Shown here: in pieces, positions 1-64,000 of the stretch | Layout: the number at the start of each line of letters is the position of its first letter | Numbering within the stretch: position 1 is the first letter of the stretch | NCBI GenBank assembly: GCA_951804945.1 | Contig: OX638150.1 | Coordinates: 70,928,001-70,992,000 of the forward strand | DNA length: 64,000 nt | Direction: 5' to 3' | Source of the DNA: Podarcis cretensis | Lineage: Eukaryota | Notes under the pieces: generated by a model | What the model was told of the DNA's origin: nothing | The model's input: the letters and a program-made list of their open reading frames with translations, nothing else | Databases searched by the model: none | Position numbers and translations under genes: made by a program

Positions 1-49
1 GGAAAAGAATAACCACATTTTTTCACCACCGCCAGAGACGAGAACATAC

Positions 50-680
50 ATAGGAGTGTTTTTGAGGTATCTTGACTTGGGTGATGATCCCACCACATTT
101 GTATGGAGAAAAAGAAGACGTATCTCCAACTTCCAAGCTGCAGGTTCCTAAACAGATACAGATCACAAACATTAGGTCTGTTCTCTTAGTTGTTCAATGG
201 GACGGAAGTCAAATAAAATGATATAAACCCATTCTCTGCAAGGTAGACACCTGCATTTCTTCTGGAGGTCTCTTGTCCTATCAGGTGCTTTAATACTCAC
301 TAGTGAAGTCCCACAAGGTTCCTAATAGGAGTGACATGATGCTTCTTTCCCCACAATGCAGTGCCACCCCATCCTTCTGTCAAACTCCACTCTCATAATC
401 TTTGCCTGTCCATCTTCCTGATCCACATCTGTCCTCCTATTCTCCTCTGGACACTTTCTGTGTGCAGGCAGGCACTGTACCCAGAGACATGAGGAGGAGG
501 AGGAAACAGAGAGCCTGTTACCTTTCAGACGGATGAGGCAGGGCTCAGAGGTGTTGAGTTCTGTCATCCCCTCAACCCCGGAGAATACCACCCAGTCACC
601 ATCCTCAAAGCGGTGGCCTTGTCTCTCCTCACTGTCACACGCCACAGTCACTATGCCAGGGTTACTCTGGGGGAAGAGTA

Positions 681-720
<40 letters not shown>

Positions 721-3700
721 GCTACTACTACGGTTAAATACATCACTTAATACCAAAGCAAGCTGCTAGGCAGTTTACAAAGTAGAAAAAAACAGTTACA
801 TTAAAATATAATTGTCCATAATTAAAATATGCAATAAAACAATCACTATAAAACAACACAGCAATGAAAACAGGAGACTCTGGCTGAGAGATCAAAGGAT
901 TGCCTGCATCTGATTAGATGCTTACTCCATCTGTTTAGGGAAGTTTTTAATGTTTGATGTTTTATAGTGTTTTTAATATTCTGTTGGGGGCCGCCCAGAG
1001 TGGCTGGGGAAATCCAGCCAGACGGGTGGGGTATAAATAATAATTAATAATTGTTATTATTATTATTATCCAAGCTTGGAAAGACATCTTGGGGGCTCCT
1101 TTGGAAGGAGGCATGTTCAATCCAGGGTGTGAAGGACATGAGCTCAGAAAGGGTGACACAAGCAGGGCAATAAAGTGCAGGAGACAGATGTTATCTGGGT
1201 GAAGAGACATTACCTGGGTGATGCGGTGAATGGCAGCAGAGGCAGGTTCGGCATCTGAAGGATTGTGCACTATGAAGTGTTCTCCAAAATCACAGAAAAG
1301 TTGCCTGGAGCCAAAAGACAAAAGTTCAAGAAGTCAGACTTCTACTTCGTTTTCCTCCCTACACTCAGTCACTGCTCCACCCTGAGAAAGGCCCTTCACT
1401 TCCACCCATGGGGTCTACCTGCTCAGAGAACCTTCATCCTGCATTACGGAAGGATGAAGGCATCAATTTCACTTTTGCTCCATTTCCCAGTTTTAAGTTC
1501 AGTTCTCCACATTCCCACCTCCATTTGCAAATATTTTTTTGAAAGCCCACACAAAAATTAATTGGAATATTAGTGCAAATTCTAAAATACAGTTGAGAGT
1601 TTGGAGGGGGGTTAGTCTGCATGGTGCCTGAGTCCCTTCTAATGCCTGGGTGCCTAGATCAAGCAAAGGGTTAAAATCTAGTGGAGGATTCCATTGTTGA
1701 ACTAGCCAGGCAAAAGCCAGGGGAGAATGAGCTGGACTAGAAATGGAGTGAGAGCCAGGCTTGATCTCTGTTGGAATGCAAGGCTATAGTTATGGGAGAA
1801 GCAAGACCATATTGGGGTGCTAATGCTAATGCATATTGGGGTGCTAATCCCTCCATCATAGACTCAGGATTTATATATGTGTAAACAAACCATATCTCAT
1901 AAAGACACCACTGTCTCTGCTGTCCCTCATTCCAAGGAAACTGAACCCTGGGTAAGCACGGGAACCCCTGGAATCACACAGCGCTTGGGGATTGGGGCAG
2001 TGTGCAACAATGCACATTTTTAAACAAAAAAAATTATTATAATATGGTGCCATTTTTGTTGTTTCGACTAACATATGCACACTTTACCAATTTACAGGTG
2101 ATTATCATTTCGTGCACAGGTTCCATTCCAGGCACCTTTGCCCATTTGGGGGGGAAGTACATATAAGCGTCCCCCTTCCTCTTCTGGGTCCAAAAGGACC
2201 CACATGTGGGTGATCACATGTTAATTGGACATGCCTAAAATGGTCACCACCGGTATATGCATTTTTGTATACTCAGTGCTTGGCTGGGAAACTTCATGGC
2301 AAAATTCAAAGACGTGCAAATTTTGAAGGACAGATGAGCTTGGTTTTATATCTTGTTTCAGAAAAAAACAAACTCAATTAAGTTCACCCTTAAATGCAAA
2401 TTGAATCAAATCTCTCCCCCATTCCTACCCCGCAGTGCCCAGCCAGAATGCTGGCAGCTGATATAAATTCTTAGTCCACCTCTTATTCTACCCAGAATCA
2501 CTGCACCACTCCAACATCCCAGTCTTGGGACAAGAAGAGAAGCCCCCAACACCTACCCAGCCAGGCCTTTGGTGTCAACTAGGACAAAGCAAATATTCTT
2601 GGAGTGGCAGAAATCACTGATTCGCAGCTGCTCCTCCAAGGGTGAGTTACTCAGGACAACAACCTGTAAAGTTTGGTGCAGAATAGTATCAGAATAGTGA
2701 TCTGCATAATGTAAGAGGCTAAGAAACAGCACAACAGAGAGCACTTTCCAAACAGATTCTCTGTTCCTCATCAATGACAGCGGGTCACGTAGTGGTAAAT
2801 CCCGGAGTGTGGGCCCTTTGCAACAACTTCCATAGTTATGCCTCTTCTGAGACTATACAATAAAAGTGATTTTTCATCAGTGCAGATATTATGGCTTCAA
2901 TTGTTGATGGATCTTAACCATAACTCTTGCTACCAGCTGCCAAATCAGTGAATTCCAGGACGACAAAAAGGAACAGAACTTGCTGACTAGTAACTTGATT
3001 TTTGTTTAGTTTTATTATATACAGCAGAATAAAGCACAGCTTTGTACAAGTTACTATATAGACACAGACAAGATTCAAACTCCTATTCCAAACTCAACAC
3101 TCTAACAACAAACTGCTGTGTCATACTGCTGATAAGGGAGAACTTAGCCAATCACCACCTGTGGCTAGGATTCCCTGTCTCCAAGCAGAATTTCTCAACA
3201 TCAGTACTGAGCCAGCTTTCCCCCCACACCATCTCTCCCATCTGTTTTGCTTCAACAACCAATCTGATGAAGATCTCTGGTGGACTTGAAAGCTTGATCA
3301 GTTTATGACATTTTGGTTGGTTATTTCTGAGCACAGCTTATGTAGATAATTGGCCCCATAAGACAACCCTGCAGTGGTGCTTCTGTCCCTGCTTATTCCT
3401 GATCCCTCACTCGTTGGATCACCACCTGCACCATCGAATGACAGGCAGTGGTACGCCACTCAACACACTGCAGCTATCCCAACCAACCACAGACATGAGA
3501 GCTGATCCCCACTTAGAGATTCAGGTGCAACCTCAGAACAAAACAGTTAGTGGCACTTGATGGTCACTAGGCCATAAATTACCACTATGAGAAACAGCTG
3601 GGCATGGGCAACAGGCTTGTTGCTTTCATTGGGTTAAGAGCAAAAGCTCTCCCACTGATGTAGGTCAGAGCCTGCTGAAGCACTGGAAACAGTGATCACA

Positions 3701-6700
3701 TCCACAGCACCCCATGGCTCCCCCACCCAAAGAATCCTGGGAACTGTGGCTTCCCCTCAAGCACCCTTCACCAACTACAGTTCCCAGGAGTCTTTGGGGG
3801 AAGCCATGTGCTTTAAATGCACTTTAAATGGATGGTGTGGATGTGACCAGAGTTTGATTTTTTATCATCACTAGAGTCACTCCCATGACATGAGACACAC
3901 AGCTCTGTCCTTACCTGGAAAGTAGACAAGAAGCTCTCAGACAGCCCATTGGTATAGGCATGCACAGGGACATGTGTGTTCAGTTCTGCAAGGCGGCACT
4001 GGGAGACCAGAGCTCGGTTTTGCCCCACGTCATTCTCCGACAGATAGAACTGCAGAGACACAGCAATGAGTGAGGATGGTGCGGGAGGATCGCATTGTGG
4101 AGCTGAGTGGATGACAATGGATTTCACCAGTGCTTTTTTTTTCTGGAGGGTACGCATACCCCTAAATGTTTTGTGAATCTTTGTACTTTTGTCCATTTAC
4201 TGTATTTATTTCCCCCCGATTTGAACTATAAAACGGTTATTTTCTTGAGTCAAAATAAGAGTACCCCTAAATATATTTTTTTAGAAAAAAAGCACTGGAT
4301 TTTACTCTTTTACCCACTGCTCTACCACCAAATTCAGGACCCAGCTACATAGGATATTAGCAATGCCATTAGGAATCATGTTGCATGTTTAAAAAATATT
4401 CAATTCTGAGCACAGGTTTTGGAAATAGCAGCATGCAGGGAAGGCAGGTTTAAGTACACGTTGGAGGGGGGGAGTCACTCTTTAGTATCAATGGGAGCTT
4501 TGTTCCCTAATGGTAATTGACACAATCAGGGAGGGGGGTTTCAGAGAGATTATGGCTGGAGAGAAGGCTTAAACCTCCCCTTTCCATATTCTGTGATCTA
4601 TGAAAAAAATGCCCCTCACCACACATTGTGTGTTGCTGTTGTTTTAAAAAAACGCCACCACAAACCGCATTATCAATGTCACACGCAGTTAGGCCCTCAG
4701 TACTACATTGGCTTAGAGCAGACTCCGAATTTGGCTTCCAGCTCCATTCACAGACTCCATCCATCATCAGATATATGCTTTAAAAAGGGAGTGTGCCTAT
4801 TTCTTCATCAGCATAGGGCGGGTTGCAATTCATTATGTGATTGCACCAGAAAACAGGGTGCAGAAAAGAGCATTGTGAGAATATCAGCTTTTATTGACGG
4901 TTTTGTTACTAAAAAAACCCAAGCATCTTGTCCTAATTGTTGCAAGCATAGGCTTAAAACTGTGAGAGCAATGCTTAGTGAAATCTCAGGAGTCCCGAGA
5001 GAAACTTGTCAGGGATTCCAGTGGCCAAGGGGCAGGACTTCAGCACCTTGCATTGCCGCTAGCTTTTCCCATATCTTCAATGAATAATGCAAAAATGTGC
5101 TTATTTATTCAGATCATTAATTCCAGTATGTTCGGGCTCAGTATTTCAATACTTTTAGCTTAGGATAGGTATGTTGTTAAACCAACATTGCAAACATACT
5201 GCTCCAGTCTTTGAAGCCAAATATACTGAAGGAGACATTGAGAACATTGGGGAAGGGCTGTAGCTCATTGGTAGGGCATCTGCCTTCCATGCAGAAGGTC
5301 CCAGGTTCAAACCCCGGCATCTCCAGGTAGTACTGGGAAAGACTTCAGTACAGAAACCCTGAAGAGCAGCTGCCAGTCAGTGCGGCCAATAATAAACTAG
5401 ATGGGCCAATGGTCTGAGTCAGTATAAGGCAGCTTGCTGTGTTGCTTGTGAGAACCAGGGTACCAGAAGGTGGAGTTTTTAAATTAATTTCAAAACAAGC
5501 TGTTGTGAAATTCATAGCCTAATGTAGCAGTGTTTCCAGTTCTGACTGCTTTTAATAATAGCAGCAACTGACTCACCAGACTTCCCAAATTATGCAACCT
5601 TGTTTGAATCTCATGACTAGATTATGCTGGAAGCCATGGAACTACCAATTGTTTTTTTTTTTTGGTGGGGGGCATCTAATTGTAGTTATTATTACAGTGG
5701 GCTATAGACTTGGATCAGTCAAGAGTTCAGGTGACTTATGATTTAATATAGAGTGTTGGGACATATAGGGCAAATGAAGCAAAATTTGCTGTATAAGTGA
5801 TAGATTTTAGCCTTTGTCACGACAGGATATTGATTAATTTATTTGGACTAATAGTATGCTCTGCCTAGAGTTCTCACAGGGTTCTGGGTTTCAGAATAAA
5901 ATTATATGAAAACAATATAGGATTGACAAATACATGCGAATAGCTTGGCACAAAATCACTAGTGTCAACAATAAGGTCACCACAGATACCCAATGTGAGC
6001 TCTAGAAAGACTTGTTAACAAACACGTCATACACAAAAACTTATCAAATAATGGAAAATGTATGCAATCTATATTTTCATACCTTGACACTATATATATA
6101 TATATATATATATCCTTGGCATAGAATCTTGGGCTCCTTTTACTAGGTCCTAATTTGGAAATTAGTGTTGCAATCCTATAGACTTACGCAGGAAGATGGG
6201 GAGCTTGCTTCTGACTTGGCATGTATAGGATGTTGCCTCAGAGAGGCACTGCTGCAAATATATATTAAGGAAGTGGGAGGGATGGCCCAGAGGAATGCAA
6301 CAATGATAGAAAAAAGCCATAGGGTATGATAACAGTGCCAACGAGGGAAGAGGACTTTGTGCCACATTTCCTTGTTTGCTAGGCAAAGCCTCTAACATGT
6401 TCAATCCTACACATGTAAACTCAGAACACCATTGAGCAGATATAGGATTTCACCCTGGGCTGCATACCTGTGAAGAAAGGTCACTCCACTGAGTCTCACT
6501 CTGGTCATGGACAGTGACAGATTTCACTCCTGCAAGGATGACGTTCTTGGCAATCTCCACCCCCAGGCCCTTCATTCCAGAGACCAGCACAGCTGCTCCC
6601 ACCATCTTCTGCATGGCCTCATAGCCCAGAACATATCTGTGGGGAAAGCACAGCTCTGTGTTTGAAATATGGTGAGTTATGAAGCCCTGGACAGTAGCAT

Positions 6701-7458
6701 TCTCTCACCAGCTTCCCTTAAACTCCACCTCTACCCTTAAACTCCACCCTTGCCAGGCACTTGTACCTGCCCCCATCTCAGCTATGATAGGCACTAACAC
6801 ATTGCCCCCAAAAGAGGAAATGGGTCACCAAACAAGAGGACACAGATTTGCATAAAATGTACACATGCCAATTTATATGTGCAAATTCAATTTTAGAAAT
6901 AATTTGGGGGGGTGCACAGTGGGAGTAGCAGCAGAATCTTGCTGCTCCAGCCCCAGATTCTTTAAAGAGCATCTTCCAGCTGTCCTGATCACCAATAAAC
7001 AGTGGAATACTAGAAGGGGGCATGTTCTGGAAAACACTCTTAAAACCATAAACACACCTATGGTTCAGAGCCCCAGTACAGCCTTCCCATATGATTGTGG
7101 GAACATCCAAGAACTGCTGGAGGCATTACAGGAGTAAGGGCACATACATGCATATGTGGTGGGAATGTCCAACAGTGGTACATTTTTGGTCTGCAGCAAT
7201 GCAGAAAATGTCAACCATTTTGAATGAGCAGGTGGATTTCTCATTGTTCCTTTTGAACATGTTTGAAAATTACAATTTACACATGCATGCAAAGATTTGC
7301 TACTGTTCCTGGGTATTGCAGTGTAGTTAGCCATTGTACAAAGCTGGAAGACAGTGGAGGGTTTGGACCTGGACTTATGGTATTGGAAGGTATGGAATAT
7401 AGCAGTGGTTGAATGACTAACACATCACCACCAATGGGTATTAAGAAGTAAGGAAGCA

Positions 7459-7509
<51 letters not shown>

Positions 7510-8614
7510 CATTTGACATTGCTTGATTGAATCCTTTCACAGTCTGAAACAAAGATGTGTTTGGTTCATGGGCTGACTGTTCTTGTGAAACTATTGCTCT
7601 GGGACTTCATGCCTGGACCCAGGGGACCCTGATCTTGAAGACTGAGAATCTTCCATGTTAGTCTGATGATGGACTGGGATGACATTGACTGTATCCACTA
7701 CTGAAAGGGATTGTTCTAACTTGCACACTTTCATGCTGATGTTTAATTGATTTTCTTTCAGACTTTTGTTTGTTGTCATCTATTCTAATTAAAAAAACCT
7801 GGGGCACTGGCAGCAGAATTAGAGATAATCGTTGTAATTTAGCTATAAACAAGTTAATTTAACTAGACCATGGTGACTTGTATGCTTGCTTGGTCTGCTA
7901 GCCAGGTACTAACTGATGATAGGTAACTTCAGGTCTTTACCATTAGCCTGGACGACTCTTCAAACAGCAACACAATCAACCAGAGGAGTCTTCTCTGCCA
8001 AGTAGGATATGTGGCCCCCATCACACATACCTTAGTTCAGCTTAGTCTGCCATTTCCCCCGAACAAAATACATTCATATCACTGCTCACTCTGTAACATC
8101 TTGCCCCAGTCATAGCACTGTGATCATTTTCAGCCACCCAGGCCTCCTCCAGACAATCTGTTTATTGAGCATGCATTCCGATCTCCATGCACAAGGATGG
8201 CATGCAGGTTATACAACATCTGCTCTTTGCTTATAATTAGTTCTGATTTTTTCTGGGGAGGTTATATGTGAATGAGCATTCATCTTGATTTGGTTGTGGT
8301 AGTGACTGTGGTGTATTTTGCGCCGTCCCATCAGTCAATCATTATTCCACACTTTTTAGTGTATTTCCCCATCACGTTCCTAACTGCAAAAAGTCTGATT
8401 GCTGTTACAGTGGATTTCTTGGGCCTGGGTGTTTTAATCCACTTTAATTGGACAAACCTAAGTTCCCAGTAACCTATTGAATCCCTTCTCAAGATCCTGG
8501 TCGATATCCCTTTTCAGCTCTGCTAGAATGCTTTTATGTAATGTGTCGCAAGACTTACAATTGGCGAGAGTACAGGTCCTCGTTGATCTCAGGAAGGCTC
8601 TTTGAGGCACTCAT
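50..8614 (-). CDS. UBA7: Ubiquitin-like modifier-activating enzyme (E1), UBA7/ISG15-E1; 5' part only, continues beyond the window start
   Basis: Coding exons (minus): 8614-8559, 6636-6468, 4049-3915, 2663-2557, 1304-1214, 666-522, 147-50. All are GT-AG with consistent phases. Translation: [88 protein letters not shown].../[20 protein letters not shown]...[17 protein letters not shown].../SNPGIVTV...[19 protein letters not shown].../[28 protein letters not shown]. This is the E1 N-terminal adenylation and FCCH region. The short N-terminus, 3p21-type neighbours and upstream ISRE favour UBA7 over UBA1. Confidence 0.85.
680..720. repeat. (TTA)n microsatellite
   Basis: About 13 TTA units, just upstream (minus strand) of the acceptor of the UBA7 666-522 exon. 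Confidence 0.95.
930..1070 (+). mobile_element. LINE (L2-like) 3' tail fragment
   Basis: ccgcccagagtggctgggga...gggtataaataataa...(tat)n is a typical lizard LINE 3' terminus. Family assignment is from recall. Confidence 0.55.
1625..2009 (+). mobile_element. Probable solo-LTR remnant
   Basis: Ends in ...gtgtgcaaca and has a TATA/poly(A)-like segment (tatatatgtgtaaacaaacc) and an internal tandem duplication (catattggggtgctaat x2). It resembles a lacertid LTR repeat. The 5' boundary is uncertain. Confidence 0.35.
5249..5445 (+). mobile_element. tRNA-derived squamate SINE (Squam3-like)
   Basis: A-box/B-box-like head (gctgtagctcattggtag ... ggttcaaacccc), body gaaaccctgaagagcagctgccagtcagt, tail ataaggcagcttgc. 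A related copy lies at about 25290-25452. Confidence 0.7.
7040..7330 (+). mobile_element. Degenerate L1-clade LINE ORF2 3' fragment
   Basis: ORF 7091-7330 contains [25 protein letters not shown], which matches the CWRC...GT..HMWW.C....FW Cys-rich C-terminal motif of non-mammalian L1 ORF2. Confidence 0.7.
7462..7506. repeat. (TA)n microsatellite
   Basis: About 22 TA units. A shorter (TA)n run lies at about 6092-6113. Confidence 0.95.
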
Positions 8615-9877
8615 TCTGCTCCTGCCCATCAGAAACAAAAAGCTAAGGCGTCTGTTGAGTAAATTCCTTTCTGCTTCCACAGCCAGAAGCATCATGCCTC
8701 TGAATACCAGTTGTTGGGAATTGCAAGACAAGCCATTGGCCCATCTATTCCAGCATCCTGTTCTCAAACTAGCCAAACAGATTTTCGTGGGTAGCCTGCA
8801 AGCAGGACCCAAACACAACAACACTCTCCCACCTGCAATTCCCAACAAATGGCACTCAGAGGCATACAGTGGAGATAAAACGTTGCCCTCATGTGTGTGA
8901 GCAGGTGTACAGTATGTGTGTGCATTGGACAGTGCAATGTTATGCATGTCTACTCAGAAGGAATAATTTCAAGGTAAATGGAACTGATATTTTATGCTGT
9001 GAACTGCCTTGACATCTTCGGATGAAGGGAGGTATACAAATTTAATAAATTAAATAAATAAATAAATAAATAACCACAGCGGCCTGAACGTAGCCGCAGA
9101 ATTGATGTGTGAAACCCAACTTTCTGTCTGCCGCTGCCACATCTTAGCTTAGCCCAAACCTGACCAGGTAACACGAAGTTGGCCCCAAGAAACCAAACAG
9201 AGAAGGGAGGCATCCTAGTGTGTAAGCCCCATGCAATGCAAAGCATGAGAAAGGCTGCTTTTTCTGGGTTCTTCCAGATCTGCAATCCCCCAGTGCCCAC
9301 AAGAGGCACTGCAGCAGAACACCACAGAATTCATACAGTATTTCTTTTTCACCTTAAAATAAATGCTCATTAACTTGGTTCTTAGTAGCAGCCATGGGCA
9401 TAGCCAAAATTCTGGCTACGCCCATGGTAGCCACTAGATGGTCTATAGCTCAAAAGTGGGAGCATCTTCATGGTTTATACCTTCAACCATGATATGAAAA
9501 CATATGGAATACCGTAATCACCAAGACGATAACTCATAAACTTTGCCTTATGAAAAGTGAAGAACCTGTGGAACATTTCTATGCTACATCATTTCTTATG
9601 TTTCAGGTAACAACCTACTCCTTTCCCATACCATGGAGAGAAATATGATCTTCCTGATTAAATACAGAAATGCAATTATACTTACCTGCATAACATAGAC
9701 ATCTCAGAATCCCAAGAGTTATCTAGTCCAACCCCCTGCGATGCAGGAATCTCAACAGCTTACCTTTTATTCCACGTTGTGTTATTGCTTGTAAGGATAA
9801 AATGCGATATTGTTCACTTGCAGCACCACCCCGAAAGAAAATTAATGTTCTTTTCCAAGGGGAAATCAAAGCCTCAC

Positions 9878-9970
9878 CTGAACTTGGGTCTCTAACGCAA
9901 AGACACAAGCGCCTCAAGGGTTACGACAACCCCACTGAGGATCCTCTTCAACTCATCAAAGCCTGGCTTC
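9878..9970 (-). other. UBA7: Putative non-coding first exon of UBA7
   Basis: Strong minus-strand donor CAG|GTGAGG at 9878/9877, about 110 bp downstream of the ISRE. A candidate acceptor ttttgtttctgatgggcag|G at 8621 precedes the ATG. The 5' end is approximate. Confidence 0.5.
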
Positions 9971-9988
9971 TCCCTCCCTAACCGAGAC

Positions 9989-10006
9989 AAACGAAAGTGA
10001 AAGTGA
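9989..10006. promoter_or_regulatory. ISRE / IRF-binding element (AAACGAAAGTGAAAGTGA)
   Basis: Perfect GAAAGTGAAAGT IRF-E core at 9993-10004, upstream of UBA7, which is a known interferon-stimulated gene. Confidence 0.75.
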
Positions 10007-10199
10007 CAAACAAGGTCTTTTCCCGGCAGCCAGGGGATGGCGCAGCGGTGGCTCAGTTTCTTTGCAGCAACTCGGAGCAGGAATTGAAGGCAGACAGTGC
10101 TGTCTTGAGAATGGTCATTACCCACGTTCATTATTGTTTTATTTCCTTCCTAGTCCTACTCTGAAACCGAAGCAGTATGAGTAGATTTCTGCAGCCCTT

Positions 10200-11700
10200 G
10201 AATCAAGGGGCTGGCGGGGAGAAAAGAGAGTCAAAACCAGACGCAGCCGACGTAGTCAGGCCGCGGGGAGCGTCTCCCGGTAGCGGCTTTGTACTTTCAT
10301 TAAACTGGTTGTCCAGATCTGCTTGATTTCCAGTTACTGGGGCGGCGGGAGGCTGACCTCTTGGTTCATGAACCGGGCGCGCTCCCACCATATGTAGGTC
10401 CACATAGTTCAGTGCGGCTCTCTACACTGACTGGCAGCAGATCTCCAAAAACAGCGACGAACATAGGAGCCAACTCCTTAGGGCCGTGGGGGCTTTGGCC
10501 CCTACAATAAAATATTTGAGGGGGCCGCGCCCCACCAAAATTGATGGGCATTCCAATTCAGTGTGCGCGCGCTGCGTCATGTGATCGATTATGCGGAGCG
10601 GGGTTTATCTTGGGCCGCCCCACAATATTTTATTCAAGTTGTCACCCCTGGCTACGAAAAATAGCGAAGTCATTTCAGGAAAAGTTGCAAAAGGTTCTCA
10701 TGGAAGGGCGGGGGCGTTGCTTCACGGTAGTGTGGTGCCTTCTTTCGAGCAGTTTCCTAAGATTATACAGCACCTGCCTTCCCACGTCGCGGCCCGCCTT
10801 CTTCTCCTTCGCGAGCTAGCTCACGCCGGGCCTGGAAGGTGATGCCTTGCAAATGCCGCAAGCAAGCAAAAGTAAATAACAATATATCGGGAAAGTTGTG
10901 CAACTCAGCCCTGCGCCCATTTCACCTGAACCTCTTTGAAAGCCGGGGGGGGGCGGGGGAGAAACTACTCGCGGGCAAAATAGGACAGGATCGGGTTATA
11001 AGGGTGAGATCCTAACCAGATCCGCACCAGGAAGAAAGTCTCATTGAACATAACGGGGACTTGCACCCGGGTAAACGCGCCCTGTGGAAAAAGCGGTGCA
11101 GGCGGGGTGGGTGGGAGGGAGGGAGAACTGGGGGCGGGAAGAGAGCCTCGCGGGGCGGGGCCTGGATCTTTCCCTGGGGCGCACGCGCGGCGCCGCTGAC
11201 AGTTTCCCCGGGGCTTGTGGCGCAGAGCCTCTCCCTCTCCCGCCGCCTTTGCGAGTGGGATGGCGGCGGCCACGGCGGAGGAGGCGGTGGCTGCTGCTGC
11301 GGCGGCGGCTGCTGCTGCTTCTGGGCCGGCGGAGTGGGAGGTGCCGACGAAGGCGCTGCGGGCTTTCACTTGGCTTTGGCAGGAGTTCATGTCGGACTGG
11401 GAGGCCCAGGACTTGCGCGCCGCCCTCTTCCAGCTGCTCCTGCTCTGGCTGCTGGTGAGCTTGCTCGGCATCCAGGTGGCCTGGCGGGTCTACGGCAACA
11501 CCGTCACGGGCCTCTACTACCGGCAAGGTAGGGCTCCCTTCCGAGGCGGGCGCTGCAGCAGCTGCCGCCGCCTTCTTTGTTTACCTCGCGTGACCCACCC
11601 AGCGCTTCCTCTCGCTTCGGCGTAATCCCCACCCCGGGGTAGCTGCCTCTGGGTTGCTGCTCCGCTTTCGCTTCCTACCCCGTGGCTACGCCTCGCGCTT
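10200..11700. promoter_or_regulatory. CpG island / TCTA promoter, divergent from UBA7
   Basis: High CpG and GC density with GC boxes (ggggcgggg at about 11152) around TCTA exon 1. Confidence 0.75.
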
Positions 11701-13626
11701 TTCTCCTGGCTCTCTTGGGTCCTTCGAAGCCTCGACCTTGCAGGTTGCTAAGGGTCAGTTTCCGAGTCCCCAAACCAAATGCAACCCTTATGGACGAACA
11801 GTGGCTGCCCCGGTTGTGATGCAGGCGCATATTTGCTGAACCGTGGCAACTGGACTTGGAGGCAGACCACTTTTAAGACTAAAAAAAAGAAAGAAAGAAA
11901 GGATGGGCTTTGGAGATGGCTGCCAAGCTCTGTTGCAACAGCCAACTATTCTACTCGGTGGAGGCTCCATCTGGATTAAGGGCCCATCCTCTCCTCCAAG
12001 TGGTCCTTTCTAAAACAAGTTGCTGGCCAATTCTGTTACCATCCAAGTCTGTTAGATGGCCCTTTTTGTCCTGTCATGTTGGGCCACAACAGCAGCCATT
12101 CTGGGCACTGTTCCTAGTGCCACACTGAATACCAATTCTACCTATCCTGCTGCTGACTGACTCCAGAATTGTACAGTAATTGGATATCATCCAGGTCCTA
12201 AACTGACCCTGGTGAGATAGTAGATAGGGAGCATGTTTTGAAAGGTACTTTGCTATGTGCATGGCACCCAGATGCAATTGTTTACCTGGGTTTCTCTCTG
12301 CTGACATCAGGGACCCCATGGGCATAGCTGGGGGGGGGAGCTGCCTCCCATGCACAAAAGAAGAAGCCTGCCCCATAAAAAACCCAACAAGCAGATCTCC
12401 TAAATACACCTCCAGAAAGATTCTCCTTCCTTTTGTAATACATGACTGAGACTGCTGGGCGTTTGAGTAAGAGTATTTCTTCTGTCCTCCTCCTCAACTG
12501 CTGGGATGCATGACACTAAGAGCTGCTTAACCATTTTTCTTGCGTGAAATAATGGTGTGTGATTTGTATGCTGCTGTGATTTGTCTTTGGAACCTGCAGT
12601 ATAAAGTGGCTCCCAAACAAGTAACAGTAGCTATATTGCACCCTCATTTTTAGGCATATGTCTTGAGCAAGAGGTAGAAAACTTACTACACCATATTTGC
12701 AACGTATGTTTGCAATATTTGCAGTATGTTGCAAATATTGTGTAGTATGTTTTCCACCTCTTTCAACATCTGTTTTGCTCCTCGCACCCAAGTTAAGAGT
12801 CATGTGTCGAAGACAAATGTCACAGAAGCTTATGACTGCAATCCACCAACTGGTTTAACCAGTGCCTGGATTTAAGCCAATTTAGTTCTACTGCCTTCAG
12901 TGGGACATTCACCTTAAATCTATTTGCTTTAATTTAATAGGGTTTGTGTGAACTGGCCTAAAAAAAAAAAAAATCATATTAAAAATGACCTTTACTATCC
13001 AACCTTTCTCTTGTCAAAAACTGAGATCATGTTAATTTGGCAAGAATTTTGGAATAACTGACTGGCATTTATTTTTATTTTCATCCATTACATACTTTTC
13101 TTGTTAATATTTTTGGTCAAAACTTTTCAAACTAATGATCAGTTAATTGTCGGGATTAAACTATATATCCTCTCATGTGTCTAGCAATATAGGAAGGGGT
13201 CTTAGAACAGGCCACCCCATTGCTTCACCTGACTCAGTATTGCTTACATCAGAAGCATTTCCTTTGATTTTGAATTGTTTTTGTGAAGGAAGCGGGATTT
13301 GCAGCCGCCACTGATCACCAGCTGATCTACTTGGAGTCAAAGAACTGCCAGGTGAGAAGTCTAGCTGACTAACAATATTCTCTTCTCCTTCCCAGGTCCG
13401 GGAGGGCAGAATGGAGGGACGCCAGATGGATCCTCACACTTCTCAATGTGGTGAGTTGATTTATCCATTGCCTTCCAGATGATGGAATCGGTGCTCACGG
13501 GGATCTGATGCTGGAGGAATACAGGATGTGTAATCCCTGTTAACTCATAATTTAAAGTTTCGGTCTGTTTTGTTTTTATTTAGGGAGAGTTCAAGTAATG
13601 AGAGTATGAAAACGCATCGGGAGTGA
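11260..13626 (+). CDS. TCTA: T-cell leukemia translocation-altered protein (121 aa)
   Basis: Exons 11260-11527, 13396-13450, 13584-13626 (GT-AG, 366 nt). Translation includes [80 protein letters not shown], matching TCTA. Confidence 0.95.
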
Positions 13627-15638
13627 TGGCAGAGGTTACTAAGCCAAGCTCCTGCTGCTCTAGGAGCATAGAGGACGCTGACGCCTGCCTGCCTGCCTGC
13701 CCAGAGGCCTCGCTCTTTCAGTGCTGAGGAGACAGCAGCTATAGTCGCCCTTTCTCTCATCCTGTGGCCTGAGCTGCTGGTCAACGCTGGTGCTGTGAAA
13801 ACTGTTCCTGTCCATCCATTTAACCAAGCACTGAGTCTCAGGATTCCTCTACTCAGGTTGGGAAGCTGCAGTTTCCCCCCTTCATTAAGCTGTCTGCATT
13901 TCTTCTTCTTCTTCTGCCACAAGTTATTTTGCAGACTGACCTTGAGCCTGCCTCTCTTCAATGTAAATATCAAACCCATTGCTGGCCTGGAACTTGTTTC
14001 TTTCTGCAGTGGTGCTTGGATTTCCCTTGCCTTGAACTGGTCTCAACTCGTAAGAGAAGCAGACGCCAGGGCTGATGAATAAATTATTTCTCCAGCTGAG
14101 CTTAAATTGCTCTTTGCTAAGTATCCCCAATCTTGTGTTGGAAAGCTACAGAGACTTGCTTAGTCTGACAGATTCAAACCCTTGCTGGTTCCTTGCCCCT
14201 GGTCAGATTTTGCAGTCTGTGCCAATCTTAGAGCTCACTAGTTCTAAAATAGTTCTGCTCCGAAATCATACTACTTGGTGCTCAATCCCTGGAAGAGTCA
14301 GGTGATTGTGTGTGTTCTGTAGCTATGTAATGCTGGAGCTGCTGATGTGATATTGAGCATCCCTCTATTTTACCATCCACTGCCCTCTTATTCTCTGGTT
14401 GTGTGTAATGTATGGGTTTAATGTATGGGTTATAAAAGAGTGATGGAAAAATTGAATATAGTCTTGACTCTTATTGTGTACATATGCAGAAGATTAGGGG
14501 TTTTTTTGTATTTACTTTAAACCAAAATACTTTAAAGTTCCAAAATATTAGAGTTTGCTCTGAAGTAACTCAGAGCAAAACTGTTGAACAGCATTCCTGC
14601 TCAATTATGATAGGTGCCCGCTATCTGTACTTTCCATAAACAACTGAAGATCTTTTTGTTTTGACATGCTTTTTCAGTTGGATGAAAATGTCTTCACTCA
14701 AGGTTTTAAAACAATGCAAAAGGAACATCCCTCCTAAGTTGTTGTTTTTTGTACTGTTTGAAAATTTCCTTGAGATGCATATAAATACATACTATTTCCC
14801 CAAAATAGCTGCTGCACAAAAAGTATTTTATCTCTATTTATGTGGAGCAGTTCATAGCAGCTCTCAATATTAGTGTCTTCAGCATCCAAAGTAAAAAATG
14901 GTTCCTTCAAATGTAGTTCTGAATCTTCTAGGCTAGATGGCAGTAAGAAAACAAAGGGGTTTGCTCAAGCTGAAACACTATTTAAATATGTCCCCTCCAG
15001 AAAAATAGTAAGAAGAGCAGGCCTTGGGCTAAGTATTAATTGGTGTAAACATTATTTGGAAGAAGAAGCCCACATCAGGGCATGATTTCTCTTTTTTGAG
15101 AAGTAGCAAGTACATCTTTCTTCCCCTACACTACTACACTACAGGGAGAATATTTACCAAACTGGTAAAATGAATGCGCTGAGCCTACGTATGGGAAATA
15201 GAAGGAATAAGCCAAGAAGCTTGTTCTTTACTTTTGTTGCAATATAAAGGTCTTCTTTCTGCTTCTAGCTGAGCATGCATCAGACCATTTCAAGAAAAGG
15301 AGCAGATTGAAAAGGGCAGGAGAAAATTCAATGACTTTTTAATATTTGGGGATAAATGCAAAAGAGGGGTGGGTGGAGTTCTGGAGATCAAGTCATTGGG
15401 ATCTTTCTGCTTTCAGCAATAGGCCAGGAGGCAGATGAAACTGGAGCATGTCGTCAAGTCTTGCTCATTTGCCTGCCTCTTCAGTTGTTAACGTCCCCAA
15501 CATCCCCTGAAATAGTTTATCTCTTTTTAGGGCTGTTTTCTTTTCAGTAACCACCTTTGTGGCAGAGCCCTAATGGAATTGAGGGGCCCTTTATAGGCAG
15601 GCCAGAATACAAAACTGAAAGCCAGTTCCAGCAGCAGC

Positions 15639-18600
15639 CTATTTCACTGTATAGTAATTGGTGGCTACAAAGGGCATCTTGGTCACTAGAGCAGGGCAGC
15701 TCTTCTTCCTCACTTCTACAGTGAGGGCTGTGCTCAGTTTGCTGTAGTCACTCTCCACGTATCCCATGGCGATATTCTTCTGCAGACAGGGGGAAGGGCA
15801 GCCACTGGTAACCTCACCTAGCGCATGGGGGAACGGACAGAGCACTTATCAAAAGCAAACATACAATTTCTGCATTAAATGATCAATAAAAATTGCTGCC
15901 AAAAATGCAACTTCTTCCCAATTTCTATAAGTAGGGTGGAGAGCCTAGTTTTCTACTCACACCAATGGCCCTAAGAGCAATTAACATGCATGGCCCTTTA
16001 ATGATCCACTAAAGACAAGAAAAATGCAAACAAGCTATGGAGCGTGTATACCTCCAGAAGGTTTGTTGCTGCTTTCTGTATGCAGTTCCAATAGAACACC
16101 TCTAAAAGGCTGCATTTTGCAATAATCTTCAATGAGGCTCACTTACTAGAATGTACTACTCTGCCGCCTGAAAGGGGCAGGGAGTTAATAGAAGCAAATC
16201 CACTATATATCTTGAAAGCTTTGTCCCCTCCGCCTTTGGACACTTCTCAATACACCTTACCCAAATTTTGCATGGTGGTTTGAGAGATTAAGGAGCAGGT
16301 TCTCATCCATGTTCATATATAAATGGACACGATTTTGAAGCAAAATGATGGGCAGCCTTTCAAAACTGCACTGGTTTTGTCTCCAATAATTTATGAGCAA
16401 CCCTGGGTACAAGGCTGCTAGTTCTAAACAAAGCTGTGAACCGAACACCATTGCCTGCAGTATGACCAAGCACAGCAAGTATTACATGCTTATTGGGGTG
16501 CTTGCTGTAGCAGAGGGCTGATATGTCATCTTCCTAGACAGTACTCGGAGAAGCTTGGAGAACCTACCAATGGCCTTGTCCTGTGGGCTGAGAATGGGCA
16601 TGTGCTGCCGGATGGGAGGCCCTGAAGAAGTCAGCCCCACACGTTTCCTTTTGGGTTTCTCTTTGATTTGGGCCAGTATGATTGATGCACCGGGGAAATC
16701 CATGGCAGCACGGCGGCGTTTCCCTGAGAAGCAATTGGAAATAAGGTGTCCTGTTAAGGCCAAGAGATCAAGAATTCCCATGCTTGTGGTCCAAATTACC
16801 CTCACCACATAGTGTCCCATCACCACTGAAGGCCTAGTGCAGCTTCTCTCCCATTCCAAAAAACCCCACCCTTGTTCCATGTCCAGTCTACTCTGGTCTG
16901 GGGTGCAGGAATGGGTGACTTTTTGCCTACTTGATATTGGCCAGGAATGTCAATGGGTAGGCAGGCAGGGAGAGAAATCCAGAATTGCAGCTGGCACCTA
17001 CCAAGGGTCCATATCAGACTGGCTTCCACAGGGGTTGTGCTCTCATCAATGTCGTTCCCATACAGACACAGACCTGCCTCCAAGCGCAAACTGTCCCGGG
17101 CTGCGAGTCCTGCCAGCCACACAGTGGAGTCCTTAAGCAGCAGCTCAGCCAGCTCCACAGCTCGGCTTGCAGGCACAGAGATCTGGGTACAGAGGAGCAC
17201 AGTGATTTGGTCAGTGTGATTTTTGCCACCCTTCGCCCCCCCCACTCCCAACTCCAGGTTACCTGGCCCGATCCTGCACGCTAGCTCAATCTGAGGCTAT
17301 GTCCAGGCTTGACTGACACCCTTCTCGCCCAAGCCAACCTGATTCAATAATCCCCTTTATTAATACGCTGCCCTCCCAGCCTGAAATAGCTTCTTGCTTC
17401 TCAGTGCACAACATCAGTGCTCCTGTTCCTCCCACCTCTTTTTGGTTAGCTGAGCTGAGCCCTGACCGTGTAAAGGTAAAGGACCCCTGGATAGTTAAAT
17501 CCAGTCAAAGGTGACTATGGGGTTGTGGCGCTTTCAGGCTGAGGGAGATGGTATTTGTCCACAAACAGCTTTCTGGATCATGTGGCCAGCATGACTAAAC
17601 CGCTTCTGGCACAACGGGACACTGTGACGGAAACCAGAGTGCACAGAAACACTGTTTATCTTCCCGCCACAGCAGTACCTATTTATCTACTTGCACTGGT
17701 GTGCTTTTAAACTGGAGCTCACCCCATCATGAGGATTCAAACTGCCGACTTTCTGATCGGCAAGCCCAAGAGGCTCAGTGGTTTAAACCACAGCACCACC
17801 CCCGTCCCATTCCCTGACCGTGTACCTCTACACCATCCTCGCCTGTGTAGCCACAGCGGGTGACCCTGCAGCCTGGCACTCCAAAGACACTCATCACTGC
17901 ACTGGTCATGAAGGGCAGCTTAGCCAGGTTGTCTGACACCCCAGCCTGTAGTACCCGGGCCATGGCAGGACCTGGTAGAAGGAAGAAGGGAATTGGCTAT
18001 GAGCTTGAAGAGGTGTTAGTTATCAGGCTCCCCCCCCCCCCGCAAAAGGAGGTGCAATAAGTCCCAGTTAAATGATGGAGGAAGGAATTGGGCATTTCAA
18101 GCTGAATGAAGTGGGCTCAGCCACATAGAGGGTGTTGCCCTTGCTGATCTCAGCCAAGGCACATCATTGCCACCGCGGCAGTAGGATAGAATTCACTGCC
18201 ACATGATGTGGCACAAGCTTAGTCTCTCAAAAGGCTAGGGCAAACTCATGGATGAGTGATCTACCATTAACAGCCACAACAGGTAAATGTAACAGTCTAC
18301 ACTCCTTCCAGGACCAGCCCAAGACATTTTGCTGCCTGAGGACAAGGTAACACCCCACTCCCTAAAGACCTTAGTGAGTGGACAGAGATACAAGGAATCA
18401 GGTGGTCCCTGATTCCACCCCCACATAGAATGGCAGAAGGGCTCTATCTTGTCCTGGCGTACCTATACATCTATGCTATTTAACCCCTTGCTGTTGCTCC
18501 TTGCCCTCACAGGATCTGCTTGCTGGGAAAGCTGCCTCACTCTGCCTAATGATAGGGCCAGTCCTCTCCCCTCTGAGTATCAGATGCTGGGGACAAAGAA

Positions 18601-21600
18601 AAGGGCTATTGCCATCTTAACCTGTTGGGCTGGGCCACTGGTAAGAACAGGGTGTTGGATGAGATGGACGATCAGGTGTAGCAGGGCCCTTGGGCTCTTA
18701 TGGGTGCAGAGCAGCACAGGGGAAAGTGGGTTTGTCATATTCAAAGGCCCTAGGTGAGTCAGTACCACACCAGCTAGCAAGCTGGCCTTGCAATGCCCCA
18801 AAGAGCCTAAAGATGCAAAAAAATAAAAAGTGGGGTGGAAGTGGGGAAGGCTTTGGACCAGGGGTAGGCAACCTAAGGCCCAGGGCCCAATCGCCTTCTC
18901 AATCCGATCCACGGACCATCCGGGAATCAGCATGTATTTACATGAGTAGAATGTGTCCTTTTATTTAAAATGCATCTCTGGGTTATTTGTGGGGCTGCCT
19001 GGTGTTTTTCACATGAGTAGAATGTGTTATTTTATTTAAAATGCATCTCTGGGTTATTTGTGGGGCATAGGAATTCGTTCATATTTCCCCCCAAAATATA
19101 GTCCGGCCCACCAAATGGTCTGAAGGACCGTGGACCGGCCCACGAATGAAAAAGGTTGCTGACCCCTGCTTTGGACAATGGGATTAGCTATCCCAGGAAG
19201 ATCGACAGTAAGGCTATTGATTGGTCTGGGAGATGCTACTATATTAAAGCAATTAAGCAGCAGTTCTGTGCATTCCCTTAAGGCAAATGCCTGGGTATTT
19301 TGTCTGCTGCTTCCCACAGTAGGGGCAGTTATCACAGGTACATAATATTTACCTTGCAGAGCAAGCAAAGCATTGTCTGACACTTCCAAGTCCACATCGC
19401 AGCCAGCTGCTTTCATTTCCTTCACCTTATTCTGCAGGCAGAAACAGAGAGCAGCAAGGTCATGACCCACTTGGGGGTGGGGGAAAGCATCTTCCTCTCT
19501 TCCATCCCATTCTCTCTCTCACTGAGTCCAGCATCAGCTGCAGCAAGGGACAAAGATCAAGTTTCCCGAAGGATTGGAACTACCTAACTATCATCTGTGT
19601 TTCTGCTGCCGCCTACCATCTAGGAACAATTCCGTATAGGATTGGATGGTGAGAAACACATACCTTCATGAGGGCAAAATCCTTGTCCCTGCAACCTGCA
19701 TTGGAGACCACGTAGAGGTGCTGATCCGAGGTGCTGGTCACAATCAAGTCGTCCATGATGCCTCCTCTTTCATTTGTGAACAGAGACAGAGTGCCCTGAA
19801 AGTAAAGCGCAGTTCAGTTACTGGTCGCCAAGAGTGGCTACCGTGTAACAGAAGCCAGGCTTTGGCAGACATGCAGTAATAATAATAAAGAGTAATAATG
19901 ATTTCCCTCTGGCATGTTACATCCCTTGTTTTGTGACGGCAATGTGGAATACAGTTGTATTAAGACATGCAAACCCATATTGGCCAGTGTCTGTGACCTC
20001 GTGAGGAACAAGCAACTAAACATTCAAGAAGAACTTTCTGCTAGTAAGAGCTGTTAGACAGTGGAACGGACTCCCTGGAGGTTTTTAAGCAGAGGTTGGA
20101 GGGCCATTAGTGATGGATGATTTAGCTGAGATTCCTGCATTGCAGGGGCTTTAATGAGATGACTCTTGGTGTCGCTTCCAATTCAATGATTATATCATTC
20201 ACTCCCTCATGCCTATGTAATTGTGCGTCACTACAAAAAGTGATTTTTGCAGTGATCCCTTCACTCTTCTCTTTCACAAAGCCACCACCTCTATTATTTT
20301 CAAACAAGAGCAGCTAGACAATTTAAATGTCTTGCCATTTTGTGAACCTTTAATAATTTGGTTTTGAATGCCGAGTGTTCGACTCCTGCTATTCATCCTC
20401 TTTTTTTTTGTTTTTCTATTTTAAAGGGAAGTACAATGGTTATATGGGACACAGGTGGTGCTGTGGGTTAAACCACAGAGCCTAGGGCTTGCAGATCAGA
20501 AGGTTGGCAGTTTGAATCCCTGTGACGGGGTGAGCTCCCGTTGCTTGGTCCCTGCTCCTGCCAACCTAGCAGTTCGAAAGCACGTCAAAGTGCAAGTAGA
20601 TAAATAGGTACCACTCCAGCGGGAAGGTAAGCGGCGTTTCCGTGTGCTGCTCTGGTTCGCCAGAAGCAGCTTAGTCATGCTGGCCACATGACAAGGAAGC
20701 TGTACGCTGGCTCCCTCGGCCAATAAAGCGAGATGAGCGCTGCAACCCCAGAGTCGTCCACGACTGGACCTAATGGTCAGGGGTCCCTTTACCTTTTTAC
20801 AATGGTTATATAGCTATCCCCAGGAAGCAAGGTTCTCTCCATCTCACCCCCTCATCCATTAAATGGAAATAGTGTTTTACTGGTGCTAGATTACAGTTTG
20901 CAGGGGTAGCATAGAATGAATTACATGAATTTAAGAAACACTTCAATCTTATAGAAAAGCCCTGTAAAAGTATTACTTTTACTTAGATCTGTGTCCTGTC
21001 ATTGCTCAATGGTGCTTGAAAAGTGGCAATATTTCTTTACATCATTTCCCCCTCTCATCCATTCTATATGGTGGCCCACTGAGCACAGTGATTTGTCCAA
21101 GATCACGCAGTTGATGGATTTGAAGTGGGATGTTCCACATCCAAATTCAGCATGCCATCCATTGTGTTACACTTGTGTGCAACCTAATGGATGGGAATCC
21201 TGTGGTGCTGGACTGGACTACAACTCCCGTAATCCCTGACTCTTAGCTATGCTGACTGGGGCTCATTAGAGTTCAACAAGATCCAGAGGGCCGAAGGTTT
21301 CCCACCGAGGGTGTAACCCACTGGGTTCCAGCATACCTGATTAGGCTTCAGCTCTGCTATGTCCCCAACTACTAGGCTCTCTATGAATTTAATCCGATCT
21401 CTGCCAAACACTTTAGTCTGTAAAAGAGAGAGTCACCTCACATCACCAGGGTGCTATGCAGGACCAAGGACAGCACACTTGAACAAAACATCTGAGCCTG
21501 GTGCTCCCATGCAGCTAAACTGCTGCTTTGGTGCGATACAGTTGGGCTTTATTATTTTTCCATTTATTAGACACATTTCTAGATTGCCCTTCCTCCCCAG

Positions 21601-24075
21601 GGGACCTAAGGTGATGTATAGTAGGATATAAACACACAAAATATGTATCGTAAATAAAACACAATCCTAACCAACATACTACAGGCCACCCCCTATTTAT
21701 GCAGGGCATTGCATTCCAGGCCATTGCGTGCTTGCGTGAAATTGTGTGAAATCAGAAACCCATTGAAAAAGCCTGCAAACACCCCATTCTGCCCTTTTAG
21801 TGACGTTTCAGTGACGTCTTTATGACACTTCTGGGTCACTTCTGGGTTTGGCACTGTGTGCATGTGTGCGATCCCACACATATTGGTCATGCCTAAAACG
21901 GGAGTTGCCTTATGAAAGGACAGATTGAGCATGGGGAATAATTTCTTTGTTAAGTAGGCTTAACTCACTAATTGGTCCAAGGCCACCCAGTGAACCTCAT
22001 GGCTGATCAGGGGTGTGAACCTAGGTCTCCCCAGCCAAAGTCCAGCATGTTTCTTACCACACCACCCTTTGCCAGTTCACGAATCTTAGATTGTCAGCTG
22101 ATACTTATAAAACTGAGTTTTATGCTATGTAGTGATGCTCTTTGGGACCAACACAGCTGCCCACATTTGTGGACTATCATTGGGGATCTAGCTGCAGACT
22201 CTCTTGGTGTGTATGGGGGGGGGGGGACTAGGAGGGCTGTCATGGTGAGCTCCTGCACTTCAAAACTGACCACTGCCCCACCGCTGAAAATGACCCCACA
22301 GCGGAAAGACTGGGACCTCTGGCTTCGTCCAGCATTACCTGCAGCATATGAGACACATCGAAGAGAGAACAGTGTTGGCGGGTGTGCAGGTGGGACTCCA
22401 GGTGGCTGTGCGTATACTGCACTGGGAGGCTCCAGCCGGCAAAGGCCACCATCTTCCCACCATGGTGCCGGTGAAAGTCATAGAGGGGCGTCTGCTTTAG
22501 GCTCTCCTGCAGAGGAAGGCAAGGCATGTTCTGACTGGCAGGTGCCAGCAACCCATCTGAGATCACCGAAAGGTCAGCAGTCTTGAGATGGGCAACCAGG
22601 ACTCATTATTAGTCGCACCACTGCCATTCCCAACCCTGGCCGCATCAGAAGCAAGAACATCCTGCCCTCCCCCAACTTATACCTGTTCTGCTTAAATTAA
22701 GCACTGATGTGTGCAGCTCTGGGTGGCCTCAAAGGCTAGACCCTGACCTCCAGCTGTCTTGGAGAGTGGACCCATCACCTCCTAGCTGAGAGCCAGCCCC
22801 AGGGACCAGACTTTTCCTGTTGGAACAAGGGGTAGCTCTGGTCTCTAAGCTCCCTTTGACCTTTGTGATTAGTGCTTGTTTGCTTAGTGCTTTATCAGAA
22901 GTCCAATGTCAAGAGGAAAATAAAGCTGCTTGCCCTTTGTACCCAACCCCCTCTTGCAGGTCTGCAAAGCCTTTCCTGTCTCACTTTCCCACCTGCATAA
23001 GCTCTGGCCTGCATAGTTGGGAGACAGTCACCATGCTCTCCAAAGGAATCACATTTGCTTTTTAACACCCTCCCCGTGACCGTGGCTGTGGTGAGCACCT
23101 ATTATGGGGCAAAATGTTGCTGTTTCTTGCTCACCACCGGTATTGATCAAGGGGTTCAGTAGGGGAGACTCTACCAACTTCCACTCCAACCCCCACATAT
23201 GGAAGCTTTCTTCCTCCATTCACCCCCCCCCCCCGCATCCCCCCACTTCATAACAGGAAATTCTTGGGTCACCACCAGGGAAGAACTTTGGTGGAGAAGC
23301 CACTACTACTACAGCCCAAGTGCTTAATGCTGAGAATAGCATATTACTGTATAAACTCTTTCTTTAGAAGCATCCGCTGTGAAATTGCCCCCTCGCCATT
23401 AGAATGTCCAGGGAACTCCTCCTGCCTCTGACTCAACCAAAAGGAGGCGAGGGGTGCGCGGGCGGGCGAGGGCTCTGTCGAGACTCCTCAGCCTTTTCAG
23501 CCCCCAAGGAGATCCCTTGATTTCACCCGGTCTCCCCTCAAAAACCAGGCCAAGATCAGCACTCCCTTTCTAAAGCGGGGAAATGCTGGGAATGAAGCTT
23601 GCCTGGGAAAGGCAGCCTCCTCGGACCCCTCGCTAGTCCTGTAATCTCCGATGCGCGAGAGCTAGTGCGAAAGCAATGCACTCTGCACATGCTCTGGGAC
23701 TGCGCAATTCAGATATCCCCCGGACTTTAAAACAGTGACAATAAGCAGGTTGTGCGGTTGACCCGTTTCAGTCATGAACTTTTGAAAAACAGAGCGCATC
23801 TCTTCCAACCCAAGGTACCCCGCCTGGCCCCCTTCCCTCCTGCTTCCCTGGCTGCCCGGAGCGAGCCAGCCGCGCTCCGCCACTTCCAACTCGGCGCAAG
23901 GCTCGCCTGTTGCCGGGCTTCCGAGCGCACACCTGCAGCCGAGTGGGAGGAGAGGCGGGTGTCCCCAGCTCACCTGCCCGGAGGCGTAGCCCCGCTTCCC
24001 GCTCGCAGCAGCTCCGGGGGACCCCCAGCCCGGAGCCGAGAGCCGAAGAGCAGCTCCGACGCCGGCCCGAAGCAT
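15639..24075 (-). CDS. AMT: Aminomethyltransferase, mitochondrial (glycine cleavage system T protein), 407 aa
   Basis: Nine exons: 24075-23974, 22506-22339, 21417-21337, 19795-19664, 19431-19353, 17971-17826, 17182-17002, 16723-16568, 15817-15639 (1224 nt, in frame). Motifs include [44 protein letters not shown] and VTSGCPSP. Exon 1 encodes a transit-peptide-like sequence. Confidence 0.97.
17473..17808 (-). mobile_element. Sauria SINE, full length, 13-bp TSD
   Basis: Minus-strand head gggacgggggtggtgctgtggtttaaacc, core caagtagataaataggtac, (acctt)n tail. TSD ccctgaccgtgta at 17460-17472 and 17812-17824. Confidence 0.9.
18859..19168. mobile_element. hAT-type MITE with 8-bp TSD
   Basis: Imperfect TIRs caggggtaggcaacct / aggttgctgacccctg and a perfect 8-bp TSD ctttggac (18851-18858, 19169-19176). 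There is an internal duplication of about 57 bp. Confidence 0.85.
20022..20195 (+). mobile_element. CR1-type LINE 3' fragment
   Basis: aagaactttctgctagtaagagctgttagacagtggaac...tttaagcagaggttgga...cttccaattc is the typical CR1 3' end. Short CR1-tail copies also occur at about 9690-9760 (-), 29946-30010, 36630-36690 (-) and 45245-45300. Confidence 0.65.
20446..20797 (+). mobile_element. Sauria SINE, full length, 14-bp TSD
   Basis: gggacacaggtggtgctgtgggttaaacc...gcaagtagataaataggtacc...ccctttaccttt. TSD tacaatggttatat at 20432-20445 and 20798-20811. Confidence 0.92.
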
Positions 24076-24162
24076 TTTCCCGGGCGCCCCTACGACATGG
24101 CTGGAGAGGACAGCCCCTCCTCCCCTCCCCTGGGCCCTGAGCTCAAGCCCCGGGGAGGAGCC

Positions 24163-24176
24163 TGGGAAATGTAGTC
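24163..24176 (-). promoter_or_regulatory. ZNF143/THAP11-type motif (ACTACATTTCCCA) in the AMT CpG-island promoter
   Basis: tgggaaatgtagtc lies about 90 bp upstream of the AMT ATG within the CpG-rich region 23800-24340. Confidence 0.5.
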
Positions 24177-26986
24177 CCGTTCCGGCGGCAAGTGACCAGA
24201 GGACTCGTCCTCCCCAGCCGAAGATGAAAAGGAGAGGAAGCATCCAGGCAGACCGGACTCGCTGTTGACCCCAAGATGAACCGCGATCGTCACCGAAGCC
24301 CGTGCGGTCCAGGCGAGACGCGCACGCCGCTTCCTTTCTGAAGCCAGACTTTTCAGTTGGAAGATTGAGGAGTATGCAAAATGGACAAGGGTCTTGAAAG
24401 GGTGCAAGGTAAGGGCTTCTCAGCAGAAAACGTAGGGATAGCTCTCTCTCCCCCTTAATTCTTTACACGCACAGAAGATGCCCAGATCACACAACTGGAG
24501 CAGGGAATTACCCTTTAGTGCTGCTTAAGGTTCATTCTAGATATTAACTCTAACCAGGTGAATCAATATGTAAATAGCAGACTACAAAACAGAAAGGATA
24601 GCAATATTAGCTTAGGGAACAGTGGTGTTAACAAACATGAGTGCATGAGATGTCCTGTGATTAGCTGCTTAAAAATCCAAAGGATACCATAGCCAGTTAC
24701 AGGTCTTTCAGAATACTTACTTTTACTTTAAAAACAAGGGAATATAGAAGCAGAGCAATGATTACTAAATCAGGAAGGGCATTTTTTCTTTCCAATTAAG
24801 CAGGCATGCATGAATCAGTTGGATTGAATAAAAAACAGACTACATAGGATCAAAGTAGCCTGGAACACCAGAAGGTGTGTTGGTATTTCCCTCCCTTATT
24901 TTGCAGGTTATCTGGGATGTTTGCTAAAACAGGGAAGGTTTTGGAAGCAATTGACTTTTCTTTTCTTTTTTTAAAAAATATCAATATTCAGCTGTCATAT
25001 TCAATTCAGAATTAGACAGTGGCCTTTGCTTCTATTCTCCTTCCCACTTCCCCTTTTGGTTGCTCCGCATCTAGCATGGGAAAAAGAGCATTGGCCCATG
25101 TACTGCTAATTTTAGATGCTACGGGTTCATAAATAAACTTAACAGAGGTTTGACAAGTACAATCCACCAAGCGCATACAATCAATACAACACAACAATAT
25201 TTTATTTGTGATGCATTTGGGCTGGATAATCATCCACTGAAAAAATACTTCAAATACATTAACCCTGATTTAATGCAATGGATTGCAATGGGTAAGGGTT
25301 GCAGCTCAGTAGCAGAACACATTATTTACAAGCAGAAGCTCCCAAGTTGGGCATCTCCAAGTTAGGCTAAGAAAGATCCTTGTCTGAAACCCTGAAGAGA
25401 CATTGGTGCTCAGACAATACTGAGCTAGAGGTACCAATAAGGCAGCCTCCTGACATCATTTGCAAAGGTCTTTCACTGTATTCAGTAAAAGTTTATTATA
25501 CTTGCAATGGGTTAGAAGATCACTGTGGATCTTTCCAGCTATAAATAAAGTAGCATACATAATTCATAATAAATAACAGAAAGGAAGTTACACAGCTATG
25601 GAAAAGAGGTTGTTCCCGAGATTTAAAGTCCAGCATTAAAAAAAAAAAAAGTCAGCTACACATCCTACTGCACTAATTCATTTTGTTCTGCAGCTTGGTC
25701 CACCAGACTATTACATATCATGGACATTACTGCAGGAAGTGCCCCATACCACAAGAAGATACCCTTGCTAAGAAGCAACGCAGTGCTGTTCTGTTCAAAA
25801 AATATCTCTGAAAGGCAGTTTAAGATGTACTGTTGAGAGAAAGTGATTGTTCAAAGGCAGTCTAGTAGCTCCTTGACAGAGCAGGGATCTGAATCCAGAC
25901 TTTTACCATAATCATTTATTCACCTCAGCTTTCAACACTCATTCTTGAGCATAGTAATTCATGGACTGGAAATGAGCATCTACAACCATGCAAGGGTTAT
26001 CTAATGAGTTGGAAAGATTAATATGGTAGTATTTAAGAATACAAAGGTGGCAGCTGGTAATTCAGGTTGCAACTCAGCTTAAATAAGGGAGCTCTCAAGG
26101 ACATGGCTTTTCAGGCTTTCCACCAGGATGCGATTTTCGCTACTTGAAATATCTACAGCTGTGGCTGTAAAAAATGACAAGGTGCTCCAGGACTCAGCTA
26201 AAAACCAACACAGCACAATCTGGCACTGCCATTTCACTAGGGTAAACTATTTCTCTAATGTGGCCCTTACAATATTGTAGCCAAAGCTAGTGACAGGTTG
26301 TTGAGGGCTAGCTCTGTACAATTCACAACTAAACTACTCACATCCCTCCAGGAAAAAGGAAGAAAAACTCTTCAGGAAGCATTTCTTATTGCCACCCACT
26401 TATTAAAAACCCTACACAATTACATAGTGTAGGTTGCAAATGAGGTAGCCATAGCAGAGGAAGCAACAAGGGAGTTCTCATTCTCTCTGGAACGCCAGCA
26501 CATGAATTTGAGAAAGTAAAACCTCCAGTCTTGTCAGCTTCAAGACATTTCAAGTCATTTCTCTTGCCAAAATGAAGGATTCTTCTCTCCACCCTGCCCT
26601 GCCCCCATCATAGTACCAGATTCTTGAAAGATTGCTTGATTTTGCCCCCAAAAGAAACATGCACCAAACAACAGGGCTTCCAAAAACAGACCAGGAGATG
26701 AAGAGCCCAAATAAGGCACCTTCAAGTTCAAGGGAAAGCAGCCTTCCAGGGTCCAGTGCAAAATGGAGAACAATCTCCACATAAGACCTGGCAAGAAGAA
26801 CAGAGTAGAGCTGGAGAGTTCCCAGAAAGGCCACCTCCATGCAGTGGAAAAGGGAAGGACTGGAACATGAAGGCAACAGACTTTGTCCATCATTTCTTCC
26901 TGCCTCAAGCCAATCCAACACTGTGGGGGTGCAGCTCAGCGAGTCCAGCTCTTAGGAACTTAGTCAGCTTTGAGTCCTGGGAAAAC

Positions 26987-29900
26987 TCAAGTGTAGGAAA
27001 GGAGGTTAAGGTCATACGAGCCATTCACCTGAAACAAGAAAGATACAGAGAACTGTTTTTAGCAAAGAGTCAACATACTGGGAATGTTACGGGGTGTATG
27101 TTTCTCCCACACAGCCTTTATTCCCTCCAGTGGACAGAATGCTGGACTTGAGCTCAGGGGGAGCTGAATTCAAATTTCCACTCATCCAACAGGGTAACCT
27201 TGGGGGGAGTCACTATGCTGTAGCCCGAACTGCCCCAGGTTAAAATACAAACACTTCATGCAAGCCATCCTTAAGTTCCTTAGAGGAAGAAGGATACACG
27301 ATAAACAGAAATTTCATACTGACTGCCAAATTCTTTCATTGCAGCTTTCCTGATTCACTGCTGGAAACAGGGAAACCAAAGTGGGCTTTTGGCCTGATCC
27401 AGCAGGGCTCTTCTAAGGTTAATGGGTATGCTCTGTGGGCTGCAAAGGCTGAGCGTAAACTTGAAGTAAGTCTTCAAGAGTTCTAACCGGACTGCAATGA
27501 AGGACACACTCCCCAAACAAGAAGCAAAAGTAATATGAAACTAACATCAAAGCGGCCAATTCGTGCTGCTGGCTGGTTGGCTTGGAGCATCTCGGTCAAA
27601 ACCCACATTTGCTGCAGTTCAGAAGACACTTTGTCAGCATCAGGGAGTCCCTGAAAGTGAAGGATAGTTATATATTCATATAAGCAGTTTCTTTACTGCT
27701 TTTGAGGATAAAACATCACATCTCCCCAGAGCCATTCCCTGCCAGGAGCCTGTCAGCAAATCAGAAGCCCCCAGTGTCACCAACAATACTTACATCACGC
27801 AGGTTTGTTGGCCGCTCCTGAGGAGATGGGTGAGAAAGCCAAGCGGGGAAGCCTTTTTGTGGACTCTGGAAGATAAAAACAGCCCCAGAGCAAAACACTG
27901 CTGATTCTCTACCAACTGGAATGTTGCACTTACACACATTACCCTTTTTACCTTCACCAATTTACTCTCTAAGAGCAGGCTGCCTAAAGACATAAATACT
28001 TGTCTCTACTGCCCACAGGAAAGTGCAGAATTCACTCTTATGAACTACTACAATCTATTTACCTTAAGCTCTCATAGGAGCATTATTTACCAGGGGACGG
28101 GGGGCGGGCAATTCTCACTGTAGAGGTAGTGTCCAGGATAATGTTTCTCCCCATCTGGATTTCACAGGTGAAAGCTTACTCTAAAATCAGCTTTAGAATT
28201 GAACCTGGCAACTGCAGAGTTAATAACATGGATTATGTACATGAGGGGCTCTGGTAGTTTCATTGGTGAGGATGTGAAATTCATAGCATGGAAATTAGAA
28301 TGAATTGGCAGGGGGAGCCATTAATAAACTTGCTCCATGGGTAGCAGAGATCTTAACCTAAGAGAGTGAAGAAGAACAAGCTCAGTGAACAGTAGTTGAA
28401 TTACACAGGAAACTCTGATAAAACTCAGGCCAAGCAGCAGAAGAGAACAGGAGACTTGGCTCCACAGAAGCTGAAGGCTAGAAAAGGAGGACAGAATCAA
28501 AGAGATCTAGGTGCAGCATCTTCTCCAGTTCAGATGTGTGACCTAGCATTTTTTGGGGGGGGGGATAAAGCACAGAGAGCCTGAGTTCAGCCAGTTATCA
28601 GACCCTAGACTGTGTTCTGAAGAAGGCTTCATTTAATGCTGAGCAAGCCATTACAACCATAGAACAATGGTTACAGGTGCTTTGGGGATGAGTTGAGTAT
28701 GTACCTTCTGACCCCCAGGGAAAAGCTGCAGCTCCTCAATGGTGAAATGCAGCCATACTGGAGATGGTTGACGCAGGATGAGACGCATGGCAGCCACTCG
28801 GTCCACATCACAGAGCATCTGGCAAAGTAAGGGAGACAAGGCATCACTGAAACTGCGCCAAGGCCCTATATCCCTTCAAAACAAAGTAAACAATGATTTG
28901 TTGTAACATTGTAAGAGCTTCTAATAACTTAGACCTTGATACAAACAACAGGGAATCATTCCAAACTAGCTAGAATACAGTATAAGTAGTGCCAGGAATT
29001 AAGGTCAAGTCGAGGTATTATCATGGTCTGGTACATATAGTAGTAGTTCAGTTCTGAGCATTGGACCTTGTAGATCTAGTTAAATCTGGGCTCAGCTATA
29101 GTTTTCCTGGGTGGATTCAGGCATACCGGCATTTCTGTATCTCAGATTGTTAAAATCTTAGTTAAAATCAAAACTGTAAGGATCTACCTTGTTGCAAGAA
29201 TGGCAAAAGTTAGACCTGTAAAGACCTTTGCATAGTAAAAAAAACCTATAGAAAAAATAATAAAAACAGACATTCATTTTGCCTTTTACTTTGGGACTGC
29301 AAAACCATTACAACTGTCAATCCTTTCCCCTCAGTGTACCTAAACCTTCACTAAGTACTCTTGAAGTTTTGGTGGGCTAGGTTGTAACTTGCACTATTAA
29401 AAATGAAGTTTGGCTGGGATCCCTATCATTAATAATTTGTTTTCCTGAAAGTTACCAAGCATTACCTTGGTTCTGCATTTCTCCAATACAAAACACTCAA
29501 TGTAGCGGAAGCATTTTAATAAGACTAGCCCAAACGGCGCCTGTAATAGGCAGAGCTGAAAGGTACCCTATGGGCAGTAAGAGCATGCAGACTTTTATAA
29601 TTTTTTAGAAATTCTATTACAGAAACACACAGTCCATACTGTTCCCCCAATTATCATCTGGCACACTTAAAGAATGGGTGGGGAACTTGTTGTCCACCAG
29701 ACATTGCAAGACTACTGCTCCCACAATCTCTGACCATTGGCCACGCTGGCTGGCGTCGATGGGAGTTGGAGTCCAATAACATATGCAACCCACAAGTTCC
29801 CTATCCCAGCTCTATTCATGATTTACTCAGTGGTGGCTAAAGTGTGATGGCGCAACAAAATAAACCAGGAATGTTGTGCGGAGCACAGGCTGCCATTTCA

Positions 29901-30812
29901 GACAAGAAACAATATGAATTAGCAGAATGATTGAATCATCTCATAACTGAGATTCCTGCATTGCAGGGGGCTGGACTGGATGACTCTTGCATCCCTTCCA
30001 ATTCTATGATTTATGTGCAATACCAACAGAAATGCAGTGGATGCTCGGGTTGTGAACGTGATCCGTGCAGGAGGCACTTCTGCGCATGCGCCAAAACCCG
30101 GAAGTAACCTGTTCTGGTACTTCCAGGTTCGGCGCAGTGCGCAACCCGAAAACACGCAACCGGGAGTGTCTGTAACCCGAGGTATGACTGCACTTACCTG
30201 ATGTCTGGAGAGAGAGAAGTAATCCTGAGAGCCTTCTTCTGTGTGAGGGTTGGGCATCAAGCAGTAATTCTGCAGACAAGTAACCCACTTGGGAGGACTT
30301 TCGTTCCCACCATCTGCAGGGTTTCGGCGCTGCACCCGTAGAGTCAGAAAAGCTGTGTAATAGTTCTTGAATACTATTTCCTGCAACTGAGGATAGCAAT
30401 ATGAGGGGAGAACTGTCATGGATTCCTCCTTTTCTTGCTCAGAAACATTACTGGAACCCTTGGAGCAGGTCACTGCTGGAATATCTAAATTACAGCTTGG
30501 AGCAAAGTAGAGACACTTGCCTAGGGTAACCAAGTGAGTTAACAAAGGTGAGTTTTGAAGCAGGTACTTCCTGGTTCACCATCATAGTTTCTTTATCAGC
30601 TTTACAGCTAAAATGAGAGATTTCAAACATAAGATCTGACAATTCCAAGCCCCACACACTTGGTTTTCTCCCATACTTACATCAATGGTCTGTGAGTGTG
30701 GAAGCACAACATCAATCACCAGAACACCAGGACGGCCTTGCTCAGTCCTCATGTCTCCCACTTGCAGCGAGACTGGGCTCTTTAAAATGCAGGGAACAGG
30801 CTCATGAGCCAT
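26987..30812 (-). CDS. NICN1: Nicolin-1 (tubulin polyglutamylase complex subunit), about 217 aa
   Basis: Exons 30812-30681 (an upstream in-frame ATG is at 30821), 30386-30198, 28818-28705, 27865-27794, 27650-27546, 27028-26987, all phase 0. Motifs include GRPGVLVID, LQEIVFKNYYTAFL, LRQPSPVWLHFTIEELQ, RIGRFD and YDLNLLSYT*. Confidence 0.95.
30035..30190. mobile_element. Tc1/mariner (Tigger-like) MITE
   Basis: Imperfect TIRs cagtggatgctcgggtt / aacccgaggtatgactg. CpG-rich. Confidence 0.6.
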
Positions 30813-30907
30813 GGTCCCCATGCTGGAAAAGAGCAGTGGACTCCATTAAGCAGCACATAAATATTACAATTTCCACCTCCCTACACTGAAACTCGGGAAC
30901 CTGCCCC

Positions 30908-30939
<32 letters not shown>

Positions 30940-30955
30940 GTAGTAGTAGTAGTAA
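30908..30955. repeat. (ATT)n(AGT)n compound microsatellite
   Basis: Visible tandem trinucleotide repeats. Confidence 0.9.
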
Positions 30956-31181
30956 ATAAATTGAATAGTAAAGCGCAGGGCAGCACACACACCAGCAACA
31001 AAACATCCATTCAGAATTCCAATACAAATGCAGACTACTAATGACTATAACATGTATATTTGGGGGATCATATTCCACCAACAAAGCAAGTTCTGCAGAT
31101 CACCCTGTAGCATGATAGCTTTGTTTCACGTATCTGATACTGCCTGCTGTGAAAGGCCATGGTCCAATAAAACCAAGAAGG

Positions 31182-31213
31182 ATACTTACCTGGCAGGGGA
31201 GACACCTTGATCA
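31182..31213 (+). pseudogene. RNU1: 3'-truncated U1 snRNA retropseudogene (U1 nt 1-32) with 17-bp TSD
   Basis: ATACTTACCTGGCAGGGGAGACACCTTGATCA matches the U1 5' end (30/32 against the human sequence as recalled). It is flanked by the direct repeat caataaaaccaagaagg at 31165-31181 and 31212-31228. The last 2 nt are shared with the TSD. Confidence 0.93.
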
Positions 31214-31479
31214 ATAAAACCAAGAAGGTACAATCCTATGCATGCTTACTTGGAAGTAAGCCACATCACATTCGGGGGTGAGGGGCACACTTCTGATTAA
31301 AGACATATGGGATCAAGCTCCTCCAAGGTTTTACATACTATTTTTTTTTTTTTTAAGTAAACCAAACATTTTAGCAATAAAAACGTAGCAATAATATAAT
31401 GATGGCCACACAGGCTTCCTTACTGTCAATTAAGCAGCTCGGTTTTTTATTTAGCAAAGCTGGAGCGTCCCTTAAGAAG

Positions 31480-32520
31480 AGAAACACAGACGCACTCACC
31501 CCACTCCCGGCTAAGCCCAAGACAAGCAACGCTAAGCCCCCTCCCCGAGAGTAACGGACCCGTCGTCACCCGCGGAGGGCGGCGGGGACGCGCCCAGGTC
31601 CAAGCCCTTCCTTTGCCCACCCAGCGCATCTCTGGGACTCGCCTGCAGCCGCTCCCTGCTCGCTCTCGCGCCTCCTCCCTCTTCCTCCTGTCAACCTCCT
31701 GCTTTAAAGCGGGTAGAGGAGCCGACAGAGAAGAGCGAAGCAGTTCCCCCCACTACGGCTTCCCCTCACCCGCTTAGCAAGCGCAAAGCCACTACAAACA
31801 TGGCAGCACCGCACGTCACGAACGTTGCCACTACTACGGAGAACGAGGAGGCGGAAGCCTTTGTTGCTAGGGCTCGCTTGGCGTCGCGCACGCGTGACGA
31901 CACCGCGCCCCGCCCGCCTAAAGGCGGTGCTAACGGGAAAGAGGGGCGGGGCTTTAACTTGAAGCCGCCTTCCTAGAGACGTGTCTGCTGCGGCGCCTTG
32001 GCAATGACGCAAGCGGTCGCATTTCTAACCTGTCTGCGTTGCTGCGGCAACGCGATAGCTAGCGTTCTGATTGGCCGACAAGCACCGCCGCTCTCGGCCG
32101 CCATTGGATGCTTAGGATGCTTGGACACGTCCGGCGCACTGATTGGTCGACCGGTTCGGAAGGGAGCTTTACGGAGATGTCGTGGTGGCTGGTTCTGTCG
32201 GCTGTAGGCGGAGTGGCACCTCCGGGCCGGGTCAGGTGAGTTACGCGGTGCTGAGTGCGGAGGGGTGACGTTGGCTACGGCTACGGGCTTCTGGGTCCGG
32301 TCCTGAAGAGCACCGAGGGCTCCAGCAGCGGCGGCGGCGGCCGGGCTCTGAGCTCGAGGGGCTGCCGGCAAGTCCTGCTTGGCAGGGGGTGGACGCGGGG
32401 AGGTTGGGAGACCATCGAGGGGGACCTGGCAGGCAGCGGGGCCGGTAGAGGCCTTGGGGGCGGCGTGGGGTCTGACGCTTCGCCCTTTCCTCCGCCCTCT
32501 TTCAGGCAAGGATGAAGGCG
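31480..32520. promoter_or_regulatory. CpG-island bidirectional promoter, NICN1 (-) / GMPPB (+)
   Basis: CpG-dense, with a GC box (about 31943) and CCAAT boxes (gattgg at about 32069 and 32141). Candidate non-coding exon donors are at 31500 (minus, G|GTGAGT) and 32235 (plus, CAG|GTGAGT). The GMPPB acceptor is at 32506. Confidence 0.8.
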
Positions 32521-35500
32521 CTGATCTTGGTGGGGGGCTATGGCACGCGGCTGCGGCCCCTGACCCTCAGCATCCCGAAGCCCCTGGTGGAATTTTGCAA
32601 CAAGCCTATCCTGCTGCACCAGGTGGAGGCTCTGGTGAAGGTAGGATTGAGCACCAACCTTCTGTGTTTGGGTGGGTGGGTGAAGGTGAGGCTGCCGTCC
32701 GCTTAGAAGGGCGGGCAGTGGGGCGGGGGAGAAGACAGATTCAGGGGCCTCTTTTTCCTGAAAAGGGCGCTGTGCCTTTTAAGAGCTGCATGGCAGACTG
32801 GAATTCAATAGGTGAAGCTTTTGCTGCTGAGCTATTCCATGGGAAAGTCTCATGTCTGCCCGACTTAAAGGTGTTAAGGAGATACTTTATAAGTCCTCCT
32901 GCACACATCTGGGATGGCTTCTTGTGCTGTGTCCTCTGCCACGTTTCCTGTGCATTTCTAGGCATCTCCCCATCTCTGTGCTAACTGAAGATAAAATAAA
33001 TAGGAATGGATGTACATTTAGGATAACTTGTGCTATAGCCGGGGAAAGTGGCTCATACAAATGGATCACAGACTAATGCCTAAGTGATGGGTGGTCTTCT
33101 TCCAGATTTAGAAGTGGAATGTGTGAATTTTAACTGCTGCCCTTTTGCTGATTTAGCTTCCTTTTGCTCAGTGAGTTGATGGGGAAAGGATCAGAAATGT
33201 TTCTCTCTGTTCCAGTCTTGCATGACCATCCCTTACATCTCCTAAATAATTATGGTCTCTGGTCCAGTTGGATGGATATTGCCTTCCTGGGTCTGGGCAC
33301 CTGATCACCTCAGTTGTGTGCATAGTTCCAGAGTCTTGGAGTTACTATTCCTCTTATCTGACAGGCAGGTGTGAACCATGTGATCCTTGCTGTCAGTTAT
33401 ATGTCAGAACTGCTGGAAAAGGAGATGAAAGAACAAGAGCAAAGGGTAAGTTTTGAATTGACAGTTCTTAGGCTGCTTTTCTGAACCTGATGGTTAGGGG
33501 TCCTGTAGATGTGCAGGAGTTGATTGGAACTCTTCATTTGCTATAGCATTTTGTCTTAATGTGGCTCAGTGAAAGCTAGTGGCTCAATAGCCTTACCTAG
33601 ACTCATGCTGCTTTCACAGAGCATAGCCTTGTGAATCACTAACTCTAGTGATTATATTTCAGTGTTCATGAGGTGGGTATTTGATAGTTCACTTTATTCT
33701 TGAGGAGTTTTGCAACTGCAAGGAAAGGGGTTTGCTTTGGACTTTGCTGAGTTAGATAGCCTGTATGTGCTAGGGCCTCTTTGTGAAACTCAAATTAATT
33801 ATAGTGCAGTGCATGAGCTTTAATTAGATTACAACTATACAATATATTATAATTTTAACTGATTCCAATTAAGCCAAAATAAGCGCATGTTGTGCAAGTA
33901 TATCTACAAATGCTGCTCACTTCCTACACTGTAAAAAGCAGGGTGTGACTTTTTCTTGGCACCGTGCCATACCACTTTTCGTAGCTTCCTGTAACTGAAG
34001 GTTTATGGATTCAGTTTCATTGGCAATACCAGCTACACAAGTGTTGGTTAGAAGCAAGAAAACTGTCCTTCAGTAAAGATCTAGCTAGTGGTACACTCTT
34101 AACAACAGCACTCTCTTTTTGTGATTTGATATGATTCACTGGCAGATTACTTTGGCCAGAAACCTATTATTTTCAAATACATGGAACCTATTGTCTATAA
34201 CTATTTGAAGACAAAATAGATGCACTAGCTCAAGGATTAGTACTAATGCATTGGAAACCCCCCCCCCCCGCCCACCATACACTGTGCTGTCTTCAAATCT
34301 ATTCCAGAGGGTTTCAGAACATATTTAGAGAGTGTGTGTTGGGGGGGGCATAGTACAAGCATATTTTTTTCTGCTGACGGAATGTATTCTTTGTGCTGCA
34401 CCAAATACAACCTATACTTTTAATGCACATCTTATTTCAGACATTCCAGCATAAAAGGCTTAGCACCCTCTCCATTGTTACATTGGGACCAGATTCAACT
34501 GATTTGCTAGTGGAAGTGCAACGGGGCTTCCCCCCTTTGCCCTGTGTGCCCCCATGCCTTCCCCAAATACGCTCTCGCAGGTTGGGAGAACCCACTGAAG
34601 AGCACGGGGGGAGGAGATGGGAGATCATGCTGTTTGCAAAGCGTATACGCTTGTGCTGACAAAATGATCAAATTAGTGTAACACTGAATTCTACCCACTG
34701 ACTGCATTCTTTTTATTTTGGGGCTTCAAGGGTGCCATGTGCCTATTGGCTTGAATCCTAAGACAAGACAGCTTCAGAAAGTTCATGGAACGAAGATTTC
34801 CCATTTCCTATCTACATCCACAGCCACCTGTGCTTCTCCAATAGCTTCTCTGAAGGAATGGGGTCCCCAATTGTGGGACAAAGTGCAGGCGACTTTGGGA
34901 GGAGTAGTTAGGAAACCTTCCTTCTATGAACTTTATGAAGTTACCTTAGGATTCAAGCCAAATTTAGGGCAGTTATCAGTCATCCTCCATGCCTCATCCC
35001 ACATTTTACAAGCACGCCCCCCCCCCATTGCTCTAGGGAGGTTTTCAGGGGGAGGAGGGAACAGGAAACTTTCATTCTGTGAACTTCCTCAAGTTAACTT
35101 ATCTGAGGATCTACGCCACTGATTCTAACCTCCTCTTTGTAATCGTGAATGCAGCAACCTCTCTGGCCCTTAGTGTACCTAACTTAGCTGAAATTCTGTT
35201 GGACTTGATGGTAAGGTAAAGGTAAAGGTACCCCTGCCCGTACGGGCCAGTCTTGACAGACTCTGGGGTTGTGTGCCCATCTCACTCAAGAGGCCGGGGG
35301 CCAGCACTGTCCGGAGACACTTCCGGGTCACGTGGCCAGCGTGACATCGCTGCTCTGGCCAGAGCCAGAGCCGCACACGGAAACGCCGTTTACCTTCCCG
35401 CTGGTAAGCGGTCCCTATTTATCTACTTGCACCCAGAGGTGCTTTCGAACTGCTAGGTTGGCAGGCGCTGGGACCAAGCAGCGGGAGCGCACCCTGCCGC

Positions 35501-38500
35501 AGGGATTCGAACCGCCGACCTTTCGATCGGCAAGCCCTAGGCGCTGAGGCTGGACTTGCTATCGAATGTGGGTGGTGTGTTACATGACTTTCTAAGGGGG
35601 AAAGTAAAGTTTAGTTATTTCATCTTAATTTATGCTGTTCATCTGTCGCTTCATTAGAACAAGTACCCCCACAAAGCCAGGGAGCCTGCAATCTGTAGGA
35701 CACCATAAATTCATGATTGAATAATATTGATATTGTTGTCTAGTTCTATTTGAGAGGATTTATGAAAATCTGATGACTAAGGGAAGGGTATATAACCAGG
35801 TCACTGGCACACATATTCCATTGGTGGTGCGCATCTTCTAATTCTGTTTTTCAAATTCTACTTTGTTTCCTAGCTGGGCATTCACATTTCCTTGTCGCAT
35901 GAGAAGGAACCACTGGGCACAGGTAACTGAAGCAGCCACTTTCTTGTGGAGAAGTGAGGTTATAGGGGCAGTAAATGTGGGATCAGAATCAAAACTTGTG
36001 CCAACCTGGAGTGTCCTGGCTATATGCAGGTGAAGGATTGGGTACTACTTATTCTGATCAGGAGCTATATAGGATGGGGTTGAGCGGTGCATGCTGGCTG
36101 TTGTTTCTGAAGGGCACATGAATAGGTGAATATTGAGGGTTCTGGTTTCCTCCATAGCTGGACCCCTGGCACTAGCGCGGGAGCTGTTGACCGAGAATGC
36201 AGAGCCTTTTTTTGTGCTCAACAGTGATGTGATCTGCGATTTCCCCTTCAAAGACATGGTGCACTTCCACAGGCATCATGGAAAAGAGGGCACCATTGTG
36301 GTAAGTATCTGAGGGGCACCCACTCCATTGCTCCATTGCAGGAGTGGCCCTCCAGAGGTTGCTGGATTCCAGCTCCCATCAGCATGAGCCAATAGTCAGG
36401 GATAATGATAACTGTAGTCTGCCAACATCTTTGGAAAGCCAAAGGGTGTACCCCTTTCTCTTTTGCTTGGAATTGCTCATGGATCCTTGGACAATTTAGT
36501 TTCTGTTGGTTGCAGAGCTGCCAGAAAGTTAAGTTTAGCAGGCCAGCTGGAGACATAGGCGGAAAGAGCTCCATCACTTCCACAGACCCTTAATACTTGG
36601 CAAAAACTGTAGTTGCAGGAACAAAGGAGAATCATAGGATTGTAGAGTTGGAAAGGATTCCAAGGGACATCTAATCCAACCCCCTGCAACCCACTTAAAA
36701 AAAAAAATTAAGCCCCTCCTGTGGGTGTTATAAATGCCTCCCCTTGTTTACATGCACAGGAGCACACTTATTAGTTCATAAAGAATTAGGGTGTGTGTTC
36801 TTATTTTATAGATGAACTGCACACCCATATCTTTCTATAATGCAAAAACAGAAGTGGTTGGAGTAAAGGTCTTCTGTGTCCTATCCTTTCTTTTGCTCAT
36901 GGGGTTCTTTTTAAAATAAGAGATTGGGATAGTAAACTAGGCATGGCAGTTCAATAGAGCTCTTTCTGTGCCCTCCGAGTACCATGGCTGGGTGTGATGC
37001 CAACTTTGCCTTGCAGGTGACCAAAGTGGAGGAGCCCTCCAAATACGGCGTCGTGGTGTGTGAGTCAGATACAGGGCGCATACACCGCTTTGTGGAGAAA
37101 CCCCAAGTTTTTGTTTCCAACAAGATCAACGCTGGCATGTACATCTTAAACCCAAGCATCCTACAGCGGATTGAGGTATGAGGCCGGAAGGGTGGAACGG
37201 GGATCTTGCACAGGGCAGACTGGCTGGGGTGTTTGGGGTTGTGGTTTTAGTTGGGCATCTCATCCTTTCATGCCGGTGAGATTAAGGATGATGATGTCCG
37301 TGGGAACAGTACATCTCTAGTCTTTACAACATAAATGGCCAACTGGTAGTACTCTTGCCTTCCCTTAGCTGCGGCCGACCTCGATTGAGAAGGAGATATT
37401 CCCAGTGATGGCAGAACAAGGACAACTCTATGCCATGGAACTGCAGGGTAAGGGCACATGGAAGGATTTGGAATGGTACTTTGATCCTAAGGGGCTCTCA
37501 CAGATGTAGGCAGTGATTTGAGGAGAGGGCGTATTAGACAATTAGATGTTAAGTCAGTGAGGACCTGGAACTGGAGTTGAGAAGTAAAAATAAGATCAAG
37601 ATGTGGAAGATACCACATAACATGCAAGGGCCCTCTAGGGCAATGTTTGAATGAAATACAGTGTTACATATGCTTCAGGTTACAGACTCCACTAACCCAG
37701 AAATAGTGCTTCAGGTTAAGAACTTGCTTCAGGATGAGAACAGAAATTGTGCTCTGGCGGCGTGGCAGCAGCAGGAGGCCCCATTAGCTAAAGTGGTGCT
37801 TCAGGTTAAGAACGGACCTCCAGAATGAATTAAGTACTTAACCCGAGATACCACTGTAATGTAATGCGGTTTCACTGCACATCTTGCTATATGCTGCCTT
37901 CGGGGAGGAAGGCTGGTATAAGGTTCATCAATGGAGACAGGTGTCTTATTAACGCAGGTTTGTCACCACAGGGTTCTGGATGGACATTGGGCAGCCCAAA
38001 GACTTTCTGACCGGCATGTGCATGTATCTGCAATATCTACGGCTGAAACATCCCGAGAGGCTGCACTCAGGACCAGGTTTCATGGGGAATGTATTAGTGG
38101 TAATTCTATTCTTGTATTTCTTTAGAGCGAGGGTGGGCAGCACTTCATTAAAGGCTGATCTAAAACTGGTAGTATATTGAGCAAGGCAACAGCAGCTCTT
38201 GATATTACATCTACCATCTTGTGGACTAGAGCTGTGAGGGAATGTTGTTCTCTCCCATCTAGTTTCCTCTGAGGAGGAGGAAGCTACTTCTCAGACCAGA
38301 GCTGTGGAAGCTGCTCAAGAAAAACCAATTTACTTTCATCCCCCCTCCAACTTCAGGACCCAACTGCCAAGATTGGATTGAACTGCAGTATTGGTCCCAA
38401 TGTCACCATTGGGGCAGGAGTGGTGATAGAGGACGGGGTTCGGATCAAACGTTGCACTGTGCTGAAGGGGTCGCGAATCCGGTCTCATTCGTGGCTGGAG

Positions 38501-39615
38501 TCCTGCATTGTTGGCTGGAGCTCCTCTGTAGGCCAGTGGGTGAGTTATGTGACAGAGCAATCCTCATCAATCCCAGATATACACTGGGGAAAGTGAAGCT
38601 GCAGCCCAGCTGCTGTAGGTTGAGGGAATTTTCTGCTCTTCTGTGGGGGAAATGTTACCTCTTTGGGCAGGACCAGTAAATGGAGAGAGCTGGAATGCAG
38701 GATAATTTTGTTTATTCCTTTTGGTGGCCCCAATGTGCCTGTTTGCTGGCCTTAACATGCCCCCTTTTTGCCTTGCACACTGGGATAGCTTGTGCCAGGA
38801 GAGCTTACTTCAGTCAGGTGAAGTCGCCAGCTTAAGGCCACCTGAGCCACAAGGGTGGGGGGATCAGGTCATATCTTAACCTCTCCCAGCCAGTGTGTCT
38901 GGGACTTAAGAATTGCACTGTTGGTCAGAGCTGCATCTCAGCAAGACTAACTAGTTCTTTTACTGATGAGTGACCTGGAGTGCACAGTCCACACAAATGC
39001 TACTGTGTAGTTTCTTCACATGCCTGCATGTTTGTTCTCTCCCTCATGATGGACTTGTAGCTTTGCAGTGGTTGTGTGTTCATACTCAATACCCTTATTA
39101 TTATGACAGCTGCACTCATAACAGGGAAACTGGCCCTATAAAGTCCCAATTTAATATCTTTCAGTGCTGCTTTGTGCCGGGTATCAAGCTGTCCTTTCCC
39201 TATGAGTTGAATTGGTACTAGATTCAGTGGCAATTTGAGTAAGATTTAGGGAAACTCTACAGGTATAATTATCATGGCACCTCATTCTGGCTGCTCCTGC
39301 TTTTAATTAGCAGCCCAGAGCCAGAAAAGCAAGGGCAGAACCTGTTAGAAACTGACTCCTGAGTAGCCATAGGATTGTACCATGCAGGCAAGTAACTGCC
39401 TTAGCCTAAGTCTATCTTGTAACATACTACTTCCCCTCAGCTCAGCATAGAGTTGTCTAACTGTATGTCACGCCCTTCCTCAGGTACGGATGGAGAATGT
39501 GTCAGTGCTGGGAGAGGATGTCATTGTGAACGATGAACTCTACCTCAATGGTGCCAACGTGCTGCCTCACAAATCCATTGCGGAGTCTGTACCGGAGCCA
39601 CGCATCATCATGTAG
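32512..39615 (+). CDS. GMPPB: Mannose-1-phosphate guanyltransferase beta (GDP-mannose pyrophosphorylase B), 360 aa
   Basis: Nine exons: 32512-32640, 33365-33445, 35874-35922, 36158-36300, 37017-37175, 37369-37447, 37972-38099, 38357-38539, 39484-39615 (1083 nt). Translation: [26 protein letters not shown]...EPLGTAGPL...FVEKP...[13 protein letters not shown]...VPEPRIIM*. Confidence 0.98.
35208..35550 (-). mobile_element. Sauria SINE, slightly 5'-truncated, CpG-rich (young)
   Basis: (ggtaaa)n tail on the plus strand and core ctatttatctacttgcac. TSD tggacttg at 35200-35207 and 35551-35558. Confidence 0.88.
37659..37856. mobile_element. Tc1/mariner-type MITE with TA TSD
   Basis: ta|cagtg ... 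cttaacccgagataccactg|ta, with internal gcttcaggtta subrepeats. Confidence 0.65.
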
Positions 39616-41710
39616 CAGTCCTGGGCCTTGAGTATTGGACCTGCTGAGAGGGCCCTCCCTGTCTTACCCTCTTACAAGGGGAATCCCCACCCTGTGCCTT
39701 GGGAGCGGGGGCTCCTTGTTGACTTTTATGCTGAGAAAATACTAACCTTCTGCTGGAATCCTAGGAGTGTAGTGGGATAAGGAGGTTTGTAAGCTGGCTG
39801 GAGTGCTCCTCAGAATCACTGCTTAGCATAAGGCACAATGACCTGGGCCAGCTCCAGGGGTTGTCCAGTGCCACAGGCCATTGAGCTACTACTGGAAAGC
39901 AACCCTAATGTGCAAAGAGGAAAATGCTTGCTTGTGTGGTTCTGCAGTAGGAGTTCAGCTGCTGCAAGAGAACAGTCCCAGGCAGGCCCGGTGAGGAGAA
40001 AGAACAGCATGCTGTGCTTTTATTTCAGGATAACATGTGCAGCTCATGTTGCACAAAGGGAAGACAGAATACAATCCTCTTCTTTGGAACTCTACTGCCT
40101 TACAGAGACTGATCCCTCTCTCTTCCCTCAATATGGCCAATAATCACTAACTATTACTATTCAAAAACTCTGGACAGGGCTCTGTCAATTAATGGGGACG
40201 GGGAATGAAATTATATTGTCATGAAGAATGGGAGCTGTGGTGTGTCATATGTTTTCTTTAACTCCTCTTGGGGAACAACAATGGCAGTTTTGTATGGCAG
40301 CTGACTTTTACCGCTGCCTTCCTTGCAGCCAATCACATCTTGCACTGCTGCTGTGCCAACCTTTAGGACAGTGCTCCATAAAATGGAGAGAAGAATACAC
40401 ATAGCTCACCACCTTAAGGAATAATAATTTAATAATATTCCATTGTATGGAAGTTAACACCCCTTCCACTTTGGAGGGTGGTGGGAGAGAGAGACAATCA
40501 TAGATGCACATAAGTTAAAATTCCTTGCTTCAAGCACAATGCTTGCTGCCCTCCCCGACACTTCTGGTTACAAGTCACACACAGTTAGTAAATTAAAAAA
40601 CAGCAACCATCCTTGTCTGCTCCTGGATAGTACAGGCAGCCTGGTCACACAGTGAAGGGCTGGTGCCATGGGCACCTTCTGCTGGTGGAAGAGAGCAGTG
40701 CAATCAGGTTCACCCCTGCAGTAGCCCATAAAGATCAACCTAGCTCGTACTTCTCCCAACCAGAATACAATGCATGGGACGAACTCTGGCCCCTACTGTA
40801 TCTGTTTTTCTTTTCTTGGAGAAGCTTGGGAGTCTATTCAGACTCATTCCTCTGGTTGTTGTGGGCTTCATCTCTGCACTTCTGTTAGTCATGGCATAGT
40901 GTGCCTGCTGTTGCATTCACTAAGCTCCCCAGACCAAAAACTGGGCCTTGTGTCTTTGCTATGCGTATCTAGCAGTCCCTACCTGCAAAGGAGCTATATG
41001 CACAAAGAGCAGAGTCTAATGTTTAAGTGGACAGATGGTACAATCTTTCACTTACCAGCGCATCTGATTGCAGGTGGGAGAATGGCTTGTCAATATCTCC
41101 CTCCGTCACCAAAGCATATCAGGTGGCACAGCTGGGTAGGCTGCTGCACGATATGCCCACATAAATATCTCAACCAACTCTGAGCAACACACACACTTGT
41201 CAAAACAGCTGCTAAGCGCTGCAGCAAAAAACACACTTGGCTTGTGGCCAGCTGGGCCCACAGGAGCGATGTTGCCTGTGAGATCAGCTTTTACCCCATC
41301 GAGAAAAGCACCACACCAAAGGGGATGTGTCCCAGTTACAGTACGAGACAGGCTTCCTGGGGCAAATGCAGAAAAGGAGCTACAGATTCAGGCTGAGGTA
41401 GAAAACCTGAGCATGTTCAGCCCCCTTGTACATGCCCCATGGGAAAAGCCCAGTGCCTGCTGGCTTGGAGTCAATGACAGCAACAGGAAGTGTACCTAAA
41501 TTCAGGGGGGTTGAAGGATATGATGTGGCCGAGGGGATGCATATGGCAGTGCCTGGCCTGCAAGAAGTGTTATAAATTAAAAAAACACACAACTGAGCTC
41601 AGCTGTGCTGAACAGCAGCCGCCTTTGAGAGAGGTGCTCTCGAAGCAAGGAGAGTCCATCTTGTGGAGAAGCTGCCTGGGCATGCGGCCCTGCCCTGCAG
41701 GGTCCAGGCA

Positions 41711-44700
41711 CTAGGAGGTGGCTGGCTTCATGTAATCATCCACACCCGTGATGGTGGCTTTGCAGAAGAAGCAGTCCTTGTTGTTCATCAGGTGCTGGTT
41801 GATGCAGGCTCTAGAAAGACAAGAGCAGGAGGCCTTGGACATTTGTTCACAGCTACGGGCCGAGCTTTGGCCCAACAATACGTATCTAGTACCTAAAAGC
41901 CCCTTGCTGGGTCTAAATGAGTGCAAGTGTCCTGTGCATGCAAGATAATGCCCACTTTCCTCTTAAAATCAAATTCTACAGCTTCTCTATAAAACAAATT
42001 ACACAAATTTGTTTTGGGGGCATGTGCTAAGCCATGGTAATGACTTAAGAGGAATGGGAGACACTGAAGTCTTCCCCTGCCCCCAACCAGTTTGAATCCT
42101 GATCAGCCTTCCCCATGGCTTCTAAGATTTAAATACAAATGGCACACTTTAGCAACCAAACTTTGCAGCCCAAAAGGTTAAAATGCTAGCTTTAAAAAAC
42201 AAACAAATCAGTTGAATCTAATCTGCATGTGCAGTGCAGTCACAGCCTTGCGTATGGGAGAGCTGGCCTAAGTAGCTATTCAGAAGCATCGTGCTGCTGT
42301 GTCTTTCCATTAGGGCAACAAGTAAAAAGGAGATTTCAGTTAGGAAGCTTCAGAGAGTTCAAATGGCAAAATTTGTTAATTAAATCTCCAGTTATGGTCT
42401 GGGGCACCTTCTAGGACCCCTTCCATCCAACCAGAAAGCAAAAGTAGAGAAAAGCCCACATCCCCCAAGGGATTACTCACTTGCAGGACTTGTGGGAGCA
42501 TGGCTTGAATACGGCAGATATGGGATGCGCGTAGCAGATGGGGCACAGGTCCTCCTCACTGGTGGGCTGCAAAGAAGCAACACACCACTCAGCTTATTGG
42601 CAGTTGCCAACACCCAGCCCACATCATGGGGCAATGCAAGGCGTCTCACGGCAGAACAGCAGCTCATTAGCAGTTAATAACATGAAGGTTCTGCACTAGA
42701 CGCTTGAAACTGAAATGGCTGGTTGGCTTCGTACACTTCATGCCAGGGCTTACTTAAGATACATGCTGCAAATCTTGGATCAGAACCACTTGTGTTGCTT
42801 TGATCCATGCGGCAACTCTCTAAGAGTGTTGCCAGTGAGGTAGGAGGGGAAATGGCTCCAGGAAGATTCCACTATCAGCTATGAGGGCTCTACTCTCTCA
42901 GGAGGGCTAAATGAACCTCCATGGCCAAGGAAAGAGGAGAAAACAGGAATTCTAGCCTCCTGTGTCCTGTTCTTCACAGGGCAGTGTCCTAACTTTGATT
43001 GCTCCTCCTCATGGCCTGATTAGGCCCCGGGTGTCTAAAGGGGAAGTGTGATAGGTCTGTCTCGCTCTTGGTGCAAAATGTTATAGGAACATTAGCGGAT
43101 AAACCTCTCTCCCACTGCCACTGCGCTGTGAAGCCCTGGCCTGTGGAGTGAAGCCCACGTTTCCTTGCCAACTATGCTCTGTAATCAGGGGAAGGGTGTT
43201 TTTAAAAAGTAAGCTATTAATTTTATTTCCTCTTCTTTTAAATGTAACGTCTTTCACTGGGGAGTTCTATAAAAATGCTGATGACCATAGGGACTGCACT
43301 CCTTTGGGTATTATGAGGACTCCTCCCAGATGATGTCATAATGGAAGGGAGGGCCTTGTCTGTTCAAGAGGAGAGGGAATCCCAGTGAGCAGACTGCTGC
43401 CACTAGGGGGAGAAAGTGAGATTTTTAAAAAGTTTCGAAAAGATAACAATATAAATGTATCTCTTATGAATCTCCCCCTTGGAGCACGGACCATGAGCTC
43501 TGCCTCTAAAGAAGACTGTTAATTGCACCTATACATATCCTGCTATCTTTCAATATAATTTTGGGAGAGCTAATAATCTCAGCAGCAGAAGCAGTAGTAA
43601 AGAATATACGGGACTAGTCAACTTCTCTGCACTTGTCTCCCTGTGCAAAGAATGTACAGAGTTCAGCTTAGCTTGAGGTTCTTAATGAAGGTTTGTTTCC
43701 TGTCCCGGGGTTGGCCTAGGCTAAGAGCATGAGTTCCTACTGAGCCCAGGGACAGTGTGTTCCCATCCCATCAGCTCTCTCTCCCACCCCATCCCCACCC
43801 TGTCCTCCTGCAGCAGCCTTTATGCAGCTCCAAACTGCAGCTGGAAGATGAGCAGCCACATTAATAATTCAGATCCTACCCCTGGCAGAGATCAGGTTGC
43901 TTCCTGGATCACAGCTTCTCTCTGGAGGTCACCCAGACAGAGCAACACGCGGGGGCTGTTTCAGCAGCCAGAGTCCATCTGGGTAGCTTCTGTGGTGCTT
44001 AAGCTCCTCCTCCCTCCATGCCCATCCAGTCCAATTTTTTTTTCAACAAAGAAACCCAGTTCTGTGTCTTCAATTTCGCAAATTCATCTTGAACAGTTTA
44101 TTCTGCTTCCAAGGTTCAGAATTTCAAAAGAAATTGGAATTGTTTGGGCAAATATTTGGGTTGGGTGGGGGGGTAGGGGAGGGAGAATGGAGCTCTAAGG
44201 CCTCACTTCCCTGAAGACAGTGGAACTCCTTCCCACTGGGATATCTGCTTGGCTGCTGGGTTTGCAGATTACAGGTGGTGAAGAACACACAGAACAAGCA
44301 TATTTCAGTGGTCATAAGTAAGTGCTGTACTCGGTGACCTTGTAAAGTGAGCACAAAGCAAAGGAATTTTGACTCTCATATTCATTCAATGTTGTACTAC
44401 TGCTGGGCTGGCTAAACCCTGGTTTAGGGGCCTGTTCTGACCCTTCAGTCAGTTTTTGTCTGACTCCCCACCACCAATTTTGGCAGTGCCAGAAAAAGGG
44501 GGAAAACAGTGAAATACACTTGGTATGAGGTAGGTGGGCTTCAGAGCCTTCGATGTTCCCCCTTCCTAGTCATCAGGCTGATTATTTGATGGGGGATGAT
44601 AAGAACCCAATTTCCTCAGTTGATCAGCATGGATCAGCTGGTGGTGGTGGGGGGGCTGTGTGCCTCTTGAGTGTGTTATGTATGTGTGCATGAAAGTGGT

Positions 44701-47700
44701 AAGGGTGGGCACCCCCACAACTGGCATGTAAACCTCAGAGCAGGGGCCAAGGATGAATGGACCCTCCGCCCAAAAAAAGAAGAGCCACCCCTGCTTAATC
44801 CTGCTTAAGTTGAGGATATTATTAGCTTAGTAAGTGTGCTTTAGCACCTGTGCATATGTATGCTACTCATCTACCTGTGCCCATTCTCAGATCCTGCTTC
44901 CACAGGAAAACACACTGTCCTTACAGATGGCTCAGAACTAGCCCTAAAGCAGGGGTGGTTATGAGGGTGATGCCAATATATTGTTGGACTCCCAATGGTC
45001 AGCAGTGATGGGAGCTGGAGTCCAGCAGCAGCTGGAGGGCACCACATTGGGTATTGCTACCCTACAGCATTAGAGGTCAGCATCAACCTTTGCTATGGAA
45101 CGTGGACACTTACCCCATATGGTTTTAACATGTCCAAGCCAAACCAGGTACCCAAGAAACAGAGCCACCCAGTGTTGCCAAGCAAGGTCAGTAATGGCCC
45201 TTGTATCTGCAGGACCCTGTGAATGCTGCGCCTTCACTTCCTGCTTGGCAGGGGGTTGGACTCGATGGCCCTTGTGGTCTCTTCCAACTCTATGATTCTA
45301 TTATTCTACTTCCTTCAGGCAATGCAGCAAGGGCTGGTGCTTGATCTTTTGCCTCGGTTGAGGTCCTGCGAGGGGTGGTGCTATGGAGGGTGCCTTGGGC
45401 AAGTGGCCACACACATTCAGTTCATTAGGTGGAAGCTTACCAAGGTGGAGGCTGCAGCCTGCTTGGACTCTTCGCTGAGGTGGCCCAGCATTTGCTCTAC
45501 CTTGGCCAGCTCTTCCTGGCTGATGTAATCAGTGTCTGCAGAAAAACAGAGAGATTAATGATAAAGGAAGGACAAGTGGCAGCAGAGTGGGGGGGGGAGG
45601 CACAGGTTCTACTATGCAGAGCAGGGGGTGTGGGGGGCCTTGCCCCGGATTTCTTTTTTCAGCCCCATCCCACCAATGACTAGTTGGGAGGGATTAAAAT
45701 GAAGCTGCGGTGGAGGTGTTTGGCCACATGGTGGCAGAGCCCAGCATGAGCTGATCTGTTAACCAAGTGAGGCACCTTGTTCTCAGTGTTATCACAGGAC
45801 AGAGGAAAACGGCTTTGCGCAGTAGTGATCTATGGGACAGGGACAAGGGTAGAGTTCTCAAAAGCCACCAGATGACAGCATGCATGGAAAGCATTATGCA
45901 GGTATAGCTTCCCTGGGCATATTGTGGCCACAACTCTTGCTACAATTAGACAACCCAGAGATTTAGAGTGCTGATGAGAAATACTGGTCTATGTTTTAAA
46001 ATATGCAAGCTTTGAGAGCCCCATAGACCATGTGATCAAAGATGACCAAGTCCTCAAGACGATGCCAAGGAAATGGAGGTTAAATATTGCATCGGGAGTG
46101 GCAAGGCATCCATGAAAGGGCTGAAAACTCTTCAGTTGTCACAAGGCAATCAAAGCTTCCTATCTGAGCAACCCATGAGGGGGAACATAGGAGTGATCCT
46201 ACAAAGGTTAAGCAACATTATTGCCAGTGCCATTAAGGGCTCCAGCTGCAATATGTGAGAAAAGATCTTCTGAAGGATGCATACTCCTGCATAACCCTCC
46301 CCCGCTTCTCTCTCCACCCCTCACATTTCTGATGAGCACGTGTTTGTTCTGGGGGAGCCTTCATAAGAACGCAAGAAGAGCTCTGCTGGATCAGGCCGAT
46401 GGCCCATGTACTCCAGCATCCTGTTCTCACAGTGAACAACACCTCCCCCTCCTGCAGTTTCTAGCAACTGGTATTCAGAAGCATTACTGCCTCTGACCTC
46501 TGCCTCTGCCTCTTTGGATTGCTTAGGCCTCTGGGATTTGACACAGCAAAGCGCCTGCGAGAACTAGCATAGTTTTCCTTACTGGGTAGAGCAGGGGAAA
46601 AATGGTTGGCAGAGAAGGCACAGGGCAACTCTGGCCATGCCCATACACCCGAGTCTATGAAGCAATCTTCAGAAGCGGATCTAATATTTGCAAAGACTGC
46701 CTATGGCAGAGAATATCAGCCGCTGGGCCAGCTCAGTATCAGCATAGGTGCTGCTGCTGGCAGATACACAAGTACATGCATTTTTGGAATCAGGCTTTTA
46801 GACAAACACTCTCTGATGGGTGGGGCGGGAACATTCCCTCCACAGCCCAGAAATAGGATGGGAACACAAGCACTTTGCTGTAGGGTAAGGGAATTCAGAG
46901 TGAGGCAAGAGGGTGCAACAGTAGGTAATGCTAGACTGACGGGGGAGGAGCAGGGGACTCAGCATGCTCCATTCTGGGAAACAATTAACAGTGCCTCTTT
47001 AAGATATAATGCACAGTGCATTGCGGAAAACAAAAGAGAATCTGCCTGTGGTGTCCTCTGCAGGCTACTGCCTTCCCTCTAGCACACGTTTTCACACTAT
47101 CAGCAGGAAAAGGGAACCTGCAGTTGGCAGGCAGGGAAGTCCCACTTAATAATGACATTAGCGGGAAGGAAAGGACAGTGGTTATAATCCCTGTAGACTT
47201 GAATACAGCAGCAACCACCCCAAGGCACAGTCTTGTTCCATGTGAGGCATCCCCCGAGCTTTAGGGTTCCCAGTTAACAGTAAACCCAGAGCACTTTCTA
47301 ATATTACTTTCCTTTTTTTTTCCAGCAGAGGATCATCATCAACCTGCCATAGTACTGCTTGAAAATTTTCCCAAGCACTCAACAGTGAGCATATTTGGAC
47401 ATGGTAGAGTAATTGTCATTACCCCCTTCCATTTCTCTTGGATGTAGCTTTCCTGGGCTCAGCAGAGATTCACAAGGGAAAATACCAGAGATCATACTTG
47501 AGCTAAGATGTGGTTTATCATATTGGCTAAATGGCCTCTCTAAGATGCCTCAGTTCTGTAAAAACCTGGAAGTGTATTGCTTTTTATCAAGGCTGGACTA
47601 AGATGTTTTGTTGCCTGAGATCTGAAGAACAAGATGACACCCTCCTTCCCATGCCATGTATAATATCCAACCAGACTGGCAACTGAATCTTAGTTCAACA

Positions 47701-50046
47701 GTAACAATGAGGTCCTCCACTGCACCCAAGGACAGCAGCCTAGCACAGTGGGCGTAGGGCAGATTGCACGGCAATCACACAGGGCCAGTCCTACTATTAG
47801 GCAGAGCGCAACAGAGAATCTTTCTCTTAGGCAGCAGATGCTGGAGAAGCAACATCCCCTGGCCAGTCCTCCAGTGTCCTTTTGGCAGCTCCCTACCTTG
47901 GGAGGACAGAGCTGTGTGTGCCATGTGGCCTGTCTTGCACCTTCCTAAGTTAGCTTGCTGCCTTCAGGTGCTGAAATATGCTATCCCATCACAAATGCTG
48001 ATGCAGCTTTCAGTCCAGTCAACTTCTGTGCATGGAATGGTGAGGGAGGGGAGAGGCTATCATCTAGTTCTTTGACTCAGGCAGCAAATTATCTTGAGCG
48101 GGCCCTGCACACAACGGCTCTCCCCTTTAGCACTTTGCTGTTGCTCCCTATCCCACAGTATCTGCCTCACTCTGCCTAATGGTAGGGCTGGCCCTGGTCT
48201 GCATGCATTCACAGCTGGAGAACAGAAACTGGAAATCCCCCCCGCCCCCGCGCAAGCCTGAGGCAAGGAGGCCTTCAGCCAGCCTTTCATAGAGAGAGTG
48301 AGATAAATCACAATGGCCACAATTCAGCAGAGGTTAAAAGAAAGAGAAAGATTTGCTGCCTGCGGCAGTAATCTTCCACACTTCTCAATCACTTCAGCAG
48401 CTCTGCACCACTACCCCAATCACATAATGCCTTATTTCGTCATCAGCTCAAGATCTCCATGGAACTAACAGTTTCTAGAGGTTGTGTAAATAAAGCCTGC
48501 ACTATTCCTTAGGGATCACGGTTTCCTCCATCTCAGCGCTCCAATTGCTTTCCTCTATCTCAGCAAACTTCAAGGGCATGGGCAGAGCCAAGGACAGGAG
48601 CTTGGTTCTCTCTCTCTCTCTCTCGCTGGACACACATTTCTTTTAAGAGATGGCATGTGGCAGTTTGGTATGCAAATGCATACATAACAGTACGTATTTT
48701 TTCGCTATAGAAATTTTTTTTGCTGCCATCCTACCCAGCGAATAGGAATGGATCCTTAAAATGGGCTGTGGGGCAAAGTTAAGTGAAAATAAAATAAGAA
48801 AAGATGCAAACTTCTTCTTCTCTGAAAACACACACAGTGGGGCGGATGCACAGTGTGGGTACTCTACACAGCCACGACTGGTCCCTCCGGGGAACCGTAA
48901 GCAGTGCCATGTGCTGCTCTGCTGTGCCACAGGACAGTAGGCCTGAGCAGCTGAAGAATAAGCTGCCTCTATTGCTGGCATTGCTGATGCAGGAATCTGC
49001 CTTCTATTGAGGCAGGCCCTTGAGTCAATCCAGCCTCGTATAGTTTACTGTTCTAACTGGCAGCAGCTCTAGGGGGTCTTGGGAAAAACTATTTCACATC
49101 CCTTTTTACCTGATCCTTTTACCTGGAAATGTAAGAAGGCTGAATCCTGTGCCCTACCACTGGGCATCCCACAAGTCCACATTGCTCTGCTAAACCCCCT
49201 CAAGGATACCCTGCACCTGCTCTATGCATCGAGCTACAGTCAGCTCACACCACCCAATTTGTGACTTATCTTGTTTTATTGTGTTGTGTTGTGTCTTATC
49301 TTGTTTTATTGTGTTGTTATTTTACAGCAGATGCATTTTAAGGTGTGGCTTTATTTTTCCATATGGCTTTATGGAAAAGCAGCTTTGAATATTTCTTAGA
49401 AGAGAGGCTAATTAGCTTACATATTATATACACCCCCCCCCCTTTTAAACCTATTCTTTTGTCTGAATTCTTAGCTGATCCTTCTTAGGAAATGTAAGAA
49501 GGGCCCTGCTGCATCAGGCCCATGGGCTCATGTAGTTCATCATCCTATTCTCAGAGTAGTCAACCATATGCCTGTGGAAACAGGATGGAAAAGTTGTTGC
49601 TGTTGGAGAGCAGAGGCACAGCAAGAGGAAAACAGGGAGTTATTCCCATGTTGTTGCCACAGGGCAAATATATTTGGTGGCCTCAAATACACAAAGCATC
49701 TGTGAAGAGCAGGGACAGGCAAGGAGGGAGGAGACACAAGACAGCAGTTTACAAGCTCTGTAGCAGAGATCTCAGTGATCACCCTTTCTACAAAAGGCAC
49801 CTAGGAGTTACCCAAATGGCAAAGTGGCAAGCAACAAGGAGCCATGCAGGAACAAGCGACTCATGGCTTATGTTAAGCACAGCAAATCAGAGGAGATACT
49901 TACAGCTCTGCAGGGAGAAATGTTTCTTGTCAGCAGAAGCTGATGCCATCCCCAGGACTAGAGGCTCCGTGTTCCCCAACAAGTACTGAATAGAACGGAG
50001 CTGGAAACAGGGATCTGCCAGCAGCACAGCTGTTGCCCGCTCAGCA
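41711..50046 (-). CDS. RNF123: E3 ubiquitin ligase RNF123 (KPC1), last four coding exons; upstream exons lie beyond the window end
   Basis: Exons 50046-49904, 45535-45441, 42566-42481, 41810-41711. Translation: [24 protein letters not shown]...[22 protein letters not shown].../[46 protein letters not shown]...*, a C-terminal RING domain. Confidence 0.95.
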
Positions 50047-53000
50047 CTGGAAAGGCAGACAGAAAGACATGCTTTATGAAGGCCTTGTCTTGGAATGACA
50101 GCACACCTCGTTGCTCTCAGCAATCCCTGTGTGACATGTTTGTGTTCATGAGAACTGGCATCTTTAGGAGTAAAAGACACACTCTCTAGTCTTTAGAGCA
50201 ATATTGCTTCATTAATATTGTTGTCAGACCTCCTGCCCTGAGGCCATCAAAAGCTGCTCCCATTGCTCACTGGTGGCCTAGCACAGCAATGGATGCTACA
50301 GACCCAATGGCAACGGGAGAGGAAAAGGCAGGAAGTCAGAGAATGGGCCCGTATGGTGCCTCCTAAGAAACAGGGTCTTAGGGTCAGGCTGCTTTATAAA
50401 GACATCTGGAACTCCCTCTTGGCCACAGTTGGTGGTCTCAAAGTGTAGGACATCTTGACAGGTCCACCTGACTTAACATCGTATGAGTTATTTTCTAGGT
50501 TGATGAGGCTTCATTAAATGGGGACTGCTTAATTCCAGAGGCTGGTCCCTCAGAAGCCAACGGCTTTTGTACAGACACACAGCACAGCTTAATGCGCACC
50601 AAATTTTCCAGCCACCTTGGTGTACAAGTTGCACACAATCAGAGGGCAAATGTCTCCAAAAAGCAACAGCATCCTGGCAAATTAAACAGGTCTTGAACAG
50701 CAGAAATTGCATTCTTCATTTGATTGATATTCAACTCAAGAGCAAGAGGCAGCTGTTTAGCAACTAGATTGACTGACATACTGCATTTGCTATATGCTGC
50801 AGCCTGGAAGAACAAGAATGGGTGCAGGCGGGGGGAGGAAATGTCACCATGAATTGTCTTGACTAGGAAGCAGAACCTCCATACATTTTAAGCACCTCTT
50901 TAAGCCATTTGTTGGGTCAGGTTCAACAAACAGGTCCTACTAGTGGAAGCCTGAGCAAAGGCTGGTTCTCTTCCCAGCATGCACCCCCAAATTGGCTTGG
51001 GGGGGTCAGAAGAACCCCCATAACAGGGGGTGGAGGGGAGATTGTTCTACCAGAAAAGCAGAAATGCTTGCACTGATGGAATGATCTCCTTATCACCATG
51101 TTGAATTCGTCCCACTATCTCTGTTATGAGGGAGATGATTAGGACAACCAGTAAATACCAAATTATGCATATTTATTTTCATGCTGACGCCAGGTTGTCT
51201 GTTTATAAACAAGCACAAGTGAGAGGAGAGAAAGCGGCTGTCCTGAAGGAGCAAAATAATTACCGTAAAAACGAATTCTCAGGCATTTAAAGTTATACTT
51301 ATGAATTCCAACATTAAAAAAAACCAACCCTCAGTCTGAAAAAGGATTTTTATTTATTTATTTAATTCATACACCACCCTTCATCATAGGATCACAGGAT
51401 GCTTTACAGCATAAAAACACACATTTTTTTAAAAAAACAAACGAAAGAATAACCCCCCTCACCACATTTGTTATCATCTTGTTCCCATAAACACCTGATC
51501 ATGTTGAGAGTCCAGCTGCTGTAATGATTCAAGAGAGCTCTTATCTGCACTGACTACTAATTATGAATTTTAAGTAATGACTATGACACCTTACTTACAC
51601 TGGATCAGCTGTGATGTATTATTTCTCACTAATTAGTTGGGGTTTCTGCTACATTCTTGCAGCCATTTTGACTTACCAAATACATGTAGACTTGCAGCTT
51701 AATAATATAATCTTTTATCAAAATGACCATTCACAACTTTTAATTACTTCCTCCTACACTTTCCATTCAAAGAAGATTAAATATGGTAAGAACTGCCTTA
51801 ACAGATGAACACAATAGTTGGATTAAGAAGTCTTACAGACTACTTAAACCCTCAGATTTCATGATGGTACACGAAATGATATGTTCATGATGGAACATAT
51901 CATTTGCAATAGGAGTTATGTTTCTGCCAGTTTTTTACATAAACACACATACTCACAAAGATTAATTTCTTGTTATTAGCTTTTTTGTTCTTTGTTTGTC
52001 TTCTTGTTCTTATAGATTTGTATTATTACAATAAGAATTTAATAAAAATTACTTGTTAAAAAGCTCAATTTTTCATGTTCCCTAACTGAAAGCCAACCTT
52101 TGTTCATCACAAAGCATTAGAAGATATGTCTCATTACTTGTAGCTCCCACAATCAGCAAATGAAGCAGTCACAACAAGATAAGCAGGCTAATAGTACAAA
52201 GAACTGGAGAGATGAAATTTATGGGAAGTATTATGCAGCCCTACACAGAACTATTACAACAGCTACCAATGTCATAAGAGTGAAATGTGAGAACATAAAG
52301 TGGAATCTCAAAAGATTAAAATCAGAAGGCACAATTGCCCTCCTCACGTGTGCCTCCATGTATACACATAAAGGGAGATGGTGCTGTGTTCTCCTAGCCC
52401 TGCCCCTGAGGTTGCTATACCTCTGACACTTGCACACTGCGTGGGATTCTGCAAAGGTACAGCTATGCATGTACATGGAAAGGCACTTTATGTGAGGACA
52501 CCTCGACCATGCAGGGGTCCTTGTCATCTCAATTGTCTATTTGCATACAATTGTACAATACCCTTTTCTGGTGTCCCACTCAATGCCCAGATTTCAGATA
52601 TGCAGCAAAAGTCCTGGCCCTGCCTTTCTCCTGCCCTCCATTTTTAGTGAATGTGTACGGTTCAATGCTAAGCCCATGGCAGCCAGAAGCAGAATGGGCA
52701 GCATTTCCTGGTAATCCAGTATAAACTCTTGGAGCTATTGTGATGATCTGAAAGCATGAACTGTGCTAGCACTGTACAGAGAAACACACTGGGCCCTTCC
52801 TACCCTCAACATACCAAATAGCAGAATTAAAGTCACATCATTTCCTGAAGACCACTGGTTTGAAATTGGGGTTTACGGGACACTGCGCTGAGGTACTTTT
52901 GGAGTGGTTCACACTCTTGTCTCTCTAACTGCTACTCCCTTGTCTCGCTTTCTCTTTATTCACATCTCCCTCTTCCCCCATTTTCCTCCCTCCTTGTCCT

Positions 53001-54957
53001 ATGTGGACCTGGGGCTGCTGGTTGCCCACTCTGCTCTGTGGGTCACTGTTGGACCACCTCAGAATACAGGGATTGGTCACAGATACAAAGCAGCACTTTC
53101 CGTCCTTGTAAGAAGAAGTGAGCCTGCTTCCTGGGATGCAGCCAGTGCATTTCCAAGGAACATGCATTTGTTTCTACTGTACACTTAACTTTATGGCTGT
53201 GCAAAGCTGCCAGTGGGGACTACTGCTGTCTGGCACCCCTTTCCTCCAAGGAAGACTAAGTCAACATTCAGAAAGGGCCTTTGTGAGTGGTTTGTCAAGG
53301 GCCAGATGATCCAGACTGCTCAGCAATGCAGCACTTGGGTGTAGAGAAGCAGGGGACCGAATTGCTTTAGAGCACTATTAGCTTTCCTACTCATAAAGTG
53401 AGGAAGGCCGTTCCCTTGCCGAGAAAGGAATTAACACACAGTCAGGGTGCTGCCAAAACACCACTCATTTGAAGACATATGTAAGTCTCTTACCAATACC
53501 AGGGAGAGCAGCCAGAGCACTTTGAACTGAACTGTTTCAAGAGACAGGCCTCCTGCTTCATTCAACCTGTGGGGCACACAATGGTGCCATAACTGTCCTG
53601 AGGACTCCGCCGTGAGATGGAGAGGTTGCTCACCTGGAAAGGAGGCTGCACATGCTGTGGAGAAAGGGGCTTCAGGTGACCTTCTCTAGGAGAGTGTTCA
53701 GGACTTGTGTTTGTTATAGGGAAATCAGCAAAAACAAAGTGGTCCTGTAAAAGACTGTATGTGGCATGTCTACTGCCACATACATGTATGATACAATACC
53801 AAAGTGCAAATCCAGACATAGGCAATTGCAAAGACCTCAAAGAAATGGATGGTTGAGCTAACCCAATGTTTTGTGTTGAATTTTGACTATTTCTACTGAG
53901 GAATCTTATATCGTTCCAGAAAACATCTGATGCTTTAATGGTCATGTTGTATTTTGCTAATGGGTTTTGTGTTGTCTTCTCCAGCTGCTGAGACTGAAAA
54001 GCTTTGCATAGCTTGAAAAAAATTGTGAGAGTCAAGTCCCATTTAAGCATGTTAGGCCTAATGGAATTACAACCCACAGATCACTTCCTGATGGCTAAAA
54101 CTAATTTGATATTAATTGAATTACTCTTCCTGCTCAGCCTGCCACATAGCAGTGACCTAGCTCTCACTGAAGTGGTAAACATGTGTCTCACTTGTACCAG
54201 TTCACAGTGCATTTGGAGGCTCACATGGTGGGATGCTCCCTACACATAGAAAATGAGCATGCCAGAGAGAAGAGAAGACCAGAGGCCTTCTTCCTGACAT
54301 GCTAGTTTTCTAGGTGAAGGGATATTTTTTTCATGAACAAAGGAAAATTCAATCACATGAATCCCCACTTGCTCTCAGAGAGAACTGGATATTTTTGTTC
54401 AATTTCTTTAATAAAATAAATGCTTAAATCTGCATCATCTCAGATGACGATTTTAGCTCAATGACCTCAACATTCAAGCCTACTTCATCAACTATATGGA
54501 GAATGTGAAGTTCATGGGCTAACCAGGTCTGACTTCACATACTGTTGGATATATAGATAAAGGATTAGGAACAGCTCAGTTCTTGTAAAAGTTTTGCTGC
54601 TTTGCATCATCCATTTTGTGGCGAAGTATGTTTGACACTGGGTCTCAACAACACTTTCACTTCCCTTCCCTGGAAAATACACCACTTCAAGATCAGAGAG
54701 GAGAAATCAATTCATTTACAGCTCACTTCAGGGCATATGCACACACTCTGGAATCACAATTCAAGAAAGACATGGACATAGGAAAAACAGAACACTTAAT
54801 ATTTGCTTAGAGGAAAAAGATTGCAAGTGGGGGCAGAGATTAATTTTACATATATTTACAAGGTTTTCAGGAAGAAAAACACAGTATCACCAGAAAGGCT
54901 GTGTTGTTGTTGTTTTTAAATCAATTTGAGCTAACCCTGTCTATGGAAGTTACGTTA

Positions 54958-55126
54958 GGATTGCCATATTTCAAAAAGTAAAAACCAGGACACACTGAAA
55001 GTTGATGAGTTGTTTTTTGTTTCAATTGACATGCCTAAGATCCAGGACAAAGCACCTCCTTTCAGACATCAATTCCACCTTTGAAATCCCAGTAATGTCT
55101 GGGAAAATCCAGATGTATGGCAGCCC
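54958..55126. mobile_element. PIF/Harbinger-like MITE
   Basis: tta|ggattgccata ... tatggcagccc|taa: imperfect TIRs with TWA-type flanks. Confidence 0.5.
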
Positions 55127-56951
55127 TAAGTTACCGTATCACTCTCTTTCATGCAACATTTTCATGAAAAGTGCCGTCTGTCCAGAGTAGCCTTTCCTTT
55201 TTCAGATCCAGGAGAGGCCTTTCATTTCAACCTGAAGAATGGGGAACCCCCTTTTAAAATCCATTTGCAGCCTGTCTCTTAGTTACCATTGGCGTGATCC
55301 ACCTTCTATCAGACCCAGTTGTGGCCCATGAGTTGAAGACCAATGGCATAGCACAGAGGCAGGGAATCTCAGGTCTAAGGGTCAAGCACAGCCCTAGTCT
55401 AGGCTGCTCTCTCTGTCCCCAATAATTCTTCCCAGGCTACCCCCTCACTCAGAGTGTTTTTGCCTGGCTGGAATGTGTCCTTGTACTCTGATAATGCCTC
55501 TTAACTTGTCTGGATGGAGGACACAGAGGGTTTTGTGTGTCTGTAGAAAGTAGCCTACTGTAAAAAGGGCACAAACGCATTCATTGCTCTGTCCATTTTT
55601 GCCCCGATCCTACCCATCGCTGGCATGTGGCCTTCAGAAGATTTTCCAGACAGGAATGTAGCCCTCAGGCTGAAAAAGATTCCTCACTTCTGGAATAAGA
55701 GTACACTGCCTTAATATACTGCTTGAGTCATATGATCAGTGGGATTAGGCACAACTCTGAAGTTAAGAGGGAAAAGGGAGTCTTGTAGAAGTGACAGAGT
55801 GCCAGCCTAATTTCTATTTAATGGGATTGCAGAAATGACGAAGAAGCCTGCACCATTAACGCCTAAGAAGCCATCTGTCTTGGCTGCAAAGTTCACTTCC
55901 TTTCCCTTTTCAGACCTTGACCTTCAAGAAAACTTGTCACCTTTAAGAGATGTGTCAGTACAGTCCTATTGTTCCAACGGCAAAGATGAGCAAGACAGCT
56001 CAAGGTCATTACATTTTGGGTTGCAAAACAAAAGCTAAAGTAATGTAGTTCTTACAGATTTTCAAATGCAGACTACATCAGGCCTAAATCAGAGCCCTGA
56101 GAAACACTGTCGTTCAGTAATTTGTCAGGAGCACAGCTCAAGGCATGTCTAACAGCCAATAGCAATGTCACCATGGAAAGTTACCGAGAAAATATCTCCT
56201 TTTTTAACAATGAAAAGGCAATTATCTCACACACCCTGAACTTATAAAAATGCAGCAGTCGCTACTGAATCTTGCTGAGAGTGGAAAAACACTGGCCATT
56301 AAATGGCAACCCCATATACAAGCTAGAGTAGTGCACTCAAAGGTCTTTGATTAACCCAACATCTTTGCATTCAACTCATTTGGCAATTCGGAATAAGTTT
56401 AGGGCACTTGCTTGGATGCAGTCAATTTACCATGCACTTGCCACACCAGCTTATGCAGATCACTTAAAATTGATGCATATCACTTAAAAGCAGAGTGTGT
56501 TGGTTCCCAACCACATGCATTTAGAACTATTTAGACCTTTAAAATATGATCCCTTTAGCATATGTAGTGGTTGTGAATGAATGCACTGTTTCCTCAGGGT
56601 TCTTACTTCACATGAATTAGATGCTACACCTTTCATTTTTTGGCTCACACACATAAATCTTTGTTAGTTTTCTATTGGGGGGAGGAAGGTATGTTATTTT
56701 TCCATTAGTTTAAATGTAGGATACATCTTAATTGTACTATTGTTACAGAGAAAATGAATACGTCAAAGTGCATCCCTATATTTGAAAATGAATTTAAAGT
56801 ATTTTTTTAAAAAAAAAATGCTCCCAGCTTCACCAAAAGAAAGCCAATCTTGCATTACAAATAAGAGGCAGGTTTCAAAAGATTAATGTTTCAAAGAAAA
56901 AGACTTACATAAAAATCACATGTACTAATTTATATGTATAGCTGCAACATA

Positions 56952-56986
<35 letters not shown>

Positions 56987-58974
56987 TATTATTATTAACA
57001 TCAGAAATAGTTACTAAAATTTAAACAGACATACAGAGCTTCCTATTTATGCAGGGGTTATATCCCAGGCCCCTGCACCCGTAAGTGAAATTGTGTAAAG
57101 AGGGAAGCACCCTCTAAAAATCCTTTAAATGCTTTCTCTTTAATTCATACCAAAAATACTGCACGTATTCCAAAGAACTGAAGCTCTGGGGCTGGCAGGA
57201 GGCTAGAGGATGCATGGGAAAGCTGCTGCTGCTGCTGCACTACCCCCCACACCAGCTGTTAAGTGGGGAAGCTGAGCCCTGCTGTGCCTCTGGTCTCTTT
57301 GGGGCTTCCTCGCGAGCCGAGAGGACTCTCCAGCTCTCTCCTGCCACTTCTGGGTATAAATTGAATGACTTAATTACTTTCTTGTGCTGCACATATACAC
57401 AGTCACACACAAGTAGAACACACGTAAGTTGGGGGATGCCAGTATAATACACCTAATCTCACCGTAATGGAGAGGAGAAGGACTTGTGTGCCTGCTCAGT
57501 CTGATGTCCACATGCTAACTGCTGGTGGGCAACATCAAGGCCTCTCCTGCTCTCCTCTTTCGTGGTTCTTTATCTTTAAATTGGACTTTGAATTGAGAGC
57601 CCTTTAAATGGAGGATGACTTCAAATAGAGGCTGGCCCTCTGTAAACAGAACACATGGCCACTCTGATTCAGGAGTATTTCACCTCTGGAAGAGACAGAG
57701 GAATAAGCTAGGAGGAGGGGAGACAGGGCCACTCAGCAATAAGGGGTCACTTAAGATATGCAGTAGGGATCTCTGATTGCACATTTAAAAGCAGCTGCAC
57801 AAAAACATGCAAGCAACTTTACATAGGGAAGCATCTGGCAAATATTTTCCCCAAAACATCTCCCTTGCAACTTGTAAAATAGAGGGTTAAGCACCCACTA
57901 TGTCCTGCAGCTGCTGCAGCCAAATTAGTCATTTGCTGTACTAATGGAAACCAATTATTCTGCTTTGATTTTCACTTTCCTCAAATAAAGCAGCCTGGGT
58001 CTCCCAGGAAATTGCCCTCCAGCTGCTGCTCTCTCTGCCCCAGCAATTACTCTACAGACATGCCCGGTCAACTTTGAGCATCTGTTCAGGGGCAAAGGGT
58101 AAGTCAGTGGCATGCAGTCTCTCTCTTGCCCTCTGTCCATTGAGGAGAGCAAACTGTGTTTCTACAGAGTTGGAATTACTGGACAAATCTCAGTCACCTC
58201 TGCCTCTGCTTTGATCAGAGATCACTTATTGCAGTTGGACCTCTCTCCAGCCCAACAGTCTCACCTGATGGCTGATGGCACCAATGCAGCCTCCAGTTCA
58301 AAGGATGCAAGTTGAGGTCACACTATTGGTTCAGCCACAGGTGACCATGAAGTGATGAAAATCCAAGATGGTCAAGTAAATCAATACCAAAAGTATAAAA
58401 GCCTCAACAAATGTCAAATATGTAAATAGGGATGAAGGGAGGTAAATCAATAAATTGTGCCTCACCAATTATGTAGATACCGACATACAGCACAGACTAA
58501 AAAAAGACAATGGTTGTAGGGAGTTTGATCTGGCTTCTGAAATCTATGCATCTGCCCTTGAGAATTCTCTCATTCTCCCTCTCCCTCTCCCTCCCTCTCT
58601 CTCACACACATTTGCTTCCTCCACAGGAACAACACTACAGCTAACACCTTAGCAAGATCATCCACACAATAAGCAGCCAATAATAATTGCATCAGCACAC
58701 ACAGAAAATGAAATTGGAGAGAAGGGGCAAAATCTGAATGGAGAGCCAACTTTTTTTTAATGCTGGCATTTTGAATGTTGCTCAACTTTTGTGCCCAGAT
58801 TTTTGCTTTTTGAAATATGGTAACCCTAGGTTTGAGGAATCTTTGGCCCTCCAGATATTGCTGAATTACAATTCCCATCATCCTCAGCAAGCATGGCCAG
58901 GGATGATGCGAGTTGTAGTACAGCAACATCTGGAGGGCCAAAGGTTCTGCACATCTGCTCAAGGACAATGATTT

Positions 58975-59135
58975 GCTGTATAGCTAAGTTGTTTAGAGCA
59001 CAGTGTTGATAACACCAGGGTTGTAGGTTTGATTCCCCTACAGTACAGTTGCATAGTCCTGCATTGCGGGGGGGGGGGGGTGTGGACTAGATCATCCTTC
59101 CTCAGGGGTCCCTTCCAACTCTATGATTCTATGAT
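58975..59135 (+). mobile_element. tRNA-headed SINE with CR1-type tail
   Basis: tagctaagttgtttagagcacagtgttgataacaccagggttgtaggtttgattcccc (tRNA-like), followed by ggactagat...cccttccaactctatgattctatga. Confidence 0.65.
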
Positions 59136-61463
59136 CAGTTTCCTTATGCAGAAAAACTGAAAAATGAGATAAACTGAAAAGCTGGATAAACAAAAGGACC
59201 TGTGATGGCATGGAACAGGTCTGTTTGATCTAGTACAGCCAAGCAAATTATAATGCATGACTTCACCCCAAAGTGTAAAGATAGCACTGATCGAATTCAA
59301 AGCCGAACACTCTACTGCTATCAGGGATTTGGCAGTGACAGAAAGTGTGGTTGTATACCACTACAGAAGCAAGGATAATGAGGCTGTACACTGCTTGTAC
59401 GAATTCACTAAAGCCAAGGTAACAACAAAGGATGAAGGTTGGAGAAACAGCGAGGTGATAATCTGGCATAGCAACAGAAAGGATGTCACTGCCTCCAGCC
59501 ATAAGCCTTCCCTGAGGACACCATATCCTGGGGAGGACCACAGTGAGGAAAATTTCAGAACTGTGCCAGGGGAGTCACTTGTTAACTTCAAAAGGCTGAA
59601 AGACTCAAACACACCAGTCACAATGAAAACAGAAGCCTCAAGCTCAATTTGCTTTCACAGAATCAAGGAGTTGGAAGCTGAAGTGGCTGGCAGGGTGGAC
59701 ACAACCTCCTAACGGAGGCAGCACTGCTGCTGACTGGGACAGAGAGTCCCAAGCTTGCCACTGCCCTGCCCTGTTGTGGGAAGCTGCAGCAATGCTGCTG
59801 CTAGGAAGCTGCTTTCACAGCCCCGGCAGCTGTTGCTGGTTGGAAGGGCACCCCACTGGTCAATACAATATCTGCATCTTTGGCAGATAACTAACCAGTC
59901 TCTGCTTAGTTACATTCACCTTCGTTAGTCTGTTCCATTGCTGAATGGCTATTACCATTCAGAAGGTTCTCCTGAGTTTCAGCCAAAATCTACATTCTAG
60001 TATGAATGTGTATTTATACATTACGCTGTGCTTTGGGTATTAAAATACAAGCTTTCGGGTGTGCATACACTGAAAGTCTGTGATGCTGACATAAGGTTTT
60101 TTTTAAACTATATTTTTAGTTAAGAGGCCTAATCACAGAAGTTGTCATGAAGGTCACAAAGAAACTACGACCACATGTATCACAAATATAATGTGTGAAG
60201 TTCTAGACAGATAAAAATGACTAACTCTTGGGGGGCAAACTATCCAGAACAATAGGGTCACAATCTTGGTTGTGGTCCTTTGGTGCTACGGTGTGATCTA
60301 TTCTTCCACGCCTACCCCTAAAAAAAATAATAATTCAATGAAGATCCAAAGATTACAAAATTGCAAAGACTTACATAGATGCCCTGAGAAACTGTAAACA
60401 GCAGAGGAGCTTGGGCTGCTTCGCAAGACCCACCCCCTCCTTTTACTAAGCCTGCTTCTTTATCTCCCCTTGTAATAGTGCTGCTGGCGCAAATTGCTGC
60501 AGCTCTCATGTGCCACTCTGATGCCCAGTCCAAGGATAGCTGTGCAGGATTTTTCTGCCCCCACATGGCACAACAAAGAAACTACATGCCATTCAGAAAA
60601 AAAAACCCCTTCACTACTGTCCTCCCCTTCCCCTCTCTTCTTATCACCACTCCCTCTTACACAAGCCAATAGGATTTCTTCTTGGTCCACAAAGCTTACC
60701 CTTCAGTGTTCACAGGCAGCTTGTAAATAGGAGCAGAAGAGGGTGAAAGTGTTTGCATACAGTGCTGTCGGCTGAAAGATGAAACAACCGGCAGGAAAGA
60801 GTGATGCTGCTCAATATAACCCAGAAAGGAAGATATCCGGGTAAGAGCTGCTTTCTTTGGCGTTTCTATATGAGATTACAGAGGTGAAGAAATGGGCTCG
60901 TATTGGCCCTTTTATGATGAATCTGTACTGGAGTTGCTTAGCCTCAAGATAAGGATCCACTAATGGAAACTTTGGGATCTAAGGACATTTGACTTGGCAA
61001 AGCAAAAAAAAAATAAAAATGGATCCAGCTTCTCCCTGGACCAATGTTACTGAAGGAGCAGCCTCAAATAGATGCAAGGTTGGGTTATTTGGAGAGGGAC
61101 ACTTTAGAGGCAAATCCTGTAAACATGCTCAAGGCTTTTGAATCAGAGCTCAAGATGATCTATATAGACATACCTTGTTTTTGAAATTATTTCAGGCAAT
61201 ACATGCACACAGACTCCTGCCAGTTTCTACAACTACCAAGAGAGGCATGCAGAACAGCAGTTACATGCTGGCCTTTGATTACAGCATATTTCTTAAATGC
61301 CTGTTTATTCTGAGTGAGACAACCCAATATTTTAAGGAGCATAATTCAGAGTCTTTAGGCACCATCTGATTTTACCGATTCATTCTACTGTTGCCCTTTC
61401 ACACATCAGTGTCTTGCAAGAGGATTATACTCAGTGTGAATTTGACTTTGAGAACTTATTTCC

Positions 61464-63047
61464 ATGCTAGTGACAAACCAGGGTGAGCTCCACTGTTACA
61501 TGATGAATGTACTGACCTTGGCTTTATTTATTTGGAAACTGCTTGGAAAGCTGTTAGTTTTCTTTGTCCTGTGCATTCAAGTCAGCACCTTAAACAACTG
61601 CACTCTCAGAAGATGTCCTGAAGTTTGCATTTGTACTGCTGATCTCATGAGTTGTGCCAAGAAGGATCTTGAACAGGTCCCCAGCACCCTGCTTCCCACA
61701 GCCACTACCTTGGACCTCAGCTACAATAACATTACTCAGCTTAATGACTACTGGCTGGCTGCCTTACCACGTCTCCAGACCCTCAGGATCAGCCACAACA
61801 AGATCCACAATATCACCCGGCAAGTGTTCCACAATGCCACTTACATTGTACACCTGGACATGTCTTCCAACTACCTGAGCACTGTGGAGAAGTATTACTT
61901 TGATGGCCTTCTGAAGTTGGAGGAGCTCTTGCTATACAACAACAAGATTGTACAAGTCGATCAAAATGCTTTTGTCAAGTTAATCAGATTGCAAAAAGTC
62001 TACCTGAGTTGGAACAGGCTAACAAAATTTCCATTTGAGTCCATTCAAAGACTTGAACACCCATACCTGAGAACCCTGGATCTGTCTGCTAACAACCTAA
62101 GCAGCATTCCAGTTCAAGTAATAGCAACTTTGCCTGGGTACATAAAAAATGGCTTGTACCTTCACAACAACCCTGTGATATGTGACTGCTCTCTTCATCT
62201 GATGCTCCAGGAATGGAAGCACCGCGGTTTCAGTTCTGCGGAGGATTTTGTAGAGGAGCACACCTGCAAAGCTTTCCCCAATGTGCCACGTTCCTTAGTC
62301 AACACCTTCAATTACAACAAGTATATTGGAGATTGCTCCTGGAACCAATTTGACATTCCCCAAATCCTCTGCCAAGTGGGAGAATCCTTGGTAATAGACT
62401 GCAACACGAGCCTCCATAATGACAATGCCACAAACTACAGATGGATCTCTCCTAGACATGAATTATTCATGTACCCTGAGCACAGTAATCAGGAGCATCA
62501 ACCTTTCAGAAATGGAAGCCTATTGATCAGAAAGGGTAACCGTTCCAATTCCGGCGTTTATGTGTGCATAGCCATCAACGAGCTCCAACAGATCAACCAG
62601 ACGTTTGAAGTCAACATCACATTTCAATACCCCAAACCACCCGAGTCTTTCAATACCGGCCTCACAACCCTCTTAGGGTGTGTTGTAACTCTGGTACTTG
62701 TCCTCATGTACTTGTACCTCACACCATGTCGCTGCTCCAAGTGCTTCAAGAAGCCCGCAAGCCCCCCTCCAGACTGCAGTGCCCAATCGTCCATCCTTAG
62801 TACCACCCCACCAGCCACAGATGGGCCAAATCGCAAGATCAGCGCAAACAAGCATGTTGTTTTCCTAGAGCCCATCAAGGAAGCCCAGAATGGCAAGGTC
62901 AGGTTGGCCGTCAGTGAGGACTTTCCAGAAGCTAAAAGCCCCAGACTCTTACAGCTCAAGCTGGACAGTGAATCAATCAGCTCAGTCTTTTCAGATCCTC
63001 TCATCATGTCCTATGAGGAACGAGAACAGACACCGGCAGATGGATAG
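61464..63047 (+). CDS. AMIGO3: Amphoterin-induced protein 3 (LRR-Ig transmembrane adhesion protein), single coding exon, nested antisense in an RNF123 intron
   Basis: 527-aa ORF (true start 61464 or 61500) with a signal peptide, LRRNT CPEVCIC, LRR repeats, LRRCT LHNNPVICDC, an Ig domain (SGVYVC), TM TGLTTLLGCVVTLVLVLMYLYLTPC, and the AMIGO tail SAQSSILSTTPP...KHVVFLEP...QNGKV. Its position inside RNF123 identifies the paralogue. Confidence 0.95.
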   Translation: MLVTNQGELHCYMMNVLTLALFIWKLLGKLLVFFVLCIQVSTLNNCTLRRCPEVCICTADLMSCAKKDLEQVPSTLLPTATTLDLSYNNITQLNDYWLAALPRLQTLRISHNKIHNITRQVFHNATYIVHLDMSSNYLSTVEKYYFDGLLKLEELLLYNNKIVQVDQNAFVKLIRLQKVYLSWNRLTKFPFESIQRLEHPYLRTLDLSANNLSSIPVQVIATLPGYIKNGLYLHNNPVICDCSLHLMLQEWKHRGFSSAEDFVEEHTCKAFPNVPRSLVNTFNYNKYIGDCSWNQFDIPQILCQVGESLVIDCNTSLHNDNATNYRWISPRHELFMYPEHSNQEHQPFRNGSLLIRKGNRSNSGVYVCIAINELQQINQTFEVNITFQYPKPPESFNTGLTTLLGCVVTLVLVLMYLYLTPCRCSKCFKKPASPPPDCSAQSSILSTTPPATDGPNRKISANKHVVFLEPIKEAQNGKVRLAVSEDFPEAKSPRLLQLKLDSESISSVFSDPLIMSYEEREQTPADG

Positions 63048-64000
63048 GAAGCAATCCACAGGAAGGATGCAGCAAGGTGGAGAGTGGGGAAGGAGTGGGG
63101 TCAAACCCCATATTCATTGTGGGAGGGAGAGGGAAGACAATATATATTTACAAAGCATCTCCTCACTGAAAAGCGCAGAGGAATTCTCTTCATCTCCCTT
63201 GCATGGACTACTGTGGTTTATTCTTAATTTCCTTCATCTCCCCTAGAATTATGGAGGTCTTTTCTTCTAACAATTCTAGTCTGACCGTCCCAGAATCCAT
63301 TTATTATGCACAACAGAAGCAACCATCTTTTGACAAAAAAGAATTGAGTGCTCTTTACACATCCCAGATGACCACAGCCTGCTCAGTAGTAGAGACAGTA
63401 ACTTGTAGCAGAGAGTACCATCCCCCTTTAGAAAACTGCTGTGGAATACAAGATTGTGTAATGGCTTTGACTTTCAGAGAATAAACATTTGCTATATAAG
63501 CAAGCCTGTTTTTATTTCTGGAGAAGAAAGAGTGCCCATGCTGGACCAAAGAGGGGGCCATTTCTTACTTTTTAACTGCTTTAGTCAGCTACTGCTTCTA
63601 ATATTAATTTGGAAAGTAGGTTCCCGAGCCCATACTTTTCAACTTACTTCTAGGCTTCTTGGAACAAGTCATAGCATGGCTAAAAACTGAAGCAATGCTC
63701 CCTTTACAGAGGTCACAAGCCCTGCTCCAGATGACCACCTCGCCCTTTTGGATATGTGCAGTCAGCCACGTAAGTGTCAGAAACTGTAAGAGTCAGTCTT
63801 CTGCTTGAATCAGCTTAACAAAACTGCTTGGTATTACTAGACACACTGCATGCCCCTTAAAAGCATCTTGTTCTGGGTTTGCTTTTAATGAGGAACCTTT
63901 TCCCCAGGTTGAATTCTTCGTATCTACAATAAAATTCTAATAGCTCGGGCATCCTGTGCTTTTGGATCACTGTGACAGAAAGCAAAAATCGGTGCCAGAA

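What the first reader, a model, noticed from the sequence alone, without database searches (positions are those of the whole stretch)
31182..31292. The U1 retrocopy writes a perfect 5' splice site into the NICN1 5'-UTR intron (candidate exonisation)
The insert is antisense to NICN1, so the NICN1 pre-mRNA reads ...tctcccctgcCAG|GTAAGTAT. This is the exact complement of the U1 5' end and therefore the strongest possible donor (exon end 31190), and complementarity to U1 extends over about 30 nt. A plausible acceptor (tctttaatcag|A) lies at 31292, which would define a 103-nt cryptic 5'-UTR exon containing short uORFs (ATG-TGA; ATG TGG CTT ACT TCC AAG TAA). The site could instead act as an alternative donor for exon 1, or as an acceptor (tctcccctgccag|G). 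If used, the spliceosome's own RNA would have seeded a new splice site or U1 decoy about 370 nt upstream of the first coding exon. Usage is inference only.
Basis: partly seen in the sequence, partly recalled or inferred. Interest (0 to 1): 0.7.

Follow-up and report, generated by a model that had tools for sequence, protein, structure and literature searches.

The report
Tailless U1 retrocopy in NICN1 intron
A 30-letter scrap of the splicing RNA U1, pasted backwards into the first intron of a lizard's NICN1 gene, spells a perfect splice signal, but it is one of dozens of such scraps in this genome and is likely a mostly silent passenger.

Summary
The sequence observation holds. A 30-32 nt U1 5' fragment (31182-31211/13), identical to this genome's clustered U1 genes, sits between perfect 17-nt direct repeats, antisense to NICN1, and gives an 11-of-11 complement of the U1 5' end (exon end 31190). 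They join 31643 straight to 30822 and show no use of the 31292 acceptor. The insert lies in a transcribed intron, but whether those relatives carry it is unknown and no RNA of the carrier covered the locus, so use of the new donor is untested. Most likely a passenger with minor or no use; a minor exon, a longer exon 1 or a recursive site remain open. A U1 sponge is unlikely.

The parts
31165..31181 (+). left copy of 17-nt target-site duplication
   Evidence: exact direct repeat
31182..31213 (+). U1 snRNA nt 1-32 (30 nt between the repeats plus 2 nt shared with the right repeat); 3'-truncated in loop I, no A tail
   Evidence: 0 mismatches to C1-cluster U1 genes, 1-2 to the other variants; loop I = nt 28-37
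31212..31228 (+). right copy of target-site duplication
31182..31192 (-). perfect 5' splice-site motif (exon end would be 31190), directly preceded by a pyrimidine run and AG; use untested
   Evidence: 11 of 11 Watson-Crick pairs to U1 nt 1-11, duplex -14.0 kcal/mol
31190..31292 (-). hypothetical 103-nt 5'-UTR exon with three uORFs (1, 6, 10 codons); no transcript support
   Evidence: no cover or joint at 31292
31229..31266 (.). fragment of a dispersed repeat next to the insert
   Evidence: many unrelated contigs end here; 8 other genome matches of 36-70 nt
31643..31883 (-). NICN1 exon 1 (5' UTR), ending at a GC donor at 31643; the 5' end is approximate
   Evidence: contigs of X1, X2, X8; annotated protein P0009 maps to the same donor
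30823..31642 (-). NICN1 intron 1, 820 nt, GC-AG; hosts the insert
30681..30822 (-). NICN1 exon 2, first coding exon; ATG begins at its second base

Best explanation
A 3'-truncated copy of U1 snRNA, likely written in by a LINE reverse transcriptase priming in U1 loop I, sits between 17-nt direct repeats in NICN1 intron 1 and reads on the gene's strand as a perfect 5' splice-site motif that is likely used in few or no transcripts. Shown: anatomy, source gene variant, class membership, position inside an 820-nt GC-AG intron of relatives. Inferred: LINE origin, youth, and that the carrier's main mRNA still joins 31643 to 30822. The motif is an automatic by-product of any antisense U1 5' fragment, not a sign of selection. 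Any use would leave the 220-aa protein unchanged and only add uORFs.
For: Insert anatomy. 33 of 48 exact U1-head matches are 31-39 nt stubs; 18 of the 33 have a target-site duplication of 10 nt or more at or overlapping the 3' end, against 0 of 191 mismatched-flank controls; 29 of 33 end in loop I. 3 of 3 contigs that cover exon 1 (organisms A and B, studies P1-P3) join 31643 to 30822, passing over two older GT sites in the same intron: 31500 (duplex -11.5) and 31250 (9 pairs), against -7.8 and 7 pairs for the GC donor in use. So donor strength alone does not decide use here. A perfect 11-mer is expected about 550-780 times in the genome by composition alone. No orientation bias seen among 36 other copies, at low power.
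Against: No RNA from a known carrier was seen: X22 laid nothing, and A and B may lack the insert. The native donor is weak and non-canonical; exon 1 already has alternative donors in lacertid annotations. The new site is not buried in structure (mean unpaired 0.42-0.63). The 31292 acceptor looks as good as the true exon-2 acceptor (11 vs 12 pyrimidines of 18) and gives a normal exon length. Donor-creating changes are the commonest cause of pseudoexons (210 of 359, PMC8819188). A 5' UTR tolerates new exons, so persistence of the insert says little.
Confidence: 0.6

Rival explanations
1. The new donor defines a regularly included 103-nt 5'-UTR exon (31643->31292, 31190->30822) whose three uORFs would damp NICN1 translation.
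For: 11/11 donor; acceptor with a branch-point-like motif at -21, 11 of 18 pyrimidines and 23 nt free of AG; PMC8819188 passages; extended U1 pairing is agreed to raise recognition (PMC9311317 passages).
Against: No contig covers 31267-31642 or joins at 31292 in 3 informative runs, even with the older 31250 donor available; that same donor lies inside the exon and would compete; PMC9311317 notes that more recognition need not mean more use.
Confidence: 0.14
2. The site outcompetes the weak GC donor as an alternative 5' splice site, extending exon 1 by 453 nt to about 690 nt with 8 upstream ATGs, which would lower translation.
For: Donor strength -14.0 vs -7.8; exon 1 has several donors in annotated relatives; GC-AG first introns are prone to alternative splicing (PMC7242645 abstract).
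Against: The nearer GT site at 31500 is passed over in relatives; all 8 upstream ATGs precede the main start, which should be costly.
Confidence: 0.12
3. The antisense fragment works as a recursive splice site: exon 1 splices to the AG at 31189, which regenerates an 11/11 donor because exon 1 also ends in CAG, and a second step joins exon 2; the mRNA is unchanged.
For: Branch-point-like motifs at -22 and -26, 11 of 18 pyrimidines, AG directly before the donor; recursive sites occur over a range of intron sizes (PMC10156609 section 9).
Against: That section reports a preference for conventional splicing in introns under 1,000 nt; another AG lies 14 nt upstream; no lariat data.
Confidence: 0.1
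4. The 30-nt complement acts as a U1 decoy or sponge, binding U1 far beyond the normal 11 nt.
For: 32-nt perfect complementarity to the clustered U1 variant.
Against: U1 nt 12-27 are paired in helix H and stem I; one intron of one gene is vastly outnumbered by U1 (recalled, no call).
Confidence: 0.03

Closest known systems
Tailless retropseudogenes (Noll et al. 2015, PMC5322556; Kojima 2010, PMC2912911; U1/U2 copies with direct repeats first reported by Van Arsdell 1981, as cited in PMC4494074)
   Same: 5'-complete, 3'-truncated small-RNA copy without A tail, perfect target-site duplication, end point in a single-stranded loop, 3' end overlapping the target site. Already reported in the green anole.
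   Different: Here U1 in a lacertid-type genome. The passages I read analyse 5S rRNA and U2 across vertebrates and do not discuss splice sites made by antisense U1 copies. The target site fits the published consensus only loosely.
Exonisation of antisense retroelements and donor-created pseudoexons (Alu exonisation, search listing; PMC8819188 passages)
   Same: An intronic antisense insert supplies a splice signal that may pair with a latent partner site.
   Different: Those cases have transcript evidence; this one has none. The donor is complete at insertion and comes from the spliceosome's own RNA.
Recursive splice sites (PMC10156609)
   Same: Juxtaposed acceptor and donor inside an intron.
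   Different: Short young intron site, no conservation and no lariat shown.
SINEU (PMC4494074 passages)
   Same: U1-derived 5' sequence spread by non-LTR machinery.
   Different: SINEU have shared 3' bodies and poly(A) tails; this insert has neither.

Membership tests
Tailless retropseudogene | starts at the 5' end of the source RNA | tested here: met
   begins at U1 nt 1, 0 mismatches over 32 nt
Tailless retropseudogene | 3'-truncated, no oligo(A) tail | tested here: met
   the right repeat follows at once
Tailless retropseudogene | flanking target-site duplication of 8-35 nt | tested here: met
   17 nt, exact; control 0 of 191
Tailless retropseudogene | end point in a loop, with target-site complementarity of 2-18 nt | tested here: met
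   ends at nt 30-32 in loop I (nt 28-37), 2-nt overlap
Tailless retropseudogene | target consensus TT/WAAAAWW | tested here: inconclusive
   A-rich but only a partial match, read by eye against PMC5322556
Tailless retropseudogene | made by L1 proteins | not testable with these tools
   inferred from the literature; lizards have several LINE systems
Exonised retroelement | donor and acceptor motifs at exon-like distance | tested here: met
   103 nt
Exonised retroelement | spliced transcripts include the segment | tested here: inconclusive
   none in 3 informative runs of relatives of unknown insert status; the run of the best DNA holder's species laid nothing
Recursive splice site | acceptor directly followed by donor | tested here: met
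Recursive splice site | intermediate junctions or lariats | not testable with these tools
   only assembled contigs were offered
SINEU | shared 3' body and poly(A) tail | tested here: not met
   nothing between the U1 fragment and the right repeat; definition

The most novel reading that the evidence does not exclude
Every antisense U1 tailless copy is a ready-made splice cassette (branch-point-like motif, pyrimidine run, AG, perfect donor), and this one, dropped into a weak GC-AG first intron, has taken over part of NICN1 5'-UTR splicing in its carriers, as a new exon, a longer exon 1 or a recursive site. The spliceosome's own RNA would then be a recurring source of new splice sites.
Probability: 0.25. 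Interest if true: 0.55.

Novelty: new member of a known kind. Interest (0 to 1): 0.25.

Why it matters
As it stands it is one more tailless retropseudogene, useful as a presence/absence marker among lacertids. If the donor is used, it would be a clean natural experiment: a maximal, U1-derived donor competing with a weak GC donor in a short first intron, and a route to new splice sites for which four searches of the open library returned no paper. The same test could be run at once on human U1 copies, where junction data are deep.

Tried and rejected
Rfam at gathering score finds no U1 in the window; at E<=10 U1 scores only 13 bits: the fragment is too short, so identity rests on direct comparison. 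Run search: no RNA holder on record was listed; 4 of the 23 listed runs were laid, on 31229-32300 only; X22, the run with the species label of the best DNA holder, laid nothing, which is no evidence. The lack of cover over 31267-31642 is likewise weak, as contigs drop rare forms and a filter leaves some out. Contigs on 31229-31266 are other copies of a repeat, not the proposed exon. Orientation test by T/A skew in 10-kb flanks of 36 copies (32 other short, 4 medium; the 11 full-length left out): mean +0.009, sd 0.042, p 0.20; 8 sense-like vs 5 antisense-like at threshold 0.03, p 0.58; the skew marked direction in 3 of 4 window genes: inconclusive. No MaxEntScan or SpliceAI was available; U1 pairing counts and duplex energies (no pseudouridine) were used instead, and 2 of 10 acceptor rows failed on a wrong offset and 1 was left blank. 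The branch-point motif used is a recalled consensus. Earlier findings: none returned. Freund 2005 was not held and is known only through PMC9311317. No U1 list was found under the terms tried in the supplements of PMC5322556 (part 1 of 10 of file 2 read, file 1 not searched), so U1 rows there may have been missed. The NICN1 paper search listed nothing on its 5' UTR. Rejected: donor at 31500 as the main exon-1 end; SINEU; functional U1 gene (30 of 164 nt).

Full report
Observation. On the + strand, 30 nt (31182-31211) lie between two exact 17-nt direct repeats, 31165-31181 and 31212-31228. Compared with U1 genes of the window's own genome, they match the variant clustered on contig C1 with no mismatch over 32 nt, the last two letters being shared with the right repeat, and differ from the other two variants at 1-2 places. 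On the minus strand the fragment gives the exact 11-nt complement of the U1 5' end, exon end 31190, directly behind a pyrimidine run and an AG. The host gene is NICN1: the 47 aa of the first coding exon are 100% identical to a protein named nicolin-1 of Lacerta agilis, so the genome (1.51 Gb, 51 contigs) is likely a lacertid lizard.

What the insert is. The first 20 nt of U1 occur exactly 48 times in the genome, the reversed control 0 times (exact matches only, so a lower bound). All 48 were examined: 11 are full length, 4 run 49-148 nt and 33 are stubs of 31-39 nt. 18 of the 33 have a target-site duplication of at least 10 nt at or overlapping the U1 3' end; mismatched flanks gave 0 of 191. 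29 of the 33 end at nt 31-37, within loop I (nt 28-37 of the Rfam structure). These are the marks of tailless retropseudogenes: 5'-complete, cut in a loop, no A tail, target-site complementarity (PMC5322556, passages and parts 3-4 of 5, which also report the class in the green anole; PMC2912911 passages; PMC4494074 passages, citing U1 copies with direct repeats from 1981). LINE origin is inferred from these papers. Perfect identity of insert and repeats suggests a young event, but 47 letters cannot date it against relatives that differ by 4-5 letters in about 200.

The real gene model. Four of 23 listed runs were laid as contigs on 31229-32300. They are only guessed to be RNA, but they join across introns, here and at GMPPB. 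In X1, X2 and X8 (organisms A and B, three studies) one contig each covers exon 1 from 31643/31646 up to 31823-31883, and its loose end is NICN1 exon 2 up to 30822. The junction is 31643->30822, an 820-nt GC-AG intron. An annotated Podarcis lilfordi protein maps to the same donor, with a further small intron, and a Lacerta agilis isoform maps to a donor at 31770. Nothing was laid on 31267-31642 and no joint or loose end appeared at 31292 or 31500. Contigs on 31229-31266 are other copies of a repeat. Limits: contigs drop rare isoforms, A and B may lack the insert, X22 (species label of the best DNA holder) laid nothing, and no reads were examined across the insert itself.

How strong is the site? 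It pairs with U1 nt 1-11 at 11 of 11 positions (-14.0 kcal/mol) against 7 plus one G-U (-7.8) for the GC donor in use; the unused sites at 31500 and 31250 score -11.5 and 9 pairs. It is not sequestered in local folds. The 31292 acceptor is ordinary but as good as the true exon-2 acceptor. Pairing beyond nt 11 should matter little, as U1 nt 12-27 are paired within U1. A review states that extended pairing raises recognition but that reports on use conflict (PMC9311317 passages). Perfect 11-mers are not rare: 550-780 are expected in the genome from window composition, and a second one without U1 extension lies at 9684-9694 on the minus strand.

Mechanism and rivals. Most likely (0.6) the insert is a passenger whose donor motif is a by-product, and the main mRNA still skips it, as better-looking GT sites in this intron are already skipped in relatives. 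Against this, the native donor is weak, exon 1 is already variable, GC-AG first introns are prone to alternative splicing (PMC7242645 abstract) and new donors are the commonest cause of pseudoexons (PMC8819188 passages). Hence a 103-nt exon (0.14), a 453-nt extension of exon 1 (0.12) or recursive use (0.10) stay open. In the first two cases all upstream ATGs stop before the main start (3 new ones in the exon, 8 in all in the extended form), so only translation, not the protein, would change. In the third, exon 1's own CAG would rebuild the perfect donor and the mRNA would be unchanged; short introns prefer conventional splicing (PMC10156609 section 9). A test for loss of antisense copies by flank skew was inconclusive.

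Novelty. The element is a new member of a known class. The idea that antisense U1 stubs seed splice sites was not found in four searches of the open library (most subscription papers are not held), and the supplements of PMC5322556 were only partly read. Without a junction from a carrier it remains a motif. Interest 0.25; 0.55 if use is shown.

Noticed in passing
window 31643-31641 (minus): NICN1 intron 1 is a GC-AG intron whose GC donor is used although GT sites lie at 31500 and 31250.
   Followed up: yes
window 31801-31643 (minus): An upstream ATG at 31801 is an 11-codon uORF in the main isoform but is in frame with NICN1 in annotated relatives' isoforms using the donor at 31770 (to 30822, or via an 82-nt intron to 31687); similar N-terminal extensions are annotated in Pogona and Rhineura.
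   Followed up: partly
G000, loci L020-L060: At least 33 U1 tailless stubs; 21 carry the letters of the C1-cluster variant and 12 those of a second variant, for which only two dispersed full-length copies were among the 48 exact matches.
   Followed up: partly
window 9684-9694 (minus): A second perfect 11-nt donor motif with no further U1 likeness; host transcript not identified.
   Followed up: no
window 31880-32150: NICN1 and GMPPB are head to head, with about 270 nt between the 5' ends of relatives' contigs. The GMPPB, TCTA (about 11260, +) and AMT (about 24100, -) names are read from the sequence and recalled, not tested.
   Followed up: no
window 5254-5325 (+): tRNA-like match (52 bits) with several broken pairs, possibly a pseudogene or SINE head.
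   Followed up: no
P0003: A gecko protein annotation fuses nicolin-1 with aminomethyltransferase domains; the two genes are neighbours on the same strand here, so read-through or an annotation merge is possible.
   Followed up: no
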